Virus record (IMG/VR): IMGVR_UViG_2778261086_000004
DNA from: a virus
Taxonomy: Duplodnaviria; Heunggongvirae; Uroviricota; Caudoviricetes
Length of the DNA stretch: 10,801 bases
Direction: 5' to 3' (one strand)
A program made the position numbers and the translations under genes. Of this stretch, positions 1 to 10,801 are shown one piece after another. How positions within the stretch are numbered: the stretch's first letter is position 1; every line of letters starts with the position of its first letter. The notes beneath the pieces were generated by a model, which did no database searches, was not told the origin of the DNA, and was given only the letters and a program-made list of their open reading frames with translations.

Positions 1-675
1 ATGTTAATTTTCCAGATTGCCAATAAGCACCTCAGCAAAACTGTTTACTGCAAAGGTGGCAGTGATGGCGGTTCAAAAGCCCAGGCACGCGCAACTGAAA
101 AGGGCATCGAATTGCAACGTGAAATGTGGCAGACGAACATGCAGAACCTTGCACCGTTCACGCCACTCGCTCAGCAGTACGTATCAGAGTTGCAAAATCT
201 TTCCTCTCTTCAGGGGCAAGGTCAGGCTCTTAACCAGTATTACAACTCTCAGCAGTATAAAGACCTTGCAGGGCAGGCGCGCTATCAGAGTCTGGCAGCA
301 GCAGAGGCAACGGGTGGATTAGGCTCTACAGCAACAGGAAACCAGTTAGCAGCAATCGCACCTACACTCGGTCAAAACTGGCTGTCAGGTCAGATGAACA
401 ACTACAACAATCTGGCAAATATCGGCCTTGGTGCTCTTACAGGTCAGGCAAATGCCGGACAGAACTACGCTAACAACGTCAGCCAATTGTATCAACAGCA
501 GGCGGCAGCATCTGCGGCGAATGCTAACCGACCATCAGGACTGCAATCAGCCTTGGGAGGTGCCATGAGCGGTGCGGCATCAGGGGCGATGATTGGCTCT
601 GTGGTGCCAGGAATAGGTACGGCTGTTGGCGCTATTGGTGGCGGCATTATCGGTGGTCTTGGATCATTGTTTTAA
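1..675 (+). CDS. P22 gp7-like ejection (internal virion) protein; Gln/Ala/Gly/Asn-rich; N-terminus may lie at or just beyond the window edge
   Basis: 224-aa ORF ending TAA at 673-675, directly upstream of two ORFs whose sizes match P22 gp20 and gp16 (P22 gp7 is about 229 aa from memory). Low-complexity composition; assignment by synteny and size, not alignment. Confidence 0.6.
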   Translation: MLIFQIANKHLSKTVYCKGGSDGGSKAQARATEKGIELQREMWQTNMQNLAPFTPLAQQYVSELQNLSSLQGQGQALNQYYNSQQYKDLAGQARYQSLAAAEATGGLGSTATGNQLAAIAPTLGQNWLSGQMNNYNNLANIGLGALTGQANAGQNYANNVSQLYQQQAAASAANANRPSGLQSALGGAMSGAASGAMIGSVVPGIGTAVGAIGGGIIGGLGSLF

Positions 676-684
676 GGTGGGAAT

Positions 685-2097
685 ATGGCTACTTGGCAAC
701 AAGGAATCAACTCAGGCGGCTTTCTTGCTGGTATCGGTGGGCAAAACTCAAATGCGCCAAAGGCAAGTGATGTAAGTGAGGCGTTGGCCTATATTCGCCA
801 GAACAACGAAATGGAGCGCTCAGGTCGCAATAACATCGGCCTTCAGGCGTTGCAGGGGCTTGGTAGTGTCGCTCAAACATATCAAGCCGCAAAGCAACAG
901 GAAGCGGATGCTGCATTCCAAAAAGAATATGCGGCAGCCATCCAGTCAGGTGATCGGCAGCAGGTGCGAGATCTGATGACCAAATATCCTGGTCAATTAG
1001 AGAAGATTCAGTCTGGTATGAAGTGGGCAGACGAAGACCAGCGCAATTCTATCGGCACCTTAGCGGCTGGCGCACGCCTTGCTGCCTCGTCTCCAGAAGC
1101 AATGCAATCATGGCTGCAAAACAACGCCAAGGAACTGACTCGCGTCGGTGTTGACCCTAATAACGTTGCTCAGATGTATCAGCAGAATCCTTCAGGATTT
1201 GGTGAGTTTGTTGATCACCTTGGAATGGCTGCGCTTGGTCCGATTGATTACTTCAATGTTCAGGACAAGATGGTTGGTCGTGAGATTGACCGAGGCAGGC
1301 TGGCAGAGACAATCCGCAGCAATCAGGCTGGCGAGGCACTTCAGGCGAGAGGGCAAAACCTTTCCTATCAGTCAGCAATGACTGGGCACAATATCGCAGC
1401 ACAACGTTTGGCTCTGGATCAGCAAGAGTTCGGGTTTAAGATGCAGCAAGCGCAGGAAAAGGCTCAGCAGTTGATTAGCGAAGCACCTAAGCTGTCAGTA
1501 AACATGGAAAAAGGCATCGAGACGGCTGTAAACAATGCCACAGCATCATCAAACTCAGCCAATTCCATGAGTGCGCTTGCTCAACAGTTTAGAGCAGAAA
1601 AACCAACGACAGGTTTGTTCGGTAACGCACAGAACATGTTCGCAAAACTTACCGGAAGCGATACGACATTGCGTGATTTGCGCATTCGCCAAAATGCCCT
1701 TGTTAACAGTCAGGTTCTTAAATTCCTACCTCCCGGCCCAGCAACGGATAAAGACGTTGAGATCGTTCGACAGGGTGCGCCAACTGACATGGATAACCCT
1801 GAGACGGTCGCAAGATGGCTTGATGCAATGGCAAACCTTGAGCGACGAAACGCGCAGTTTAATGAGTTTAAAGCCGAGTGGATGAGCGCGAATGGCAACC
1901 CTGGACAATCGCGTAATGGCGGTCAGATATTGGGGTTGGATGTTAAAAAAGGTGAATCATTGGGGAGTGCCGTTAAGCGGTATATGTCAATGAATACTGA
2001 CGCAGCGCCAGCACAAGATTCGACACCTTCAGGAGAACCACGGAATCAGGTTGGATCATATACCTCAAAATCAGGCATTCAATTTACGGTGGAATGA
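685..2097 (+). CDS. P22 gp20-like ejection protein
   Basis: 470-aa ORF (P22 gp20 is about 471 aa); SD-like AAGGTGG at 674-680 before ATG 685; stop overlaps the next start (ATGA at 2094-2097), indicating translational coupling. Confidence 0.7.
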
Positions 2098-3923
2098 TGA
2101 AAGTAACTGCAAACGGTAAGACATTTACCTTCCCTGATGGTACGAGCACGGAAGATATTGGCACCGCCATTGATGAGTATTTTGCTGGTCAGGCTGTTCA
2201 GCAAAAAACAGTTAATCAGGACAATAATGCACCAACACGGGAAGAACCATCATTGATGCAACAAGCTGGCGATTGGCTCACTGGTGGTCAAAGTGCAGGG
2301 CAAATTGCAGAACAGGCTGGTCGTGGTCTGGTAAACATACCATTTGACGTATTGCAGGGTGGCGCAAGTCTGATTAATGCAATCAGTCAGGGGCTTGGTG
2401 GGCCAAAAGTATTGGATGATGTCTATCGTCCAGTCGATAGACCGACAGACCCTTATGCGCAAGCTGGAGAAACAATTGGCGGGTATTTAGTTCCAGGAGT
2501 TGGAACGGCAGGAAGCATGGCTATTGGATCACTGGCAGAGGCCGCAAATCAGAAAGGCGATTTCGCACAAAATGCAGCTAAAAATGCCGGAGTTAACCTT
2601 GCCGCTCAGGGGGTTCTTTCCGCAGCCGCAAAGGGAATAGGGCGTGGAATAACGGCTATAAAAGGTGATATTGCGCCAGAAGTGGCGAAGAAAATTGCCA
2701 CATCAGAATCGATGGGCGTGACACCAATGACATCTGATGTAATCCCGCCGAAAAATGCTTTCACTCGTGGCCTTACTCAGGATGCTGAGGGGGCTTTGCT
2801 CGGGACAGGATCAAAGAGAGCGGAGCAGTATGCAAAAAGAAGTCAGCTAGTTAAAAAACAGCTTGAGAAATATGGTGAATATAGCCCATCAGTTGTTGTT
2901 GACGATCTGTATGGTTCTCTGAAGTCAAGGAAGGATTCGGCCGGAAGCGTTATTGAAGACATTACAACCAAAATGGGAGACACACCTGTTGACACATCAA
3001 AATCTATTAAGGTTATCGACAACGTACTTACAAGAGCTAACAGGCTTGGGAAAGTGGCAAATAAGAATTTGATTCGCGGGTTATCCGATTTGCGAGAAGA
3101 ACTTGCTAAACCAGATATAGATTTTGGTCTATTGAGAGAGTTGCGGTCAGCCTTGAGGGAAAGTATTCAGGGAGATGCCATGGTTTTTCCTAATAGCGCG
3201 AAAGCCTCAACTGATGCCGTGGAGAGGGCAATGGGGGCAGATTTGAGGAATAACGCAGCGCGGTATTTGGGGGCTGGAGAGGCCGCCAGATACGTCAAAG
3301 CAAACTCTGACTACTCCAACGTCTTCAATAAAGTTCTCAATAAAAGGATTGCGAATAATCTCAACAAAGCTAAAAAAGAGTTTACTCCAGAGCTAATAAA
3401 CAGCGTTGTATTCAGCAGAAAACCATCAGATATTAAGAGGATATGGCCTACTCTTAGTGAAGATGGAAAGAACGCTATGCGTGCTGCTTATATCAGCAAG
3501 ATTGCAGAAAAAGCAGGAGACTCGCCAACAAAATTTCTTACCGAGTTAAATAAGTTGAAGTCGCAATCTGACGGTCAGATCTATAACACGATATTCAGTG
3601 GGAGACACATGAAAGAGCTTGATGCTCTTCATGAAGTTCTACAGCAAACAGCAAGGTCGGACACCGCAAATGTAGTAACTCAGACGGGGCAATCACAAGC
3701 CAACAGGATAAGGACGATTGGCGCAACTGCGACTCTTGGGGCAACACTGGCGCTTGAATCTGGTTTCGGTGCAATGATGCGCCTGTATGAGTCCAAAGCA
3801 ACGAGGAATGCGCTCTTACGTCTGGCAAACACTAAAGCTGGAACGCCAGCCTATGAAAGAGCGCTGAATAACGCTGCGAATGCCATCAGGCCGCTGCTTG
3901 CCACTGAGGCAACACAGCAGTAA
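2094..3923 (+). CDS. P22 gp16-like ejection protein
   Basis: 609-aa ORF, the same length as P22 gp16; start overlaps the stop of the preceding gene; last gene of the ejection-protein trio in P22-like gene order. Confidence 0.7.
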
Positions 3924-3940
3924 CTAAATGCCATGGATGG

Positions 3941-4228
3941 CTATTTTTTAGTGTAATAATCATCAAAATCGCAAGAAACAGATATCACAAAACCTGAAGT
4001 CATAGAAAAAGACAGGGTTTCACATGCCTTTCCGGCTTGATGGTATGCATTGATGCCACCGTATACGGATTCTCTTGATGAAAACAATGATTTTTCACCG
4101 TTTTTTTCTACAAGAATATGCCCATCTGAATCATTAATAAACCAAACAGAAATAGAGGAGCTTTCGCCAAGGAATGTTCTGTTGAATACCATGGGGGATT
4201 TACCCTTGACAACATTTTCTGCGCGCAT
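3941..4228 (-). CDS. Hypothetical protein, 95 aa, no recognised domain
   Basis: Minus-strand ORF whose ATG (4228-4226) lies 2 nt after the TGA of the upstream minus-strand small ORF (TGAttATG). AT-rich region; sequence looks protein-like but I recognise no homolog. Confidence 0.4.
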   Translation of the reverse strand: MRAENVVKGKSPMVFNRTFLGESSSISVWFINDSDGHILVEKNGEKSLFSSRESVYGGINAYHQAGKACETLSFSMTSGFVISVSCDFDDYYTKK

Positions 4229-4230
4229 AA

Positions 4231-4389
4231 TCAGCTCAGCATTTTTTTGCTATTTTTTTGTTCTGTATAGATTTTGTCTGCCACAAAATAAACAATGGCA
4301 ATGGCTAACAAAGATAGGGAAATCAGCAATGCCTTTTTAATCAATTTTTTGGCATCCCTGTAAATCTCAATTGATAATTTTTCACTCAC
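4231..4389 (-). CDS. Hypothetical small single-pass membrane protein (about 52 aa) from a GTG start
   Basis: Strong SD AGGAGG (rc of 4395-4400) 5 nt upstream of in-frame GTG (4389-4387). Predicted TM helix ALLISLSLLAIAIVYFV flanked by Lys-rich segments. The longer 124-aa reading (4231..4605) overlaps the plus-strand gene and its N-terminal part looks non-coding. Confidence 0.35.
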   Translation of the reverse strand: MSEKLSIEIYRDAKKLIKKALLISLSLLAIAIVYFVADKIYTEQKNSKKMLS

Positions 4390-4419
4390 ACCAACCTCCT
4401 TAGTTTTGAGCAGGATACC

Positions 4420-4785
4420 ATGAAAAAAGTTAACATTGGAAACGTACCAAAGATGCTCGTTCCGCTTTTTGAGAGCGGTACAATTGTGTTTTGTAGAGAC
4501 TTTCCAGAATGGCAACGCCTGCATCAAAAACTTGGCGTTGACGTGCAGGACTCGGACGCCAACGGAGCGTCTCATACAATGAGCAGCGAGAATGGTGTTT
4601 TGCATGTGATAGGTGTGTTCAATGGCAAACTATCTACTATTGCCCATGAGTGCGCTCACATGGCATTCGATATCTGCTCAAGGGTAGGTGTTGATGTTGA
4701 ACCAGGAAGAGCCAACGAGACTTACTGCTACTTAATGAGCAGGCTTGTTGAGTTCTGCGAGCGACATATCAAAAAGCCGGAGTGA
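4420..4785 (+). CDS. Hypothetical protein, 121 aa, with HExxH (HECAH) zinc-metallopeptidase-like motif
   Basis: ORF with AGGA at 4412-4415 before ATG 4420; stop TGA sits in the loop of a bidirectional terminator hairpin. Motif IAHECAHMAF in a hydrophobic context resembles a zincin active-site helix; no family assigned. Confidence 0.55.
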   Translation: MKKVNIGNVPKMLVPLFESGTIVFCRDFPEWQRLHQKLGVDVQDSDANGASHTMSSENGVLHVIGVFNGKLSTIAHECAHMAFDICSRVGVDVEPGRANETYCYLMSRLVEFCERHIKKPE

Positions 4786-4798
4786 CCCGGCTTGATTA
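4774..4798. terminator. Bidirectional intrinsic terminator between convergent genes
   Basis: Stem aagccgg (4774-4780), loop agtgac, stem ccggctt (4787-4793); A-run upstream and T-rich tract downstream (gattattactttttgc), so it can terminate both strands. Confidence 0.5.
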
Positions 4799-4978
4799 TT
4801 ACTTTTTGCTGTCTGGAGTTCGCTTATCCAATACCCAGCCATGACCTGGCTTTGTTGTTGGCGGAAGTCTTTCGTTGTCCCTGACGGTGGCAAAATTGTC
4901 CTTCTTACCACCGCGTGGCCCAACTTCCTGGTATATTCCGCCGTTTTTCCCTGTATTTTCACCTGGTTTTTTCGCCAT
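4799..4978 (-). CDS. Small YjzC-like protein (59 aa from MAKKPGENTG...)
   Basis: In the 64-aa ORF 4799..4993 the likely start is the internal ATG at 4978-4976, preceded by GAGGT. Pattern KPGE..G.NGGIY.EVG..G...LPPTT..G.W resembles the YjzC-like small-protein family as I recall it. Confidence 0.55.
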   Translation of the reverse strand: MAKKPGENTGKNGGIYQEVGPRGGKKDNFATVRDNERLPPTTKPGHGWVLDKRTPDSKK

Positions 4979-5014
4979 GATATACCTCAACATACACCCG
5001 TTATTGGGCGATTA

Positions 5015-5043
5015 AATATTGATCTCATTTTATAAGTAGTCAA
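5015..5043 (-). promoter_or_regulatory. Putative sigma70-type promoter for the YjzC-like gene
   Basis: On the minus strand: TTGACT (rc of 5038-5043), 17-bp spacer, AATATT (5015-5020), about 35 nt upstream of the ATG at 4978. Sequence inspection only. Confidence 0.25.
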
Positions 5044-5070
5044 TATGGCCCAGGTAAATGCAAAAATTAA

Positions 5071-5092
5071 CCCACCTTCAGGTGGGTTTTTT
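5071..5092 (+). terminator. Intrinsic terminator (cccacc-ttca-ggtggg plus T6)
   Basis: Perfect 6-bp GC-rich stem with 4-nt loop followed by TTTTTTGT; an A-rich run upstream gives some bidirectional potential. Confidence 0.55.
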
Positions 5093-5144
5093 GTACAAAT
5101 CCTTCAGCCAGTACATAACTACTGACAGATAACCAACGCAACGA

Positions 5145-5167
5145 CCCAGCTTCGGCTGGGTTTTTTT
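5145..5167 (+). terminator. Intrinsic terminator (cccagc-ttcg-gctggg plus T7)
   Basis: 6-bp stem, tetraloop ttcg, followed by TTTTTTTAT; second of two tandem terminators upstream of the tailspike gene. Confidence 0.55.
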
Positions 5168-5173
5168 ATGCCC

Positions 5174-5193
5174 AAAATTCACCGTGTCCACGC
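5174..5193. repeat. Copy 1 of a 20-bp direct repeat (AAAATTCACCGTgtCCAcGC)
   Basis: Matches 5285-5304 (AAAATTCACCGTagCCAtGC) at 17 of 20 positions, about 111 bp apart, flanking the 23-bp palindrome. Confidence 0.4.
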
Positions 5194-5216
5194 TTAGGTA
5201 ATGAGCTTGAAGGAGA

Positions 5217-5239
5217 GCACTACACAAAAAGTGTAGTGC
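5217..5239. promoter_or_regulatory. 23-bp perfect palindrome GCACTACAC-AAAAA-GTGTAGTGC; candidate operator or RNA structure
   Basis: 9-bp perfect inverted repeat with 5-bp A spacer about 100 bp upstream of the tailspike start; no T-tract on either side, so it is unlikely to be a terminator. Confidence 0.4.
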
Positions 5240-5284
5240 AAAAAGCGAACAAAATAACTTCCTAAAAAGTTGTTTTATCACAAA

Positions 5285-5304
5285 AAAATTCACCGTAGCC
5301 ATGC
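5285..5304. repeat. Copy 2 of the 20-bp direct repeat
   Basis: See copy 1; lies about 30 bp upstream of the tailspike start codon. Confidence 0.4.
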
Positions 5305-5336
5305 TGCGGCGATTCCTTGTATCTGGAGCAAATTAA

Positions 5337-7103
5337 ATGACAGATTCGATAAATGCCAATGTTGTAGTGAGTATGCCTTCGCAACTCTTCACTATGGCGC
5401 GTTCTTTTAAAGCCGTTGCCAATGGAAAAATTTATATCGGTAAAATTGATACTGACCCGGTAAATCCAGAAAACCAGATTCAGGTTTATATGGAGAACGA
5501 AGACGGCTCTCACGTTCCTGTTTCGCAACCAATCATCATTAACGCTGCTGGTTATCCGGTATATAACGGACAGATTGCAAAGTTCGTTACCGTACAGGGA
5601 CATTCAATGGCTGTGTATGACGCATATGGCACACAGCAGTTCTACTATCCAAACATTCTCAAGTATGACCCGGACCAGTTCCGGCATGAGCTAGAGGGAG
5701 AGTTTGCAAGCGGGGCATTCCCTGAAACAGTAAAGTATAAGTATGGATTACCATCTGTTGTTGATGGTGCTGTCTTCAGGAATGTACAAGAAAAGCTGGA
5801 TGATTTTGTATTTTTGGAAGACTTTGGTGGCAAAGACGATTCTGGAATAACAGATAATAGCATAGCCTTTCAGAAGGCATTCGCTTCAGGCGCAAGAAAA
5901 ATTCACTTGAAAGGTTCTGGCATATATGGAATGAAGACCAGAGACATTGAGCTTCCAGCAAAATATGAAATTATTGGTAATGCAAAAAATCCAGAGATTA
6001 AATATCTAGGTTCTGATTCAACCTTCACTATGTTTACCCTTACAGGGTCTGGCCCGGCTTCTAGTCAGTGGAAACAGGGTGGCATATTCCGAGATGTAGT
6101 CATATCATCCGACGTGCTGATTAACTGGATTGTTTGTCGTCATGTCCAGAACTTAGAGTTTGATCGGGTGTTTTTCTATAACGCACAAACTACTATGAAC
6201 AACTACCATTACTTTAACTTCTTCCGGTGCGAACGTTGGGGTAGTCCATTCTTGGGGCGTGCGGATTTAAATACTGTGGAGTTCATCAGCGAATCACCTA
6301 AGTTTCTTATGTGTTTCAGTTCTAACTCTCCGATTGACGTATGGGATACCGCCGATTTATATATCAGCCAATGTACGATGTTTGTTGGAGATTACGCGGT
6401 AAGGACACGCACAACACTTGGTGGGATGGGTGGAACAGACCAATTCGCGGGTTATCCGGTTATAATTTCAAATAGCGTTTTCGATGCCATCAACGGCCCT
6501 GCTTTCGATATGGAGAGTCTAGCTTACGCTACCATCAGCGGTAACATTATTAGTGCTGGGAGGCCGAACAATGCTCGTGGGATACATATTAAAGGTGCTA
6601 GAAACCTGGCATTTACGGGAAATACTATCACCTACTGTGGTGAGTTTGGTATGGTGTTGGAAAATGCTGAACAATGCTCTTTGTCGAATAATATATACAA
6701 CGGAAATAAGACTGGCGGGCTATCGTTGGTAAATTGCAAAGAGGTATCTGTCATTGGCGGTGCTATGGGTACATCTTATATCCGGGGTGGTTACTACGTG
6801 CAACCACTGGGGATTACAGACCCCGGCGATAACTGTAACGGCATAACCATCAATGGCGTTTCTTTCGATAGCGATATGACAACCAAGATTTACCTTAATA
6901 CATCGGAAGAGCGCAAAAACCGTATTATAGCTTGTCTAGGTGTTAATGATACTCCGACGACTTATCAGAACAGGGGGTCTACCGCGCAGCGCCCTACAGC
7001 ACCAGTCAGTGGGCAGATGTATTATGATACAACGCTAGGTCTTCCAATATGGTATAACACAGTATCATCTGAATGGAAGAGGGCGGATGGTACAAGTGTA
7101 TGA
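5337..7103 (+). CDS. Tailspike protein: P22 gp9-type N-terminal head-binding domain fused to a divergent beta-helix receptor-binding domain
   Basis: 588 aa; GGAG at 5325-5328. The first roughly 110 residues ([12 protein letters not shown]...[26 protein letters not shown]...[13 protein letters not shown]...LKYDPDQ) closely match the P22 tailspike N-terminus from memory. The remainder has beta-helix-like repeats (ISGNII, FTGNTI, LSNNIY) but is not P22-like. Confidence 0.9.
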
Positions 7104-7107
7104 TAAT

Positions 7108-7132
7108 GCGGGTGCTTAGCACCCGCTTATTT
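7108..7132. terminator. Bidirectional intrinsic terminator between tailspike and gtrC
   Basis: Stem gcgggtgc (7108-7115), loop tta, stem gcacccgc (7119-7126), followed by ttatttaattaatt; sits between convergent stop codons at 7101-7103 and 7135-7137. Confidence 0.55.
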
Positions 7133-7134
7133 AA

Positions 7135-8601
7135 TTAATTGCAGTTGAATGTAATGTTTTTATCGTAAACAAAAATCTTCTTATCTCCGACGTCAATAAC
7201 CTTTGATGGATTACCAATCTCTTTAATTGTTATATTTCTCATAACCTCATCATCTGTAATTATGAAATTTCCTCCGCGCTCATACCAATAGTTTTTTGAC
7301 AACCATTTATTGCATGCAAGTATATTCAAACCTCGGTTTACATCAATCGGAGCAATTGATATGTCTCCATCTATACTTGCTGATGAAGCAAACCAGAAAG
7401 ATGCATACCCGTTTGTGAGGTTATTCTGCCTTACAGTGTGTTTTATCTGATTTATAATATCATTAGAATTGTCTTTTTTTTCATGCATATAAATAGAACA
7501 AAAGAGAATAAATGTTGTAACAACCCCTAATGCGATGAATTTCCACCCTCTGGAGTTGTTAGATCTGCCAATAACAACAGGTGCTAGTATGAAAAATGGA
7601 ACGATATATCTTATAGTCCATTCATCTATTGGACGGTTACTTGCAAGGTATGCTGGTATCATTATAATACAAGCTATACATATAGCCATATTGACCATGG
7701 AGGTTTTGAATATTTCCTTTACTGACATTGCAACTAATATAAGAAGTAAAATCATTACAACAAAACAAAAAACAGAAATAAGCGCTGTAATATCAGAAGG
7801 TGGTTTGCCAAAGAAGAAAGCTCCACTGTATAGGAGGAATCCTTTTACGAATAAGTATAAATTATTCAGGATATCATCAAATGCAACAAATGTTGGATCT
7901 GGAACGCCTGGCAAAATGTACCAGTTATGAGCTCTTGCGTACATGGTCATAATTTTTGATGCAACATATGCAAATATAGTTGCAACTAGTATGATCAGAT
8001 TTTTTTGGCTTTTGGTTTTTACTATAAAAACCACTGATGATATTGCTACTGGTGCAATAATGAGTAGCTTTATGATGTCATCACTGAAACAAGCTAGAAC
8101 TAACACTAAAATATAAAGAGATAGAGAAATTAACGATCTTGTTTTGGAAAAATTGTCTAACATTATGAAGCAAAACAACATGGATACATATGTGCCGACA
8201 TGTATCACAGGTATTAATACGTTTAATACTGCAAACCCAGAAGGCAGCGCAACGCAAAATGAAATGGCCCATAACGATGAAAGCCTTTCTTTTGAAAGAT
8301 AAAATGTCATCAATGTAACCATTGAATACATAATTGCCGGTATGCAGTATGCTTGGTACTGTCCGTACCAGAATACCTTTGAAGCAAGCCCGTACCATAT
8401 TATGTCTGTAAAATAGAATGATACTGTAGAGAGATACCATCCACTAAGCGTCCAATTTCCGTCCGCAATGTCCTTACCCTCAAGAAGTCCAGAAACAGCA
8501 TCCGAACTTGGCAAAATCTGTTTTGAAATCGAGGCGTAGAAGAAAGTCAAGAATATAAATCCAATGATATATATGGCTGTTTTTTTTATATTTAAAGTCA
8601 T
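7135..8601 (-). CDS. gtrC: GtrC-family serotype-specific O-antigen glucosyltransferase (polytopic membrane protein)
   Basis: 488-aa, markedly AT-rich ORF directly downstream of gtrB (TAA, 1 nt, ATG), with many hydrophobic segments; position and architecture typical of the type-specific third gene of gtr operons. Specificity cannot be assigned. Confidence 0.8.
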   Translation of the reverse strand: MTLNIKKTAIYIIGFIFLTFFYASISKQILPSSDAVSGLLEGKDIADGNWTLSGWYLSTVSFYFTDIIWYGLASKVFWYGQYQAYCIPAIMYSMVTLMTFYLSKERLSSLWAISFCVALPSGFAVLNVLIPVIHVGTYVSMLFCFIMLDNFSKTRSLISLSLYILVLVLACFSDDIIKLLIIAPVAISSVVFIVKTKSQKNLIILVATIFAYVASKIMTMYARAHNWYILPGVPDPTFVAFDDILNNLYLFVKGFLLYSGAFFFGKPPSDITALISVFCFVVMILLLILVAMSVKEIFKTSMVNMAICIACIIMIPAYLASNRPIDEWTIRYIVPFFILAPVVIGRSNNSRGWKFIALGVVTTFILFCSIYMHEKKDNSNDIINQIKHTVRQNNLTNGYASFWFASSASIDGDISIAPIDVNRGLNILACNKWLSKNYWYERGGNFIITDDEVMRNITIKEIGNPSKVIDVGDKKIFVYDKNITFNCN

Positions 8602-8602
8602 T

Positions 8603-9517
8603 TTACTTATCCTTTAGAATGTATCTTGGTCGTTGCTTAACTTCAACATAAATTCTTCCTATATACTCTCCAAGAACTCCTATGCCTATTAACTGAACTC
8701 CACCAAGAAACAATATTGATACAATGATAGAAGGGTAACCTGGAACACTATTTCCAAACATCAATTTATCAGCAATCATCCATGCTCCATAAAGGAATGA
8801 TAAGGTTGCCACAAACAGGCCTATATAAGTCCACATGCGCAAAGGGAAAGTAGAAAAGCTAGTGATCCCTTCCAGCGCTAAGTTCCAGAGCTTCCATCCA
8901 TTGAACTTTGTGCTTCCTGCAACGCGTTCTGCTCGCGCATATTCTACGACATCGGTTCGACCACCAACCCAGCTCAGCACACCCTTCATAAACAGGTTTC
9001 GTTCTGGCATGAGCTTAATGTTTTCTACTACTTCGCGAGACATGAGCCGGAAGTCGCCAACATTTTCTTCTATCTTAGGGTTGCTGATTTTGTTATGAAG
9101 TTTATAGAACCACTCAGCAGATTTACGCTTCAGCCTGCTGTCAGTGGAGCGGTCAGAGCGTTTAGCCAGAACCATATCTGCACCGGCCTGCCATTTCTCT
9201 ATCAAGTGAGGAATAACTTCGATAGGGTCTTGCAGATCAACGTCAATCGGGATAATTGCCTCCCCGGTAGCATGGTCCAGACCTGCGAACAGGGCGGGTT
9301 CTTTGCCGAAGTTACGTGTGAACGACAGCGAAACCACAAGCGGGTCGGCAACAGCAAGCTCGTTGATAATTGATTCTGTAGCGTCTTTGCTGCCATCGTT
9401 TATGAAGACTATCTCGACTTCATGCTGCTGAAGCCCTTCAAATTCGCGCACGGTTTTATAAAAAATAGGTATCGTGGCCTCTTCGTTAAAGACCGGAACG
9501 ACTAAAGAAATTTTCAT
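8603..9517 (-). CDS. gtrB: Bactoprenol glucosyltransferase GtrB (GT2 family)
   Basis: 304-aa protein beginning [13 protein letters not shown]..., with the DxD region (IPIDVDLQD) and C-terminal TM helices; near-identical in pattern to Shigella/Salmonella phage GtrB as recalled. ATGA overlap with gtrA. Confidence 0.92.
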
Positions 9518-9876
9518 TTCGCATCCCTAAAGACAATGAACTTTGAATAGACGAAACCGCACACCAGGCTGATGGCGGAGAAGGTGACAAGAGTTATCAT
9601 CGGGGGAAGTGCGCATCTATCAGCAGCCCATCCAACAGTAGCACTGAGTGTTCCCATGAACCCGACATATAACATGTAGCGCATCGTTGTAGTTGATGCT
9701 TTGAATGTGAATTTTGCATTCGCGAAGAAGCTAAAACTCACAGCCACAACGAAACCTGCGAAGTTTGCCAGAGCCTGATTGGTATGTGCGGCATAGATAC
9801 ATACACCAAAAACCACCCAGTGTATAAGTGTGTTCAGCACACCAATCGAGGTGTACCTTGCAAATATATTTAACAT
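9514..9876 (-). CDS. gtrA: Bactoprenol-linked glucose translocase (flippase) GtrA
   Basis: 120-aa small membrane protein ([24 protein letters not shown]...[13 protein letters not shown]) closely matching GtrA of serotype-converting phages as recalled; first gene of the gtr operon. Confidence 0.92.
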
Positions 9877-10038
9877 TTATTTAATCAATGAGTTCTGAAA
9901 GGTATGAAGTCTATCATCCAAGTCTCAATCGATCGATACTTGCGGTAGTTGATGAGGAAAACTCTGGTACACAAAGCTTTGCACTGGACTGCAAGGTGTT
10001 GTGCTTCTCTGGAGTGCGATATGTTTGATGACAAAAAA

Positions 10039-10073
10039 TTAGCGCAAGAGGACAAAAAATCACCTTGCGCTAA
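10039..10073 (-). terminator. Lambda sib/tI-like hairpin (integrase retroregulation element), minus-strand orientation
   Basis: Inverted repeat ttagcgcaag (10039-10048) and cttgcgctaa (10064-10073) with a 15-nt loop, followed on the minus strand by TTTTTTGTCA; sequence and position just outside the attP P arm match the lambda sib region as recalled. Confidence 0.5.
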
Positions 10074-10083
10074 TGCTCTGTCT

Positions 10084-10242
10084 CAGGTCACTAATACCAT
10101 CTAAGTAGTTGATTCATAGTGACTGGATATGTTGTGTTTTGTAGTATCATGCAGTCTATTTTTTAGACTAAATGTATTTTAACGCATTGATATTGTTGGC
10201 TTTTGCTGTTTCGCGTTCAGCTTTTTTATACTAACTTGAGCG
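10084..10242 (+). other. attR (P arm, core, B') of a lambda-type site-specific recombination system at the E. coli attB-lambda site
   Basis: Arm-type sites CAGGTCACTAATAC (10084-10097) and CATAGTGACTGG (about 10115-10128); the first roughly 75 bp of the arm are near-identical to the lambda attP P arm and the rest is diverged. Core GCTTTTTTATACTAA at 10220-10234 is followed by the bacterial B' sequence CTTGAGCGAAACG. Confidence 0.85.
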
Positions 10243-10293
10243 AAACGGGAAGGTAAAAAGACAAAAAGTTGTTTTTAATACCTTTAAGTGATA

Positions 10294-10316
10294 CCAGATG
10301 GCATTGCGCCATCTGG
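10294..10316 (-). terminator. Possible transcription terminator or stabilising hairpin downstream of ybhB
   Basis: 9-bp perfect stem ccagatggc / gccatctgg with 5-nt loop just 3' of the ybhB stop on the minus strand; the downstream U-tract is weak, so confidence is low. Confidence 0.3.
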
Positions 10317-10324
10317 CAGAGTGA

Positions 10325-10801
10325 TTAACTAAACATCGCAGTAATCGAGGCGCTTGCCAGAGAGTGGAAATGAACGTTAAACCCGACCATCGCGCCGCTG
10401 GCACCTTCATCGACATCAATACGTTCTATATCCAGCGCGTGAACGGTAAAAATGTAGCGATGAGTTTCGCCTTTCGGCGGTGCTGCGCCATCGTACCCGG
10501 TTTTACCAAAGTCGGTACGCGTCTGCAAAACGCCGTCTGGCATTGCTACCAGACCAGAGCCAAACCCTTGCGGTAATACGCGGGTATCAGCGGGTAAGTT
10601 AACAACTACCCAGTGCCACCAGCCGGAGCCGGTTGGCGCATCCGGGTCGTAGCAGGTGACAACAAAACTTTTCGTTCCCGCAGGAACATCATCCCACGCC
10701 AGATGCGGTGAAATATTATCGCCATCGTAACCCATGCCGTTAAAGACATGACGATGCGGCAATTTATCGCCATCGCGCAGATCGTTACTGATGAGTTTCA
10801 T
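10325..10801 (-). CDS. ybhB: Host PEBP/RKIP-family protein YbhB (complete, 158 aa)
   Basis: ORF translation MKLISNDLRDGDKLPHRHVFNGMGYDGDNISPHLAWDDVPAGTKSFVVTCYDPDAP... matches E. coli YbhB as recalled; ybhB is the gene beside attB-lambda on the bio side, transcribed toward the att site, as seen here. Confidence 0.9.
   Translation of the reverse strand: MKLISNDLRDGDKLPHRHVFNGMGYDGDNISPHLAWDDVPAGTKSFVVTCYDPDAPTGSGWWHWVVVNLPADTRVLPQGFGSGLVAMPDGVLQTRTDFGKTGYDGAAPPKGETHRYIFTVHALDIERIDVDEGASGAMVGFNVHFHSLASASITAMFS

What the first reader, a model, noticed from the sequence alone, without database searches (positions are those of the whole stretch)
3941..4389. Translationally coupled pair: small single-pass membrane protein plus 95-aa soluble protein
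A strong AGGAGG-N5-GTG start gives a 52-aa protein with one predicted TM helix, and its stop is 2 nt from the ATG of a 95-aa ORF (TGAttATG). The pair is divergent from the HExxH gene with only about 30 bp between the two starts, so promoters must overlap coding sequence. A small membrane protein with a partner at a sieA-equivalent position fits exclusion or abortive-infection systems, or holin-like or toxin-like modules, but this is speculative.
Basis: inference. Interest (0 to 1): 0.45.

Follow-up and report, generated by a model that had tools for sequence, protein, structure and literature searches.

The report
One prophage gene split by frameshift
The two "coupled" small genes are the two halves of one 149-codon prophage membrane-protein gene, broken by the loss of a single A in a run of eight; it is an ordinary pseudogene of an uncharacterised gene that sits where phage P22 keeps its exclusion gene sieA.

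Summary
They are not two genes. In every intact relative, one 149-codon ORF runs from the same GTG to the same stop. This holds for 5 complete E. coli genomes, 6 IMG/VR contigs, hundreds of contigs in the protein collection, and relatives down to 26% identity in other P22-like prophages. The window has A7 (4242-4248) where the intact allele has A8. The whole ORF is under purifying selection (dN/dS 0.11-0.17), and the "start" Met of the 95-aa ORF is not conserved. The A7 allele is real and inherited: 13 contigs, and the 6 that were fetched and compared are 100% identical to the window. It lies in a heavily deleted prophage remnant. At least four other independent ±1 slips in A-runs have broken the same gene elsewhere. 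The intact protein has a short N-terminus, one TM helix, a stalk and a beta domain with two invariant cysteines. It is unrelated to SieA but occupies the sieA slot with P22's sieA promoter, RBS and GTG, or follows mnt directly. A lysogen-expressed envelope or exclusion role is plausible but untested. Interest is low.

The parts
3941..4389 (-). The whole disrupted gene: a frameshifted copy of a 149-codon gene (intact form, for example WP_053270946.1). It is 449 nt here and 450 nt when intact.
   Evidence: five complete E. coli genomes carry one 450-nt CDS here; the only length difference is one A.
4242..4248 (-). The frameshift site: an A7 run (T7 on the + strand). Intact alleles have A8, or A7 followed by GC. 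Two loci of another prophage have A9.
   Evidence: The simulated -1 slip reproduces the window's 52-aa product exactly.
4231..4389 (-). The 5' fragment (52 codons). Residues 1-49 are native (cytoplasmic IYxDxKK motif, TM helix, start of the stalk). The last 3 codons (MLS) and the TGA are out of frame.
4279..4332 (-). Codons 20-37, the single predicted transmembrane segment (ALLISLSLLAIAIVYFVA).
   Evidence: KD19 2.34; next best elsewhere 1.14 or less. (helix).
3941..4228 (-). The 3' fragment (95 codons), equal to residues 55-149 of the intact protein: the end of the stalk helix plus the beta domain with invariant W83, D87, G120, C123 and C140. Its ATG is an internal Met55 that is not conserved.
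4395..4400 (-). Shine-Dalgarno AGGAGG, 5 nt upstream of the GTG. It is identical to the RBS of P22 sieA.
4420..4450 (-). The equivalent of the annotated P22 PsieA promoter. It lies inside the 5' end of the divergent hkcC-like ORF. The 91 nt upstream of the GTG differ from P22 at 2 positions.
   Evidence: PMC10883804: 85 bp upstream is enough for single-copy sieA function.
4253..4259 (-). A second A7 run in the gene. It slipped (-1) in another isolate's allele (P0022).
4101..4107 (-). A third A7 run. It slipped (+1) in other isolates (P0014, 98-aa truncation, 4 contigs).
3924..3940 (.). The constant 17-nt spacer between the convergent stops of gene 16 and this gene. It holds a conserved short hairpin, GCCATCCATGGC.
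   Evidence: read directly; the terminator scan did not call it.

Best explanation
Shown: window 3941-4389 (minus strand) is one gene, not two. It is a copy of a conserved 149-codon gene of P22-like prophages in which one A was lost from an A8 run, leaving A7 at 4242-4248. The most likely cause is replication slippage. Translation from the GTG now ends after 52 codons. The remaining 95 codons stay open only because an internal Met55 lies 2 nt past the new stop. The allele is inherited in one prophage lineage, which is itself a deleted remnant (int-xis-lar joined to gp7-gp20-gp16-X-hkcC-tailspike-gtrCBA). Inferred: the split is a loss of function. Even if the 95-aa piece were made by reinitiation, it would lack the membrane anchor that should place its beta domain, with two invariant cysteines, in the periplasm. 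Inferred, with a probability of about 0.4: the intact protein is an inner-membrane-anchored protein expressed in the lysogen, N-terminus inside and C-terminus outside. Expression would come from the sieA promoter and RBS here, or from mnt read-through in other prophages. It would act at the envelope as an alternative to SieA, HK620 hkcB and other cassettes in this slot. The most plausible role is interference with DNA delivery by superinfecting P22-like phages.
For: One ORF in relatives: 5 of 5 complete E. coli genomes; 6 of 6 IMG/VR loci; the intact 149-aa forms P0006, P0023 and P0007 are on 250, 95 and 57 contigs, against 7 for the split pair; 12 relatives at 26-39% identity, all 146-155 aa and spanning both halves. 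Indel location. Selection: (dN/dS 0.11-0.17 overall, 0.06-0.15 in the N half and 0.14-0.25 in the C half, at dS of about 1.2-2). Structure: (helix 2-61 is continuous across the junction; beta domain 67-146; pLDDT 75.5). Real allele, not a read error: (13 contigs from separate samples; the 6 fetched and compared are 100% identical to the window over up to 10,228 nt). Remnant prophage. Recurrent slips: (A9 in L010 and L014; P0021, P0022, P0014). Slot and expression: homology with P22 begins exactly at the GTG, with the same RBS and PsieA region; the same slot in Salmonella and in distant hosts; the gene starts about 20 nt after mnt in L024-L029; PMC10883804 (sieA lies between genes 16 and 9; 85 bp upstream is sufficient). 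Topology: (one TM segment; an invariant Cys pair).
Against: No experiment or expression data were available. The TGA-tt-ATG geometry could allow reinitiation, and rare -1 ribosomal or +1 transcriptional slips on A7 would restore the native frame exactly, so residual activity cannot be excluded. The charges flanking the TM segment are nearly balanced (6 K/R before it, 5 after), so the N-in/C-out topology rests mainly on the conserved Cys pair. The functional assignment rests on position and architecture only. There is no hit in Pfam, PHROGs, PADLOC, NCBIfam or the PDB, and no isolated phage carries the gene.
Confidence: 0.88

Rival explanations
1. A true two-gene, translationally coupled module: a 52-aa membrane peptide and a 95-aa soluble partner that evolved to be made separately.
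For: The literal geometry (strong SD, GTG, TGAttATG). The split pair is present in 13 contigs and is annotated as two hypothetical proteins in NCBI records.
Against: All 13 contigs belong to one lineage; the 6 fetched and compared are 100% identical to the window. Every other allele and every distant relative is a single ORF. Met55 is not conserved. The last 3 codons of the 52-aa ORF are out-of-frame sequence. The predicted helix spans the junction.
Confidence: 0.02
2. The gene is broken in the DNA but still expressed at a low level. A +1 transcriptional slip (A7 to A8 in the mRNA) or a -1 ribosomal slip of tRNA-Lys on AAA-AAA-A restores exactly the native ...SKKNAELIM... frame, so the lysogen keeps a little full-length protein.
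For: Read directly, a -1 re-pairing on the A7 run gives AAU GCU GAG CUG AUU AUG, which is the native sequence. Frameshift mutations in A-runs can be partly rescued by transcriptional slippage, and SieA-type exclusion works at low expression (PMC1088944; PMC10883804).
Against: Efficient transcriptional slippage in bacteria sets in at around 9 nt, sometimes 8 (PMC1088944). A7 is below that. There is no stimulatory element and no conservation of a shifted layout. The carrier is a decaying prophage remnant.
Confidence: 0.07
3. The poly-A runs are a contingency (phase-variation) switch that turns the gene on and off in prophage populations.
For: Three tract lengths (A7, A8, A9) occur at one run, and there are at least five independent ±1 slips at three runs in natural isolates. 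The A9 loci differ from their A8 counterpart by 0 and 6 substitutions.
Against: The number and length of the A-runs are what the Lys-rich protein and local codon usage predict (P = 0.14-0.45 for the number of runs of 7 or more; P = 0.40-0.59 for a longest run of 8 or more). The runs are absent or displaced in diverged members. Broken alleles are a small minority. Runs of 7-8 A are short for a dedicated switch. The A9 calls come from two short-read assemblies and could be assembly errors.
Confidence: 0.04
4. A sequencing or assembly error in a homopolymer: the real genome has A8 and an intact gene.
For: Homopolymer length errors are common on some platforms. The difference is a single base.
Against: The same A7 is in 13 independently assembled contigs from different samples and sources (NCBI GCA_053341725.1 and GCA_017003635.1, and several SRA runs). 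The 6 that were fetched are otherwise 100% identical to the window.
Confidence: 0.02

Closest known systems
P22 SieA (superinfection exclusion A; phrog_7745; Leavitt et al. 2024, PMC10883804)
   Same: The same genomic slot, convergent with gene 16 and between genes 16 and 9. In this window the same promoter region, RBS and GTG start codon as well. Small, membrane-bound, and expected to be expressed from the prophage.
   Different: No sequence similarity (BLASTP E = 33; no phrog_7745 hit, whereas P22 SieA scores 3.7e-108). One TM helix instead of three. A 95-residue all-beta C-terminal domain with a Cys pair. No FxRYPxEAxxFNK motif. Function untested.
HK620 hkcB (gene of unknown function in the same slot)
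   Same: It occupies the identical position next to hkcC and gene 16 in a phage whose hkcC-to-tailspike region is about 97% identical to the window. It shows that the slot is a cassette-exchange site.
   Different: An unrelated sequence: homology to HK620 stops at the GTG, and a tblastn search with the 149-aa protein finds nothing in any phage record.
Single-pass, membrane-anchored phage exclusion proteins with a periplasmic domain (for example HK97 gp15 and T4 Imm/Sp); recalled from the literature and not tested here
   Same: The predicted architecture (a short N-terminus, one TM helix, an extracytoplasmic domain) and prophage or early expression. A plausible mode of action at the inner membrane or periplasm against incoming DNA.
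   Different: No sequence or fold match was obtained. The resemblance is in architecture only.
Homopolymer frameshift pseudogenes and slippage-rescued genes (Baranov et al. 2005, PMC1088944)
   Same: A ±1 change in an A-run splits an ORF into two adjacent ORFs that annotation pipelines call as separate hypothetical proteins.
   Different: There is no evidence here of programmed use. The run is only A7, and the shifted layout is not conserved.

Membership tests
SieA superinfection-exclusion proteins (types A-C) | Detectable sequence similarity to SieA type A, B or C (phrog_7745) | tested here: not met
   BLASTP against P22 SieA gives E = 33. PHROGs gives no SieA hit for the 149-aa protein or its relatives, whereas P22 SieA scores 3.7e-108.
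SieA superinfection-exclusion proteins (types A-C) | Three (types B and C: four) transmembrane helices and the cytoplasmic motif FxRYPxEAxxFNK (PMC10883804) | tested here: not met
   There is one hydrophobic segment, residues 20-38. The motif is absent from the alignments.
SieA superinfection-exclusion proteins (types A-C) | Located between the gene 16 and gene 9 homologs of a P22-like prophage | tested here: met
SieA superinfection-exclusion proteins (types A-C) | Blocks DNA injection by P22-like phages | not testable with these tools
   Needs plating or potassium-efflux assays with the intact 149-aa allele.
Translationally coupled two-gene module (including toxin-antitoxin-like pairs) | The two ORFs are separate and both conserved as separate ORFs in relatives | tested here: not met
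   All intact relatives are single ORFs. There are no PADLOC or Pfam toxin or antitoxin hits.
Translationally coupled two-gene module (including toxin-antitoxin-like pairs) | The start codon of the downstream ORF is conserved | tested here: not met
   Met55 is Leu in L016, and other residues occupy that column in distant relatives.
Holins | A small TM protein encoded in the lysis cassette next to an endolysin | tested here: not met
   The gene lies between the ejection-protein genes and the immI/tailspike region in every locus. No holin family hit was found.
Programmed frameshift or transcriptional-slippage genes | A slippery run conserved together with a two-frame layout in homologs; typically a run of 9 or more (PMC1088944) | tested here: not met
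   The layout is single-frame in homologs. The run here is A7. The runs are not conserved in diverged members.
Phase-variable contingency loci | Tract-length polymorphism among isolates | tested here: met
   A7, A8 and A9 occur at one run, and slips occur at two further runs.
Phase-variable contingency loci | The tract is enriched or conserved beyond compositional expectation | tested here: not met
   Synonymous resampling gives P = 0.14-0.45 for the number of runs of 7 or more, and P = 0.40-0.59 for a longest run of 8 or more. The runs are absent or displaced in L015, L016, L023, L024 and L027.
Uncharacterised 149-aa family (for example WP_053270946.1, WP_032342900.1) | N-terminal IYxDxKK motif, one TM helix, and invariant W83, D87, G120, C123, C140 | tested here: met
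   The window encodes all of these, 99% identical to the intact allele, but across two frames.

The most novel reading that the evidence does not exclude
The intact 149-aa family is a previously unrecognised type of superinfection-exclusion protein, unrelated to SieA. Its anchor is in the inner membrane and its disulfide-bonded beta domain is in the periplasm, where it could interfere with the gp20/gp16 DNA-delivery conduit of incoming P22-like phages. P22-like prophages swap it with sieA and hkcB at one cassette site, and its A-runs make it easy to lose.
Probability: 0.3. Interest if true: 0.5.

Novelty: new member of a known kind. Interest (0 to 1): 0.22.

Why it matters
As described, a coupled membrane-plus-soluble pair, the finding does not exist, so two "hypothetical proteins" in public annotation are really one pseudogene. 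That is worth knowing for annotation, but it is ordinary biology. The modest value lies one step back. The intact gene is a conserved, selected and uncharacterised membrane protein. It takes the place of sieA, uses sieA's own expression signals, and is kept in the same slot in prophages down to 26% identity. That makes it a concrete and cheap candidate for a new exclusion function, testable with the assays already set up for SieA.

Tried and rejected
The following led nowhere or were rejected.

- **Family libraries.** Pfam, PHROGs, PADLOC and NCBIfam scans of the intact protein and of the 95-aa fragment gave only sub-threshold noise.
- **Solved structures.** A PDB sequence profile search found nothing.
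- **Domain-only model.** It had pLDDT 61.5, too poor to search with.
- **Phage records.** blastn and tblastn against 50,697 records found no match.
- **GTDB species-representative genomes.** No relative was found.
- **Plus-strand ORF 4050-4340.** Rejected, because it is not open in relatives.
- **The 124-aa N-terminal extension.** Rejected, because stop codons interrupt it in all other contexts and it would overlap hkcC.
- **The 160-aa neighbour in L027-L029 as a co-resident SieA.** Rejected: it is an unrelated lipoprotein.
- **A-run enrichment as a sign of a programmed switch.** The test was negative.

Full report
**Setting.** The window is the right-hand end of a P22-like prophage.
- The ejection-protein genes 7, 20 and 16 lie at 1-3923 (+).
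- A short variable region follows, then the tailspike (5337-7103, Head_binding plus beta-helix) and gtrC/B/A on the minus strand (7135-9876).
- A host PEBP/YbhB-like gene closes the window (10325-10801).
- The hkcC-to-tailspike stretch is about 97% identical to phages HK620 and P22, but that homology stops abruptly at window position ~4381-4387.

**Observation.**
- AGGAGG (4400-4395), a 5-nt spacer and GTG (4389-4387) open a 52-codon ORF that ends with TGA at 4233-4231.
- After 2 nt, ATG (4228-4226) opens a 95-codon ORF that ends at 3941.
- There is one hydrophobic segment, residues 20-38.
- The divergent 121-aa HECAH ORF starts 30 bp away, at 4420.

**What it really is.** A blastn search with 3925-4395 found five complete E. 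coli genomes. Each matches with a length difference of one base, and each is annotated with a single 450-nt, 149-aa CDS.
- The alignment places the difference in one homopolymer. The window reads AGC-AAAAAAA-TGC (A7, 4242-4248). Four relatives read A8.
- The fifth relative is about 90% identical and reads AAAAAAA-GC, which is the same total length.
- Translation of the relatives gives one protein, from the same GTG to the same stop.

Three further results show that the single ORF is the native state.
- **Frequency.** In the 15-billion-protein collection, the intact forms are on hundreds of contigs: P0006 on 250, P0023 on 95, P0007 on 57, and others. They come from E. coli, E. albertii, E. marmotae, Salmonella and Edwardsiella. 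The window's 52-aa and 95-aa products are on 7 contigs. All six IMG/VR copies are intact.
- **Distant relatives.** An exhaustive profile search found 12 more relatives at 26-39% identity. All are 146-155 aa and cover both halves in one chain.
- **Selection and structure.** Pairwise dN/dS between diverged alleles is 0.11-0.17 over the whole ORF and is low in each half separately. Met55, the supposed start of the partner gene, is Leu in L016 and varies in the distant relatives. The AlphaFold model (pLDDT 75.5) has one continuous helix, residues 2-61, that passes through the junction, followed by an eight-stranded beta domain.

The plus-strand ORF is not open in relatives, and the 124-aa extension hits stop codons in every other context.

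**Is the frameshift real?** Yes.
- An exact look-up of the 95-aa product found 15 contigs. Thirteen carry A7.
- The six A7 contigs that were fetched and compared are 100% identical to the window over up to 10,228 nt. This is one prophage lineage sampled repeatedly in independent assemblies.
- In those contigs, integrase, Xis, Lar, a DUF551 fragment and a truncated gp14-like fragment abut gene 7 directly. The carrier is therefore a deleted, non-inducible remnant, where gene decay is expected.

**Recurrence.** The other two contigs (L010, L014) carry A9 in a different prophage, the ExPEC-XM type. They are otherwise identical or nearly identical to their A8 counterpart.
- Three other truncated products in the collection are reproduced exactly by simulated ±1 slips. 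P0021 is +1 at the same run in the second allele type. P0022 is -1 at the run at CDS position 131. P0014 is +1 at the run at position 284.
- So at least five independent homopolymer slips have hit this gene.
- This is not a designed switch. Synonymous resampling shows that the number and length of the A-runs are what a Lys-rich protein with local codon usage predicts: P = 0.14-0.45 for the number of runs of 7 or more, and P = 0.40-0.59 for a longest run of 8 or more. The runs are also missing or displaced in diverged members.
- A/T runs are known to be hypermutable, and efficient transcriptional slippage needs about 9 nt (PMC1088944). Rescue on A7 should therefore be weak at best.

**The intact gene.** It has no hit in Pfam, PHROGs, PADLOC, NCBIfam or PDB sequences. 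It has no significant fold match apart from one unnamed phage protein, and it is in none of 50,697 phage records.
- **Architecture.** It has a 19-residue N-terminus with the conserved motif IYxDxKK, one TM helix, a helical stalk, and a beta domain of about 80 residues. W83, D87, G120 and exactly two cysteines are invariant. The invariant Cys pair suggests a disulfide and hence a periplasmic domain. This is an inference, because the flanking charges are nearly balanced.
- **Slot in this window.** P22's annotated sieA start codon, RBS and PsieA promoter align with the window's GTG, AGGAGG and 4420-4450, with 2 mismatches in the 91 nt upstream. The homology breaks exactly at the start codon. On the other side, a constant 17-nt spacer with a conserved hairpin separates the gene from the gene 16 stop. 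It is therefore a clean ORF-for-ORF cassette replacement of sieA.
- **Slot elsewhere.** HK620 carries a third, unrelated gene (hkcB) in the same place. Relatives at 26-30% identity in other hosts sit in the same slot and start about 20 nt after mnt on the same strand. This implies expression in the lysogen.
[quoted passage not shown] The present protein fails every sequence and architecture criterion for SieA. It may nevertheless work in the same arena. I put that at roughly 0.3-0.4. It is untested.

**Verdict.** The two-gene interpretation is not supported. The feature is a frameshift pseudogene of an uncharacterised, conserved membrane-protein gene in the sieA slot, so it is ordinary as found. 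The intact family is a reasonable candidate for a new exclusion protein.

Noticed in passing
L007:10203-12288 (beyond the window's left end); also L009 and L013: In the lineage that carries this window, integrase, Xis/Exc, Lar, a DUF551 fragment and a truncated gp14-like (DUF2824) fragment lie directly next to gene 7. The prophage is therefore a remnant that has lost its replication, lysis and head genes, yet the gp7/20/16, tailspike and gtrABC ORFs are still intact.
   Followed up: partly
window 4420-4785 (+): The divergent 121-aa ORF with HECAH is the HK620 hkcC homolog (phrog_1365, E = 1.4e-39; function unknown). It is not annotated in the P22-pbi record, and the annotated PsieA promoter lies inside its first ~30 nt. 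Whether the HExxH is a true metal site was not examined.
   Followed up: partly
window 4774-5162: Three terminator-like hairpins (4774-4793, 5069-5088, 5143-5162) and the 64-aa orf59a/HkcD homolog (4799-4993, phrog_3202) correspond to HK620's tORF59A, tMNT and tANT remnants. The mnt-arc-ant immI region has been deleted here, as in HK620. The 74-aa ORF at 5078-5302 (-) overlaps these remnants and has no family hit.
   Followed up: partly
L027:6480-6962, L028:6483-6962, L029:3064-3546: In more distant P22-like prophages, a 160-aa lipoprotein (lipobox LLAGC, phrog_6067, function unknown) sits between the homolog of this gene and gene 16. It is a second envelope protein in the exclusion slot.
   Followed up: partly
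L003:4642-5666, L005:4836-5703, L015:4051-4918: Prophages that carry the intact gene have different toxin-antitoxin-like cargo right beside the slot: a YafO-family toxin with an upstream 188-aa gene, or SocA/Panacea-domain pairs. This suggests a defence or accessory hotspot between gene 16 and the tailspike.
   Followed up: no
window 7135-8601 (-): The gtrC-position gene (488 aa, many predicted TM segments) has no Pfam hit and a low G+C content (0.34, against 0.44-0.49 for its neighbours). This is consistent with a serotype-specific, horizontally acquired O-antigen-modifying glycosyltransferase.
   Followed up: no
window 3924-3940: A short hairpin, GCCATCCATGGC, lies between the convergent stops of gene 16 and this gene. 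It is kept in all alleles, including the Salmonella ones; L016 has GCCATCCGTGGC. It is probably a shared bidirectional terminator, but the consensus scan did not call it.
   Followed up: no
BFVD entry A0A6G5Y7X6: An unnamed 138-aa viral protein has the same overall fold (TM-score 0.61-0.65, 16% identity) as the model of the 149-aa protein. It may be a remote relative in an isolated phage.
   Followed up: no

Follow-up and report, generated by a model that had tools for sequence, protein, structure and literature searches.

Proteins of the small HExxH zincin kind are familiar from mobile elements. P22 is among the best-studied phages, and its small gene hkcC is already catalogued. The gluzincins, clan MA(E), include thermolysin (M4), aminopeptidase N (M1), the oligopeptidases (M3) and the collagenases (M9). 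ImmA/IrrE proteins (M78, COG2856) are likewise small zincins of mobile elements with an HExxH and a Glu, while SprT of E. coli, a member of the SprT-like family (PF10263), takes H95, 13 residues past the motif, as its third ligand and carries a C-terminal Zn-ribbon (PF17283) and a Cys-rich C-terminus. The minigluzincins proabylysin and projannalysin have a catalytic domain of about 100-110 residues, and the 114-aa protein Acel_2062 (PDB 3e11), named 'predicted zincin-like metalloprotease', is a minimal soluble zincin; minimal zincins and minigluzincins have been related to the SprT and WLM domains (PMC4559962). In P22 and HK620, hkcC is part of the 'ant moron' that separates genes 16 and 9. 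The HK620 record labels it 'hkcC, unknown', some P22 records leave it unannotated, and the epsilon34 genome paper described hkcC and 59a as 'two genes of unknown function' in a variable 'ant moron' (PMC2629481). No functional study of hkcC or orf59a was found in the literature searched, and no functional label for the HkcC family is given in Pfam, NCBIfam or PHROG.

The window, which is the whole stretch of 10,801 nucleotides that was analysed, corresponds to the right end of an E. coli prophage of the P22-like kind (Lederbergvirus). Its features are as follows.

1-675, ejection protein gp7 (Pfam match)
685-2097, ejection protein gp20 (Pfam match)
2094-3923, 609-aa ORF in the gp16 position, without a Pfam match and of the length of P22 gp16
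3941-4228, minus strand, 95-aa protein from the ORF list, the second leftward gene, in the sieA/hkcB slot
4231-4389, minus strand, predicted 52-aa single-pass membrane protein with GGAGG, 5 nt and a GTG start, the first leftward gene
4412-4415, plus strand, Shine-Dalgarno core AGGA, 4 nt before the hkcC ATG, read from the sequence
4420-4785, plus strand, hkcC coding sequence from the ORF list, 121 aa plus stop (ATG at 4420, TGA at 4783-4785)
4645-4659, plus strand, codons H76-E77-C78-A79-H80, with predicted zinc ligands H76 and H80 and predicted base E77, in helix 71-88
4714-4731, plus strand, codons N99-E100-T101-Y102-C103-Y104, with E100 the predicted third ligand at the start of helix 100-116
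4774-4793, both strands, hairpin AAGCCGG-AGTGAC-CCGGCTT from the terminator scan, common to the convergent hkcC and orf59a
4799-4978, minus strand, orf59a homologue, 59 aa from an internal ATG (the ORF extends to 4993), convergent with hkcC
5337-7103, tailspike with the P22 head-binding domain (Pfam Head_binding)
7135-9876, minus strand, gtrC-like/gtrB/gtrA O-antigen modification operon
Window edge, host PEBP-family gene

The protein of the window was 100% identical over 121 aa to HkcC of P22 and of HK620, its DNA was about 97% identical to the phage copies, and the phrog_1365 profile matched residues 1-121 with an E value of 1.4e-39. The annotated HK620 and P22 genomes and the window share the protein, its position and orientation, the downstream orf59a and the bidirectional terminator; hkcC is on the late-operon strand, flanked by ejection gene 16 and tailspike gene 9, and orf59a converges on it. 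In the window, hkcC lies between the ORF in the gp16 position and the tailspike gene and runs in the direction of the late genes; because this is the coding strand of a P22-type late operon, the gene is probably made in lytic growth. The leftward neighbours differ, since the 52-aa membrane protein and the 95-aa protein occupy the slot that is held by sieA in P22 and by hkcB in HK620. The 52-aa gene most likely starts at the GTG at 4389 behind GGAGG, and neither of the two proteins had a family match in Pfam, PHROGs, NCBIfam or PADLOC. The mnt, arc and ant genes of P22 are missing from the window, as they are from HK620, where the terminators tMNT and tANT are the only remnants of that region.

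Comparison of 80 loci with near-identical hkcC showed that the gene is a constant piece of the mosaic in P22-like elements. The left neighbour was sieA in 12 of these loci, hkcB in 8, the 52-aa and 95-aa gene pair of the window in 3, and other genes in the rest; mnt was present in 68/80 and ant in 30/80. The hkcC region was found in 805 of 5,426 complete E. coli genomes (about 15%), where it is labelled 'hypothetical protein', and many Salmonella P22-like phages also carry the gene. No HTH gene adjoins hkcC in the window according to the ORF list and Pfam, and the 52-aa membrane protein, the 95-aa protein and Orf59a gave no HTH match in Pfam, PHROGs or NCBIfam. The picture of a stand-alone protein of about 120 aa lacking an HTH partner, drawn earlier in the sequence-only reading, was therefore accurate. 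HkcC and its three small neighbours had no match among the PADLOC-DB defence models (E<=1).

Selection on the coding frame was visible in the allele differences. Between the window and P22, hkcC showed 6 synonymous and 0 non-synonymous differences, between the window and HK620 it showed 4 and 0, and 37 alleles drawn from the 80 IMG/VR loci had 0-10 synonymous against 0-1 non-synonymous differences. Because nearly all of these differences were synonymous in the plus frame, hkcC is a real gene under purifying selection, and the 124-aa ORF on the opposite strand over its 5' half (4231-4605) was rejected as a rival gene and regarded as an ORF-extension artefact. The AGGA core 4 nt 5' of the ATG, a short but usable spacing, agreed with the claim that the gene has its own Shine-Dalgarno sequence. 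A dedicated hkcC promoter is not claimed: the single sigma-70-like site upstream (4349-4378) is no more than chance would give, with 2 sites found where 3.0 were expected. The gene had also been said to end in a terminator hairpin; the hairpin is present at 4774-4793, where it overlaps the hkcC stop codon, but it mainly ends the convergent mnt/orf59a transcript according to the annotation of HK620, in which it is the bidirectional terminator tORF59A, and of P22, in which it is t-mnt (P22-pbi). Its tail on the plus strand is T-poor (GATTATTACT), and it is a better terminator when read on the minus strand than on the plus strand.

The sequence IAHECAHMAF comprises residues 74-83 of HkcC, a protein of about 13.6 kDa with a pI of 6.3 and without a hydrophobic segment, and the residue numbers previously assigned to the motif (H76, E77 and H80) were correct. 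In the six-frame translation of the window it was the sole HExxH within any ORF, and the number of occurrences expected from the composition of HkcC itself was 0.02. Models of Pfam, NCBIfam and PADLOC gave noise only for HkcC (lantibiotic models on 'HEC'), and the family consensus had no Pfam match. Exhaustive HMM searching at E<=1e-3 showed that the PHROG 1365 family comprises at least 547 clusters at the 50% identity level, nearly all of 105-140 aa. All 130 sampled members matched phrog_1365, for which the PHROG label is 'unknown function'. Almost no further members came from a second, word-indexed search of proteins, for which the 130-sequence profile served as query, and a related-locus search with a narrow alignment returned near-identical P22-like loci only.

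Conservation was calculated over 130 representatives with 23-48% identity to HkcC. H76 and H80 were conserved in 100% and E77 in 99% of them, followed by E100 (99%), G49 (98%), Y104 (96%), C103 (82%) and N99 (75%). E100 is located 20 residues past H80, and the family signature is HExxH-x19-E-x3-Y, which by its sequence appears to be of the gluzincin type. By the gluzincin paradigm we infer that E100 is the third zinc ligand and that Y104 is a candidate transition-state stabiliser. Since the HExxH was invariant in 130 mutually divergent homologues, the possibility of a chance motif that the sequence-only reading had left standing was excluded, and the motif it had noticed proved to be real and invariant and to lie on a predicted helix (AF2 helix 71-88). 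The downstream acidic residues in which it had looked for a third ligand fared differently, as E100 was 99% conserved but D92 and E94 reached only 18% and 25% among the representatives. That E77 is conserved, and not just the two His residues, is the main argument in favour of catalysis over a structural metal site. C25, C78 and C86 were rejected as metal ligands, being conserved within the close HkcC clade only and replaced by hydrophobic residues elsewhere.

The AlphaFold2 model, which was built from an 18-sequence alignment, had a pLDDT of 89.1 and a pTM of 0.83. Its elements follow the order of strands 11-13 and 21-25, helix 28-37, strands 49-56 and 59-66, and helices 71-88 and 100-116. 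In this confident model the topology is that of a minimal zincin, with a sheet, a backing helix, an edge strand, an active-site helix and a 'glutamate' helix, so that the structure prediction proposed as a check on the motif agreed with a zincin-like topology. The conserved HExxH is located on an α-helix (71-88); the conserved Glu, E100, whose role as a ligand is predicted, begins the helix that follows the active-site helix (100-116); and the N-terminal part forms a mixed β-sheet backed by a helix, with an edge strand that leads directly into the active-site helix. Taken with the conserved motif, this topology partly supports the idea of a minimal peptidase, whose metal binding, proteolysis and host or phage target are predicted.

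Foldseek gave no meaningful match of the HkcC model in the PDB. The best 60 fold matches contained CapP, 3e11, three M9 collagenases, PprI/IrrE and Dcp, mixed with unrelated folds, and the likeness of the model to solved zincins is weak and only suggestive. A search of PDB sequences with the profile of close homologues found nothing, and the PDB profile search (E<=10) returned 9 chains, all of them HExxH metallopeptidases with HExxH aligned on HExxH, including myroilysin (E 0.004), BMP1/tolloid and an M35 enzyme. In BFVD, 26 phage proteins matched HkcC at E<1e-3 with TM values up to 0.83. These belong to Pseudomonas, Ralstonia, Salmonella, Erwinia, Achromobacter, Serratia, Eggerthella and crAss-like phages, and a few such neighbours are named SprT-like or metalloprotease.

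Among known metallopeptidases, the SprT-like family was the commonest weak Pfam match of the HkcC family (17 of 130 members, best E 1e-4), with the HExxH and the preceding strands in register; DUF5700 was matched weakly by 2 members, and DUF4344, M48, DA1 and reprolysin by 1 each. The invariant Glu of HkcC lies 20 residues past the motif, whereas the His ligand of SprT lies 13 residues past it, and HkcC ends at residue 121 with neither a Zn-ribbon nor a Cys-rich C-terminus. The SprT-like Pfam model was matched neither by the window protein (E<=1) nor by the family consensus. Alignment of the HkcC family by hhalign with a 20-sequence SprT alignment gave a probability of 8.6% (E 0.0039), and with E. 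coli SprT alone 4%. Membership of SprT was ruled out by these hhalign values, the Pfam miss and the missing His ligand and Zn-ribbon. Membership of ImmA/IrrE, with which CapP and PprI are weak fold-level links, was not supported either, as Pfam M78 was matched neither by the window protein nor by any of the 130 relatives and no HTH repressor gene of the XRE/ImmR type is adjacent. The comparison with M78/ImmA and SprT-like HMMs, which had been put forward as a way to place the protein, thus ended with the window protein matching neither Pfam model. HkcC, with its 121 aa and its HExxH and Glu helix, agrees in size with the minigluzincin catalytic domain and is similar in size to Acel_2062. Within the zincin superfamily, the HkcC family is best treated as one of its own, which so far has no label.

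We consider HkcC to be a soluble zinc metallopeptidase that acts on a cytoplasmic protein target during lytic growth, with H76, H80 and E100 as metal ligands, E77 as base and Y104 assisting, and we put the probability of this reading at roughly 0.6. It would most likely be a stand-alone endopeptidase of minimal zincin architecture. In the proposed mechanism, where metal binding and catalysis, the time of expression and the kind of substrate are inferred, the ligands of Zn2+ would be H76 and H80 in helix 71-88 together with E100, the first residue of helix 100-116. E77 would activate the zinc-bound water as general base, and Y104 would help to stabilise the tetrahedral intermediate. The substrate peptide may dock as an extra strand on the edge strand 59-66, which stands before the active-site helix. 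By its strand and position, hkcC would probably be expressed from the antiterminated late transcript while the phage grows lytically, and its target in the cytoplasm would be a protein of the host or of the phage.

Relatives of hkcC recur in several kinds of genomic position. A clade of 38-40% identity, which contains ST64T Orf-129, phage L, epsilon34 gene 70 and several enterobacterial prophages, has the lysis genes on one side and the small terminase gene on the other, and a 194-aa version in mEp021-type phages also lies between lysis and terminase genes. A DNA-pattern scan of IMG/VR yielded 120 loci, all 120 of which were family members. Of 29 evaluable ST64T-like loci, 25 had TerL no more than 4 kb downstream, as did 6 of 7 in another cluster. 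Metagenomic relatives immediately precede the TerL of an SU10-like phage, immediately follow TerL, or stand just ahead of a lysis-terminase block. Elsewhere the gene comes after a tail-tip J gene, after genes for a VapE primase or a T7-type terminase, or after replication genes, and in the virulent N4-like phage phCDa a relative heads a cluster of small ORFs. The presence in virulent phages and the placement on the late strand favour a lytic-cycle function over a prophage-expressed defence. Terminase proximity, though notable for its frequency, was rejected as proof of function, given the members that follow tail-tip J, VapE primase or replication genes; it may reflect only a favoured landing site for accessory genes.

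The neighbourhood of orf59a is the other recurrent arrangement. Orf59a matched phrog_3202 (E 2.7e-31) and, weakly, YjzC. The gene is convergent with and immediately downstream of hkcC in 69 of 80 P22-like loci. It also stands beside hkcC in all 33 loci of a clade of 62-69% identity, whose phages are of a different type and carry a Gp13-like capsid gene some 4 kb upstream, and in Xenorhabdus, Proteus, a Pasteurellaceae genome and locus L003 (MLHO01000058.1), where HkcC identity is 43-63%. None of the 87 more distant members that were sampled had it. In P22, orf59a is placed between mnt and the annotated t-mnt terminator, and it is therefore probably co-transcribed with mnt from the prophage. 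The two genes could be a functional pair, with Orf59a as inhibitor or substrate, or could simply be co-inherited.

Several other readings have to be set against that of a cytoplasmic metallopeptidase of lytic growth. HkcC could be a protease of counter-defence or host takeover that cleaves a bacterial immunity or housekeeping protein during infection, and we regard this as unlikely, though it ranks first among the narrower readings: as an accessory gene, hkcC occupies mosaic 'moron' positions in which the neighbours vary, its family occurs in temperate and virulent phages that differ widely and infect many hosts, a relative leads the small-ORF cluster of the N4-like phage, and one metagenomic relative adjoins AAA, YAcAr and Sequestin genes. 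However, the late-operon placement is late for defences that act early, the literature searched held no paper tying such a protein to anti-defence, and PADLOC gave no match, though its library is one of defence systems, not of anti-defence. A narrower form of the zinc-metallopeptidase reading, in which HkcC is a DNA-associated protease like SprT, Spartan or Wss1 that strips proteins bound or cross-linked to replicated phage DNA before terminase packaging, seems quite improbable to us. For it speak the weak SprT-like Pfam matches, the BFVD neighbours so named, a terminase within a few genes in several independent phage types, namely in the ST64T-like loci (25/29), in the other clade (6/7), in L004, L101, L103 and L104 and in mEp021, and Lys/Ala/Pro-rich basic C-terminal tails of the nucleic-acid-binding kind in P0063, P0067, P0116, P0133 and P0150. 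Against it, the hhalign probability of 8.6% with SprT is non-significant, the His ligand and the Zn-ribbon of SprT are missing, and HkcC of the window lacks a basic tail (pI 6.3) and is encoded far from the terminase, between gene 16 and the tailspike gene, while other members follow tail-tip J or VapE primase genes. Accessory genes in general land in the region upstream of the terminase, so the proximity may mean nothing.

The linkage with orf59a can be read as one cassette of convergent genes, in which Orf59a expressed from the prophage binds and silences HkcC or is its substrate. We give this only a small chance. The retention of orf59a in the P22-like loci, in the whole 62-69% identical clade and in the more divergent genomes named above, the one bidirectional terminator common to both genes and the probable co-transcription of P22 orf59a with mnt are in its favour, but 11 of 80 P22-like loci have hkcC without orf59a, so do the 87 distant members, and the linkage could be co-inheritance of a small cassette. 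That HkcC cleaves a phage repressor as an ImmA/IrrE-like anti-repressor protease is very unlikely indeed. Weak BFVD neighbours named IrrE (E about 0.04) and the position of P22 hkcC beside mnt/arc/ant, in the immI neighbourhood, suggest it, yet Pfam M78 was not matched, no HTH/XRE substrate gene adjoins hkcC, the immI genes are gone from the window and from HK620 while hkcC is kept, and most family members lie near a terminase or in virulent phages rather than in immunity regions. It is likewise improbable that HkcC is a non-catalytic zinc-binding protein or pseudo-enzyme that binds a partner, or that the motif arose by chance in a protein of other function. The enzyme activity is a prediction, the likeness to solved zincins is weak, and C103 beside E100, 82% conserved, could in principle be a fourth coordination position; however, the conservation of E77 (99%) with both His residues, E100 and Y104 at less than 50% identity is the pattern of an active enzyme, and chance would supply only 0.02 motifs. 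A broader proposal, which we hold to be rather doubtful, is that PHROG 1365 represents an unrecognised, phage-specific group of the smallest stand-alone gluzincin-type proteases with a late-infection job, either the clearing of DNA-bound proteins ahead of the terminase or the destruction of host factors, and with Orf59a as an inhibitor in the lysogen within the HkcC clade.

As small HExxH zincins of mobile elements are already known, the advance made here is one of annotation and hypothesis, not a new principle. What is new is that the motif was shown to define a large unlabelled phage family, the gluzincin-type signature of Glu and Tyr, and the recurrent placements of the gene with its linkage to orf59a. 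An invariant zinc-protease signature in at least 547 clusters is a concrete and testable biochemical hypothesis. If HkcC is inactive, it is a conserved pseudo-protease, which would be informative too. If it is active, its substrate would expose a proteolytic step of lytic growth that is common to very different temperate and virulent phages.

The genes flanking hkcC on both sides, out to the right end of the prophage, were as follows (coordinates in the window).

2094-3923 (+): 609-aa ORF at the position of gp16 (ejection protein)
3941-4389 (-): two leftward genes, for a 52-aa single-pass membrane protein and a 95-aa protein
4799-4993 (-): orf59a homologue (59-64 aa; PHROG 3202; weak YjzC-like match)
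5069-5088 and 5143-5162: pair of strong terminator hairpins in the interval from orf59a to the tailspike gene
5337-7103 (+): tailspike, 588 aa, with the P22 head-binding domain (residues 4-114) and a right-handed beta-helix domain
7135-9876 (-): gtrA, gtrB and a 488-aa gene
10325-10801 (-): host PEBP-family gene, 158 aa

The 609-aa ORF had no match in Pfam, though Pfam models exist for the adjoining gp7 and gp20. The two leftward genes occupied the slot taken by sieA in P22 and by hkcB in HK620, and their products matched nothing in Pfam, PHROGs, NCBIfam or PADLOC. The pair was common to only 3 of the 80 related loci and may represent a moron of the superinfection-exclusion type. The 52-aa gene started at a GTG at 4389 with GGAGG 5 nt ahead; when it was stretched to the first possible start codon, a 124-aa ORF arose (4231-4605, -) that covers the 5' half of hkcC on the opposite strand. 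This ORF was rejected as an artefact of upstream extension, and the synonymous differences between alleles in the hkcC frame also argued against it.

Judged by their position relative to the tailspike start, the two hairpins at 5069-5088 and 5143-5162 appear to match what the HK620 annotation lists as remnants of the mnt and ant terminators of P22. Like HK620, this prophage appears to have lost the immI genes mnt, arc and ant by deletion. The tailspike was shorter than those of P22 (667 aa) and HK620 (710 aa) and may therefore differ from them in its receptor-binding part. The leftward genes beyond it looked like an O-antigen glucosylation operon, in which gtrA (120 aa, GtrA_DPMS_TM) and gtrB (304 aa, GT2) were followed by a multi-pass membrane protein of 488 aa in the gtrC position; this protein, without a Pfam match, would be the operon's transferase, probably a serotype-specific one. 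Since phage-related genes stopped after gtrA, with 9877-10801 lying beyond, and were followed by the host PEBP-family gene, which we take to be ybhB-like, the prophage end (att site) may fall within 9877-10324.

Across phage types, members of the HkcC family were often encoded only a few genes from TerL. In other phages, both P22-like and lambdoid, a paralogous HkcC-like clade (38-40% identity) was flanked by the lysis genes on one side and the small terminase gene on the other, at the following loci.

L086, 3501-3890: ST64T orf-129
L087, 3977-4561: mEp021 gp49
L092-L096: further members of the clade

Some family members (P0063, P0067, P0116, P0133, P0150 and P0170) carried C-terminal extensions of 40-70 residues, most of them basic and rich in Lys, Ala, Pro and Glu, e.g. 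KPKKASKPKAKP; that of P0170, unlike most, was Ser/Thr-rich. P0063 and P0067 had a similar VPR-x4-[YF]KR motif at the very C-terminus. A possible role of the tails is nucleic-acid binding.

The orf59a homologue was convergent to hkcC, with one terminator hairpin common to both. The two co-occurred across phage types and genera that are unrelated, as far down as 43% HkcC identity, co-occurrence not being seen with family members more distant than this, and Orf59a may be a functional partner of HkcC.

Follow-up and report, generated by a model that had tools for sequence, protein, structure and literature searches.

What remains of the immI region in a prophage that has lost the genes of this second immunity system, and do a perfect palindrome and a pair of direct repeats in front of its tailspike gene belong to those remains? 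We addressed this question in a 10,801-nucleotide stretch of viral DNA (IMG/VR record IMGVR_UViG_2778261086_000004), the whole of which we call the window. Positions 5069-5336 of the window connect the ejection-protein and moron genes to the tailspike gene of a P22-like (HK620-like) E. coli prophage. Homologues of genes 20 and 16 lie upstream and the tailspike and gtrABC genes lie downstream, and the interval thus has the location of immI, between gene 16 and gene 9 of the P22-like late operon. After a lambda-type attachment core (GCTTTTTTATACTAA, 10219-10233) comes an E. coli ybhB flank (10236-10801), shared by 5,410 of 5,426 genomes. The window thus spans a junction of prophage and chromosome: a P22-like prophage has its right end here, at the lambda attachment site of an E. 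coli-type chromosome. The coordinates of the features discussed below are collected in Table 1.

Several observations concern the neighbouring genes. The tailspike (5337-7103) is a protein of 588 aa with a P22-type head-binding domain at residues 4-114 (Pfam Head_binding, E=1.3e-65) and a beta-helix domain. Its DNA similarity to HK620 and P22 ends near 5680, which indicates that the receptor-binding part is of a different type. Two minus-strand ORFs, at 3941-4228 (95 aa) and 4231-4605 (124 aa), occupy the place of sieA in P22 and of hkcB in HK620, and neither had a match in Pfam or PHROG. The putative ORF at 4231-4605 overlaps the start of hkcC by 186 nt and its own start is uncertain.

Table 1 Features between the moron genes and the tailspike gene, in window coordinates.
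Feature	Position	Strand	Basis or remark
hkcC homologue, 121 aa, 'ant moron' gene	4420-4785	+	phrog_1365, E=1.4e-39; alignment to HK620 hkcC
Bidirectional terminator hairpin between hkcC and orf59a (tORF59A in HK620)	4774-4793		
orf59a/HkcD homologue, 64 aa	4799-4993	-	phrog_3202, E=2.7e-31; alignment to P22 orf59a
Hairpin AACCCACCTTCAGGTGGGTT with T run, terminator-like on both strands, overlapping the mnt stop (tMNT in HK620)	5069-5094		
mnt 3' remnant, stop and 9 codons (LKDLYKKPT-stop)	5078-5108	-	P22 alignment ends at 5108 (L002:3409)
74-aa ORF, not a gene	5078-5302	-	mnt tail, antisense ant tail and antisense spacer
Deletion joint	5108-5109		L002:3410-4836 (1,427 bp) absent relative to P22
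P22-type ant 3' remnant, final 4-5 codons (VHNY) and TGA stop	5109-5125	+	P22 alignment
Intrinsic terminator after ant (tANT), GACCCAGCTTCGGCTGGGTT and T7	5143-5169	+	annotated in P22-pbi and HK620
Direct repeat copy 1, AAAATTCACCGTGTCCACGCT, duplicated start of the gene 9 leader	5174-5194	+	also in P22
Internal fragment (80 nt) of a P1 Ant1/Ant2-type antirepressor gene (DELEGE-HY..VV-QKANK.TS...)	5201-5280	+	closed by in-frame TAA
Perfect 23-bp palindrome GCACTACAC-AAAAA-GTGTAGTGC, 9-bp stem, A5 loop	5217-5239		RNA -14.9 kcal/mol
AU-rich hairpin (AAAATAACTT/AAGTTGTTTT) leading into T-rich sequence, within the gene fragment	5251-5276	+	fold
Direct repeat copy 2, start of the conserved pre-gene 9 leader of many P22-like phages	5285-5305	+	
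Tailspike Shine-Dalgarno GGAG (5325-5328) and ATG (5337-5339)	5325-5339	+	tailspike gene 5337-7103

We aligned the interval with the P22 immI region (locus L002) at the nucleotide level, and found a significant match that breaks at 5108/5109. The window follows P22 up to 5108, which corresponds to a point 31 nt into the 3' end of mnt, and follows it again from 5109, which corresponds to L002:4837, 17 nt before the ant stop codon. Based on the P22-pbi annotation, the DNA lost between these points comprises most of mnt, Pmnt, Pant, Omnt, Oarc, arc, sar and nearly all of ant. Identity to P22 over 4902-5108 was 95% up to the joint in a sensitive alignment, and a megablast match of 409 nt covered 4700-5108. 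When 4700-5400 was compared by megablast with deposited phages, HK620 was the sole near-full match, while P22 and its relatives matched 4700-5108 only.

Thus, as the original prediction had it, immI has lost mnt, arc and ant; by the P22 alignment the genes, promoters and operators are all gone. Of the intact mnt gene, which codes for a ribbon-helix-helix repressor, the stop and nine codons are left, and 17 nt are left of ant. Both arc and ant, with the divergent promoters Pant and Pmnt, fall entirely within the missing L002:3410-4836. An Rfam search of the window yielded neither sar nor any other family at E<=1, and the same search detected sar in the P22 locus at 96 bits. The likeness to Mnt from which the prediction started was also borne out. 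The minus-strand ORF at 5078-5302 ends in ...GYLSVVMYWLKDLYKKPT-stop (its end is also given as ...VVMYWLKDLYKKPT-stop) and P22 Mnt ends in ...KKMVFDTLKDLYKKTT-stop, with 8 of the final 9 residues matching, and the 95% alignment makes this homology at the DNA level. The VVMYW residues upstream of the mnt tail in the same ORF are the antisense of the ant remnant.

In the window as in HK620, the 3' ends of mnt and ant are fused at one and the same nucleotide, and the two terminator hairpins on either side of the joint have been kept. An 80-nt probe spanning the joint covered HK620 at 97.5%. The scar is thus already known, being annotated in the HK620 record of 2001 and discussed in a passage of PMC2629481. 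We found the same joint in 16 IMG/VR contigs and in 19 of 5,426 complete E. coli genomes; a scan of species-representative genomes for the spacer and joint patterns gave no exact match. The left flank of the joint takes three different forms, which means that the block reaching from the hairpin to the leader moves by recombination.

The terminator scan of 4700-5450, on both strands, gave 6 terminator-like sites versus 0.8 expected. The stems of the two hairpins at the joint (5069-5088 and 5143-5162) are each followed by a T run, and the terminators stand 74 nt apart. Compared over 23 nt (5069-5092, ACCCACCTTCAGGTGGGTTTTTT, and 5144-5166, ACCCAGCTTCGGCTGGGTTTTTT), the hairpins share 87% identity. 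In the same 4700-5450 interval no plus-strand sigma-70-like site was found that might serve as a gene 9 promoter, the sole sigma-70-like site being a minus-strand one at 5043-5015 that precedes orf59a. The antisense RNA STnc6030 of phage BTP1 was considered and set aside; going by the coordinates in PMC7067206, its start seems to fall well within the tailspike gene, and BTP1 has no comparable spacer.

We then turned to the palindrome, which is indeed perfect over the 23 bp predicted. The window has three perfect hairpins whose arms reach 9 bp or more, versus a mean of 0.4 in shuffles. The other two lie at 8013-8033, inside the gtrC-like gene, and at 10294-10316 (CCAGATGGCATTGCGCCATCTGG), in the chromosomal flank before ybhB. 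An intrinsic terminator was rejected as an identity for the palindrome, which has no U run (it is followed by AAAAAGCG on the plus strand and by TCTCCTTC on the minus strand) and scored negative in the terminator scan. The scan also did not pick up the AU-rich hairpin at 5251-5276.

The palindrome lies within a fragment of a gene. Positions 5201-5280 match L195:1604-1683, part of a 260-aa antirepressor gene, with 80% identity across 80 nt, and the fragment shows 94% identity over 52 nt to contig L083 and ~90% over 44 nt to an APSE-7 gene. Read in the antirepressor frame it gives N-ELEGEHYTKSVVQKANKITS-stop, where full genes read DELEGEHYEIFVVQKANKTTSEKVVMS, and the in-frame TAA is at 5263-5265. 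A complete antirepressor of this kind has the N-domain IDSQ...DELEGE.Y...KQALRVAARESKAVRR, usually together with KilAC; here 80 nt only are homologous. Within P1 ant1/ant2 (immI of P1) and their homologues the fragment corresponds to approximately codons 35-61 of the conserved N-domain, and the P1-like copy carries ACCTACGAAATTTTCGTAGGT at the matching codons. Unlike P1 ant1/ant2, the fragment has neither a start nor KilAC and is closed by a stop, and cannot make an antirepressor. Nonetheless, it holds the stem-loop found in intact genes right after the DELEGE codons, with the palindrome aligning column for column with the helix of the family. Judging by this alignment, the palindrome is evidently a relic of a conserved intragenic stem-loop of the P1 Ant1/Ant2-type antirepressor family. 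The long-form spacer is an older mosaic in its own right, with the direct repeats flanking 111 bp of DNA in which the fragment lies. The P22-type spacer thus carries the fossil of a second kind of immI antirepressor, and the window records two rounds of immI decay. Our combined findings very probably amount to a single clean immI deletion next to a long-form P22 spacer with a relic of a P1-Ant-type gene.

The source family of the fragment is annotated as 'anti-repressor' (phrog_1726, phrog_63), often has a Pfam ANT/KilAC C-domain, and includes Ant1 of P1-like phages at 73% identity. In P22-like contigs the source gene lies either within immI, where its neighbours are mnt-like and arc-like genes and a homologue of sar, or immediately before gene 9. 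One such immI, in contig L195, has a sar homologue (755-822, minus strand, 50 bits) together with tandem antirepressor-type genes, a BRO-N-like one followed by one of the P1-Ant type.

We asked how the stem-loop behaves in the intact genes. Coding copies were recovered by a DNA pattern made from the flanks only, which is free of bias toward palindromes, and a protein-based collection comprised 160 loci with 98 distinct N-domain sequences. In the coding copies the 23 nt after DELEGE are always palindromic and their sequence varies. In an alignment of 62 distinct rows of 51 nt, 57 from coding copies and 5 from spacers, 97.7% of the cells of the 9-bp helix were paired, and five of its nine pairs were doubly changed (126 cells). 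When the partners were slid by 1-3 columns, 28-46% of cells were paired, and none of 500 shuffles reached the observed score. The residue changes in the protein correspond to complementary codon pairs (TYTKSVG, TYKIFVG, TYEIFVG, FYTKSVK, GYKTFVT, YYTKSVV and HYEIFVV). Furthermore, the helix codons are nearly devoid of synonymous variation (Tyr TAC in 98/98, Val GTA in 98/98, Thr ACC in 51/52 and Lys AAA in 47/47), whereas such variation is near its maximum at most other N-domain codons, the suppression being confined to the helix. These patterns show selection on base pairing in P1 Ant1/Ant2-type genes.

The stem-loop ranges over P1-like phages, Stx phages, P22-like immI regions, APSE and Acinetobacter phages. 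Examples with stems of 9-11 bp are found in phi456 (L258:1918-1938), in APSE-7 (L003:2518-2538) and in IMG/VR contigs (L079-L238, ~1618-1640 in each). The helix is kept in an Acinetobacter phage homologue with 44% protein identity and in an Rtp-like coliphage, and is missing in Vibrio and Pseudomonas homologues, which also lack the DELEGE.Y motif. A run of A residues follows the stem-loop in APSE-7, with 7 A in L003 and 8 A in strain 3046 (L004:2517-2556). The extra A breaks the antirepressor-like frame in strain 3046, where the gene is unannotated, and could reflect either a slippage-prone tract or a sequencing error. An Rfam search with the hairpin in full-length antirepressor genes gave no family match, while sar and C4 were found as controls. 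The literature searched held no description of the stem-loop, and a search on P1 ant hairpins or Rho termination turned up nothing useful. The stem-loop family is the sole part of our result that may be new.

What might the stem-loop do in an intact gene? Antirepressor genes need tight repression in lysogens, and the antirepressors of P22 and P1 are under elaborate RNA and protein controls, including sar, c4, Arc and Mnt. In P1, the c4 RNA blocks translation of the upstream icd, leading to Rho-dependent termination before ant. From this scheme comes our leading guess, which we hold weakly, that the stem-loop acts in cis in the mRNA and ties antirepressor expression to translation, as a pause, Rho-release or processing site. 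A dyad acting at the DNA level is a possible alternative. Single mismatches in the helix comprised ~5 plus-strand G-U events versus 2 minus-strand and ~3 non-wobble events, which are few for discriminating between RNA and DNA or between strands. An SD-like GAAGGAGAG upstream of the hairpin was ruled out as part of the element, its codons being free at synonymous sites. HK022 Roi, a KilAC protein that reportedly binds a site in its own gene (a finding said to be that of Clerget and Boccard in 1996), was considered as a precedent, and is a loose one only, with an unrelated, Rha-like N-domain. If the guess is true, a stem-loop in the coding sequence would be an extra control point in the classic P1-type antirepressor system.

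Whether the relic is still active in the spacer is a separate matter. The helix is kept in all five spacer variants, three of them perfect and two with a single U-G on the plus strand, and the spacer hairpins have stabilities of -12.5 to -15 kcal/mol. Of 228 spacer positions, 16 differ between P22 and the window. Among these differences, 6 belong to the stem, which has 18 positions, and every one of the 6 is compensatory (Fisher p=5e-4); the P22 stem reads GACCTACAA/TTGTAGGTC and thus has three compensated pair changes. The leader also folds better than shuffles (z=-5.0, a score that includes the terminator). A stem that changes faster than its flanks and yet stays paired hints at retained function or at a special mutational process. 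An inert relic does not account for the compensatory changes, which are odd for inert DNA. That the relic stem-loop still works as an RNA hairpin tuning tailspike expression, through mRNA stability, polymerase pausing, Rho access or processing, would add to our best explanation rather than replace it. We nonetheless consider it rather unlikely, since the 111-bp segment that carries the palindrome is dispensable in HK620, epsilon34 and many other phages. In addition, the stem alleles could have come by gene conversion from full-length antirepressor genes with the same alleles, or could have arisen without selection by hairpin-templated mutation, in which one arm is copied to the other, and five known variants are all that the comparison can draw on. 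The proposal that the stem-loop is a cis-element controlling antirepressor expression, for example as a translation-sensitive pause or Rho-release site or through RNA processing or stability, and was kept in the tailspike leader since it is still acting there, we put forward tentatively, at slightly less than an even chance.

The original prediction had instead read the palindrome and repeats as operator-like sites of immI. On the corresponding rival explanation, Mnt or another repressor encoded elsewhere would bind them and they would regulate the tailspike gene. Repeat copy 1 does contain the 7-mers CACCGTG and GTCCACG, both of which are present in the P22 Mnt operator, and a perfect dyad has the classic shape of a dimer-binding site. 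However, the resemblance to the operator goes no further than chance. The 17-bp Mnt operator (AGGTCCACGGTGGACCT) matches the repeats at 11/17 and 10/17 positions at best, which is no better than at four other places in the window and is typical of random 300-nt slices. With the Mnt and Arc operators both sought, the best matches were 11/17 and 14/21, equal to those at random window places. The P22 copies of the repeat lack GTCCACG, and the true operators fall inside the deleted DNA. Moreover, P22 itself, with immI complete, has the palindrome and both repeats downstream of the ant terminator, and they are therefore not debris of an operator. Across relatives the palindrome arms have at least seven different sequences and are always complementary, fitting a structure better than the site of one protein, and in 65 loci a search up to 1.5 kb from the palindrome gave no excess of further arm copies (6 found versus ~12 expected). 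We therefore regard the operator reading as very improbable. The further suggestion that the palindrome may bind a factor encoded elsewhere finds no support, as HK620 and epsilon34 are viable without the segment, and the palindrome and repeats would thus need no trans-acting factor. Regulatory fragments of immI have been kept in the form of the two terminators, along with a few mnt and ant codons; the palindrome and repeats are not among them.

The direct repeats have another origin. They are present as predicted but are not exact, with 18 of 21 positions identical and the first 12 exact. Copy 1 is a duplicate of the first 21 nt of the gene 9 leader, which precedes gene 9 behind differing upstream genes; in contig L085 the leader matches window positions 5284-5336 at 96%. 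A short spacer with one hybrid repeat copy is found in HK620, epsilon34, Emek, Kapi1 and most IMG/VR contigs with the joint, whereas P22 and the window have the long spacer, with 111 bp extra. The distance between the joint region and the ribosome binding site of gene 9 is 225 nt in the window, as in P22, and ~113 nt in the short form. The window differs from HK620 in this neighbouring spacer, not in the scar. We infer that a P1-Ant-type gene once stood before gene 9, that a P22-type ant module equipped with a leader start of its own was joined into it, and that most of the P1-Ant-type gene was then deleted. In the short form the insert would either never have been present or have been lost through recombination between the repeats. 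This order of events is a reconstruction.

A small mobile insertion of the MITE kind, with the 21-bp repeats as its target duplication, would also give a segment that is polymorphic for presence and absence. It would likewise suit a left junction that is the same behind two upstream genes, the P22-type ant and the P1-Ant-type gene (contigs L052/L242 versus the others). However, the repeats are long and imperfect for a target duplication, terminal inverted repeats are not apparent at the segment ends, and the interior is homologous to the inside of a protein-coding gene. No copies were found at unrelated sites in large collections, where 12 viral and 5 metagenome contigs have the pattern. In all 11 viral and 5 metagenome contigs with the flank, the segment lies directly after the leader repeat copy, behind an antirepressor-gene terminator. 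Homologous recombination in the shared gene 9 leader explains its spread between contexts, and we find a mobile insertion scarcely credible. Finally, a truncated or novel Mnt-related protein encoded by the 74-aa minus-strand ORF has next to no likelihood: the frame is open from an ATG and has the Mnt-like C-terminus, but, as the original prediction recognized, it lacks a Mnt-like N-domain and crosses two terminators, and it has lost the ribbon-helix-helix fold of that domain, owes 9 residues only to mnt, has no PHROG match, runs antisense to non-coding spacer and is without 111 bp in HK620, so that the ORF is a spurious, chance frame.

Reasoning from P22 biology, no immI regulation would be left in this prophage, and with Pant gone, tailspike expression would depend on late-operon transcripts. 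The gp23 antiterminator, going by P22 and HK620, would make these transcripts resistant to termination and allow read-through of both hairpins; for unmodified polymerase the two hairpins would insulate the tailspike gene from neighbouring transcription. The spacer elements would play no role. We thus have an E. coli prophage without antirepressor-based second immunity, whose tailspike should rely on late-operon read-through alone.

How does the window compare with known phages? A passage of the epsilon34 genome paper (Villafane et al. 2008; PMC2629481) treats the interval between gene 16 and gene 9 as an 'ant moron' in rapid flux, and the HK620 ant gene is reported there as degraded. The window shares with the 'ant moron' both this position and the mosaic gain and loss. 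The P1-Ant-type fragment of the P22 spacer and its stem-loop do not figure in that passage. P22 (Sauer et al. 1983; AF527608) has flanks 93-95% identical to those of the window, and its spacer between ant and gene 9 shares with the window the terminator, the two repeats, the gene fragment and the palindrome at the same place; this well-studied spacer is thus shown to hold the fossil of a second antirepressor gene. P22 differs in keeping the 1,427 bp that the window lacks, with mnt, Pmnt/Pant, Omnt, Oarc, arc, sar and ant. HK620 (AF335538; Clark et al. 2001) has, between hkcC and gene 9, a joint identical to that of the window and both hairpins, and to the left it likewise has hkcC and orf59a/HkcD as neighbours. 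Its identity to the window is 95% over 4902-5194, continuous across the joint, and 97% over 5285-5400. In its GenBank record the hairpins are labelled as terminators, tMNT and tANT, 'associated with remnant of P22 mnt/ant gene'. The HK620 spacer is short, however, without the 111 bp between the repeats and hence without the palindrome, whereas other long-form carriers of the joint (L045, L070 and E. coli Z1322HEC0003) have a left flank that differs from that of the window. The window is therefore one more copy of the HK620 scar annotated in 2001, in a region of fast immunity-gene turnover, and combines the joint and left flank of HK620 with the long spacer.

Follow-up and report, generated by a model that had tools for sequence, protein, structure and literature searches.

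A gtrABC-type cassette that probably glucosylates the O77-group O-antigen of Escherichia coli, carried by a P22-like prophage at the lambda attachment site

The window, the whole stretch of 10,801 nucleotides that was analyzed, very likely carries a functional three-component module that glucosylates the O-antigen of the E. coli O77 group and that belongs to a P22-like prophage at the lambda attachment site. A preliminary description of this DNA had read positions 7135-9876 as a gtrABC serotype-conversion cassette, and this reading is supported by the homology of GtrA and GtrB, by the predicted GT-C fold of GtrC and by the presence of an O77-group wzy gene in 25 of the 25 complete genomes that carry this gtrC. 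The gene clusters of O17, O44, O73, O77 and O106 are more than 99% identical and these serogroups are inseparable from the genome sequence; reference laboratories report such strains merely as 'O77g'. According to published work, the serogroups differ through prophage gtr genes, with the locus confirmed for O44 only. The assignment of alleles to serogroups, a sequence-based subtyping of O77g and a candidate account of an untypeable outbreak strain are all testable outcomes.

The operon consists of three open reading frames on the minus strand. The gtrA gene (9514..9876, 120 aa) encodes a small membrane protein that is proposed to flip Und-P-Glc, gtrB (8603..9517, 304 aa) a GT2 undecaprenyl-phosphate glucosyltransferase, and the gene in the gtrC position (7135..8601, 488 aa) a predicted GT-C-fold membrane glycosyltransferase that would determine the serotype. 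The stop codon of gtrA overlaps the start codon of gtrB in an ATGA, and a single base lies between the stop of gtrB and the start of gtrC. The GC content of gtrC is 0.343 (GC3 0.315) compared with 0.446 for gtrB and 0.452 for gtrA; the values for the receptor-binding part of the tailspike gene and for the host gene ybhB are 0.436 and 0.524. The tailspike gene (5337..7103, 588 aa) is on the plus strand and is convergent with the operon, and the gap of 31 nt between the tailspike and gtrC stop codons holds a G+C-rich hairpin at 7108..7126, GCGGGTGC-TTA-GCACCCGC, that was found in a terminator scan and is a probable bidirectional terminator. When the loci are aligned, strain M7424, which has the same gtrC allele, has an identical hairpin 3' of the gene, whereas the O44 and O17-strain gtrC alleles have their own hairpins that are unlike this one. 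The preliminary description had the operon, its convergence with the tailspike gene and the AT-richness of the third gene (34% GC as against 45% in gtrA and gtrB) right.

GtrA and GtrB are readily recognized. The 120-aa product matches GtrA_DPMS_TM (PF04138, E 2e-13) and the 304-aa product matches Glycos_transf_2 (PF00535, E 2e-30) in Pfam; the latter also matches the solved GtrB homologue PDB 5ekp (E 2.5e-89). Both had been called highly conserved, and GtrA and GtrB are indeed 86% and 87% identical to their counterparts in Shigella phage SfII. GtrA is 98-100% identical to that of E. coli O77-group loci (100% for strain 042), and GtrB is 95-96% identical to the protein of the O17-strain and O44 loci. 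The sole basis for proposing glucose as the transferred sugar is this GtrB similarity. The O-antigens of O17 and O44 strains bear Glc (PMC7685785).

The 488-aa frame is a real gene, since proteins of 30-89% identity align with its product over the full length and share 13 invariant positions, and since its AlphaFold2 model is confident (pLDDT 88, pTM 0.88). The protein is predicted to have about 11 transmembrane helices followed by an alpha/beta domain in the periplasm at the C-terminal end (aa ~375-488). In the topology model 6 of the 22 residues in cytoplasmic loops are Lys or Arg, compared with 6 of 117 in periplasmic loops, and of the 32 conserved positions in loops, 31 face the periplasm. 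Asp34 and Asp44 are at least 90% conserved and both fall in the first predicted periplasmic loop. On the structural model GtrC is a GT-C fold protein of the multi-span type common to ArnT, PglB/STT3 and PMT. ArnT and the other GT-C enzymes (PglB/STT3, PMT, ALG and AftB) are only 7-13% identical to GtrC in sequence, act on different acceptors and were missed by sequence and profile searches; the C-terminal domain of GtrC is much smaller than that of the oligosaccharyltransferases.

Searches by sequence place GtrC apart from the annotated families. No Pfam match was obtained even at E<=10, except for a chance match to SPW, and there was no match in NCBIfam or PADLOC. Its matches in PHROGs are only to families of unknown function and cover the C-terminus, and a search of the PDB by sequence and profile gave only a chance match to HMG-CoA reductase. 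A tblastn search of 50,697 phage records gave no match, so no sequenced phage in that collection has this GtrC. A canonical Shigella-type enzyme of the PF14264 (Glucos_trans_II) family was considered and rejected as there is no profile match and no detectable homology to GtrII; the BLASTP E value against SfII GtrII is 2 and hhalign gave a probability of 1% in the PF14264-type comparison. For the O17 type strain, whose GtrC is of the PF14264 type, homology is likewise undetectable (BLASTP E 0.02). As a control, GtrC of the O17 strain K12a matches PF14264 at 1e-26. A tree of GtrC with GtrI/II/IV/V/X, as suggested earlier, is thus not feasible, at least with those that were compared; the proper comparators for GtrC are the O44 GtrC of strain 042 and the Salmonella family V proteins. 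No near-identical characterized glucosyltransferase, which would have refuted the earlier reading, was found, and none is above ~32% identity. As stated earlier, the sugar linkage that GtrC makes cannot be read from its sequence.

What is the acceptor? Three lines of evidence, namely co-occurrence with wzy, similarity of the tailspike and the Salmonella relatives, point to the Man3-GlcNAc backbone of the O77 group as the likely acceptor. In a survey of 5426 complete E. coli genomes, in which gtrC and the O17/O44/O73/O77/O106 wzy gene were scored, 94 genomes have wzy and all 25 gtrC carriers are among them; 69 genomes have wzy and lack gtrC, none has gtrC alone and 5332 have neither. The 25 carriers are not phylogenetically independent. 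The association is seen in two different prophage types, and the host of a 99.9%-identical prophage has the O17/O44/O73/O77/O106 wzy and wzx genes. The closest relative of GtrC outside E. coli is a cluster (P0002) from Salmonella serovars Carrau and Florida, which belong to serogroup H, O:6,14, in the Kauffmann-White scheme. The O-antigen of serogroup H, O:6,14, reportedly has an O77-type backbone. The gene order is the same in the Carrau/Florida gtrABC, and GtrC, GtrB and GtrA are 89%, 90% and 79% identical; this locus differs in being a stand-alone island that is flanked by a fimbrial operon and proBA and has no phage genes.

The tailspike bears on the same question. It begins with a P22 head-binding domain of ~115 residues (PF09008, E 1e-65), and the remainder, the receptor-binding and depolymerase part, is a beta-helix, with a Beta_helix match in Pfam, that is not that of P22. 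By tblastn, residues 115-588 are 65.6% identical to orf212 (TSP3) of phage CBA120. The statement that the receptor-binding domain is non-P22 is borne out. CBA120 TSP3/ORF212 targets E. coli O77 and confers the infection of this host (PMC9965104). Unlike TSP3, the tailspike described here is anchored at its N terminus by the P22 head-binding domain, and at 66% identity the two may not be alike in their fine specificity among O77-group antigens. The 66% identity to an O77-specific tailspike and the co-occurrence with the O77-group wzy are both consistent with the earlier suggestion that the phage recognizes the O-antigen that its cassette would then modify.

Part of the co-occurrence with wzy could reflect the host range of the phage and not the specificity of the enzyme. 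This account is weakened by the persistence of the association in a prophage that does not have this tailspike.

As judged from the sequence, the operon lies on the attR side of a P22-like prophage that occupies the lambda attachment site, beside ybhB-bioA. The lambda att core, GCTTTTTTATACTAA, is found as an exact match on the plus strand at 10220..10234 (attR, which marks the right end of the prophage), 343 nt upstream of the gtrA start, and the stop codon of ybhB (10325-10801, minus strand) is 90 nt from the core. The region 5' of gtrA (9877..10219, minus strand) is lambda-type attP P-arm DNA from ~9965 onward; window positions 9965-10238 match lambda 27470-27742 at 87% identity and, at 92%, a region of HK106 that is annotated as 'similar to lambda attP'. 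Strain LSC52 has a 99.9%-identical locus in the ybhB-bioA context, and the annotation of its prophage lists capsid, gp4, gp10 and needle genes of the P22 kind. The ejection genes, which are of the P22 gp7/gp20/gp16 type, match those of HK620, Emek and ST-35 at 90-95% on the nucleotide level, and together with the P22 head-binding tailspike they mark the prophage as P22-like (Lederbergvirus-type). The region itself has GtrA, GtrB, a divergent AT-rich polytopic third gene and a position at the att side of a prophage, as expected of a three-component gtr operon. The cassette is a mobile module and not a fixed feature of one phage, since it also occurs with three amino acid changes in a myovirus-like prophage at the same chromosomal site. 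The earlier view that the third gene is a specificity determinant exchanged by horizontal transfer is supported as well.

The gtr locus is allelic: GtrC occurs in four or more alleles, and these fall into two protein families that are unrelated. The O44 gtr locus of E. coli 042 is also at the ybhB-side end of a prophage with a lambda att site, in a host with an O77-group gene cluster. Its GtrA is identical and its GtrB 95% identical to those of the window, and its third gene product belongs to the same Pfam-less family (491 versus 488 aa, full-length alignment, 32% identity, E 1e-80). The 042 prophage differs in being myovirus-like rather than P22-like. The 042 third gene, WbbG/GtrC-O44, is reported to be the O44 side-branch transferase (PMC7685785 and PMC10304059, citing Wang et al. 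2007). At only 32% identity, GtrC is not the O44 determinant and should attach its sugar at another site or in another linkage. Nor is it the determinant of the O17 strain, as it is unrelated to the K12a protein of the PF14264 family. A fourth allele, P0017, is 40% identical and is at the same ybhB site; it is absent from the 5426 complete E. coli genomes, and its co-occurrence with wzy is thus uninformative. None of the complete genomes surveyed has the GtrC allele together with the O44 allele, while one genome, 2018-05-2CC, has it together with the allele of the O17-strain type. The identity of 30-32% and the exclusivity with the O44 allele suggest that the specificity of GtrC differs from that of the characterized members.

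GtrC belongs to one protein family with the proteins of Salmonella C1 serovars (~30-31% identity, 484 aa). The O-antigen of serogroup C1 is mannose-rich. The C1 proteins are probably family V of Davies et al., an assignment made because the operon length, the host serovars and the Scho1-like P22 prophage context match, with no direct sequence match to the data of Davies et al. The Scho1 prophage of S. Choleraesuis has the same layout, gtrC <- -> P22-type tailspike. The family V systems differ in having another acceptor O-antigen and unrelated tailspike receptor-binding domains; only the head-binding domain is common to the tailspike of the window and that beside the S. Choleraesuis relative. 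Family V (S. Infantis gtr S1326/28_I) produces an LPS ladder shift (Davies et al. 2013, PMC3688519). The cassettes of Shigella flexneri phages SfI, SfII, SfIV and SfV have the same three-component logic, gene order and att-side position, and gtrAB is ~80% identical at the nucleotide level. They differ in that GtrII, the one tested, is a PF14264 protein and that the acceptor backbone is made of rhamnose and GlcNAc.

In the mechanism that is proposed, the phage would adsorb via its O77-type tailspike. In the lysogen, provided that the operon is expressed there, GtrB would transfer glucose from UDP-Glc onto undecaprenyl phosphate at the cytoplasmic face, and GtrA would carry Und-P-Glc over to the periplasmic face. 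GtrC would then transfer glucose onto one defined position of the ->6)Man(a1-2)Man(a1-2)Man(b1-3)GlcNAc(a1-> repeat. Candidate catalytic residues, all on periplasmic loops, are Asp34/Asp44, His134 and Asp174, which may be aided by the periplasmic C-terminal domain. Glucosylation of the lysogen would be expected to change the serotype and lessen re-adsorption of the same and related phages, and protection from superinfection would follow.

The product of GtrC should be one of the branches of O73 or O106 or an undescribed form, because the allele is distinct from those of the O17 strain and O44. The serology is ambiguous. GtrC is found as a near-identical copy in the ST69 STEC lineage of the 2025 French HUS outbreak; strains CNREC_004-43, M7424, M00057 and M11957 have the operon at 99.5% nucleotide identity, and GtrC of M7424 has three substitutions. 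The outbreak strain, which bears gtrC, was negative with all five group antisera, O17, O44, O73, O77 and O106 (PMC13094856), and its relative C165-02, from the HC200 lineage of the outbreak strains, was typed O73:H18 (PMC13094856, PMC3491183).

Tentatively, and with a probability below even, GtrC could supply a transferase that has been lacking for O73 or O106, the one for either of their two Glc branches. Both serogroups have two Glc branches each, and the enzymes that add those of O73 are described as not yet identified (PMC10304059). The typing of C165-02 as O73:H18 favors this assignment, as does genome 2018-05-2CC, where two alleles are present as a two-branch serogroup would need. The negative reactions of the outbreak strain with the O73 and O106 antisera argue against it, and a second gtrAB-like locus is found in only 9 of the 25 carriers (at megablast sensitivity), with a second allele from the three types surveyed in 1 of 25. 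If the assignment is true, the chemistry is known and the gene assignment is new, and strains with a single allele would have a partial, possibly cross-reacting form.

Slightly less likely, but conceivable, is that the product of GtrC is an undescribed form of the O77 group, a sixth one, with a single Glc at a position or in a linkage unlike those of O17 and O44. Such a form would account for the failure of the ST69 stx2d lineage to react with any of the five antisera, as the four ST69 strains named above have the operon and the five antisera were negative; the allele is also unlike those of the O17 strain (PF14264 family) and O44 (32%). Negative agglutination can also come from a rough phenotype, from low expression, from absorption of the sera or from the K92 capsule, and the O73 typing of C165-02 speaks against a new form. 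Expression of the operon in the lysogen is in addition an assumption, because a promoter scan found no sigma-70-like consensus promoter on the minus strand upstream of gtrA. If a sixth form exists, the allele of gtrC in the prophage at ybhB or argW would be the genetic marker that O77g subtyping in silico has lacked, and the form would be the surface antigen of the emerging ST69 stx2d STEC/ETEC lineage.

The same promoter scan favors the improbable reading that the cassette has no phenotype, being silent or cryptic in the lysogen for want of a promoter, through a phase-off state or through an inactive enzyme. In Salmonella, constitutive expression was needed for family VI to shift the LPS, and with some gtr families there was no shift even under a constitutive promoter (Davies et al., PMC3688519). 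Against a silent cassette, the three ORFs are intact, GtrC is nearly invariant (1-3 substitutions) across prophage backgrounds and lineages, and the assembly collection has the identical GtrC protein in 80 of its blocks. There is no sign of phase variation of the Salmonella Dam/OxyR type, as there is a single GATC upstream of gtrA, at 9931, and no cluster of four such sites. For a functional module, the operon promoter must lie in 9877..10219 or further upstream.

It is highly improbable that the third gene encodes some other GT-C enzyme (for ECA, core or protein) or a polymerase- or ligase-like protein; the GT-C fold is common to enzymes of very different acceptors and GtrC has no family annotation, but the gene is closely tied to gtrAB in all contexts examined, its co-occurrence with one O-antigen gene cluster is strict, and it has homologues of 30-32% identity that are linked to O-antigen modification. 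Full-length homology and the gtrA-gtrB-X context place GtrC in one Pfam-less family with O44 WbbG. This order is kept in the window, in E. coli 042, in E. coli drafts with the P0017 allele and in S. Carrau, and it is also seen in Enterobacter roggenkampii and in a metagenome contig where it adjoins Wzm/Wzt genes. A word-indexed search had given a tiny family of 24 clusters, which is a sensitivity artefact; an exhaustive profile search gave 3637 clusters, of which 747 reach E<=1e-30. GtrC is thus a member of a GT-C family of thousands of clusters that follows gtrA-gtrB in all contexts examined, and its members are annotated as 'hypothetical protein' because the family has no Pfam or NCBIfam model.

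The cassette at 7135-9876 is an ordinary gtr serotype-conversion cassette whose specificity gene is new and belongs to an uncurated GT-C family. Three ORFs are called on the minus strand at exactly the coordinates proposed for the operon in the preliminary description: gtrA (9514-9876, 120 aa, Pfam GtrA_DPMS_TM), gtrB (8603-9517, 304 aa, Pfam Glycos_transf_2) and gtrC (7135-8601, 488 aa, from ORF calling). The gtrA stop and the gtrB start overlap, and a single base separates gtrB from gtrC. The third gene is indeed more AT-rich than its neighbors, with a GC content of 0.343 (GC3 0.315) versus 0.446 for gtrB and 0.452 for gtrA, and the flanking host gene ybhB has a value of 0.524. As had also been described, the operon is convergent with a tailspike gene (5337-7103, 588 aa). 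The tailspike has an N-terminal P22 head-binding domain followed by a non-P22 beta-helix as the receptor-binding part. The stop codons of gtrC and the tailspike gene flank a G+C-rich hairpin (7108-7126). The region upstream of gtrA contains no match to a consensus promoter and no GATC cluster of the kind involved in Dam/OxyR phase variation.

The conservation claimed for GtrA and GtrB was borne out. The identities of GtrB are 96% with its counterpart in the O17 type strain, 95% with that in strain 042 (O44), 90% with that in Salmonella Carrau and 87% with the SfII (Shigella phage) bactoprenol glucosyltransferase; a GtrB homologue of solved structure, 5ekp, is matched with an E value of 2.5e-89. 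GtrA is 100% identical to the protein of strain 042 and 86% identical to that of SfII. These homologies support Und-P-glucose as the likely donor. In the standard three-component pathway GtrB would make Und-P-Glc, GtrA would flip it, and, on the periplasmic side, a GT-C GtrC would attach the glucose to one specific position in the O77-group repeat. This is the best-supported reading of the cassette and we regard it as probable. The serotype would be changed, and re-adsorption of O77-specific phages, including the carrier phage, would probably be lowered.

Searches of Pfam (up to E = 10), NCBIfam, PADLOC and PDB sequences gave no match for the gtrC product, nor did a tblastn search of 50,697 phage records. 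It is not a canonical GtrC (BLASTP against SfII GtrII, E = 2), nor is it a PF14264-type GtrC like that of the O17 strain (BLASTP, E = 0.02). A profile-profile comparison of the two families gave a probability of 1%; as a control, the O17-strain GtrC matches PF14264 at 1e-26. AlphaFold2, given 20 homologues, produced a confident model (pLDDT 88, pTM 0.88). Its Foldseek matches are STT3, PglB, AftB and ArnT, and the modeled fold is unmistakably GT-C. The predicted topology has 11 TM helices, with the N-terminus in and the C-terminus out, and an alpha/beta domain (aa ~375-488) after the last helix. It agrees with the positive-inside rule, Lys and Arg accounting for 6 of the 22 cytoplasmic-loop residues and 6 of the 117 periplasmic-loop residues. 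The same topology places 31 of the 32 conserved loop positions in the periplasm, including D34, D44, H134 and D174, which are candidate catalytic residues.

A word-indexed search for relatives of this protein returned only 24 clusters, all from Enterobacterales; an exhaustive profile search returned 3637 clusters (50% identity level), of which 747 had E<=1e-30, with near full-length alignments for most among the matches listed. Ten sampled members have no Pfam match, those of the sample that have a name are all called 'hypothetical', and the family, with at least 3637 clusters, has no Pfam or NCBIfam model. The gene lies 3' of gtrA-gtrB in all contexts looked at, namely E. coli 042, Salmonella Carrau, Enterobacter roggenkampii, a metagenome contig beside Wzm/Wzt O-antigen export genes, and E. 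coli draft assemblies with another allele, P0017. These genes therefore make up a second 'GtrC' family, an uncurated one. Its distant, 600-aa members (loci L015 and L016) also lie 3' of gtrA-gtrB, one of them by the Wzm/Wzt ABC-transporter O-antigen genes on the metagenome contig.

The acceptor of the gtrC product is predictable and would be the repeat of the O77 group (E. coli O17/O44/O73/O77/O106). Of 5426 complete E. coli genomes, 25 have loci with 99.2-99.9% identity to the operon, and the third gene is a 'hypothetical protein' in each record listed. The best match, strain LSC52, has wzy and wzx of the 'O17/O44/O73/O77/O106 family'. When the 5426 genomes were queried with concatenated gtrC and 1 kb of O77-group wzy, wzy was present in all 25 gtrC carriers and in 94 genomes overall (69 with wzy and no gtrC, none with gtrC and no wzy, 5332 with neither). 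The carrier prophages are of at least two types, P22-like as in the window and myovirus-like as in strain M7424, so the association extends beyond the host range of one phage. A cluster 89% identical to GtrC is found in Salmonella serovars Carrau and Florida, which belong to serogroup H, O:6,14, in the Kauffmann-White scheme. The serogroup H O-antigen was reportedly found by Wang et al. in 2007 to have the O77 backbone in common. Clusters about 30% identical to GtrC occur in serogroup C1 serovars, and in a Choleraesuis prophage one of these genes and a P22-type tailspike gene are convergent. These C1 relatives agree in operon length, serovars and prophage context with GtrC family V of Davies et al., which gave an LPS ladder shift in S. 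Infantis (PMC3688519). The backbone common to the O77 group is ->6)Man(a1-2)Man(a1-2)Man(b1-3)GlcNAc(a1->, and O77 is linear; the Glc side-branches of O17, O44, O73 and O106 have been ascribed to prophage gtr genes, with confirmation for O44 only (PMC7685785).

Which O77-group form the gene would produce can be narrowed by comparison with other alleles. Strain 042 (O44:H18) has, at the same ybhB site and in a myovirus-like prophage, an identical GtrA, a 95% identical GtrB and a third gene of the same family (491 aa, E 1e-80), but the latter is only 32% identical to the window GtrC, and the present allele is not the O44-strain allele. Nor is it the O17-strain allele, as the type strain K12a has a PF14264-type GtrC (E = 0.02) at argW; the same protein is at ybhB in CFSAN061770. 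This leaves O73, O106 or an undescribed form. No O73 transferases have been identified (PMC10304059), and no assignment of the present gtrC was found in a literature search. The K12a type is found in 35 and the 042 type in 12 of the 5426 genomes, and none has both. Only one complete genome, 2018-05-2CC (NZ_AP027877.1), combines two of the three alleles surveyed. It has the K12a type and the present allele about 70 kb apart (1723580-1725067 and 1795771-1797237) and may have a two-branch O-antigen, e.g. O73 or O106. A fourth allele, P0017 (487 aa, 40% identity; L018:6001-7464), occupies the gtrA-gtrB-X slot adjoining ybhB in E. coli draft assemblies, in another myovirus-like prophage; an IS200-type transposase gene comes after it. 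None of the 5426 complete genomes contains P0017.

The 25 carriers include M7424, M00057, M11957 and CNREC_004-43, which are ST69 stx2d 'O77g:K92:H18' strains belonging to the cluster behind the 2025 French HUS outbreak (PMC13188871, PMC13094856). In these four strains gtrABC, with 3 substitutions in GtrC, is at the same ybhB site as in the window but in a myovirus-like prophage with baseplate and tail-fibre genes; in M7424 (NZ_CP063153.1 1441334-1444075) the substitutions relative to the window GtrC are V168A, V191I and V303I. The outbreak strain is not agglutinated by O17, O44, O73, O77 or O106 antisera (PMC13094856), and C165-02, an older relative, was typed O73:H18 (PMC3491183). The serology is compatible with a new form of the O77 group and equally with a partial form resembling O73. 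The present gtrC has a practical link to O77g subtyping.

In LSC52 the operon is the final module of a P22-like prophage (terminase, portal, P22 capsid, gp4, gp10, needle, ejection-protein and tailspike genes) adjoining ybhB-bioA. The window contains the exact lambda att core GCTTTTTTATACTAA (10220-10234), and 9965-10238 is 87% identical to the P arm of lambda attP (lambda 27470-27742). Together with the LSC52 context, this shows that the window includes attR, the right end of a P22-like phage whose integration site is that of lambda, attB-lambda by ybhB, and not a tRNA gene. Compared with lambda, the gtr cassette occupies the place of the b region. The structural part of the window is mosaic, the best sequenced phage covering at most 32%.

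The receptor-binding part of the tailspike is 65.6% identical to CBA120 ORF212/TSP3, which gives infection of E. coli O77 (PMC9965104). In GF66.2 (NZ_CP172145.1 3691745-3694681) and PSS-11 (NZ_AP027694.1) a tailspike with 92.6% nucleotide identity in this part adjoins a K12a-type (PF14264) gtrC, which indicates that gtrC has been swapped within one phage type and that two protein families exchange behind one tailspike type. The 3'-terminal ~85 nt of the tailspike ORF (7015-7103) are kept 3' of gtrC in myovirus-like prophages that have no tailspike, as aligned in M7424 (L005:7995-8080), 042, CFSAN061770 and K12a. This remnant looks like a fossil, left when the gtr cassette and the 3' part of a podovirus tailspike gene moved together.

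An AT-rich insert (GC 0.39; 3941-4605, minus strand) is located between the tailspike and the gp16-like ejection gene. It is antisense to the structural genes and contains a 95-aa ORF along with a second, short ORF that has a single hydrophobic segment (52 aa by the gene calls of draft assemblies). These ORFs have no Pfam, PHROG or PADLOC match, and an unrelated ORF of 164 aa takes their place in LSC52. The insert may represent a variable moron or exclusion slot, at the position of sieA in P22. Two small conserved phage ORFs without an assigned function, 4420-4785 (plus strand) and 4799-4993 (minus strand), are found between the moron and the tailspike, at the position of the P22 immI/hkcC region. 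They match phrog_1365 (E 1e-39) and phrog_3202 (E 3e-31, with weak YjzC-like similarity), respectively.

Follow-up and report, generated by a model that had tools for sequence, protein, structure and literature searches.

Integrase-module swapping among P22-like phages has long been known, and for the Sf phages and P22 integration is into tRNA genes and relies on other integrases. In the serotype-converting phages SfII, SfIV, SfV, SfI, Salmonella P22 and epsilon34, gtrABC is placed next to attP, as in the locus described here, and epsilon34 has a DLP12-type integrase and the argU site (PMC2629481). P22-type ejection proteins and a tailspike, followed by a lambda-type sib-attP-int-xis arrangement, are found in the phages Huey (PQ850609), vB_EcoP-720R6 (ON470605) and phiHS3. 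Huey, a Lederbergvirus obtained on K-12, is temperate and forms turbid plaques of the lysogen type (PMC11990801). Its tailspike, attP, int and xis are present in one genome, and its Int is 353/356 identical to that of lambda. The record of vB_EcoP-720R6 continues into ybhB-bioA, and phiHS3 integrates upstream of ybhC, its excision having been shown by PCR. [quoted passage not shown] The combination of a P22-like phage with a lambda integration cassette at attB-lambda is already known from many E. coli prophages and, since this mosaic is common and published, it does not constitute a discovery.

The DNA analysed in this study is a stretch of 10,801 nucleotides (the window), whose ends fall exactly on the start codons of gp7 and ybhB. 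It carries, with very high confidence, the attR of a single P22-like phage with a lambda recombination cassette, which has since been reduced to a 12.4-kb remnant. The genes of the window and the DNA that joins them to the attachment site are the following:

1–675, plus strand: P22 gp7-like DNA-ejection protein, 224 aa (PF25688 P22_gp7, E = 1e-89; phrog_598)
685–2097, plus strand: P22 gp20-like ejection protein, 470 aa (PF16928 Inj_translocase, E = 3e-71; phrog_917)
2097–3923, plus strand: P22 gp16-like DNA transfer protein, 608 aa (phrog_770, E = 2e-260; PF26808 Phage_P22_gp16 recorded for the identical product)
5337–7103, plus strand: tailspike with P22 head-binding domain and right-handed beta-helix (PF09008 Head_binding, E = 1e-65; PF13229 Beta_helix; phrog_7173)
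7135–8601, minus strand: GtrC-position membrane protein, 488 aa, putative serotype-specific glucosyltransferase, assigned from its position after gtrA/gtrB alone
8603–9517, minus strand: GtrB, family 2 glycosyltransferase of the bactoprenol glucosyltransferase type (PF00535, E = 2e-30)
9514–9876, minus strand: GtrA, flippase-like (PF04138, E = 2e-13), homologous to Sf-phage gtrA
9877–9964, minus strand: gtrA upstream region, with the mosaic joint to lambda-type DNA at 9963/9965
9965–10029: 65 bp just past sib, related to the terminal part of the b region of lambda (58/65 identical to lambda, 62/65 to HK106)

The structural genes adjoining the attachment site had been described in the initial annotation as P22-like rather than lambda-like; Pfam and PHROGs matches of gp7, gp20, gp16 and the tailspike agreed with this, and neither J nor stf of lambda was found in the window. 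In lambda the integration module adjoins the b region, J and stf, whereas in the window gtrABC and P22-type virion genes are found instead. The cargo between tailspike and attP differs among the related phages, being UmuD-like in Huey, none or other in 720R6, O-antigen-ligase-like in phiHS3 and gtrABC in the window. The GtrC-position protein matched no Pfam family and only PHROGs of unknown function, over its C-terminal part; a close homologue is a hypothetical protein in RefSeq. On the minus strand at 3941–4605, an ORF of 149 aa in three other contigs is split into ORFs of 52 aa and 95 aa in the lineage of the window, probably by a single-base indel, as seen in the BLAST alignment; no Pfam or PHROG match was obtained for these minus-strand ORFs.

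The DNA of gtrB was about 81% identical to gtrB of the Shigella phages SfII, SfIV and SfV, and a similar value of about 81% was obtained for gtrA and gtrB of the Sf phages, including the gtrA upstream region up to 9963. The matches to SfIV, SfII, SfV and SfI, extending over gtrB and over gtrA with its upstream region, stop at query position 4627, equivalent to window position 9963, and the match to lambda begins at 9965, two bases past their end. This joint at 9963/9965 bears out the modular mosaicism, P22-like virion genes with a lambda-type att module, that had been proposed from the sequence. The 65 bp at 9965–10029 are replaced by unrelated sequence in 434, 720R6 and Huey; in Huey and 720R6, the lambda homology starts at tI and not 65 bp earlier as in the window. 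The ancestor would have been a temperate phage of the Lederbergvirus type that carried the lambda cassette in the order xis, int, P' arm, core, P arm, tI/sib, joined at 9963/9965 to the gtrABC O-antigen modification cluster, followed by the P22-type tailspike and ejection genes. Phase variation by Dam/OxyR, known from gtr operons of Salmonella, was considered for the gtrA upstream region and rejected, as only one GATC is present in 9877–9964.

The features of the attachment site and of the adjacent host DNA are detailed below:

10026–10085, minus strand: tI terminator/sib hairpin, with arms at 10038–10048 and 10064–10074 and the U-run at 10033–10038 on the minus strand
10030–10083: tI/sib segment, 50/54 identical to lambda
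10081–10100, plus strand: region of the Int arm-type site P1, which aligns with the misc_binding feature 'int 1' in the record of lambda, 27583–27602
10084–10140: P1-H1-P2-X1 block, with a single mismatch to lambda, G10126
10102–10114, minus strand: IHF site H1, exact WATCAANNNNTTR, identical to lambda
10111–10130, plus strand: Int arm-type site P2 region, with TAGTGACTG at 10117–10125, equivalent to lambda 'int 2', 27615–27634
10127–10140, plus strand: Xis site X1, ATATGTTGTGTTTT, unchanged in all aligned alleles
10141–10212: core-proximal arm, about 71% identical to lambda
10148–10164, plus strand: X2/Fis-site equivalent, CATGCAGTCTATTTTTT, with 3 substitutions relative to lambda and 1 relative to 434
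10180–10192, minus strand: IHF site H2, exact WATCAANNNNTTR, with N positions unlike those of lambda
10213–10234: last 22 bp including the core, 21/22 identical to lambda
10220–10234, plus strand: common core of 15 bp, GCTTTTTTATACTAA, with the same letters in lambda attP and K-12 attB; attR crossover
10235–10242: start of the B' arm, CTTGAGCG, read from the sequence directly after the core
10235–10324, plus strand: B' arm and host intergenic DNA, 100% identical to K-12, with a hairpin at 10294–10316 downstream of ybhB
10325–10801, minus strand: ybhB, PEBP-family 'kinase inhibitor' (PF01161, E = 6e-42), its DNA equal to K-12 b0773

The region 10030–10242 was confirmed as the attR (P arm, core and bacterial B' arm) of a P22-like prophage inserted at attB-lambda, between ybhC and ybhB. 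Positions 10220–10801 were identical to the attB-ybhB region of E. coli K-12 MG1655 (582/582), and lambda 27470–27742 aligned with window positions 9965–10238 with 87.6% identity over 274 bp (E = 5e-89 to 9e-87), a stretch that takes in the tI/sib hairpin and the entire P arm. Compared with the lambda module (27470–29165), the core, P1, H1, X1 and the tI/sib arms are identical, and order, strand and chromosomal target are the same. The alignments to lambda attP/attB and to K-12 that had been proposed as a check matched at the core, on the B' side and over the P arm, and insertion at attB-lambda beside ybhB was further supported by the rebuilt empty site (255/255). The bacterial B' arm does follow the core directly, CTTGAGCG at 10235–10242 being 100% identical to K-12. 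The boundary had been fixed at 10234, a position which lies within the core, but any point within the 15-bp identity 10220–10234 fits equally; strand exchange, as established for lambda, is located in the 7-bp overlap TTTATAC, at 10225–10231.

The other end of the prophage was found in contig DAJJRT010000001.1, which was detected by a protein look-up with the GtrC-position protein and is 10801/10801 identical to the window. In this contig a Lar-like gene, Xis and Int, followed by ybhC, are located about 580 bp upstream of gp7; its Int is 353/356 and its Xis 71/72 identical to those of lambda, and its int-side DNA is 98.3% identical to lambda 27724–29165. An attL of the structure B-core-P' is located between int and ybhC, its P' arm agreeing with that of lambda at 120/120 positions, and the outer flanks, when joined, reproduce K-12 attB (255/255). 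The matching attL and the int/xis genes expected at the other prophage end were in this way located in a 100% identical contig. The lack of a lambda-family integrase or of a matching attL, or a ybhB side unlike attB, had been named in the initial annotation as contrary evidence; on examination the integrase, the attL and an attB-identical ybhB side were all found.

The two cores of DAJJRT010000001.1 are 12,448 bp apart, too close together to accommodate genes for the head, packaging, lysis, replication and immunity. Coat, portal, terminase, lysis, replication, repressor, N and cII genes were not found in this contig, and P22-type coat, scaffold, portal, terminase, gp4, gp10 and gp26 were absent both from it and from the remnant contigs with an identical gp16. 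At the deletion junction, a truncated gene 14 (DUF2824) is joined to a truncated early-left gene of the DUF551 type. The contigs with an identical gp16 (7/7) showed the order int-xis-lar-[deletion]-gp7-gp20-gp16 as far as each contig reaches, one of them stopping before gtrC and another before the int side, and their prophage is a remnant of 12–13 kb. The one that stops before gtrC keeps slightly more, a part of the tail-needle gene and gene 14; its left breakpoint in DUF551 is the same as in DAJJRT010000001.1 and its right breakpoint is different, which suggests nested deletions. A look-up with the gp7 protein, which is widely shared, gave unrelated P22-like prophages only.

On the basis of these contigs on record (24/80 index blocks in the GtrC-position look-up, and the seven contigs with an identical gp16), the window very probably comes from a defective deletion remnant of 12.4 kb. 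About 28 kb would have been lost, from inside gene 14 to inside the DUF551 early-left gene, and the genes for the head, packaging, lysis, replication and immunity would have gone with this deletion, as would N, cII and presumably also pL. The remnant cannot form virions. It is probably fixed in place, without a known way to switch on int/xis, despite its intact attL, attR, int and xis. At least five deletion architectures were observed at attB-lambda among related prophages with an identical GtrC-position protein. Selection for gtrABC as the cause of repeated deletions was discarded as unsupported, because the contigs were found by GtrC or gp16 look-up and the retention of gtr is partly due to this ascertainment.

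The P arm is close to that of lambda, with its divergence concentrated in one part. In the initial annotation, the first 75 bp or so of the P arm and the core had been considered a close match to lambda attP, and near-identity over about 70 bp, together with the core, was indeed obtained. Divergence also exists as stated, but it had been assigned to the distal P arm and is in fact core-proximal, in the X2/Fis-H2 region (10141–10212). The P1 site CAGGTCACTAAT at 10084–10095 showed no difference from lambda, and within 10081–10100 only positions 10082–10083 differ (CT vs TA), upstream of the P1 site. In the P2 region, the only substitution is the flanking G10126, which is common to 434, HK106, 720R6 and Huey. 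The IHF consensus WATCAANNNNTTR gave 4 matches in the window for 0.78 expected, a number reached in 0/200 shuffles. The name X1 for 10127–10140 is taken from the lambda literature, and the X2/Fis site at 10148–10164 is a putative one, assigned by its position. By homology to lambda, an excisive complex would form on this attR from Int at P1, P2 and the core, IHF at the two H sites (H1 and H2), and Xis/Fis at X1 and X2/F, and this complex would recombine attR with attL.

Six natural alleles of the region were aligned, those of the window, lambda, 434 (in lambda h434 imm21), HK106, vB_EcoP-720R6 and Huey. The tI arms, P1, H1, P2, X1, an AGTCT-T-rich block, the H2 core ATTGATATT and the common core were near-constant blocks, with the exceptions of a C-to-T change in H1 (HK106, 720R6 and Huey) and an A-to-G change beside P1 (Huey), and the substitutions were concentrated between the conserved blocks. 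Over 10149–10212, the 434 allele (OM418627) was 89% and the HK106 allele (JQ086369) 86% identical to the window, compared with 72% for lambda, and the P-arm substitutions of the window were present in both. HK106 also has in common with the window the 65 bp beyond sib (62/65), and the left flank of 434 is unrelated to the window right up to the U-run of tI. Both 434 and HK106 are siphoviruses, unlike the P22-type context of the window. The diverged core-proximal stretch is, as judged from the aligned alleles, a standing natural allele of the 434/HK106 type that keeps the IHF and X1 sites. Phage 434 has the att specificity of lambda, so the 434/HK106 allele class, and with it that of the window, is presumably functional, though less certainly so in the X2/Fis region with its three substitutions relative to lambda.

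The A-run at 10033–10038 reads as a U-run on the minus strand; the start assigned in the initial annotation, 10039, cuts off one base of the hairpin arm together with this U-run. The hairpin lies just outside P1, and its strand is the int-sense strand in the circular permutation. In the record of phage O276, a 'transcription terminator tI' is annotated at the homologous position and on the equivalent strand. A minus-strand RNA of 151 nt gave a fold z-score of -3.7, and 0/200 shuffles folded as well. Strand, O276 annotation and fold statistics together substantiate the sib/tI-like hairpin which had been noticed outside the P arm, facing transcripts from the int side. For the window allele, the predicted folding was -19.4 kcal/mol for RNA ended at the U-run and -29.4 kcal/mol for RNA read through, and the predicted read-through values of the other alleles were -24 to -28 kcal/mol. 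The same hairpin was predicted in all six alleles, with a lower stem gained only in the read-through RNA, and its arms were invariant. Compared with lambda, the hairpin of the window has two loop changes and a longer predicted lower stem.

An Rfam scan of the whole window in E-value mode gave no match, a result that is uninformative, as Rfam has no curated sib/tI family. A simple terminator scan did not include tI, whose loop exceeds the limit of 3–8 nt of that scan; its two hits were weak and lay at unrelated sites. The sequence TTGACAAAAAAT, 4 nt past the U-run of tI, marks the exact start of homology in 434, 720R6 and Huey, whose left flanks are unrelated. This common edge indicates that the hairpin travels with the int cassette, and its position in three unrelated left contexts would be expected if the int module had its functional edge at the lower stem of sib. 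In phage DN1 (MF374379.1, 22494–22655), an 'antisense RNA' is annotated on the plus strand at the end of the b region left of sib, at about window positions 9867–10028.

In the classical model, transcripts from pI stop at tI, and an RNase III site that destabilises int mRNA is completed only in the antiterminated transcripts from pL. By analogy, int transcripts from pI would end at tI in the circular phage, N-antiterminated pL transcripts would pass tI and form the longer stem, and an RNase III cut there would destabilise int mRNA; integration would place sib at the far end of the prophage and uncouple it from int. PMC5300877 cites the retroregulation of int by sib. Lambda-style retroregulation, uncoupled in the prophage state, was a sound proposal with respect to the ancestral phage, but control of int cannot operate in the remnant. 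An antiterminated pL-type transcript, which the circuit requires, is not available, the N/early-left region being deleted in DAJJRT010000001.1 and in all contigs with an identical gp16. Because N, cII and the early-left region upstream of the truncated DUF551 gene, the expected place of pL, are deleted, the sib circuit cannot run, and because the locus is very probably a 12.4-kb deletion remnant, retroregulation is a property of the ancestral phage and not of the present locus.

Other explanations of the locus were weighed against this reading. Two adjacent elements, namely a lambda-like stump (b-region end, sib and attR) and an unrelated P22-like element, could account for the lambda homology starting abruptly at 9965 and for the 65 bp of b-region-like DNA that lie past sib. 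The same gtrA-sib-attP joint is, however, present in complete prophages with a matching attL/attR pair (LSC52 and E. coli 042), the circular genome of Huey places attP and int directly after the tailspike region, and no second att site or integrase was found between the two parts in DAJJRT010000001.1; such a composite origin can practically be dismissed. It is also very improbable that the window represents the attR of a complete, inducible P22-like prophage in which retroregulation of int still operates on induction. The same design is known whole, in LSC52 (41 kb), and as the free phages Huey and phiHS3, and the intact attL, attR, int and xis of DAJJRT010000001.1 would be compatible with it, but the sole full-length 100% match has its cores 12,448 bp apart and is without the genes listed above, and the other contigs with an identical gp16 are likewise remnants. 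Huey, 720R6 and phiHS3 are complete phages, whereas the window belongs to a remnant.

With the single reduced P22-like phage retained as the origin of the locus, the present role of the hairpin admits another explanation, unlikely but to be taken seriously, according to which it works in the lysogen as a plain terminator that shields gtrABC from bioA-ybhB transcription across attR, RNase III retroregulation being vestigial or secondary. Several observations are consistent with such a role. The elements ybhB, the hairpin with its U-run, gtrA, gtrB and gtrC follow each other in that order, all on the minus strand; the hairpin at 10294–10316 after ybhB has no U-run, which makes read-through from ybhB conceivable; and the gtrA-sib-attR joint is kept at 99.3% on another virion type, in E. 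coli 042. On the other hand, conservation of the hairpin is no lower in phages without gtr genes (lambda, 434, HK106, Huey and 720R6), which argues that its conservation needs no gtr-shielding role. Returning to the remnant as a whole, we regard as rather doubtful the further idea that it is a retained serotype-conversion island (gtrABC and tailspike) in which tI has been re-used as an insulator against bioA-ybhB read-through, and which might excise or mobilise with Int and Xis from a superinfecting phage of lambda att type.

The lambda-type sib and P arm were found in 1045/5426 complete E. coli genomes with a query cover of at least 80%, and the gtrA-sib-attR-ybhB junction in 91/5426. The prophage of E. 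coli 042 (NC_017626.1, 877189–918037) has this junction with 99.3% identity and lambda-type int/xis, but its HK97-like head and contractile-tail genes and a different GtrC show that it is not P22-like. This junction on a prophage of myovirus type indicates that the gtrAB-sib-attP-int cassette is common to podovirus-type and myovirus-type prophages, and the same prophage rules out that the 91 genomes are all P22-like.

These data set the right boundary of the prophage and describe the element as a defective remnant carrying O-antigen-modifying genes. It is one more example of the known exchange of integration cassettes among lambdoid phages, with little reach beyond annotation; the added value resides in the 12.4-kb remnant, in the 434/HK106-like arm with its sites kept, and in the gtrAB-sib-attP-int cassette crossing virion types.

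In the receptor-binding part of the tailspike, positions 5718–6400 showed 77% DNA identity to orf212 of Kuttervirus CBA120 and were 84% identical to the tailspikes of phages BUCT789 and Henuyfy11N. The likeness of the tailspike and the gtr cluster hint at an O-antigen group targeted and modified by the ancestral phage.

In the PPompW prophages of EHEC and in Stx2a records (LC567822.1, 37682–37959), sib, the P arm and a core-like GGCTTTTTATACTAA are present as an internal copy with 79% identity, between the host-specificity gene and the espO/nleG effector genes. This copy extends over about 90 bp of the B' flank, which is bacterial DNA, as far as the hairpin distal to ybhB, and looks like the fossil of an aberrant, lambda-bio-like excision from attB-lambda.
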